Shown here one piece after another: positions 1 through 32,000 of a DNA stretch of 32,000 nucleotides (its first letter is position 1; each line of letters opens with the position of its first letter). Source of the DNA: an uncultured archaeon (lineage in GTDB: Archaea; Asgardarchaeota; Thorarchaeia; Thorarchaeales; Thorarchaeaceae); contig CAYHAA010000016.1 in assembly GCA_964354495.1 (NCBI GenBank), positions 38,585 through 70,584 of the forward strand, read 5' to 3'. The translations under genes and the position numbers were made by a program. A model generated the notes under the pieces. The model saw only the letters and a list, made by a program, of their open reading frames with translations, made no database searches and was not told the DNA's origin.

Positions 1-387
1 CCGACGGGTTGGAGCGATTACGAGACTGCGATAGAGTACGTTGTGAAACAGACAAAGAAACGGTCACTCATCATCTGGCTGACTGATCTTGAGGAGAGTC
101 CGGCTCCACTCCTCAACGCAATGAAGGCGCTAGTGGCCAATGGTCACAAAGCCATGGTGATTAGCCCATTTGGCCCTTGGTTCGAGGCACCGGTTGGTCA
201 GTTCGGACCCGTAGAAAAGGTGCTCTCTGAGGCAGTTTCTGAGGAGCTCTGGGAGAGAAGGGCCAAGATTGCTCAGGCGTTGGCTCGATTCAGTATTGAG
301 GTCATCAATGTTGGCCCAGAGGACTTTCTGCCGACTATCATCAAGACCTATGAGCATGCAAAACAGAAGGGGGTGGCAATGTTTTGA
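1..387 (+). CDS. DUF58-family (vWA-like) protein, C-terminal part; 5'-truncated by the window edge
   Basis: Frame 1 is open from base 1 (PTGWSDYETAIEYVVKQTKKRSLIIWLTDLE...). The 'SLIIWLTD...VISP' pattern is typical of DUF58 C-termini. The stop overlaps the next start (TTGA). Confidence 0.7.
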   Translation, partial: PTGWSDYETAIEYVVKQTKKRSLIIWLTDLEESPAPLLNAMKALVANGHKAMVISPFGPWFEAPVGQFGPVEKVLSEAVSEELWERRAKIAQALARFSIEVINVGPEDFLPTIIKTYEHAKQKGVAMF

Positions 388-1769
388 GAGTCGTCACTTG
401 GATTCTCCGGATTGCCTCGATTGCCACGTTTGCAGGCATGGCGTATCTTGTGTACAGTCTACTTGACTCCAATGACATCTGGCACTGGGCGGCTCCCTAC
501 GATTTTGTTGTAACTGTATTTCGTTTACTATCACTGCTCATCTTCTTCTTTACAAGTACTATGATCAGTGGACTCGCAGCTGCTCTCTCTGGTACTCTTC
601 CAAACGATATCATAGTGGGTCTCTACAACGTCATTGTTCTTCGGTCGTGGTACATGCAACCATATGGTGTGGATGACCCGATGACCAATCTGGGACAAGT
701 ATGGGCTTCGTTCCAATCCAATCTTGCTCAAGTCCTTGCAGCTCTCTGGGATAATACCTTCCTCTTCTTGTATTTTCTATTTGCAGGAATTGGTATTGCA
801 CTCTTTCTGCAGTCTCTCTTCAGAATGGACCACAAGTTCGTCGGTGGTGCATTCATATCAATTCAGTCAATTCTGATTCTTGCTGCTTACAAGTTGCTGA
901 CGGTTCCCAATCTTGACCCATTTCCAACGGATTTTGTGGTCTTTCTAAGCGCGAATGCTCAACTTCTGGCACTAGTTTCCTTTGCCTATCTGGAGGTCAG
1001 TTACCAAATGATCTACAGCTACTCGGTTGGTAAACCCATTGAGGATCGAGAAGAGACCCTCAAGAAGCAGCTGCTGGCCCTCAGACAGGCAACAAGAAAG
1101 CAGGATGCCATCGAGAGAGGCGAGAAGGTAAGCATAACGGGCATGAGCCGTACGTCAGGATTGATTGCCTTCTCATTCCTACGAGAAGCAATCGAACGAA
1201 AGGTTGTTGGCACGCAGGATGCACTTGAGAATCTTGACGCAATCTCTGATGTGCGGCGTCTCCAGATATTTGTTGATGAATTGCTTCAATCAGATTCGAA
1301 AGCAAAGGATGAGCTCACTGCGAAGGCAGCATCGCCATCATCGTTCTATGTAATCGGGTCGGCGATAACCGGTTCTGCAATCAGATTTCTGAGTATCATT
1401 GCGATTGCATTCATTCTACTCAATCCCAGCGCGCTCATGATTCTACTCAACTTGCCGCAGGGAATTGAGCACAGTATCGAGATACTCCAACCAGAGATAA
1501 TACTGCTCTTTCTTGTCCCGATTATCCTTGCATTTCCATTTGTTTCGATGATTATTACTTGGTTTTCAAAGAGGGAAGTTGAGGAAACAGAGGAACTCAC
1601 CAACGAAGAGAAGGAAGCGGAACGACAGCGGAAGAAGGAGTCTGCTCGACGTCGAAAGGAGGCAGCGAAGGCTCGAAAAGCTAGGGCAGAGGCAAGAAAG
1701 AAGCGGAAGGGCCATGAGATTGAAGTTGACGAGTGGGACAAAGCCTTGGAAGATAGCTATCGACGGTAG
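384..1769 (+). CDS. Multi-pass membrane protein of unknown function with a highly charged E/R/K C-terminal tail
   Basis: 461-aa ORF with many hydrophobic segments, translationally coupled to the DUF58 gene. Tail reads EEKEAERQRKKESARRRKEAAKARKARAEARKKRK. Confidence 0.8.
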   Translation: MRVVTWILRIASIATFAGMAYLVYSLLDSNDIWHWAAPYDFVVTVFRLLSLLIFFFTSTMISGLAAALSGTLPNDIIVGLYNVIVLRSWYMQPYGVDDPMTNLGQVWASFQSNLAQVLAALWDNTFLFLYFLFAGIGIALFLQSLFRMDHKFVGGAFISIQSILILAAYKLLTVPNLDPFPTDFVVFLSANAQLLALVSFAYLEVSYQMIYSYSVGKPIEDREETLKKQLLALRQATRKQDAIERGEKVSITGMSRTSGLIAFSFLREAIERKVVGTQDALENLDAISDVRRLQIFVDELLQSDSKAKDELTAKAASPSSFYVIGSAITGSAIRFLSIIAIAFILLNPSALMILLNLPQGIEHSIEILQPEIILLFLVPIILAFPFVSMIITWFSKREVEETEELTNEEKEAERQRKKESARRRKEAAKARKARAEARKKRKGHEIEVDEWDKALEDSYRR

Positions 1770-1785
1770 ACTGACCTAAGATTGA

Positions 1786-4107
1786 CTAATGAGTTGAAAA
1801 AATCACTGTAATTGCTGTGCTGAGTACCCAGACAACAGTCACAACAGCCTCCCCTGCGACGATACCGCTGAGTATCCTGCTGACTCTACCGTAATCTGCA
1901 TCCTGAATCTCAATCTGCTGTTGTGGCAAACCTGCGCTTGAGATGGGCTCCTGAAGCTGTTGTCGTTTCTGGACTCGGTAATTGATGTACCCACCGATGA
2001 GGATTGCAACAACCGTGGCAGGCGGAATCAATACCCCGACAACTAGGCTCATCGGGCTCATGCCACGTCTATTGAGTTCTCTTCCCGCAAGAAAGCCCCC
2101 GATAGCAAAGGACAGTAGATAGGCAAATACGAGAACTGGGTGAACGCCTTCAAACTGATTCATCCCCGGAAGTTGCAGCTCGCCAATCCCCTGAAGGCTG
2201 ATCACGAGAAAACCAAAGAGTTGCGCTGCGGGGCTTGGGAGATCCTTTCCGCCAAAACCGTTGTATGTATCGAACAATGTGTAGGTGATGAACGCCCCCA
2301 TCGTCGTGCCAAGCATAGCGCCGACTATGACCGCTACTAGAATACTTCTCCCCCTAACTCCCGTCAGACGTCCAAGCTTAAGATGTGCTAGGAGCGAGAT
2401 TGCCGCAACTTGAAGTGCGCCAAGCATTGACATGAATGTTGTTATGACTACAAAGGAGACCTTGAACAAGAGAATTGCTGGTATTGCCACAATATCTGAG
2501 ATGTATCCTGCAAGCATTCCTGTTTCACTCATGGCACGCGCGGTGAAGTAGACAGAGATCAGTGCAATGGGTGTTCCGACTATGAAGAGAAGCCAATGTA
2601 TCTGGACGCCGGGGAAGGGTTGGATGAACCAGAAGACAATGATTCCAACGATTATGAAGAGGCTCAACGATAGAAACGAGATCCATGGAGGCAGACGTCC
2701 TCTTCTGGATACTAGATACTCCCGAGGATTCATGACAATCTCGCGTATCTCCTCTCTGATCATCTCAATCGAAAAGAGCTCTCCCTTGACTCTCATCATC
2801 TGCGGAAGTTCAAGACTCTTATGAGGCGTATCTACTGTCACTCCGCGTTCCTTCTGAGCGAATGCGGCAGATGCCTGCTTTTCGAATTCTTCGGGAGTCA
2901 TCTCTTCATCGCGTTTTTTGTTGCGACCTCCCATGAAATCGCCGGCTATTACTGTGACAAACACCCCCAGAGCAATATAGATGATTTCTGCCCTCTTGAT
3001 ATGCTCCTCATATTTGATTGCAGGATTGGCTCCCTCCAAGAAGAACCACACTAGTAATGATGCCACACTTCCCATGGCCATGACCAGCGACCTCTTCCAG
3101 CCGACAAAGAAGCCTATTCCTACCATCATCGGAGAGTTACTGACACCGATCCATGCGGGTATGGCTGATGCTGCTGGAACTGCCTGCGCTAGGGCATTTG
3201 GAAAGGAACTCAGGTTTGCTCCTGTTAGGCTCTCTGTTGCCTTCATTGTGCCCGTCCACGCGGCCGACCCTGCAATTCCAATTCCTACTGCCTTCTTTGC
3301 TCTAATATCCCCACCAATTGAATTGATTGTGAATGCTTGTGGTCGAACCTGTGGCCATGCTTCGTGTTCAAACCGGTCTCTGAATGGTGCCAGCAGAATG
3401 ATGCCAAAGAACGCACTGAGTCCGGTTACAAGCATAATGAAGCTGAGAGTGGTTGTGGGATTATAGTCAGCGTGAGTCATGTTGAATAGAGGATTCCCTG
3501 GCTCGAAGATAGCAATAGCTGGGAATGTGATTAGGACACCAATTGAAACCATGGCTGATGAATTGGCAATCGCTACGACGATGGTGTTCTCTTGTGCTGT
3601 ATATCTGCCACCTACACTGAGCAAGATAGCACCCAGCATCTCTGCTCCAACTAGGAATACAACGCCCAGCTTCAAGGCAAGCCAGATTCCAAGAAAAGTC
3701 ATTATTACGCCAACTAACAGTCCTGTTCCGAGAGCCCGCTTTGTTAGTGGGTACTTGGGTTCGGCAAGGACTGCACCATAGACCAGCAGTCCAGCTGTTG
3801 CCATTAGTACAGTGTGATGAAGAGGTACGATGACTGAGAGAAGCCAGCTGATTGACAGATAGGCTAGTGCAATGAGCGAGAGGACTCCCAGCTCCAGACT
3901 GTCAGGGGGCTGCTTGAAGACTGACATGTAGAGCAGTGCAATCTCTATGATGAGTGCAATGACCACACCGGGGTTGGCCCATCCTCCCTCTCCAATCACG
4001 TAGAGAAGATACACAATGCCTGCAAGAAAGATCCCTGCCAATAGTGCTCTGGTTGAATCAGGAAAGATGCCCCTCAGTCGCCGAAGAGTCAGGTGGGTCA
4101 TCTTCAT
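1786..4107 (-). CDS. OPT-family oligopeptide transporter
   Basis: 773 aa, highly hydrophobic. Motifs 'QENTIVVAIAN', 'FPAI', 'WPQ', 'GIGFFVG' and 'PSPAAQLF' resemble OPT/YSL family motifs. SD (GGAGAG) and TATA-like TATAAAT lie upstream on the minus strand. Confidence 0.8.
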   Translation of the reverse strand: MKMTHLTLRRLRGIFPDSTRALLAGIFLAGIVYLLYVIGEGGWANPGVVIALIIEIALLYMSVFKQPPDSLELGVLSLIALAYLSISWLLSVIVPLHHTVLMATAGLLVYGAVLAEPKYPLTKRALGTGLLVGVIMTFLGIWLALKLGVVFLVGAEMLGAILLSVGGRYTAQENTIVVAIANSSAMVSIGVLITFPAIAIFEPGNPLFNMTHADYNPTTTLSFIMLVTGLSAFFGIILLAPFRDRFEHEAWPQVRPQAFTINSIGGDIRAKKAVGIGIAGSAAWTGTMKATESLTGANLSSFPNALAQAVPAASAIPAWIGVSNSPMMVGIGFFVGWKRSLVMAMGSVASLLVWFFLEGANPAIKYEEHIKRAEIIYIALGVFVTVIAGDFMGGRNKKRDEEMTPEEFEKQASAAFAQKERGVTVDTPHKSLELPQMMRVKGELFSIEMIREEIREIVMNPREYLVSRRGRLPPWISFLSLSLFIIVGIIVFWFIQPFPGVQIHWLLFIVGTPIALISVYFTARAMSETGMLAGYISDIVAIPAILLFKVSFVVITTFMSMLGALQVAAISLLAHLKLGRLTGVRGRSILVAVIVGAMLGTTMGAFITYTLFDTYNGFGGKDLPSPAAQLFGFLVISLQGIGELQLPGMNQFEGVHPVLVFAYLLSFAIGGFLAGRELNRRGMSPMSLVVGVLIPPATVVAILIGGYINYRVQKRQQLQEPISSAGLPQQQIEIQDADYGRVSRILSGIVAGEAVVTVVWVLSTAITVIFSTH

Positions 4108-4201
4108 TGTAGGGACACTCTCCTAGTCAGGGATACACGGTCAATCTCACATGTGACTTATGAGGTCCTCTAGGTGAGGATTATGACCTCTATTTATAGT
4201 T

Positions 4202-4504
4202 CTATATCGCCTCTGAGAGTTTCTGAATGGCAGCCTCTCTTGTCATATCTGTCACTAGAAGCGTCTTCTCTCGGCTCTTATGGCCTGCGACTATCGTGAT
4301 ACTTCCTGTGGTCACTCCAAGTGTCTTGGCCATCCTCTTGACCAGCTCGGTGTTTGCCTTCCCTTCTCTTGCTGGTCCTGTCAGGTTCAAGTGAACTGCC
4401 TCCGGCGTCATTTCTGATACGAACTCCTTGGACCTTGAATTGGGTTTCACAATCACCTTGATGAAGGTCCCCCGTTCATTCTCCCATATGGATTTCTCAC
4501 TCAT
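4202..4504 (-). CDS. DUF167 / YggU-family protein
   Basis: 'IKVIVKPNSR...NLTGPAREGKANTELVKRMAKTLGV...ITIVAGHKSREK' is the classic DUF167 signature. Start placed at MSEKS (4504); the longer ORF-track start intrudes on the divergent profilin region. Confidence 0.9.
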   Translation of the reverse strand: MSEKSIWENERGTFIKVIVKPNSRSKEFVSEMTPEAVHLNLTGPAREGKANTELVKRMAKTLGVTTGSITIVAGHKSREKTLLVTDMTREAAIQKLSEAI

Positions 4505-4633
4505 ATCTATGAGAATGTCCATAGCCTCCATAAGTCTATTCCCAGAATGTGCATTGAAGCCATCAACGATTTGTTTAATTGTAAAGTTTCGGTGAAGTTC
4601 CTTGGACGTAGTGTTCAACGGGGTGAATCCATC

Positions 4634-5014
4634 ATGGGCGATCCTGTAATGGATGCATACACAATGGCGTATAACAGTTCAGGGAACATGATACAAGCCT
4701 TTGGGGTAATTACTGAAGGTGGGCAAGTCCTGTGGCAAAGCAACAACTGGGATCTGACTGCCGATGCCAGTGGCCTCATCTCTGCAGTGAAGTCACGTAG
4801 TCCTGCAGTCACACAGAACAACATTCGCTACTCCACAATGAGATCCACACCTGAGAGTCTTGTCGCCCGCAATGTTCAGGGAAATGGAATCTTGATCCTG
4901 GCCAAGATTGAGGGTCAGAAGTGGGTTGTGGCATGGAGTGCACCGAACGCTCAGCCTGATGGTGTCTATGTCGATGTAGACCGGGCTGCAAAGGCACTCA
5001 AGGGCAGAATTTGA
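4634..5014 (+). CDS. Asgard-type profilin (paralog 1)
   Basis: 126 aa. 'IQAFGVI..GQVLWQSNNWDL...IRYSTMRSTPESLVARNVQGNGILILA' matches the Asgard profilin pattern. SD GGGGTGA at 4620-4626 lies 7 nt before ATG 4634. Confidence 0.85.
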   Translation: MGDPVMDAYTMAYNSSGNMIQAFGVITEGGQVLWQSNNWDLTADASGLISAVKSRSPAVTQNNIRYSTMRSTPESLVARNVQGNGILILAKIEGQKWVVAWSAPNAQPDGVYVDVDRAAKALKGRI

Positions 5015-5051
5015 TGGTGCTGCCCACGTGAGGGGAACTGTAGAATAATAT

Positions 5052-5069
5052 GGGAGAATGATTTCTCCC
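5052..5069. promoter_or_regulatory. Perfect 7-bp inverted repeat (GGGAGAA-TGAT-TTCTCCC) between the two profilin genes
   Basis: Seen directly, just upstream of the paralog 2 SD (GGAGG 5077-5081). Function unknown. Confidence 0.35.
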
Positions 5070-5088
5070 TTGCTCAGGAGGCCGTGAC

Positions 5089-5463
5089 ATGGAGTCTGCC
5101 ATCAGCCGTCAATGGTATCAGCTGTACACGAACAATCCGAAAATACAGGCATTTGCTGTAGCCAAAGGAGACCAGGTCGTTTGGCAGACTGAAAACTGGA
5201 ATCTACTCGACGACATCAAACAGATAGTCAATGCTCCAAAGGAGGAGGCAAGCAAGGTCTCTGTTGGCGGAATCAAGTACAAGCGAATTGCCTCTACCCT
5301 AGATGCTTACTTGGGAACTGCCCCCGATGGCAAGGGGCATCTGTTGATGGCGCGGATAAATGAAGGAGGCTGGGCCATCGCTTGGGCTGAGTCCACTTCG
5401 GTTCCTGAACTGGCACTTGTTGATCTCGCCAAGGCCGCAATACACCTCAGCGGCGATGTATAG
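5089..5463 (+). CDS. Asgard-type profilin (paralog 2)
   Basis: 124 aa. 'IQAFAVA..QVVWQTENWNL...GGIKY...GKGHLLMA' has the QTENW motif of Asgard profilins. SD GGAGG present. Confidence 0.8.
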   Translation: MESAISRQWYQLYTNNPKIQAFAVAKGDQVVWQTENWNLLDDIKQIVNAPKEEASKVSVGGIKYKRIASTLDAYLGTAPDGKGHLLMARINEGGWAIAWAESTSVPELALVDLAKAAIHLSGDV

Positions 5464-5478
5464 TCTAGAATGCGTTCT

Positions 5479-6225
5479 CTATGGGACTGATTCACTTGCG
5501 AACAGAATATCTCGTGTCTTCAAGAGCACATCGCGATATTCTTTTGACCCCAGAGAATAGATCTGTAGCAAGGTCTCATAGATCTTGAGAACTTCCTTAT
5601 CTGCTACATCGCCTTTTACAAGGTCGGCAATCTTCGTTCGCCATTCTGCTTGCATCAACTCGCCCTTCATCACTAACTCTTGGAGTTCCTTACGCTTCTC
5701 CTTGGGAATCTTTAGATCAAAGTTTGCAATCATGGTTGTGATGAAGGACTCCACCATCTTTGCCAAGGTTGATGCTCCACCAGCCCATTCACCCTTGGTC
5801 AAGACAAAGCCCTTTGCTGTGCGACGCCAGTAATCTGTTGTGCGCTTTCCTGTGGTCACGGTTCCATACTTGATGACATATCCGCCTTTTTCCAGCGTAG
5901 GTAGATGGTGATAGACTTGGTTCTTGGATATCTCAATGTCAGGACCACAACAATCTGTGGACAGCTTCACTATCTCGATAACACTGAGAGCATCACGCTT
6001 CAGTTCTCTCACTCTGATGATTTTGTCTCCATTCTTGTCCACGCTTTCTGTGGTCACGGTGTCGTTGACGCCTTCTCTCAAGACCTGTAGAATCTGATAT
6101 CTCACGGGCTCATCCAAGATAACAGCTCGTTCCTGATCTGTTACGAAGACAATCTCTTTCTGCGGTCTTCTTCCCTCGTCCGTTAGAACGATTCCCTTCA
6201 GGCTATCTGTGATCTCATCACCCAT
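5479..6225 (-). CDS. Winged helix-turn-helix (ArsR-like) transcriptional regulator with a C-terminal helical domain
   Basis: 'PVRYQILQVL...LSVIEIVK...SKNQVYHHLPTLEKGGYV...GKRTTDYW' is an ArsR/HTH_20-like wHTH, followed by about 100 aa of predicted helix. Confidence 0.8.
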   Translation of the reverse strand: MGDEITDSLKGIVLTDEGRRPQKEIVFVTDQERAVILDEPVRYQILQVLREGVNDTVTTESVDKNGDKIIRVRELKRDALSVIEIVKLSTDCCGPDIEISKNQVYHHLPTLEKGGYVIKYGTVTTGKRTTDYWRRTAKGFVLTKGEWAGGASTLAKMVESFITTMIANFDLKIPKEKRKELQELVMKGELMQAEWRTKIADLVKGDVADKEVLKIYETLLQIYSLGSKEYRDVLLKTRDILFASESVP

Positions 6226-6243
6226 CTTCGTGTCCCTCGATGC

Positions 6244-6321
6244 TCATTGCTGTCCGTATCGTTCAACGAAGGCACGATATGACTTGATTATGTCAACACG
6301 CCTCTTCGTTTTGGAGTACAT
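6244..6321 (-). CDS. Putative 25-aa small ORF upstream of the wHTH regulator (MYSKTKRRVDIIKSYRAFVERYGQQ)
   Basis: ATG 6321 to TGA 6244, downstream of TATA-like elements (TTTTAAAT about 6353-6360; TTTAAT 6380-6385) and ending 18 nt before the regulator start. Below the ORF-track size cutoff. Confidence 0.35.
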   Translation of the reverse strand: MYSKTKRRVDIIKSYRAFVERYGQQ

Positions 6322-6388
6322 CTGTCTTGTTTAACACTGTCGCCTCTGCACATTTAAAATTATTGGTAAATGCTTAGCCATTAAACCA

Positions 6389-6402
6389 TTTGTCTGGCAA
6401 AC
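6389..6402 (-). promoter_or_regulatory. Operator-like box A (minus strand GTTTGCCAGACAAA) next to TATA-like TTTAAT
   Basis: 12/14 identical to box B when each is read in its outward-facing orientation. Confidence 0.5.
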
Positions 6403-6472
6403 GTTTTCAATATCTCCATATAACAAACTAAATACTCAACATAGTGTTTCTATAGCACCAAAAACTAGTAAT

Positions 6473-6495
6473 GGTTTGTCACACAAACCTTATAT
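6473..6495 (+). promoter_or_regulatory. Palindromic operator-like box B (GGTTTGT-CAC-ACAAACC) abutting TATA-like TTATAT
   Basis: Perfect 7-bp inverted repeat at 6473-6489 occupying the BRE position. TTATAT at 6490-6495 begins 39 nt before ATG 6529. Confidence 0.6.
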
Positions 6496-6528
6496 GTGAT
6501 TGGTGCATACGTCAACACGTGAACTACT

Positions 6529-6636
6529 ATGAATCACAGGAAGAACACTCTCACCTACTATGGAACATGGAACGAAAAGATGGCTCGAGTCTACACACTT
6601 GATGCCATTGGATATGCGTACGTATACAGGAGGTAG
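6529..6636 (+). CDS. Small peptide A, 35 aa (MNHRKNTLTYYGTWNEKMARVYTLDAIGYAYVYRR)
   Basis: First ATG after the TATA-like box. Shares the C-terminal DAIxYAYxYR motif with peptide B. Its last codons contain the GGAGGT SD of peptide B. Confidence 0.65.
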   Translation: MNHRKNTLTYYGTWNEKMARVYTLDAIGYAYVYRR

Positions 6637-6641
6637 AAAAC

Positions 6642-6731
6642 ATGGCACTCGCGAAACAAACAAAGAGAAAGGATGAATCTAGGAAGCAGATCTCTACAGA
6701 TGCTATAACCTATGCATACATGTACAGGTAG
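6642..6731 (+). CDS. Small peptide B, 29 aa (MALAKQTKRKDESRKQISTDAITYAYMYR)
   Basis: Strong SD GGAGGT 7 nt before the ATG. Motif shared with peptide A with synonymous third-position changes. Confidence 0.7.
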   Translation: MALAKQTKRKDESRKQISTDAITYAYMYR

Positions 6732-6737
6732 ATTGCT

Positions 6738-6851
6738 ATGAGTAGAGAAGACGAAACTACCATGTCCGACTGCCGCCAGGTTGTCTTGATGGAAGCTCCG
6801 ATGCGCCCATCCGTGACCACAGAAGAGGTGCTCCTGTGGGAAGCCACTTGA
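6738..6851 (+). CDS. Small peptide C, 37 aa (MSREDETTMSDCRQVVLMEAPMRPSVTTEEVLLWEAT)
   Basis: ATG 6 nt after the peptide B stop, with AGGT SD-like sequence at the end of B. Acidic, and lacks the A/B motif. Confidence 0.45.
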   Translation: MSREDETTMSDCRQVVLMEAPMRPSVTTEEVLLWEAT

Positions 6852-6991
6852 GCGCTTCCATACTCTTTCTAATGGATATTCACAATAGATTCAAGGCATT
6901 CTTCTAGATTGCTCTCTTATTGACCACTAATTCTTAACACTTGGCAGCACCCGCAGAAATACAAATCGTGAGATCTGACCGGCTTTTGCAA

Positions 6992-7801
6992 TCACTTCTT
7001 GAAGACCATCTGGTAGAAGGTTTCGTTCATGATATAGGTGATTTCGACATTGGACGCCTTCTCAGGGAGGAACTCAAGGGGTGGACGTGCTGCGAAGAGT
7101 GAGTTCGTCTTGATGATCTCCTTTCCCTTCTCAGTATTCCTCATTCGTGGTGACAGTCCCTCATCTATCACGATTACCATGCCCTCGCTTCTAGCTATCC
7201 TCAGCATCTCCTTCAGAGCTCCATGGATATCCGAGAAGGTGTTGATACCCCCCGTATGAAGTACAATATCGAAGAAATTGCTTTGATATGGGATGTTGAA
7301 CACACTACCGTGGGTCAGGCTGGCATCGATCCCCAACTCTGCCATTTTTCGTTTAGCCACGCCCAGCATTCGTGTTGAGAGATCCATGCCATGAAGGTTG
7401 AATCTGCCCATCTGGCCCTTGAACCGGTTGTGAAGAGCGATAAAATTGGCTGCTGTACCGAGGCTGACATCGATAATTCTGGTCGGCCCTTCAATGGGAA
7501 CGAACATAGCGAGTCGTTCTCGCTCCTTCATCATATTGATCCCAAGCCAGTCATCATACTGCTTGACCAATTCATCGTATGACTCGGCCATCTCATCATA
7601 TTTCTTGATCCACTTTGCATCCTTTGCCCCTATAGGGGGATAGACAAGTGAGAGTATCTCACTATGTATGGGCCACCCATGCCCCTTCTCACAGATTATC
7701 GGCCGCTCTTCGACACTCTCATTCGATGCAGACTCTCTGCTGAATTGAAGCTTCTTTCCGCATTGAGGGCACTTGAGAGCAGCAAGATGAGGTTCTTTCA
7801 T
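6992..7801 (-). CDS. Class I SAM-dependent methyltransferase (UbiE-like) with an N-terminal zinc-ribbon (Trm112/RlmA-like) domain
   Basis: N-terminal CPQC...CEKGH. Motif I 'IIDVSLGTA', 'GMDLSTRML', and post-II 'IPYQSNFFDIVLHTGGIN'. Confidence 0.85.
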   Translation of the reverse strand: MKEPHLAALKCPQCGKKLQFSRESASNESVEERPIICEKGHGWPIHSEILSLVYPPIGAKDAKWIKKYDEMAESYDELVKQYDDWLGINMMKERERLAMFVPIEGPTRIIDVSLGTAANFIALHNRFKGQMGRFNLHGMDLSTRMLGVAKRKMAELGIDASLTHGSVFNIPYQSNFFDIVLHTGGINTFSDIHGALKEMLRIARSEGMVIVIDEGLSPRMRNTEKGKEIIKTNSLFAARPPLEFLPEKASNVEITYIMNETFYQMVFKK

Positions 7802-7883
7802 CAGGTTTCTACGCCACCACAGTCTATCATCTGCTGTTAAATATGAATCGCATCAGAAATGCTAGGTCATAGGATATGTTGAC

Positions 7884-8765
7884 CTAGTGGGGCCTGTTTT
7901 GGATGATCATCTCCACGCTTGAGATGACCGTCTTCACGACCTGCCATTGAATAAGGACCACAAGTCTGCTGCGAATATGAAGCGACCAAGGTTGTGTTGC
8001 GTCATCTCCGGGAAGAAAGACACCGATACTCTCACGCCCATCAACATTCATGATGAGTATTCTTGTTGGTTCCCAGTCATCGGGTGATAGCCTTGGAGCC
8101 TGAAAAATCTCCCTGAAGCTCTCCATGAATAGGTCCTTGCCGGGCATGGCCACACTCATAGTGAGATAATGTTCAAGTCCCTTGACCTGTTCGAACCCGG
8201 GTGTTGTTGTTATGAGTTCGATACTCACACCTCGGTTCTTTGCAGTACTGAATGCGCCTCTGAGATGGTTGAGGAGAACAGGCCAAGCTGACGCAATGTA
8301 GACATACTCCTGCGCGCTCTCAATCGATGTCCGCATACCCATGATGACCTGTTCCATCCCCTGTACAGACCAAGCAAACTCCTTGGCATCTGTCCCCCTA
8401 AGAGTCTGCAGTCCCTTCAGGGCCTTTCGGGCACTGCTTGCAGAGCTAGTCACTCTCTCCTCAAGATGATCTAGAGCTGCATCGACGGGAGCCGGGTCGA
8501 ACTGCGTTGGATCCGTTCCTGCCACCTTCTTGATCACTCCTCGCTTTTCAAGAAGCTCGAGTGTTTCATACACCTTGCTCCTAGGAATACCAGACCCTTC
8601 GGCGATGGCTCTTGCAGTGGACCTCCCGAGTTTGACCAGCGTGTGGTACGCCTTTGCCTCGTTCTTTGTCAGACCGATTCTTGTTAGATCATCAACAATG
8701 CTGCTCTGTGTCAATATGACCACGGGTCTTCCATACAAGGACGCGAGTTTTAAGTTGATTGTCAC
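7884..8765 (-). CDS. TrmB-family transcriptional regulator
   Basis: 'LTRIGLTKNEAKAYHTL...ARAIAEGSGIPRSKVYETLELLEKRGVI' is the TrmB wHTH, followed by an effector-binding domain. Start codon uncertain. Confidence 0.9.
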   Translation of the reverse strand: MTINLKLASLYGRPVVILTQSSIVDDLTRIGLTKNEAKAYHTLVKLGRSTARAIAEGSGIPRSKVYETLELLEKRGVIKKVAGTDPTQFDPAPVDAALDHLEERVTSSASSARKALKGLQTLRGTDAKEFAWSVQGMEQVIMGMRTSIESAQEYVYIASAWPVLLNHLRGAFSTAKNRGVSIELITTTPGFEQVKGLEHYLTMSVAMPGKDLFMESFREIFQAPRLSPDDWEPTRILIMNVDGRESIGVFLPGDDATQPWSLHIRSRLVVLIQWQVVKTVISSVEMIIQNRPH

Positions 8766-8786
8766 TTTCGGAGTGACACACCTTGC

Positions 8787-9062
8787 TTACTCAGTGTCAA
8801 TGTCCTCGCCTTCGAGGATTCGCTCTATTTCATACAGCCTGTTCACAATTGCGATTCCCTTGTCTGTCAAGGATAGGTACGGGCTTTCATTCTCTCCAAC
8901 GAACTGATAGACCAGCTCCTCTGTGAGTAGTCTGTCACGAATCTCGAGAAACCTTCCCTCATCGCCTATCCTGCTGCTCAGATCTTTCTCAAAGCGGTCG
9001 CCCCAGACCAGTTCGAACAAAGTCTCCCTCACATCCCTTAGGACAAGGAACTCTAGTGTCAT
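8787..9062 (-). CDS. Small hypothetical protein, possibly winged-helix
   Basis: 'RLLTEELV...YLSLTDKGIAIV' resembles a wHTH wing-helix end. Start placed at ATG 9062 to leave room for the divergent promoter; uncertain. Confidence 0.55.
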   Translation of the reverse strand: MTLEFLVLRDVRETLFELVWGDRFEKDLSSRIGDEGRFLEIRDRLLTEELVYQFVGENESPYLSLTDKGIAIVNRLYEIERILEGEDIDTE

Positions 9063-9168
9063 GGTAGCCAACGATAGAAACAGCCTCATAATGAAGCATT
9101 CGATGTCACTCCCTTCGTGACACCAGCATAATATGCCTTGACTCACCTAGTTAGTACGGGTGATTTGA

Positions 9169-10131
9169 CTGGCATCAATCGTCGAAGTCACAGATCTCAC
9201 ACATGTCTACGCTGGTGGAATCAAGGCGCTCGATGGACTCTCGTTCTCAATCAAAAAGGGTGAGATTGTCGGCATTCTCGGCCCCAATGGTGCAGGTAAA
9301 TCGACTGCGGTGAAGATGATGACCGGCATCCTGCGGCCGACCTCAGGAAGCGTAAAGATTGCTGGAAAGGAGGTCGCTGAGAACCTCGACGCTGTAAGAA
9401 GAATCATTGGTTTCATGCCACAGGAGACCGCTCTATATGAGGACTTGACTGCCCAAGAGGCGCTTGAGTATCACGCTGAGCTCTATGCTGTACCAAAGAA
9501 TGAAGTAAGAGAACGAGTAGCAAAGATGCTTGAATTGGCAGGGCTCACAGCCCGCAAGAATGACCTTGTGAAGACCTACTCTGGGGGCATGAAGCGCCGG
9601 CTTGCACTGGTGCGTTCAATTCTGCATGACTCCGAGCTCCTCATACTTGATGAGATGTCGCTTGGAGTGGATGTGCAGAGTCGGAATCTGATCTGGAATC
9701 AGGTCCGCAAGATGAGGAATCAAGGCCGGACAGTGCTCTTCTGTACCAACTACATGGATGAGGCTGAGGCACTTGCCGACCGGGTCATTATCATCGACAA
9801 TGGTCGTCTTGTGGCAGCAGGCACATCTGCTGAACTGAAGCAGAAGTATGTAGGCAACTATCTGATTGAGGTTCTGATTGAAGGGATGAGTTCTGAAGAG
9901 GGACACGAATGGTTAGAGCAGAGAGTGCAGCTTGAGGTGGAGAAGGTCTCCGACCCATTGAATGTCGGTCCGCGTACAGCTTGGATTCGAAGTAAGGCAG
10001 GTCACGTAGATCTGCCCCTCGTGATTGGCAGACTGACTGAGAGCGGCCTCGCCGTGAAACAGGCATCGATGAGAGAACCATCACTGGGGGACGTGTTTCT
10101 AGCAATCACTGGTTCGAGTCTGAGGGATTGA
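9169..10131 (+). CDS. ABC-2 (DrrA-like) exporter ATP-binding subunit with a probable CTG start
   Basis: Walker A GPNGAGKS (9280-9303) lies upstream of the ORF-track start. In-frame TGA at 9166-9168, SD GGGTGA at 9158-9163, then CTG at 9169. Signature YSGGMKRR and Walker B LILDE. Confidence 0.9.
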   Translation: MASIVEVTDLTHVYAGGIKALDGLSFSIKKGEIVGILGPNGAGKSTAVKMMTGILRPTSGSVKIAGKEVAENLDAVRRIIGFMPQETALYEDLTAQEALEYHAELYAVPKNEVRERVAKMLELAGLTARKNDLVKTYSGGMKRRLALVRSILHDSELLILDEMSLGVDVQSRNLIWNQVRKMRNQGRTVLFCTNYMDEAEALADRVIIIDNGRLVAAGTSAELKQKYVGNYLIEVLIEGMSSEEGHEWLEQRVQLEVEKVSDPLNVGPRTAWIRSKAGHVDLPLVIGRLTESGLAVKQASMREPSLGDVFLAITGSSLRD

Positions 10132-10132
10132 G

Positions 10133-11266
10133 ATGCTGCGCGAGATTGCTGCTATCGTGAGGAAGGATCTGAAACAGGCGAAGCGCGATCCCTTGTTCCT
10201 TGGGCCCAGTCTAATCATACCCTTTGTCTTTCTACTAGTATATGCAATCATGTGGAACAGTGTCGGAGGCGGAGAGTCCTTTGCCTGTGGTCTTGTCGTG
10301 ATGGACACATCCCCCGAGGCTGAAGACATGGCAGATATCATTGAGAACATGGTCTCCACGACGAATTATACCTGGTTCAGTATCGAGAGATACGATCTCA
10401 CTACAGCTGATGAGCTCTATCGGAGCTCTTCACTGATATCTTACATTCTGATACCTGATGGATTTGGTGACAACATCACGTCCATGCAAAACGCAACAGT
10501 CGTGATGTACATCAACAACTCAAATGATGACATCGTCAAGAACTACGTTCATAGACTAGAAGCAGCAGTTCTTCTCTTCAACCAGGGCGCTGTCTACCCG
10601 GAGTTCGACCAATCGACCGCTCCGATATCGATTGAAGAGTCCTATAGCAATACTGCAACTCCATCGAACTTGTCTTACATGGCAGCAGTGGATATACTCT
10701 TGTCATTCATGACGTGTGCACTGGCAAGTCAGGCCATGTTGACTGCCACTGAGTTCGAAACTGGAGCCATTCAGGACACCCTGAGCTCCCCGACTCCCCG
10801 TATTGCTCTGGTCCTAGGTAGAACCCTTGCTGCCATCCCCCGATCATTCGCTGCGTCTTTGATATCGGCTCCAGTCATCTGTTTCAGTATGAACGTATTT
10901 CCAACTGGTAACGCACTCATTCTATTCGGAATACTGATTCTCTCCATCCTTGCTTTGGTCCCAATAGGCGAACTGATTGGGATGAAGATACGAAACAGAG
11001 AACAGGCTCTGCTTGCTGGCGTGCTCTTTGTAGTAATCGGTTTCGTAGTCGGGGGCGGTATGGCTCCCATTGCTCTCTCTCCCGCAGAAATCAGAGGTGT
11101 CGTTGGGCTTCTGCCGACCACCCATTCTCTTATTCTCTGGGCGCGAGTCTTCTTCCTTGACACGACTCTAGGCTTGATGACCAGTTCTGTGGTCTTGATT
11201 GCTACTTGGCTTGTGATGTCTGCTGTGGTAGCACATCAGATGAAGAAGGAGGTCGAAAGGCCATGA
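10133..11266 (+). CDS. ABC-2 type permease with a large extracytoplasmic loop
   Basis: N-terminal 'RKDLKQAKRDP' plus TM, extracytoplasmic loop, 'EFETGAIQDTLSSP' motif and several C-terminal TMs. Confidence 0.9.
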   Translation: MLREIAAIVRKDLKQAKRDPLFLGPSLIIPFVFLLVYAIMWNSVGGGESFACGLVVMDTSPEAEDMADIIENMVSTTNYTWFSIERYDLTTADELYRSSSLISYILIPDGFGDNITSMQNATVVMYINNSNDDIVKNYVHRLEAAVLLFNQGAVYPEFDQSTAPISIEESYSNTATPSNLSYMAAVDILLSFMTCALASQAMLTATEFETGAIQDTLSSPTPRIALVLGRTLAAIPRSFAASLISAPVICFSMNVFPTGNALILFGILILSILALVPIGELIGMKIRNREQALLAGVLFVVIGFVVGGGMAPIALSPAEIRGVVGLLPTTHSLILWARVFFLDTTLGLMTSSVVLIATWLVMSAVVAHQMKKEVERP

Positions 11267-12435
11267 ATCAGGCGCTAAGAGTGATAGAGGCTTGCTTCAT
11301 CAAGGAGCTCAGGGTCTGGCGACGGAATCCTCGTAAACTCATGTTGGTGATTCTATTGCCTCTCATGTTCTTCGTGTCATTTACGATGCTCATGGGAGGA
11401 GTATACTATGGCTCTGGCGTCGATACAGCTCTTGTAGTGGAAGAACAGAGTCCTGGGCTTTACACCAATGGGTTGATTGAGATTCTCGGCCAGAGCGATG
11501 TCATCCCACCACGACTGAATCCGATTCCTATGGATGCACAGACCGCTGATGCACTGTTTCAGAATGGCAACATCTTGCTGGTCATCACTATTCCGGATGG
11601 CTTTGAGAATGCACTGGTGACCAATGCGACGACATCTATTCACATCCAGGTGGCGAACATACACGAAGACTTGACCAAGAATCTGAGGATGCCTGTCATC
11701 AGGAAGCTTGACATCTTTTACCAGACCTATCTCTTGAATGACTCCCTAGTGGACTTCAACATCGAGACCATGCGCCCATTCTCGCCGCCCAGACTTGCCT
11801 ACATGGCTTGGACAATTACTGTCTACGCAATCATGTTCAGCGCAATTTTTGCCGCTGGGTCTGCTATGACTCAGGAGTTCGAGCAGAAGACAATGGATGA
11901 ACTCACGCTCTCTAATCAACCACCTCGATACATCTACTTGGGCAAGATGTTGAGTGCTGTTGCCATCAGCTACATCGCTCCTCCGCTCCTATTCATGCTG
12001 AGCTATCTCCTATTCGGTGTCTGGCCCTCCGGAGACTTTCTGGTCTTCTTGCTGCTTACGTCTCTCCTAGCTCTCTTCTGTTCGGGAATTGGGATCATAG
12101 TGGGTGCGATAGTCCGTAATTCTGTGTTCACCGTGCCCACTGCAGCTCTGACAGGTATCTTCTACTGGATTGTTGGAGGCGGAATCGCACCGCTCGAAAT
12201 CATCGGTGCTTCCTTTGGAGCCTTCGACGAATATCTCCCGATAGCCAATGTGTATCGGTCGCTGATCAGGATGTTCATTGACGGTAACTATGAATGGCTG
12301 CTTGTCGATATTGGTATCATCGGAGTCTTTGCTGCTGTTTTTGTGATCATCTCCCCAACCATAGCGTACAGGGCTGCACAGGTGAACTTTGGTCAGAAAC
12401 TGCAGCACATGAGGAGCAGAAGACAGCGTACCTAA
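11263..12435 (+). CDS. ABC-2 type permease (second paralog)
   Basis: Start at ATG 11263 (ATGA overlap, SD GGAGGT). Motifs 'KELRVWRRNP' and 'EFEQKTMDELTLS'. Confidence 0.9.
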   Translation: MNQALRVIEACFIKELRVWRRNPRKLMLVILLPLMFFVSFTMLMGGVYYGSGVDTALVVEEQSPGLYTNGLIEILGQSDVIPPRLNPIPMDAQTADALFQNGNILLVITIPDGFENALVTNATTSIHIQVANIHEDLTKNLRMPVIRKLDIFYQTYLLNDSLVDFNIETMRPFSPPRLAYMAWTITVYAIMFSAIFAAGSAMTQEFEQKTMDELTLSNQPPRYIYLGKMLSAVAISYIAPPLLFMLSYLLFGVWPSGDFLVFLLLTSLLALFCSGIGIIVGAIVRNSVFTVPTAALTGIFYWIVGGGIAPLEIIGASFGAFDEYLPIANVYRSLIRMFIDGNYEWLLVDIGIIGVFAAVFVIISPTIAYRAAQVNFGQKLQHMRSRRQRT

Positions 12436-13305
12436 TCATCCGCGAGCGGGGCAGCAGATTGCATACAAGTCAGTCGATAGTGTGGCCTCTGTATCTTTTC
12501 CACAGACCATTCTCCAGGAGAATGATACCTCTTTGAACCCGTACTCATGTAGCAGGTCTAGTGACGCTGTGTTAGTTTCGAGAACGCCGGCATTTAGGGT
12601 CTTTTTTGCCACACCTTTGGCGAAGCCCAACAGGAGTCGTTCTGCAAATGTGTTTGATCTCATCATGGCCCACGGACCTATCCGAATAGAGTCGCCACTT
12701 GTACTTCCCATGATATAACCATGAATCTCATCATTAATCTCGAGTACCTTACAGTACTCTGGATGGGTAACATATCTCATTCTAAGGAAGCGGTCTCTTC
12801 TACCACCAAATAAACTCGCATCAAGTCTTGTGATAGGTGTGAGGTCATCCTGCCTCATGGGTCGCACATCTCTTGACCCTTCACCCACCATCACACCCTC
12901 TAGTCTCAAGGACCTGCAGATCTTTCTGAATCCCAGCCTCTCATAGAGTGTCACAGCTCTGGGAACACCATCGAGCAGTATTGATTGCGCTCCCTGATTT
13001 TGAAGGTAGTGCATTGCATGTTCCATGAGCGTCTTGCCACATTGTTGTCCTCTACAGGATTTGTCAACTATCAGGTTGCCAATGAATCCAAACTTCTGGT
13101 ATGGGACTGCACAGACCATGCCGATTGGCTCCGCATCGATCTCACCGACAAAACAGCCATGGGGATCATATTCGAGCAACTCCTCAAAATCGTGTCTCGT
13201 GCTGCTCCATCCTTCAGCACCTGTCATTACAAGTGCGAAATCTAGGTCCTCACGGGACATTGTTCTGATTTGTATTGATGCCCACTCTCCTTCCCAAGTC
13301 CTCAA
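12436..13305 (-). CDS. GNAT-family acetyltransferase (two-domain, YitH-like)
   Basis: 'FIGNLIVDKSCRGQQCGKTLM...LYERLGF' acetyl-CoA motif, and a second domain with 'IGPW'. Confidence 0.9.
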   Translation of the reverse strand: MRTWEGEWASIQIRTMSREDLDFALVMTGAEGWSSTRHDFEELLEYDPHGCFVGEIDAEPIGMVCAVPYQKFGFIGNLIVDKSCRGQQCGKTLMEHAMHYLQNQGAQSILLDGVPRAVTLYERLGFRKICRSLRLEGVMVGEGSRDVRPMRQDDLTPITRLDASLFGGRRDRFLRMRYVTHPEYCKVLEINDEIHGYIMGSTSGDSIRIGPWAMMRSNTFAERLLLGFAKGVAKKTLNAGVLETNTASLDLLHEYGFKEVSFSWRMVCGKDTEATLSTDLYAICCPARG

Positions 13306-13338
13306 TGAATCAACTATGCATACTACCTAACAAGAGAT

Positions 13339-14505
13339 TCAATGTTTCTCAGCTTGTTCGGTTGGAAGCTCAATCCTGTCTACAGTTTCTATCTCTTTAT
13401 TGTGTCTATTGCTCACTCTGAAGAGTGCAAACGAGAGTATTGACATTGCTGCGGCAAAGAGCATTGCCGGCCAATATTCTGGCCAGATAAAATAGAAGGC
13501 CGTGGCGAGAATGGGCCCGATTACTCCTGAGAAGGCAAACATTGATTGAAGAAGACCAACTGCTGTTGACCTCTCCTGGTTATTCTCAGTGACATACTTC
13601 AATGAACCGACATACAGACATGCCCATGACAGTCCCAATAGTACCTGTGACGGTAATATCTCCAGGATATTCCTTGCAAATGGGAACCAGGCAAAGGTAA
13701 CAGCCGAAGCGATTAATCCAATGGTAATCAATTTCCTGCTCTCCACACGGTCTGTTATTGTTGCCATGAATACTACCTGCGACAATGCATTTGTTGCCTG
13801 TACAATCGCGATGGTAAACGTGGTCCCCCCAAGGTCAAAGAGGAATAAGGGCCAAAGAGCCCAGATAGCTGCAGAGCTACTCTGCCTGATCAAGACTGCT
13901 GTGTAGACATGTATGTTGCGTTTGAAGGTCTCCACAGGAAATAACGGCACTCTCATGGAAACCCTTGGAATCTCGGGTAGAGTTAGAGCTGAAAGAAAGG
14001 CAATCGCCAAGAAGATTGTAGACATGACAAATGCATAGTAGATGTTGAAGCCCGCAGCATATCCTGCAAAGAGCGTTCCGAGTCCCCATCCTACTGCACC
14101 CCATGTAGCGAATCTTCCCATCTTAATCTTCGATTCATATGCATAGGCCGCAAGAGCTCCTGGATACATACCGACACAGAAACCGTTCATCACACGTACA
14201 ATGAACAGTATTTCTAGGCTTGTTGATACGAGAAGCAATGAGATGCTCAAGGTAGCCAGAAGGAGACCTGCTCTAATGATCATCCGCCTGCCATAGACAT
14301 CACCAGCTCGTCCAAAGATGTACGATGCAATGAATGCGGCAGTAGCTTCACCACCCACGATGAGAGGGATGTAGATCTCTGAGACGCTCAGATTTTCTCT
14401 CGCCAGAATCGGAACGAAGGTATAGACTGACAGCAATGCCGCTCCTGCCGTAATCTGGATAATCTGAGTCTTCAAGCGATAGTCACTACGATGGCGCATC
14501 TGCAC
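13339..14505 (-). CDS. Major facilitator superfamily transporter
   Basis: About 12 hydrophobic segments and motif A 'GRAGDVYGRR'. Confidence 0.9.
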   Translation of the reverse strand: MQMRHRSDYRLKTQIIQITAGAALLSVYTFVPILARENLSVSEIYIPLIVGGEATAAFIASYIFGRAGDVYGRRMIIRAGLLLATLSISLLLVSTSLEILFIVRVMNGFCVGMYPGALAAYAYESKIKMGRFATWGAVGWGLGTLFAGYAAGFNIYYAFVMSTIFLAIAFLSALTLPEIPRVSMRVPLFPVETFKRNIHVYTAVLIRQSSSAAIWALWPLFLFDLGGTTFTIAIVQATNALSQVVFMATITDRVESRKLITIGLIASAVTFAWFPFARNILEILPSQVLLGLSWACLYVGSLKYVTENNQERSTAVGLLQSMFAFSGVIGPILATAFYFIWPEYWPAMLFAAAMSILSFALFRVSNRHNKEIETVDRIELPTEQAEKH

Positions 14506-14619
14506 CCCCTTTTCAACGAATCTATGCGGTCAAGTGCTGGGGATGTGCTATGCGCTAGCAAAACCTTTTCTCTCCTCACTCTGAAGTCATCTTGAAGACT
14601 ATCGATAGGAAGTGTGTGA

Positions 14620-15012
14620 ATGGTCAAGCTGACTCCCAGGCTCAAGTTCATCGCGATAACTGTTGATGAGCTATTGTTGGTGCCCCTTCTAATTGTGCTG
14701 GCCTACTACTTTGTACCTGAGCTTCTCCTCTTCACGATAGTTGTATCAATTGCTGGTGCTGCAATCTTCGTAGCTGTGAAGTATCGGTTGGTATATGATT
14801 CACTCAAGGACGGGCCTTACTATCAATACGATCTCGAAGGTACGAGGTGCCTAGTGATTGAGACGGTCACCCCTAACGCTGGCAAGATAAAGGTGGGCGC
14901 AGAGATCTGGGAAGCGAGGACTGATTTCGGTGAGATTTCCCCGGGGACTGAAGCAGTCGTTCTCTCCAGAGAAAACTTCAAAGTTCGCGTCAAGCCTTGG
15001 CAGAGCGACTAG
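14620..15012 (+). CDS. NfeD-like protein (N-terminal TMs plus C-terminal OB-fold)
   Basis: 'GKIKVGAEIWEART..GEISPGTEAVVLSRENFKVRV' is the NfeD C-terminal pattern. Confidence 0.85.
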   Translation: MVKLTPRLKFIAITVDELLLVPLLIVLAYYFVPELLLFTIVVSIAGAAIFVAVKYRLVYDSLKDGPYYQYDLEGTRCLVIETVTPNAGKIKVGAEIWEARTDFGEISPGTEAVVLSRENFKVRVKPWQSD

Positions 15013-15116
15013 AGCACAGGATTCGCCTCTATTCATCTTGCCACAATGTCATGTCTATGTGACACAATACTTTAGAGTCCGTTAGAGCGTGTGGCTGATG
15101 TACAAGGCGACGGTCT

Positions 15117-16100
15117 ATGATTGTCACTGTGACCACGGTTGTGCTGCTAGTCATAGGAATTCTCTCTCTGGTTCTTGCTCTCTACGGTGGCTACATCTCC
15201 CTTGCAATCACTGATGGTACTAGAAGCACAGGCGATGCACGTCAGACATCTGAACAGTATTACTATCTACTCGGTATGATTGGTATCATCGTCCTAGTGG
15301 CTCGTCTTCTCAATGCGCCAATCTTCTTCTGGATGTTGCAATCACTCGTCCCATATTGTCCCGGCGCAATGTGCTCATACGGGGTCATCAACATGGGTGC
15401 ACCATACTCCACCATTGCACTCATACTGAAGCTTCTCCTTCCATTCATCTACGGGCTCTGGATCGCTTTTGAGCTAGCAAACAAGCGAGAGCCTCTCCTC
15501 CCATTCATGAGAAGACTTGCCCGTTCTTTCGCTCTTGTGCTCTTGCCACTCGTCCTCATTGATAGTGCTGTTGACATTCTCTTCGTTGCTTCAATTCGGC
15601 CTGTCTATGCTCCCTGCTGCTCAAGCGTGTACGATGTTGACCCTCCATTCTCACCCTCCGCTCTATTTGGCCCGCAGTTTGGTCTGTTGATTGTGCTCCT
15701 GACTGTGGTCGTGTCCATCACCATAATTCTCATCCAGTGGTCTGAGAAGAAGTACAGGGTATTACCGTATGTCACCCTGACTCTCTCCTTGGCAGCTGCG
15801 CTCCTCTATCTCATCGCAGTTCATGACACTCTTGCTCCCTTGGTCTTGGGACTACCTAGTCATCACTGTCCATACTGTCTGTTCCAAGAGTTTCCCGATG
15901 CAGCCATCTTTGCAGGCATGTTTTGGGTTGGAGTGGCATCTGCAGGATGGCGTTCAATTCTGGAGATAGCTTGGCGGAGAGATCAATTGGCTGAGATACA
16001 CATCACGAGTATGACTGGATTCCTCCTCAGACTGTCTTCAATCACAATCTTGTTCAGTATGGTCAGTCTCGTTTCACATATCCTGGTGGCATTCTCGTGA
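15117..16100 (+). CDS. Integral membrane protein with clustered Cys/His motifs (CPGAMC, CC, HHCPYC)
   Basis: 327 aa, about 8 TMs, with metal-ligand-like motifs in the loops. Resembles an uncharacterised bacterial family with GAMC/CC/HHCPxC motifs (recognised from memory). Confidence 0.75.
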   Translation: MIVTVTTVVLLVIGILSLVLALYGGYISLAITDGTRSTGDARQTSEQYYYLLGMIGIIVLVARLLNAPIFFWMLQSLVPYCPGAMCSYGVINMGAPYSTIALILKLLLPFIYGLWIAFELANKREPLLPFMRRLARSFALVLLPLVLIDSAVDILFVASIRPVYAPCCSSVYDVDPPFSPSALFGPQFGLLIVLLTVVVSITIILIQWSEKKYRVLPYVTLTLSLAAALLYLIAVHDTLAPLVLGLPSHHCPYCLFQEFPDAAIFAGMFWVGVASAGWRSILEIAWRRDQLAEIHITSMTGFLLRLSSITILFSMVSLVSHILVAFS

Positions 16101-16106
16101 TGTCAT

Positions 16107-16784
16107 CTACTCCTTGATGCGACCGTCATGCATCATAAGACGCACATCCGCCCACTGCAACACAGCTGGATCATGCGAGGCCACCACTACTGTCAATCCC
16201 TCTTCCTCCACCATAATTCGTAGAGCGGCCAGAAGTTCCTTAGTCAACTCCTCATCAATTGATGCACTAGGTTCGTCCGCAATGAGTATCCTCGGACTAT
16301 TCATGAGAGCTCTGGCAATGCCCACTCTCTGCAGCTCTCCGCCGCTCAGTTCTACGACTCTGAAGTCAAGTCTCTGCTCCATGCCGAGGGAAGTGAGCCT
16401 CTCTCTCGCGAGTCTCTCTGCTTCTGAGCGAGAGATATCAGTACAGAGCAGCGGTAATGCAACATTCTCTGTTGCTGTCAGCTGGGGAATGAGGTATTGT
16501 GCCTGAAAGATGAATCCTATCTCGGTCCGCCTGAGCCTTGTTCTGAACACCTCCGAGAGTTCTGAAACCTCTTGATCACCTAGGAAGATTTCGCCTCTTG
16601 AGGGCCTTGTCAAAAGCCCAATCAGGCTGAGCGCCGTGCTCTTGCCTGAACCACTGGGTCCTCCCAAGGCAGTGATTGTGCCTCTTTCAATCTCTATGCT
16701 GAGATCCCGGACTGCGTCCACCTGCCGAGGAGTGTTGGCTCCATATGTCTTCCAGACATTCTCTGTCCTTATTGTGGCTGCCAT
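16107..16784 (-). CDS. LolD/MacB-type ABC transporter ATP-binding protein
   Basis: GPSGSGKST, LSGGELQR, ILIADEP and ASHD are all canonical. Start at ATG 16784. Confidence 0.92.
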   Translation of the reverse strand: MAATIRTENVWKTYGANTPRQVDAVRDLSIEIERGTITALGGPSGSGKSTALSLIGLLTRPSRGEIFLGDQEVSELSEVFRTRLRRTEIGFIFQAQYLIPQLTATENVALPLLCTDISRSEAERLARERLTSLGMEQRLDFRVVELSGGELQRVGIARALMNSPRILIADEPSASIDEELTKELLAALRIMVEEEGLTVVVASHDPAVLQWADVRLMMHDGRIKE

Positions 16785-16785
16785 C

Positions 16786-18000
16786 TCACACACCTCTCAG
16801 AACTATGTCCGGTTCAGTTATCGCATTTCTCCATGATGGAATGATGGCTGCGACAAGGATGGGCACTACTCCGACTGCGTAGATGGTGAAGACTGTTGAC
16901 AGCGAGATTGTGAGTGGAATCCCACCTGGGAGAAGGCTGAGACTCCACCCAAGAAGATAGCCCGCTATGACCGGCCCTCCCAGTATGAAGTCATAGATGA
17001 TTGCAAAAGAGATACCTAGACTGACTCCTAGGAGACTGAGTGTGATGGACTCAAGCATTCTGATCTCGAGCACATCCACGGTATCGAAGCCTAGAGCCTT
17101 TAACAGACCGACCTCCCTACGTGCCTCCTCTGATATGGCACCCGATGCTGTGAAGGCGATAAGGATCACTGCCATGAGCACGACAGTCCAGAGAAGTGCT
17201 GCCATGCCAGCACGACCGCCATAGGCTTTCAGCAAAGAGTCACTGATAGCATCGTGAGTCAGAACCCTTGCTTCTGGTATCCCGGTATCCAGTCTGAATG
17301 CTACACTGTTCAGGTCTGCCCCCGGCGTCACCCACACCGCCATGTCGGTACAGGTGTCGTTCTCGTATCCTATTACGTCACGCGCGCTGATGATATCAGT
17401 CAAGACCATGTCATAGCTGAATATCTTGGAGTCACTCGAAAACACGCCTATGACCTCGAATTCGATGAGTTCGCCATCAAAAGCAATCAGAGAGAGAACA
17501 GTCCCCACCTGCACATGCAGGGACATAGCAGAGGCGGCCATCAAATCGACTATACCCTGACCGATGACCATCTTTCCTCTATCTGATTCGTTGAGGAATC
17601 TTCCATCCCCTACAATCTCGGTTCCAACAGCGCCAATCATACTTCCATACTCTGATGCATTGACTCCCATGATGGTAAGGAGACTTCCACTCCCAACATC
17701 GAAGTAGCCCCAGATCCGTGGTGTTGCGAATCGCACGCCCGTTGTTCCTGTGACATTTGTCACCCATGTTGCTGGAATAGGCACTTGGCGACCGCCGACC
17801 AGTCTCTGAATGACAATATCTGGTCCCTCATCCATCGAGTCTGAGATGTCCTGCACGACGCCCTCCCTGATGAATTCGACCGAGCAGAGTATCGAGGTTG
17901 AGAAGAATAGGGCGATGATGATAGCTATGCTCCGTGTTCGATACTTCAACACATTTCCCAGGGCATAGCTTGCCAGATTACTGTGTTTTCGTGCTCCCAT
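16786..18000 (-). CDS. FtsX/LolE/MacB-family ABC permease
   Basis: N-terminal TM, extracytoplasmic domain ('PRIWGYF'), 'RREVGLLKALGF' motif and 3 C-terminal TMs. Confidence 0.9.
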   Translation of the reverse strand: MGARKHSNLASYALGNVLKYRTRSIAIIIALFFSTSILCSVEFIREGVVQDISDSMDEGPDIVIQRLVGGRQVPIPATWVTNVTGTTGVRFATPRIWGYFDVGSGSLLTIMGVNASEYGSMIGAVGTEIVGDGRFLNESDRGKMVIGQGIVDLMAASAMSLHVQVGTVLSLIAFDGELIEFEVIGVFSSDSKIFSYDMVLTDIISARDVIGYENDTCTDMAVWVTPGADLNSVAFRLDTGIPEARVLTHDAISDSLLKAYGGRAGMAALLWTVVLMAVILIAFTASGAISEEARREVGLLKALGFDTVDVLEIRMLESITLSLLGVSLGISFAIIYDFILGGPVIAGYLLGWSLSLLPGGIPLTISLSTVFTIYAVGVVPILVAAIIPSWRNAITEPDIVLRGV

Positions 18001-18382
18001 AACTTCTCCTTCCTAAGAACAGTATCAATGATAGAGGTACTGCCGTGAAGAGTGCTGCCAACAAGATGATACTCCAATCTATCCTCGAATTGCCATATGT
18101 CCATGATTGAGTCATAGAAGCATCAGTACGACTGTCGTGAGTCCCAGACTGCAGCGGGCTTCCGATGTAGAGTGAATACCCACCAGGGATGTCTCCAATG
18201 ATACCAAATGGTGATTCAACCCCCGGTGCTCGGATGTAATATGAGTCTTGCACAATTGAAGGACCAATCTCGAAAAATGGCCACTGCGTTGTCTGAGTAG
18301 AGGTCTGAGCAGCGAAAGTGTATCCAACATTGAATGCAATTGAAAGGAAGATGATGACCGACAGCAATGCGCTCTTTCGCAT
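17978..18382 (-). CDS. Small exported/membrane-anchored hypothetical protein
   Basis: Signal-peptide-like MRKSALLSVIIFLSIAF and a C-terminal TM followed by RR. Embedded in a tightly packed minus-strand run. Confidence 0.6.
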   Translation of the reverse strand: MRKSALLSVIIFLSIAFNVGYTFAAQTSTQTTQWPFFEIGPSIVQDSYYIRAPGVESPFGIIGDIPGGYSLYIGSPLQSGTHDSRTDASMTQSWTYGNSRIDWSIILLAALFTAVPLSLILFLGRRSYGSTKTQ

Positions 18383-18393
18383 ACTCACACCAC

Positions 18394-18864
18394 TCATGAC
18401 CAAACATATGGATTCGCGATGATCATACCGCCGTACTCATCTAGGAAATGGCTCTCACACATTTCAACTTCAGCTACATCTTCGCAGAGCGGTACTATTG
18501 TTGGCTCCATTGTTGTTGGATTATGATACTCTGCTGAGTATACCCATACAATCATCGGATCGTCCCAGTCCATGAGCATACCGCAAATTGGACACCGAAC
18601 TTGGACATTATCAAGAGCCTCAATCTCGTCATGATCGACTAACACTTGAAATGCTAGGAGTGAGATACTCACACAGCAGTAGTGTTTTACTGTCCCATTG
18701 TGAAATGTGAGTGTCACTTCATGTCCTATTCTGCTCTGGATCTCAAGATGGGTGTAGTCACAATAGTGGATTACAGGAGTGAATATGGCAGTATAGGCGT
18801 AAATACCGAAACAGCCAAAGATGACAAGAACCACCTGAAGCATCTTACGCTGTTCGGAGTTCAT
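18394..18864 (-). CDS. Membrane-anchored Cys-rich protein, NosL/TRASH-like metal-binding
   Basis: N-terminal TM. 'YCDY...TLTFHNGTVKHYCC' and 'CPICGM' resemble NosL/YHS/TRASH motifs. Confidence 0.6.
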   Translation of the reverse strand: MNSEQRKMLQVVLVIFGCFGIYAYTAIFTPVIHYCDYTHLEIQSRIGHEVTLTFHNGTVKHYCCVSISLLAFQVLVDHDEIEALDNVQVRCPICGMLMDWDDPMIVWVYSAEYHNPTTMEPTIVPLCEDVAEVEMCESHFLDEYGGMIIANPYVWS

Positions 18865-18876
18865 CCTGCACCACCA

Positions 18877-19065
18877 TCACTCGAGGCTCTTGAATCCACC
18901 AATGAGAGACATGACCGAAATTGCCGCACCAAGGATGGTCTCAACCGTGCGAGTGTCCCAGCATCGCATTGGATTAATACAGACCGGAACGAAGCTCCAT
19001 GGGGCAATTGCTACAAGTGTTCCCAGAATGAAGATTACGACATAAAGTATCGATATTAGTTTCAT
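18877..19065 (-). CDS. Small 2-TM protein with a CxxxxxC loop (DUF4418-like)
   Basis: MKLIS...APWSFVPVCINPMRCWDT. SD AGGTGA precedes ATG 19065. Confidence 0.55.
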   Translation of the reverse strand: MKLISILYVVIFILGTLVAIAPWSFVPVCINPMRCWDTRTVETILGAAISVMSLIGGFKSLE

Positions 19066-19078
19066 CACATTCACCTTA

Positions 19079-19489
19079 TCATATTGTTGTAAGTTGTATA
19101 GAAAACGTCTGACTGATTGCCGCATTTCTGATGGGCGCACTGTCAAACGCTGTCACAAAGAATCGCGCATTATCGCTGTCACTGACAGGACCGAACGTAC
19201 CAACCCATCTTCCTCCAGCAATGCAGAGGCACGCGAAGAATCGCATGTCTAGCTCAGTCCAGGTCTCCCCATCAAGTGTACTTGATAGTTGAGCCCCTGA
19301 CACGCCAGAGCGGTCAACGCAGTAAATCACGACGTTGATAATGTCCCCGGCCACAGGCTGTACAGGCAGAATATCTATCTCATAGATAAGAGGCCCATCA
19401 GCATCCTCGACAATGGCATTCACAATGATACCTGTAAGAAGTATCATCACGATAGCACCTATGCAGATGAGTTTAGTCTGATTCTTCAT
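19079..19489 (-). CDS. Membrane-anchored beta-rich (Ig-like) protein with a CLC motif
   Basis: N-terminal TM/signal, 'DGPLIYEI...PVAGDIINV' pattern and 'ACLCIAGGRW'. Start could be 19489 or 19522. Confidence 0.65.
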   Translation of the reverse strand: MKNQTKLICIGAIVMILLTGIIVNAIVEDADGPLIYEIDILPVQPVAGDIINVVIYCVDRSGVSGAQLSSTLDGETWTELDMRFFACLCIAGGRWVGTFGPVSDSDNARFFVTAFDSAPIRNAAISQTFSIQLTTI

Positions 19490-19542
19490 CGAGCAGGCTC
19501 TACTCCCTGAATGATGTATCATCTCCTCCCCATAGAGAACAA

Positions 19543-19563
19543 CTATACAATCTTTGTGTATAG
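19543..19563. promoter_or_regulatory. Inverted repeat CTATACA-N7-TGTATAG upstream of the minus-strand Cys-rich/ABC gene run
   Basis: Seen directly; position is compatible with an operator. Confidence 0.3.
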
Positions 19564-19876
19564 CTCTGAAACCACTAATTCAGGTCGATTGTGTTCAGGA
19601 ACTGCAGGGTATGTGACAGCTGCAGAAGACTTGAACAGAGTTGGACAGGTGTCTATACTGTGAGGCCAGAGACAGAGTGCTGAGGTTGACTCGACACGAA
19701 ATCTGACCTCATGGAGTCAAGCCCAGTGCCATCTCTGGGCGGGCAGCACTCCAGTATCCAAGATTGTCCAACTAACAATGAACGGTGCGGTACCTTCACT
19801 AGTCTCCTCCAATGTATACTCCAGCGAATACCCCTCAAGTACCCGAGAATATATGCAATCGTGCCCAATAACAGGT

Positions 19877-20332
19877 ATGGCAATCGAGGACACTTTGATT
19901 GGTCTTGCCATTGGACTGGTCGTGGCCGCATGTGTCTACCTTCTCATGGGAATACACCTTCGTCACCGTATCTCTATTGTGACCAAGGAGTTTGAAAAGA
20001 CGTGGGCAGAGCAGGAAACCTCTGTTCGTAGGGATGCAGCAGATAGAAGTCGCTACGTTCTGAAGGGTAAGATTGCAGAGCATATGGTCCCTCTCCTTCA
20101 GGATGTATTCAAGTATGACCCATCAGATGCACGATTCATCGGCGCTCCTATCGATTATCTGATCTTTGATGGCTACACTGCAGTCAAGGATGATAACTCA
20201 GATGAGCCAATCGCTGTGATTCTTGCCGATATCAAGACAGGAGGAGCAAGTCTGAATAGAACAGAGCGGAAAATCAAGGAGGCCGTTGAAGCAGGCCGTG
20301 TTCGATGGGAAACTATCCAGCTCGATTTCTGA
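19877..20332 (+). CDS. Holliday-junction-resolvase-like endonuclease (Endonuc_Holl-type PD-(D/E)xK) with an N-terminal TM
   Basis: 'VLKGKIAEHMVP...DARFIGAPIDYLIFDG...DIKTG..SLNRTERKIKEAVEAGRVRW'. Start placed at ATG 19877. Confidence 0.85.
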   Translation: MAIEDTLIGLAIGLVVAACVYLLMGIHLRHRISIVTKEFEKTWAEQETSVRRDAADRSRYVLKGKIAEHMVPLLQDVFKYDPSDARFIGAPIDYLIFDGYTAVKDDNSDEPIAVILADIKTGGASLNRTERKIKEAVEAGRVRWETIQLDF

Positions 20333-20393
20333 GGTTCCTTCAATCATGGCGATGTCATACAGAGCAGCGGCACAATACTGAGAATAAAGAGAA

Positions 20394-20759
20394 TCACTCG
20401 CAGAAGCACTCTTTCATGATTGCTCGAATCACTGCGTCGTTGACTAGTTGTTCATCTGGCAGACCTGTGAGCATCGTATCACAGATCTTGATGGTAGGCA
20501 GTGCCAATATGTCGTCTGTACTGCATCCGCAGTCATCATCAGATTCAACATCTATTGAGCGGATTGCGCTGCTTGGGACGCCGAAGTCAGAGAGAGCACC
20601 CTGTAGAATTTCCTCGGCCTTGTCGCAAAAGAGACAGAGTTCTCCCTTGTACATGACAATACACCCGCACCTTCCACAGGGTGCGGCTGTCGGCCGTGTA
20701 TCTGATACGGATTCTACCTTGGCTTTCATCTGTTCATCCCATAGATCACGACGAGCCAT
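20394..20759 (-). CDS. Thioredoxin/glutaredoxin-fold protein with extra Cys clusters
   Basis: 'IVMYKGELCLFCDKAEEIL' gives a CxxC; 'ALPTIKI' resembles the cis-Pro loop; 'GLP' follows. Confidence 0.7.
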   Translation of the reverse strand: MARRDLWDEQMKAKVESVSDTRPTAAPCGRCGCIVMYKGELCLFCDKAEEILQGALSDFGVPSSAIRSIDVESDDDCGCSTDDILALPTIKICDTMLTGLPDEQLVNDAVIRAIMKECFCE

Positions 20760-20989
20760 ATCCTGACATTGCTTAGGTCAATTATCAGATCTGTGATGGT
20801 CCGTCGTAATTCTTATGGTATAATAGCAATCAATAGATTATAAGCATAAGTTGTCTGTAGTGAAGAGCACCGAAGGATTACGTTGAACCAAACTCCTATT
20901 ATTCGGATTGAACTCTATCTCTGCACTTAACAGAAATCCGCGCTGTTACTCTAGGCTTCCAGTATCAAACTGGTATGAGGTGAATCACC

Positions 20990-22681
20990 ATCGCACTATC
21001 GAGGTATCACGTCTTCTTGCTAACTCTTATTCTCTCAGTTTCAGTGCTTCCTACAGAGGTTTTGGCTGCAACGGGCAGCAGTTCTGTCCCTGTTGCCGAG
21101 AAGGTCGAGGTTCCATCTGTCACACGGACTTGGGACACGCTCTCTCTACTCTATGAAGATCAGTTTCATGACCCTGTGGAAGTTGAAGAAGAGGTTGCCA
21201 ACATACAGAGTCTGGTTCCTGAGCTTGTAGACGTCGAGATTATCGGTGAGAGCATCGAGGGAAGGAACATCACAAGTCTTCGAATAACGAATGAGATGGA
21301 TACGGTTCAAAAGGCAAAGACCCTGATTGTTGCTCAGCACCACGGTCGTGAACAGATTACCGTCGAACTCGCTCTACGATTCATTCTCTGGCTTCTCAAC
21401 GGCTACGGTGTAGATTCTGTGCTCACAGAGTATGTTGACACGCAGGAGATCTACGTGATTCCCACTCTGAATCCTGACGCTCTCGACATCGTTGTCAATG
21501 ATGGCAATCACTGGCTCAGAAAGAATCTACGTCCCTATGACAATGATGGTGACGGTCTATTCGGTGAAGATGACGCAGAGGACGCAGATGGTGATGGTTC
21601 CATCTCGGAGTACTCTGTCTACCTCAAGAGCTATCCAACTGAAATCCCTGCTATCCAGGACGCTGACTATTGGTATTATGAAGGAATTGACAATGATAAT
21701 GATACCTTAATCAACGAGGATGAGATCGGGCTTGTTGATTTGAATCGTAACTACCCGAATTTCTGGGATCTTGGTGTGACAGATGTCACTACTCAGGAGT
21801 ATCGTGGAACAACACCATTCTCAGAGCCTGAGACCCAAGCCTTCAGGGACTTTGCACTGCTACACAAGTTCGCAATGGCCTACTCCCTGCATTCTGGTAC
21901 CAACGCTACCTTCTTTGTCCAATCCGGAAGCAACTACTGGGTGGAGCCTACTCTCTATTATCAGATGGCTAGTGACTATCGTGGCATTCTACCCTCGGGA
22001 TTCAATAACGGATTAGGTTATCCAGCTCTTGATGTACTGAATCTTGCATCAGCGACTGCTGGGGGCTGGGGCGAGTGGATGTACTACGAACAAGACTGCA
22101 CTGCACCGATAACCTTTGAGATCTACACAAATGAATCTGCAAATGTCGACGATGCGTACGTGATCATAGTGAACAACAGTACGCATATCATCCGCGAGTG
22201 GGAGGGTATCTATGGCTACTTCAACCCGGTTGTTGAGCACATCCAGACTCTCTGGTTTGAACTCCTTCCAGCCTTTGAGTACCTCCTCGAGATGACCCCG
22301 CGGATTGACATAGATATCACAGCAATATCTGGAGGGATCAATACAGGCGAAACCTTGACTCTCACGACCTCGATGCACTGTCTGAGTTCACGACTAGGTA
22401 GTAAGGAGCCAATGGTGCTTCTTGGAAATGAAAGCGAAGTGCTTGATACGATGACTGTTGTCGAAGCTGGTCAGACTCTTACAGACCAAGTGCCCTTCAT
22501 TCTGTCTGAAGACCTGTCATACTCGGGCTACACGGTCTCGATAGGCAACAACTACTCAGGTTATGCTCAGTTCATTCTCTCTTTGGGAAGTCCCGTGGGT
22601 CCTGACGTGATGCTAATTGGCATCAGTATCGGCATTGTACTAGCTGCTATCGCTATCATCGTCTACCTGAAACGCCGATGA
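20990..22681 (+). CDS. Secreted, C-terminally anchored M14 zinc carboxypeptidase with DxDxDG-type acidic loops
   Basis: HHGRE, NPD, LRKN, VDLNRNY, SEPET, SLHSG and TFEI motifs; signal peptide; C-terminal TM followed by KRR. Start may be ATC 20990 (SD GAGGTGA) or TTG 21017. Confidence 0.9.
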   Translation: MALSRYHVFLLTLILSVSVLPTEVLAATGSSSVPVAEKVEVPSVTRTWDTLSLLYEDQFHDPVEVEEEVANIQSLVPELVDVEIIGESIEGRNITSLRITNEMDTVQKAKTLIVAQHHGREQITVELALRFILWLLNGYGVDSVLTEYVDTQEIYVIPTLNPDALDIVVNDGNHWLRKNLRPYDNDGDGLFGEDDAEDADGDGSISEYSVYLKSYPTEIPAIQDADYWYYEGIDNDNDTLINEDEIGLVDLNRNYPNFWDLGVTDVTTQEYRGTTPFSEPETQAFRDFALLHKFAMAYSLHSGTNATFFVQSGSNYWVEPTLYYQMASDYRGILPSGFNNGLGYPALDVLNLASATAGGWGEWMYYEQDCTAPITFEIYTNESANVDDAYVIIVNNSTHIIREWEGIYGYFNPVVEHIQTLWFELLPAFEYLLEMTPRIDIDITAISGGINTGETLTLTTSMHCLSSRLGSKEPMVLLGNESEVLDTMTVVEAGQTLTDQVPFILSEDLSYSGYTVSIGNNYSGYAQFILSLGSPVGPDVMLIGISIGIVLAAIAIIVYLKRR

Positions 22682-22774
22682 GAGTGTTATGAGTGAGCAA
22701 GTAGTCGTACAGTGTAGGAATAGGATACTTGATAACAGTGCGTGGATGCGCAGGTTTTGGAGACTGGACAGTCC

Positions 22775-23344
22775 ATGCACTTCAAGAAACTGGTTGGCAG
22801 AATATGCTACCTCTCACCAGTCAGCAAAGACTCAGCAGAGAGCTGGGCAAGATGGGATAATGACCTTGAGGTTGGAATTCCATTGGGGAATGAGGCCTAC
22901 ACACCATCAACAATCGAATCAGCAGAGGAGAACATCGCCTCGATTATCAAAGAGAAGACACACGGGTTCGATATCCTCGAAATCGAGTCCGACAATCTCG
23001 TCGGTCGATGCTTCTTGGGTTCCTTGGACAATGTCAATCGAAGTTGCAGACTGGGAATCGTGATTGGCGAGAAGACGCACTGGGATAGAGGGTTTGGAAC
23101 CGAGGCGGTTAATCTACTCCTTGAGTATGCGTTCAATATCCTCAATATGAACAGCGTCAATCTTGGCACATACTCATACAACAAGAGGGCTATCGCCTGT
23201 TACAAGAGAGTCGGATTCAAGGAAATCGGGCGACGGAGAGAGTCTCGTATAATCGGTGAGAAGAAGTACGATACCATAATGATGGATGTACTGGCCCGGG
23301 AGCATGAAACAGTGTACCTTGCCGATGTTTTCCCAGTTGAGTAG
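22775..23344 (+). CDS. GNAT acetyltransferase, RimJ/RimL type
   Basis: 'LGIVIGEKTHWDRGFGTEAV...LEYAF...NKRAIACYKRVGFKEIGRRRE'. Start at ATG 22775 (alternative GTG 22742). Confidence 0.9.
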   Translation: MHFKKLVGRICYLSPVSKDSAESWARWDNDLEVGIPLGNEAYTPSTIESAEENIASIIKEKTHGFDILEIESDNLVGRCFLGSLDNVNRSCRLGIVIGEKTHWDRGFGTEAVNLLLEYAFNILNMNSVNLGTYSYNKRAIACYKRVGFKEIGRRRESRIIGEKKYDTIMMDVLAREHETVYLADVFPVE

Positions 23345-23438
23345 CTCTACTGCTACCTCACTACTACCCTAATTCATCCTGGTCCTCCCTTGTAGTTATA
23401 TGGTGGATTATCGTACGCAACCACTCTAAGGTGATTCC

Positions 23439-23840
23439 TTGGAACGAACAACATACCACAAGTACATGTATACGGTTGCAGCGGTCTGGAACTGGATCCT
23501 GTCTGTGAGCTTTCTTATCCTTCCCAGGATTGATCCTGCATACTTCTCAATAGCGGGTCCTATGGCTCCCCCGCCGACACTTCTTTGGTTTGACTCATTC
23601 TTTGGGCTCGTATTCGCATTTGGACTTGGGTTTTACTTCATCAGTAGGAGCACGACTGAGAATCACGGGCTCGTCAAGATGGCCATCTTTGAGAAGGCAT
23701 GGGTCTTCGTGATGGGACTCTACTACTTCCTTATCGCTCAGGCATCAATATGGGTGCTCGTTGTTGTGTCAGGAGACCTTCTCTTTGGCATTCTGTTCCT
23801 CGAAGATTTGAGGTCTATCGTGAAGTCGATTGCCAAATGA
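23439..23840 (+). CDS. Hypothetical 4-TM membrane protein
   Basis: TTG start with SD AAGGTGA; four hydrophobic segments. Confidence 0.75.
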   Translation: MERTTYHKYMYTVAAVWNWILSVSFLILPRIDPAYFSIAGPMAPPPTLLWFDSFFGLVFAFGLGFYFISRSTTENHGLVKMAIFEKAWVFVMGLYYFLIAQASIWVLVVVSGDLLFGILFLEDLRSIVKSIAK

Positions 23841-23906
23841 GATGCGCCCCAAATCGGCAAATTCATATTTCTCTGCAGAGGAGCATCCAGGAGGAGTTGA
23901 ATTGAT

Positions 23907-24179
23907 GTGTCTGGAGCAGGTCATCATCCAGATGTGAGGCGCAGGGACGAGAGAGTTTCAATAGATGTTGGGCGGGCATGCGTCATCACAATATGGGGGT
24001 TTGTCATACTTGGCTACATCATCTGCTATGTTGTCGAACAATACTACGGATATGCTATGTACTATGGTATGATTGTGTTCTTGGTTTCTGCAATCATCGT
24101 TACCATTCTCTTTGTAATTGGCGCAATGACTAGCTGGCTATTGAAACGTCGCTCAGGGCTTCAAGTACTCGATGAATAG
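23907..24179 (+). CDS. Small 2-TM membrane protein
   Basis: 'RRRDER' followed by two hydrophobic segments, loosely DUF2178-like. SD-like GAGGAG upstream. Confidence 0.55.
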   Translation: MSGAGHHPDVRRRDERVSIDVGRACVITIWGFVILGYIICYVVEQYYGYAMYYGMIVFLVSAIIVTILFVIGAMTSWLLKRRSGLQVLDE

Positions 24180-24267
24180 GATCTCATCATTATCTCATTC
24201 CTGAATACAGCTCGGGACTTCCGAGATGCGATGTTATTTCACATCCAGAGATGACGATGTCTGAAGA

Positions 24268-24615
24268 ATGCCCATGGATGATGTTGTATTGGATCAGAAT
24301 CTACATCTAACGGAGTCTGAATTGGCGGGACTGGATGAGATTCGCGTTGCCCTAAAGGGAGTAGAGGAATTGCGAAGAGAGGGAATTGATGCCCGAGTTG
24401 AGATTCTCTCTAGTGGAGAAGACTCGAGTCCTGAGGCCTTTCTAAGGTCCTTCAGAGATCTACAGGAATTCATCACCGAACGATACAGCAGAATGCTTGT
24501 TACTGGAGTGGACTCTGCTATTCCTCTCGATGACTTCGAGAGGTTAGTCGCTGATACCACCACCCGTCTACTTGCCGACACTAAGAGAATCCGCGCTATA
24601 GTGCGAGTTGGCTAA
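24268..24615 (+). CDS. Hypothetical acidic protein
   Basis: 115-aa ORF with protein-like composition filling the gap; no family recognised. Confidence 0.6.
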   Translation: MPMDDVVLDQNLHLTESELAGLDEIRVALKGVEELRREGIDARVEILSSGEDSSPEAFLRSFRDLQEFITERYSRMLVTGVDSAIPLDDFERLVADTTTRLLADTKRIRAIVRVG

Positions 24616-24675
24616 TTGGATATCTGCTCGATGGGATGTGCATCTTCTAAATGAGAACTATAGTTAGCCAGACAT

Positions 24676-25095
24676 ATGGCACACACTTTTTCCCTCAGGA
24701 TAGACCAGATTCGGCTGAGCCAGCTTTGCATCAGTTCAGCAAAACTCGCAGATGTGATGAGCGCCTTCGAGAGTGGAAATGAAGCCAGTCTAGCACCTAT
24801 CCCTATCAAGGAGATAGATGGAAAACTAGTGGCTACTGATGGGCATACGCGGCTCTTAGCTTGGCTTCTCCATGGCTACGAGGAAGTCGTTTGTGAATGG
24901 GAAGACACAGAGATGGACTGGGAGGAGTATCGAGTCTGTATGCAGTGGTGCAGAGAGGAGGGAATTCAGACTGTCGCCGATCTCAAGAACAGAATCACTA
25001 ATCCTAACGACTATGAAGTGCTATGGCTTGAAAGATGTCGTTCTATGGAGCAGCAATTCAAGACGAAGAGGAAAAGAACACATTTGACTTCTTGA
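24676..25095 (+). CDS. ParB/sulfiredoxin-like fold protein
   Basis: 'SQLCIS...PIPIKEIDGKLVATDGHTR' matches the ParBc DGHxR motif. Confidence 0.75.
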   Translation: MAHTFSLRIDQIRLSQLCISSAKLADVMSAFESGNEASLAPIPIKEIDGKLVATDGHTRLLAWLLHGYEEVVCEWEDTEMDWEEYRVCMQWCREEGIQTVADLKNRITNPNDYEVLWLERCRSMEQQFKTKRKRTHLTS

Positions 25096-25121
25096 ATGAC
25101 ATCTGAGGAGTCTAGATTGTA

Positions 25122-25784
25122 TCACTTTGAGGATGATATAGTTTTGATTTGCTGAAGAAGACTGCCAAGCCCTACTCTCAACCAAGACAACATTCCTCTC
25201 AGCTTATCCCCGAACCAAGTGACTCCTGTCCATATTAGTGACCCTAATTGTTTGAGTGCATCAGGAACATATTCTGGCTTAAGCCACATGAAGAATAAAA
25301 CAAAGAAAATGAGGACAGCTACTCCCATGGCAATCGCAGGGCCTGCATCTAGCAGTGTTCCGGGTGAATCTGTGGTTGATGTTGTATCGGTAGGCACAGT
25401 ATTGGTTGCTGTGGTGGATGTGACAATCAGCCATGTAGTGAGGGAATACCCCTTATTGCAGACTGCAGTAGCAGTAAGATTGTCACCTACAACGGTTGAA
25501 ACACTGAACGTGTCATTCATTCCCCAGCCAAATGACTGGTTCTCATAGGACCTGTTCAGTAGGGAGATACCATTCTTCCGAATCTCAATGGTTTCAATGA
25601 AGTGATTCTTGGTGCTTGCGGTTGAGTGTGAAACGTTCATCGTAAGGGTCTGTGAACCAAAATCATAGACAAGTTGTATATCGGAAGGTGCCGTGGCGGC
25701 ACAGGACGGGATATTGGCAAGGCTTGTCAATAATGTGAGTGTAACGACCAATGCTAAACACACGGCCCGGTTTTCAAGGCTCAT
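25122..25784 (-). CDS. Exported beta-sandwich protein with a desulfoferrodoxin/SOR-like His/Cys pattern, Thr-rich linker and C-terminal TM
   Basis: Signal peptide, 'VSH......HFIETIEI...AVCN', TTTATNT linker, TM and an amphipathic tail. Confidence 0.6.
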   Translation of the reverse strand: MSLENRAVCLALVVTLTLLTSLANIPSCAATAPSDIQLVYDFGSQTLTMNVSHSTASTKNHFIETIEIRKNGISLLNRSYENQSFGWGMNDTFSVSTVVGDNLTATAVCNKGYSLTTWLIVTSTTATNTVPTDTTSTTDSPGTLLDAGPAIAMGVAVLIFFVLFFMWLKPEYVPDALKQLGSLIWTGVTWFGDKLRGMLSWLRVGLGSLLQQIKTISSSK

Positions 25785-25857
25785 ACCGTTTCCGATTATG
25801 ATTGTTGATGCTATGTTATGATAACCATGTTTCTGGTCAGTCGCTTGGGAGCATCCT

Positions 25858-27195
25858 TCAGATCATTGACGAGAGTGTGTCCGAAGCACAATCAGGCTCG
25901 AATATGAATGGATTGAACCCATGGCCGATTACATTTCGAATCTCTTCAATACGTGCCTTCTTGACCTCGTCGCTATACAACCACTTGTGTTCCGGCTTCG
26001 GAGTCATACCAAGGTCATCACACAGCTTGACGATTTCCTTCACGGCCTGATAGGCTTCCTGACTCGTCCTTCCTTCCGGTCTAACCTCATAGCAGTGCAT
26101 CAGGAGCCCGTATGTCGCACTGTTGTCACCTAAGTACCACTTACTAGGAGCATGGCCGTACTTTGCGAACGGCTCATACCCATATCTCATGACAAGAGAG
26201 TCTATTTCCTCGACTACATGCTGCACGGCTGCAAGACTGCTACCATGAATCCCATAGTCCTCGAAAAGGGCCATCATCACTCCCTTCTTTGGATTTCGCC
26301 TTGCCAGCTTGAGCCTATAGTCTATGAGGCGCTGAAGCTCAGGACTGTCGAGGTTTTTGATGTCAGGTTCATAGGCTTTCATATCGAAGTCTTTGGGATA
26401 CTGCATCAACATTAGCGGAGGATTGAGCCCCTCTCGAATGTCTTCATGAACCATCATGATAGCCTCGCTATATTTCACAGGACACTTCGTTTCGATCATC
26501 CTAGAAACAGATTTGCCGAGAGTGTCGTTGTTGTCGAACTCAAGTATGGCGCCTACCAGAGGTTCCTTGTCTTCAGGCTTGACTGCAAGCCTCAGCTCAG
26601 TGATGAAACCCATCGTTCCGTGAGACCCTGCCACGTCATGGATGGTGACATTCTTCTCGTTCAGTTGGTCCTCAAGCTGGGCGTCGTCGCACTTCACACC
26701 GTTCCACTCCACGGTTACCCGATGTCCATCATACAGAACTATCTTCACATGAATCGTGTTGTCCCGCATCGTTCCGTTGACCCAGGCATCATTTCCGCCG
26801 CCATCCGTGCTCATGATGCCTCCAACCGTAGCGACATCCCTGCTACTCGGAGTCACGCGAAAACGCATACCCATCGGTTCTAGGACCTTGTTGATTTTGT
26901 CTGGCGTGATTCCCGGCTGAACGTCGATGTATCCCTGCTTCTTTGAGATCTTCAATACTCCTTTCATCTGAAGACTGCTTATCATCACCCGCTCATCGTT
27001 GCCGCCTGTACATCCGGCACTGAATCCCGAACCACCACCCTTTGGAGTCACGCTGAATCCATGTCGCTTAGCATGTTCTACTGCAGCGATTACTTCTTCC
27101 TCGTTCTTCGGGTAGTAGGCGCCCTTGATCTTGCGAAAGTCGAGTCTGTGGAACATGCTGACATTCGCACCGATTGCGACATCTCTCATCCTCAC
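25858..27195 (-). CDS. FAD-binding oxidoreductase (FAD_binding_4; GlcD/D-lactate dehydrogenase-like)
   Basis: 'YYPKNEEEV...TPKGGGSGFSAG...VQPG...PSS...ATVGG' plus 'GSHGTMGFITE' and a C-terminal EH. Confidence 0.85.
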   Translation of the reverse strand: MRMRDVAIGANVSMFHRLDFRKIKGAYYPKNEEEVIAAVEHAKRHGFSVTPKGGGSGFSAGCTGGNDERVMISSLQMKGVLKISKKQGYIDVQPGITPDKINKVLEPMGMRFRVTPSSRDVATVGGIMSTDGGGNDAWVNGTMRDNTIHVKIVLYDGHRVTVEWNGVKCDDAQLEDQLNEKNVTIHDVAGSHGTMGFITELRLAVKPEDKEPLVGAILEFDNNDTLGKSVSRMIETKCPVKYSEAIMMVHEDIREGLNPPLMLMQYPKDFDMKAYEPDIKNLDSPELQRLIDYRLKLARRNPKKGVMMALFEDYGIHGSSLAAVQHVVEEIDSLVMRYGYEPFAKYGHAPSKWYLGDNSATYGLLMHCYEVRPEGRTSQEAYQAVKEIVKLCDDLGMTPKPEHKWLYSDEVKKARIEEIRNVIGHGFNPFIFEPDCASDTLSSMI

Positions 27196-28302
27196 TTAAT
27201 TGGCACCTCCACGGAGCGCGTCTGACAGTATCTCCAAGATGTCTCTTGTGGCAAGATTCTGACCAAGCAGCTGCTCTCTGCAGGATGGACACGCAGTGAT
27301 GACAACAGTGTCCTTCACGCCCTCACTGGCAGCTCTCAGCTGCATGATCTTGTCGCTCAGAGCAGGGTCAGTCATTCTGAGCAGACCACCACCGCCACAG
27401 CAGCTCAGGTCCATGTCGCGGAACTTGACGTCCATCTTTTTGAGAAGAGACCGCGGTTCGGTCTTGATCTTGAGAATCCTGTGTAATTCACAGGGGTCGT
27501 GATAGGAGAATTCCTCCACCTGATGGTACTTGGGCATGTGACCCAATAGTCGGTCGAAAAACTGAGTGCTATGTAACGCTTCAATGTCACCGAGGTCGTG
27601 ATGTTCACGAAGCTGAATCAGGCAACCTGGGCAACAGGTTATGACTCGTTTTGCCTTTGCCACCTTGATGACCCTCTTGTTGTGATCTCGAAGTTTCTTT
27701 GCACCGGCTTCGTCCCCCATTAGATGTAGTGGATGACCGCAGCAGTTCTCTTCTGCGCCCATGATCAAGTAGTCAACATCCAGCTTCTCAAGTGTCAGGA
27801 AGAGTGCCCTGAGCACGCAAATTTGGCTGGCTCTGAATGACATCAGGCATCCAAGGAAGACCATGTTGTCTGCAGTCTTTCCTTTCCTGAAGACTCTGTC
27901 ATGGAGTTCTGGAATCTCCTCCTCAAGTTCGTCAAGCCAATAGATGGCCCTGTCCCCAGCAGAAAGACCGTAGATGTTCTTCACATTGGAGAGAGCATCC
28001 CTCAGCGGGTCTAGATACTCAAACTCATCAGGAGCTGTACTCACAGCTTCTGCTCGCTGTTCGTGCCAGATCTTCAGCAGGTCAATACCGGCAGTACATG
28101 TTTCTTCACATCGCCCACAGAGGGTGCACTCGAAGAGGAGCTTCCTGAACTCTTTGGCAAGCTCTTTGTCTTCTTCTATGAGGTCCATGACCTGTAGATA
28201 GTACGCTTTCCCGCGAGGAGAGAACTGCTCTTCCCCTGTGGCATCAAAAACAGGACAGAATTGCATGCAAGAACCACAACGGACACATCTATCGTAGGAC
28301 AT
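27196..28302 (-). CDS. Fe-S protein with 2x[4Fe-4S] and CCG domains (GlcF/GlpC/HdrD-like)
   Basis: CVRCGSCMQFCP, CTLCGRCEETC, CCGHP, CCPGC, HDPC, CCGGGG and ACPSC. Confidence 0.9.
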   Translation of the reverse strand: MSYDRCVRCGSCMQFCPVFDATGEEQFSPRGKAYYLQVMDLIEEDKELAKEFRKLLFECTLCGRCEETCTAGIDLLKIWHEQRAEAVSTAPDEFEYLDPLRDALSNVKNIYGLSAGDRAIYWLDELEEEIPELHDRVFRKGKTADNMVFLGCLMSFRASQICVLRALFLTLEKLDVDYLIMGAEENCCGHPLHLMGDEAGAKKLRDHNKRVIKVAKAKRVITCCPGCLIQLREHHDLGDIEALHSTQFFDRLLGHMPKYHQVEEFSYHDPCELHRILKIKTEPRSLLKKMDVKFRDMDLSCCGGGGLLRMTDPALSDKIMQLRAASEGVKDTVVITACPSCREQLLGQNLATRDILEILSDALRGGAN

Positions 28303-28437
28303 TGCATTGTCTCCGGAGTCTGCTATTCAGTCGATGATATGGCACATCTAGGGTGGCAGAACGACCGGCGGCAGAGATGAGGCTCTTAATAATCTGGTGT
28401 TTGAAACGAGGTGAATTAGGCATGAGAATCCGCTCTC

Positions 28438-28584
28438 ATGCACAAGCATGACCTGAACCGAACAATCGGATACGCGAAGATGTGCCTGCGGCTCTCTCTC
28501 GGAAGGGAGATGCCATCTGTTGATGAGGTCACAGAATTCCTTGTTGCGAACAGCAAGAAGGACAGACGGCGCTTCTTTACTTAA
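28438..28584 (+). CDS. Possible 48-aa small protein (MHKHDLNRTIGYAKMCLRLSLGREMPSVDEVTEFLVANSKKDRRRFFT)
   Basis: Frame-1 ORF in the 580-bp gap with helical-looking composition. No clear SD. Confidence 0.3.
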   Translation: MHKHDLNRTIGYAKMCLRLSLGREMPSVDEVTEFLVANSKKDRRRFFT

Positions 28585-28884
28585 GAGGCACGTAAGAGCT
28601 GCTCTTTGTCGCACCGATACCCGGGTTTCCATGCTTAATCTACTGTCACTTTTGCATTTTTGACCTCTTGTCACAATCAATATGGCACTCATAACACTTC
28701 TCTCAGTATTTTAAGACATCATATTTCTTATTTGGATGCTTAATAGGCGATTAGCACTCATTAGCAAGAATATAGGACGGGTGTAGCATTTCTATCGCAT
28801 ACGGAAGTTTGAGTAGCATTCGCTCCCTTCTCGAAAGCTAGACCCATTTGCCCTCCCAATAGGTTGAGAAGGAGTAAGAACATA

Positions 28885-31800
28885 ATGCTTGGTTCTCTTC
28901 TGAAACCTCTGCTAAAACTGGTCATGATGTCTGGGGCAGTACTATTCGGTACGATACTCTTGGCAGGAATCGCTGTGATTCCACTCCATCATGTGCACTC
29001 TGCAATGCCTCAGTTCTTGAAGACAGTAGGAGTTGGTATTCCTATCCTCTGTTTTGGTGCAGGACTCTTGGTGTTAGTCTTTGGAAAACAATGGCGAGTA
29101 ATGAAATATACCGCACCAGTCGGTTTCTTGGCTCCGTCTGTTGTCTTCATTATCAGTTTTCTCTTTGCTATTCCTCAGATACTGACCACAATGACTCTGA
29201 CTGAATTATTGATGATCGGCATCGCAGTCTCGGCTGCTGCGATTCTAGTATTTGATGTTTTTACCGGGCGGATAAGTGGAGAACCCTGGATCAATCGAAC
29301 TGGCGACAGACATCATGCAGAACTGGTATCCCCTGATTTAGCATATCCTGTTGAAGTCTCTGCCTCCGCAATTTCCGTTGAATCAGTTGGAGCATTTGAG
29401 ATAGTTGAGATCCCTGAGGACTATATATTGGACTCAAAGACGCAAAATCAGAGAGTATGGGAGCCATTTCGAAATATCCTTCGTGCCATGATGGCAGCTA
29501 AGGCATCTGTCGGGTTCAGACTTGAGAGGATCAATGGGCTCACTAGATTATACTACCTTACTCATGGAATGAATGCTAAGCGTCTTCAAGAGAATATGGA
29601 TCTCCTTCAGCGAATCCTGACTAGCGTGCTTCCCAAGTTTCGGTTTCAGCGACTCGAACGTTTCACTTCACAACAATTCGATAGGGGTGTTGTTGGAACT
29701 CTATCGGGCGAAATCTTGACCGTAGAAGACCCTCGCCAGAGAGCTGACCCCCTGACTGTAATCGCAGAATCCTTACTTCAGATGGACAACTGTGTTTTTC
29801 AGACTTTTGCAGGTCCAGAAACGTCTGGAGTGATGAGAGCCTATAGACGGATGCTGATAGGTCATTCTTACAAGTCAAAGATGCAGGAAGCTCAGCAGAC
29901 GAGTTCATCCAAGAGGGGTGGACTGTTTTCGATTGGCGGTGAAGCATCCTCGGCGCAGGTTGACATTGAGTCTGCTATCAGAGCAGACAGACTCTATCGT
30001 AAGTACCAGCGACAACGGGTTGAACATACATGCAATGCTGAGATAAGCGTAGCATGTTGGGGCTCCAGAAACGAAAAGTCTGAGCAAGACGTGCGACTAC
30101 TTCTTGAAGTAGCAGAGAGCGTAATCATCCCTGATGATCCTGCCAGAGACCTGAAGATTCGGATACACAAAGGACCTGGTCCTCTCTCGCGTGTCATGAG
30201 TGGAAGACCGATAGGTCAAATGACGCTTCTGACTCCTGAAGAGGCCAGTATGCTTTTCACCTTGGCCAGGTGTGACCTTGGCATAGTTCTCAGTAGGCGA
30301 GAAACGTTCTCAACAGCCACAAGACCAGTCCCCGCCCCTGACGAGCCTGAGAAGTCACCAATACCCGCTGAGCAATCGGAAAGGAAGCTGGTCTATTCAG
30401 AGTGGAGGCTTCCGAATCATAATATCATCTTTCTAGGAAATCCAATTGGAGCCAGCGGGTCTCCTCTGGCTGGTCATCATGTATGGTTCCATCCCCAGAA
30501 GCTGGAGTCGCATCTTGCAATCTATGGAAATACGCGGTCCGGAAAGACAACCACGGCTCTCTCAATAGTGGGGCAGGCGATGAAGTGTGGTTTGAAGGTT
30601 CTGATTATTGTCCCCATGCGTTCCTCTGACTGGACTGCTCTCATGTACCTCTTCCCAGAGTCGTTCTGGATCTTCAAAGTCGGTGAGAATGCTGGTATCT
30701 CGTTGAGAATAAACATCTTTCAACCACCTCCTGGAGTTCAAGTCGCCAGTTGGATACTTGTTCTTGGTGACCTACTGTCGAGCTGGATGCCAAATGATCG
30801 AGTGATGAGAATGCATCTTGATGATGTACTTCATACGACCTATAGAAACTGTGGGTGGGACCCGAAGGAAAACAAGAGAGGCCGTCCTATTCTTCTCAGC
30901 GACTTCTGGAATGCTGTAGAGGAGGTCTGTCTGAACATCCCATATGGCAATGAGATCAGGCAGAACTTCTTCGGGGCCATCTACAGTCGGGTATCGAATC
31001 TACTGAGGAACAAATTCCTCGTGGATATGTACAATACAGAAGAGGGCATAACTTGGGAGCAGATTGCTAATAATAGCATGCTAGTCGACGTACAAGGAAT
31101 TCCGTCCGATGAAGACCGTTCTTTTGTGATGGGTTTACTCTCAACTGGTCTACACATGTATAAGATGGCACACCCAACCCGTAAGGTCACCAATCTGCTG
31201 GTACTAGAAGAGGCAAGCTATGTGTTGAAGAGACCTGAGGGTCCTGACTACTATGGCCATGATTCAGGCCACTATGCAGTGAATCGAATTGTTGAGATTC
31301 TGACAACTGGTGGTGGTAATGGACTTAGTGTGATGATTCTTGAACAAGTCCCCGGGCGATTGATGCCAGACGTGATAAAACTCATCGTGAATACGATACT
31401 ACACGCACTAGGGGAAGAGTCGGAGCGGTACCTTATTGGTGGGCACATCGGAGTAGATGAGAAGAGAATCGAGCACGCCCACCAACTAGGCAAAGGTGAA
31501 ACCATAGTCTTCCTTGAGGGTGAGGGCTCAACAAGGAGCGTGAAAATCCATCCGTTGAATATGTACCTTGATTTTCCACTACCAAACAGGCCGATCACAG
31601 ATGACGAGATCCTTGCATTCATGGAGCCAGTCCATAAGAAGCATCCCAACCTGAACAAGACCACTGAGCTTCCGGGAGAAGTTATCCAGCGTATTGAACG
31701 CGCAAAGCCCTCAGGTCAGACTGCTTCGGACTCTGGAGAGCTGAATCAGCGTAAGACATCTGCGATTGAAGTAGTCGAGGAGCAGGACATTCATGAATTC

Positions 31801-32000
31801 GTTGACCATCATATGCGAGATCTTGCGCAGAATCCCAAGTACATGAACAATCTCGTCATTCGAATGGAATCCGTGAGAGAGGGCAATCTTGAACCACTCG
31901 TCAAGATGATCACCGATATTTCTGAGGAGTTCCTCTATGACGGGGTGACCCAGTTCTGGGTTGCTGAGAGACTGTTGATCCACTCGAACGACCTCTACCC
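28885..32000 (+). CDS. Large (>1038 aa) membrane-anchored HerA/VirB4/FtsK-superfamily ATPase; 3'-truncated by the window edge
   Basis: I translated frame 1 from ATG 28885 (SD AAGGAGT) to the window end with no stop. About 4 N-terminal TMs, Walker A GNTRSGKTT (30526-30552), Walker B LLVLEEAS (about 31195-31218), and 'LSVMILEQVP' motif. Absent from the ORF track. Confidence 0.85.
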   Translation, partial: MLGSLLKPLLKLVMMSGAVLFGTILLAGIAVIPLHHVHSAMPQFLKTVGVGIPILCFGAGLLVLVFGKQWRVMKYTAPVGFLAPSVVFIISFLFAIPQILTTMTLTELLMIGIAVSAAAILVFDVFTGRISGEPWINRTGDRHHAELVSPDLAYPVEVSASAISVESVGAFEIVEIPEDYILDSKTQNQRVWEPFRNILRAMMAAKASVGFRLERINGLTRLYYLTHGMNAKRLQENMDLLQRILTSVLPKFRFQRLERFTSQQFDRGVVGTLSGEILTVEDPRQRADPLTVIAESLLQMDNCVFQTFAGPETSGVMRAYRRMLIGHSYKSKMQEAQQTSSSKRGGLFSIGGEASSAQVDIESAIRADRLYRKYQRQRVEHTCNAEISVACWGSRNEKSEQDVRLLLEVAESVIIPDDPARDLKIRIHKGPGPLSRVMSGRPIGQMTLLTPEEASMLFTLARCDLGIVLSRRETFSTATRPVPAPDEPEKSPIPAEQSERKLVYSEWRLPNHNIIFLGNPIGASGSPLAGHHVWFHPQKLESHLAIYGNTRSGKTTTALSIVGQAMKCGLKVLIIVPMRSSDWTALMYLFPESFWIFKVGENAGISLRINIFQPPPGVQVASWILVLGDLLSSWMPNDRVMRMHLDDVLHTTYRNCGWDPKENKRGRPILLSDFWNAVEEVCLNIPYGNEIRQNFFGAIYSRVSNLLRNKFLVDMYNTEEGITWEQIANNSMLVDVQGIPSDEDRSFVMGLLSTGLHMYKMAHPTRKVTNLLVLEEASYVLKRPEGPDYYGHDSGHYAVNRIVEILTTGGGNGLSVMILEQVPGRLMPDVIKLIVNTILHALGEESERYLIGGHIGVDEKRIEHAHQLGKGETIVFLEGEGSTRSVKIHPLNMYLDFPLPNRPITDDEILAFMEPVHKKHPNLNKTTELPGEVIQRIERAKPSGQTASDSGELNQRKTSAIEVVEEQDIHEFVDHHMRDLAQNPKYMNNLVIRMESVREGNLEPLVKMITDISEEFLYDGVTQFWVAERLLIHSNDLY

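Follow-up and report, generated by a model that had tools for sequence, protein, structure and literature searches.

A conserved, lineage-specific operon of three microprotein genes in Thorarchaeota

Results

The locus and its three small genes

Three tightly packed small open reading frames, A, B and C, lie between a divergent gene for a wHTH regulator and a convergent methyltransferase gene in the window, which is the whole stretch of archaeal DNA that was analysed, 32,000 nucleotides long. Genes and elements of the cassette, with positions in the window and strand, are:

5479-6225, minus strand: gene for the wHTH regulator, 248 aa, divergent from the cassette; candidate repressor
6352-6407, minus strand: candidate promoter of the wHTH gene, made up of blocks conserved in 19 orthologous intergenic regions, with a TATA-like element at about 6352-6362, AACCATT at 6384-6390 and CAAAC/GTTTT at 6398-6407
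6473-6489, plus strand: operator-like palindrome GGTTTG-N5-CAAACC, with perfect 7-bp arms, abutting the TATA box
6490-6496, plus strand: TATA box TTATATG; TTATATA/G in 19/19 orthologues, 33-40 nt 5′ of the ATG of the first gene
6519-6523, plus strand: SD-like GTGAA, 5 nt 5′ of the A ATG; orthologues keep GTGA(T/A), about 6 nt from the ATG
6529-6636, plus strand: microprotein A (a-type), 35 aa, pI 9.8, ending DAIGYAYVYRR (LDAIGYAYVYRR)
6642-6731, plus strand: microprotein B (b-type), 29 aa, pI 9.9, ending TDAITYAYMYR (STDAITYAYMYR)
6738-6851, plus strand: microprotein C (c-type), 37 aa, pI 4.2, ending TTEEVLLWEAT
6852-6870, plus strand: candidate terminator, GCGCTTC ... CTCTTTCT, after the TGA of C

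All three frames lie where an earlier note on this DNA had placed them, and the codons quoted in it are correct. The ten codons common to A and B differ at synonymous third positions; GGAGGT (6629-6634), described as an SD for B built into the end of A, sits within the two final Arg codons of A and its stop codon, 7 nt 5′ of the B ATG; and the TATA-like box said to precede A is TTATATG, 33 nt upstream of the A ATG. What did not stand is the description of the N-termini of A and B as unrelated. They are homologous, most members of both types beginning MALAK or MALTTN, and A in the window has a diverged version of this N-terminus. A and B are paralogous basic microproteins, encoded in tandem and leaderless, and have been maintained as two distinct types, an a-type of 33-36 aa ending YRR and a b-type of 26-31 aa ending mostly YR. 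ORF C is conserved too and is separate from A and B (alignment A3); it is placed in this second conserved family because it ends TTEEVLLWEAT. The exact sequence of C is on record at NCBI and that of A is absent from the protein collection; A and B are probably lacking from the genome annotation.

Motifs and predicted shape of the products

The A/B ending follows the pattern [ST]T[DE]A[ILV]x[YH][AS][YF]x[YF]R(R)-stop, which the logo of 83 distinct A/B peptides extends to [KR]x[IVY][ST]T[DE]A[ILV][TGA][YH][AS][YF]x[YF]R(R)-stop with the first Ala invariant. The C family ends EVLxxEAT-stop, in relatives (T/S)x(E/D)EVL(L/M/A)(L/W)EAT. A six-frame regular-expression scan of the window's own genome (3.3 Mb, 47.7% G+C) found 5-7 motif matches, all at most two codons from a stop, where 0.01-0.03 would be expected by chance from six-frame residue frequencies; the reversed genome, scanned for the A/B motif, gave none. 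None of the larger proteins and ORFs scanned in this genome has either motif, and the idea that the microproteins mimic a domain of a larger protein was rejected on that ground.

The A/B peptides are hydrophilic and basic (GRAVY -0.7 to -1.0, pI about 10, net charge +3 to +8), with neither a signal peptide nor a double-glycine leader, and the C-type peptides are acidic to neutral (pI about 5.6). Searches of Pfam, NCBIfam, PHROGs, PADLOC and PDB sequences returned no match to A, B or C, ESM Atlas look-ups with A and C gave no usable match, and Rfam covariance models run over 6150-7050 on both strands matched nothing up to E = 1. No paper describing the A/B/C family was found in the literature, and with the curated family libraries likewise empty, the remark that no described archaeal family has this motif holds. 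A likeness of the B N-terminus (AKQTKRK) to the histone H3 tail, seen by eye, was dropped after a profile search of PDB sequences to E = 10 came back empty.

AlphaFold2, given B-TAG-C as the in-frame reading that occurs naturally and 27 naturally paired rows, predicts the B motif as a helix (pLDDT about 94) and EEVLLWEA of C as another (pLDDT about 75), the remainder of the model being of low confidence (pTM 0.32); helix is predicted only over the last 11-12 residues of the peptide. One face of the predicted B helix carries Ala, Ala-Tyr and Tyr-Arg, a small-xxx-small arrangement flanked by aromatics, and as modelled it looks like a docking helix. A complex prediction for A, B and C together scored 0.02, which speaks neither for nor against binding. 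Compensatory changes among the three helices were considered as evidence of contact and set aside: the helix differences between cassette classes are single events that do no more than define the classes and therefore give no evidence of coevolution.

Junctions and selection

The upstream stops of the cassette are each embedded in the SD of the next gene. The end of A, AGG AGG TAG, is the SD of B, and the end of B, AGG TAG AT, is an SD-like site for C; the a-gene stop lies within AGGAGGT(A/G)A and the b stop before c within AGGTAGAT. This b stop is TAG in 28 of 33 cassettes, the spacer between b and c is 6 nt in 26 of 31 junctions, and that between a and b ranges from 4 to 7 nt, 6 nt being commonest. 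Where b is the last gene its YRR ending is written TAC AGG CGC TGA, and because the Arg-Arg ending is kept as AGG CGC with no cistron following, selection on it acts at the protein level and not solely through the SD. The c stop is TGA in 32 of 33 cassettes, with GCACTTC and a T-rich run next; in relatives a T4-T6 run falls within about 20 nt of GCACTTC after the TGA, and the run in the window is weaker. By its sequence the cassette shows the build of an operon, with a putative promoter (palindrome, TATA box and SD), three apparently translationally coupled cistrons and a T-rich tract last.

Estimates of dN/dS, from Nei-Gojobori counts over 19 distinct orthologues of the window's syntenic class, were 0.28 for gene a, 0.20 for gene b and 0.43 for gene c as a whole and 0.21, 0.12 and 0.18 respectively for their C-terminal motifs. 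Shifting the reading of these columns to frame +1 or +2 gave 0.6-2.7. The proposal that selection acts on the peptide is therefore upheld, the motif values for the A-type and B-type comparing with values of about 1 or higher in the other frames. Synonymous sites are close to saturated (pS about 0.58), and it is therefore the protein and not the DNA that is conserved. All three products are under purifying selection, and A-B-C is almost certainly a real coding operon.

Distribution and locus classes

Profile searches across Asgard genomes bear out the conservation of the motif, which is kept in hundreds of small open frames within one archaeal family. A 59-peptide profile matched 74 of the 85 other Thorarchaeota genomes (same family) searched, 1-12 times each and each time in an open frame of about 30-45 aa, and there were no matches in 314 genomes from 32 other families of the phylum; a six-peptide profile matched 35/36 same-family genomes and 0/24 others, all these counts being samples in which absence means not found in the genomes searched. 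Among those genomes the operon is specific to the Thorarchaeota family. In relatives the a- and b-type genes are nearly always in tandem, with a c-type gene (35-40 aa) next in about three quarters of loci, and in divergent genera the order a-(b)-c persists while the endings vary, YA[YF]xTVVR being one example. A profile search of 1.84 billion proteins gave 53 matches, nearly all of 29-40 aa. Two proteins considered as relatives, P0001 (1927 aa) and P0010 (229 aa), were rejected as repeat proteins whose scores are summed weak matches to ..STDA...

The window's own genome (G000) has five cassette loci, named here by contig:

C16, this window: A, B and C
C17: all three genes, with products of 34/35 aa (a), 28 aa (b) and 35 aa (c, ending EEVLMLEAT)
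C3: a and b, no c
C9 (L065, G000:C9:80000-82500): degenerate a-type ORF ending ..STDAIAYAFLSSLR, 5′ of an MFS gene (MFS_1/MFS_3) on the same strand
C1 (L064, G000:C1:547300-550300): intact a-type ORF, decayed b and a further decayed remnant, 5′ of an MFS_1 gene on the same strand

The motif of the C1 b-type ORF is broken (..STLAITTMHFRR), and the cassette loci on C1 and C9 are decaying. At least four syntenic classes were distinguished by their neighbours:

Class (i), that of the window: divergent wHTH gene, profilin-like genes, convergent methyltransferase gene and TrmB
Class (ii), that of C17: superoxide-reductase-like ORF (recognised by eye), Zn-ribbon membrane protein and GNAT-like gene
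Class (iii): small wHTH gene and PolX-like gene
Class (iv): flanked by an ATC-hydrolase-like gene and an MFS gene

Cassettes with A and B and no C are conserved, as at the C3 locus and in the orthologues L008, L020 and L030, and C is for that reason not obligatory for A and B.

Promoter, operators and regulator

The arrangement AATGGTTTG-N5-CAAACC directly abutting TTATATA/G is common to 19 orthologous upstream regions, and the transcription start is placed near 6518 because of these conserved upstream elements. On the wHTH side there are conserved AACCATT and GTTTG elements and a TATA-like box, AACCATT being the reverse complement of AATGGTT, the start of the cassette operator. The exact palindrome followed by TTATATG has only one further copy in the genome, at C1:548710, in the class-(iv) cassette locus. 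Another operator, GTCACA-N3-TGTGAC then TTCATyTTGTG, is common to class (ii), C3 and C9, and it also precedes a bactofilin gene on C4, which suggests a single regulon spanning the sister cassettes and this cytoskeletal gene. At the C4 site (L063, G000:C4:55500-57300) the operator is at C4:55832-55846 and the 413-aa bactofilin-domain gene at L063:422-1663, the upstream order being GTCACAnnnTGTGAC, then TTCATyTTGTG, then a TATATATAC box.

The link of the cassette with the wHTH gene was confirmed by synteny. A homologue stands head-to-head with an A-B-C cassette in the loci of 13 relatives, two of them from other genera, and the pairing is found as well in Thorarchaeota MAG loci that have enough flank; it is kept across class-(i) loci, including those of the two other genera. 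We infer that the wHTH protein is the regulator of the cassette, and on this layout it seems rather likely that the cassette is regulator-controlled, although the CAAACC beside the TATA box could simply be a BRE. Matches of the protein to HTH_20, PadR and ArsR are weak and sub-threshold, and its AlphaFold2 model has a mean pLDDT of 52, too low to define a fold. PADLOC Csa3 models match it weakly, over the wHTH portion only (E = 4.5e-6, profile positions 144-251/305), and the CARF part of Csa3 is not matched.

The wHTH gene also has an apparent leader of about 100 nt (6226-6350, minus strand). Blocks in it, such as TCGTCAAGCGACTCGGAT..GGGAATCGTTCGT on the plus strand, are well conserved in most orthologues and not in the window's subgroup; they could be structured RNA or further protein-binding sites. 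Beyond the wHTH gene is an adjacent pair of profilin-like genes (4547-5463, plus strand, 155 and 124 aa), the first with a weak match to Pfam Profilin (E = 8.6e-4) and the second with none, and a profilin-like homologue adjoins the wHTH gene in at least seven relatives' loci.

Discussion

The A-B-C finding is real, strongly conserved and lineage-specific. Our best guess as to its role, held tentatively, is a regulator-controlled set of cytoplasmic microproteins acting through C-terminal docking helices. The wHTH protein would bind GGTTTG-N5-CAAACC, overlapping the BRE/TATA region, and repress the cassette, so that the cassette would be on only under certain conditions. A, B and C would then be made in near-equal amounts, remain cytoplasmic and serve as binders by way of their short conserved C-terminal amphipathic helices, that of A and B presenting an AxxxA-Y-x-Y-R face ending in Arg and that of C an acidic EEVLxxEAT. 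Docking might be mutual, giving a small hetero-oligomer, or directed at one target particular to the lineage and common to the products. The N-terminal tails, which are variable and charged (basic for A and B, acidic to neutral for C), might touch nucleic acid or modulate that target. Through their different operators, paralogous cassettes would place the same module under different signals. That the products form an intracellular helix-docking module is likewise a tentative reading. In a bolder version, in our judgement unlikely, the cassette would be a new kind of archaeal microprotein system, in which three co-translated peptides under a dedicated repressor jointly modulate a central Thorarchaeal machine through their docking helices. 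That machine might be chromatin or RNA, the translation apparatus, the proteasome or the Asgard cytoskeleton, and for the last there are weak hints in the two profilin-like genes beside the regulator and the bactofilin gene with the operator of the sister cassettes. A second possibility of this bolder kind is that the conserved pre-stop segments are archaeal ribosome-arrest peptides acting in cis.

Known systems share parts of this picture. Divergent pairs of the PadR, ArsR or MarR type also have a head-to-head regulator, a palindrome over the core promoter and related elements on the regulator side. Here, however, the target is three microprotein genes and not an efflux pump or enzyme, and the regulator has sub-threshold HTH scores and a C-terminal helical half with no family. 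A short conserved C-terminal segment on a variable, disordered chain is likewise seen in the HbYX (hydrophobic-Tyr-X) tail of PAN and in the tail of the ribosomal stalk protein aP1. The PAN C-terminus is L-Y-R and B in the window ends M-Y-R-stop, which could make B a free HbYX peptide that opens the gate of the 20S proteasome, but this is highly improbable, since the defining positions of HbYX are not kept in the A/B family: 51 of 83 distinct A/B peptides end RR and only 30 end R, so that Tyr is not consistently the penultimate residue; YRR is the ending of every a-type peptide; T, Q or K precedes Tyr about as frequently as a hydrophobic residue does; and some members end TVVR, FGR or RNW.

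Among the other explanations, it is possible, but unlikely, that the cell exports A and B as leaderless peptides, whether as signals or as cationic antimicrobials, with C as an immunity or chaperone peptide. Tandem paralogous small genes in multi-peptide operons are known from aureocin A70 (aurABCD), enterocin L50A/B and garvicin KS, and the cassette resembles them in having tandem paralogous genes of about 30 codons in one transcription unit, cationic leaderless products and a regulator nearby. The tandem paralogous ORFs of 30-50 aa characteristic of leaderless bacteriocins are thus present in A/B, as paralogous cationic peptides of 26-36 aa in one operon with the regulator alongside, and an MFS gene lies downstream on the same strand at two of the five loci (MFS_1 at C1, MFS_1/MFS_3 at C9). 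The known peptides, however, form membrane-active helices, hydrophobic or amphipathic, and their loci include genes for ABC export and immunity, whereas A and B are strongly hydrophilic (GRAVY about -0.9) and have no hydrophobic or amphipathic membrane-active body, signal peptide or GG leader. They are accompanied by no conserved exporter and no dedicated export or immunity genes, the MFS genes standing at two minor loci only, and the third product of the cassette is an acidic peptide unrelated to them. In neither of the two main cassette classes does a transporter gene adjoin the cassette, the next gene being convergent, and the chromosomal positions are stable and syntenic. Sequence similarity of A/B to aureocin A70, enterocin L50A/B or garvicin KS was not found.

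The earlier note had likened the layout to that of signalling peptides and RiPP precursors, and for this the context offers no support: neither a maturase nor a leader nor a dedicated exporter was found, and the peptides are hydrophilic, with a short predicted helix. As RiPP or cofactor precursors, A and B would have their Tyr/His-rich C-terminus crosslinked or excised by an enzyme encoded elsewhere. A and B are indeed short and multi-copy, and their [YH]-A-[YF]-x-[YF] aromatic triad is invariant beside the C-terminus, much as PqqA, MftA, biarylitide and cittilin precursors have conserved aromatic residues at the modified site; the likeness to PqqA and MftA extends to a length of 20-35 aa, to occasional multiple copies and to invariant aromatic and acidic residues near the C-terminus. 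Unlike pqqA and mftA, which directly adjoin their radical-SAM and RRE genes, the cassettes have no recurrent radical-SAM or RRE gene beside them, and their peptides do not match PqqA or MftA in sequence. When neighbours were clustered over 31 loci and the own-genome flanks were scanned with Pfam, no maturase, RRE, peptidase or exporter was found to recur beside the cassettes in any locus class; radical-SAM, YcaO, P450, peptidase and dedicated exporter genes were likewise not recurrent, the locus classes differing in their neighbours. The flanking genes are wHTH, methyltransferase, TrmB, profilins, superoxide-reductase-like (by eye), GNAT-like, PolX-like, MFS and Zn-ribbon, none of them recurring across the classes. 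The scheme also has no place for the third conserved peptide, C, and one subfamily has xTVVR in place of YxYRR. Precursors processed in this way are accordingly quite improbable.

We give similarly small credence to a toxin-antidote pair in which A and B, the basic members, would attach to nucleic acid or the ribosome and be neutralised by the acidic C. The opposite charges of A/B and C would suit such a pair, as would tight co-translation giving a fixed product ratio, several copies per genome of which some (C1, C9) are decayed, and the apparent repressor control of expression. Against it, several species conserve A-B cassettes that lack C, the loci are syntenic from genus to genus and not mobile, and no known toxin or antitoxin family was matched in Pfam, NCBIfam or PADLOC. 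Slightly less probable still is the proposal that the peptides are cis-acting leader or arrest peptides, whose last 10-13 residues stall the ribosome at the stop and so tune the next cistron or a downstream gene. The concentration of conservation in the pre-stop residues, with varying N-termini, would fit this, and so would conservation as peptide and not as DNA, the stop codon lying within the next SD, and the position of two loci upstream of MFS genes. In classes (i) and (ii), however, there is no downstream gene, a T-rich tract being followed by a convergent gene; the N-terminal MALAK is conserved as well; and the scheme would need three leader peptides in series, for which we know of no precedent.

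Eukaryotes have no nearer known relatives than the Asgard archaea, and to our knowledge almost nothing is known of the small proteins of this group. The cassette is a lineage-wide, multi-copy, strongly constrained microprotein trio with its own candidate regulator and with no homologue in curated libraries, and its role, if worked out, would give archaeal cell biology a new class of small-protein module. It is also a test case for gene finders, which now miss the A, B and C genes or fuse them with TAG read as a residue. The fused form is seen in the six matches of 69-90 aa from the profile search of protein collections (P0005, P0011, P0018, P0022, P0042 and P0046), which join B, C and sequence beyond as B-Q-xx-C fusions, gene-caller artefacts on Thorarchaeota contigs in which TAG is read as Gln (Q).

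B and C share a frame in 29 of 33 cassettes, and a B-C fusion made by read-through or by pyrrolysine was therefore considered and rejected. PylS scored at most 20.7 bits in the own genome, where the cut-off is 178, and a scan that listed only 14 tRNAs showed none with the anticodon CUA; four of the 33 junctions are out of frame, five of the 33 b-c junctions have TGA or TAA, and the 6-nt spacer is the preferred coupling distance. ARAGORN did report a tRNA-SeC with anticodon TCA in the own genome (73844-73934), and for that reason some TGA codons are probably decoded as selenocysteine.
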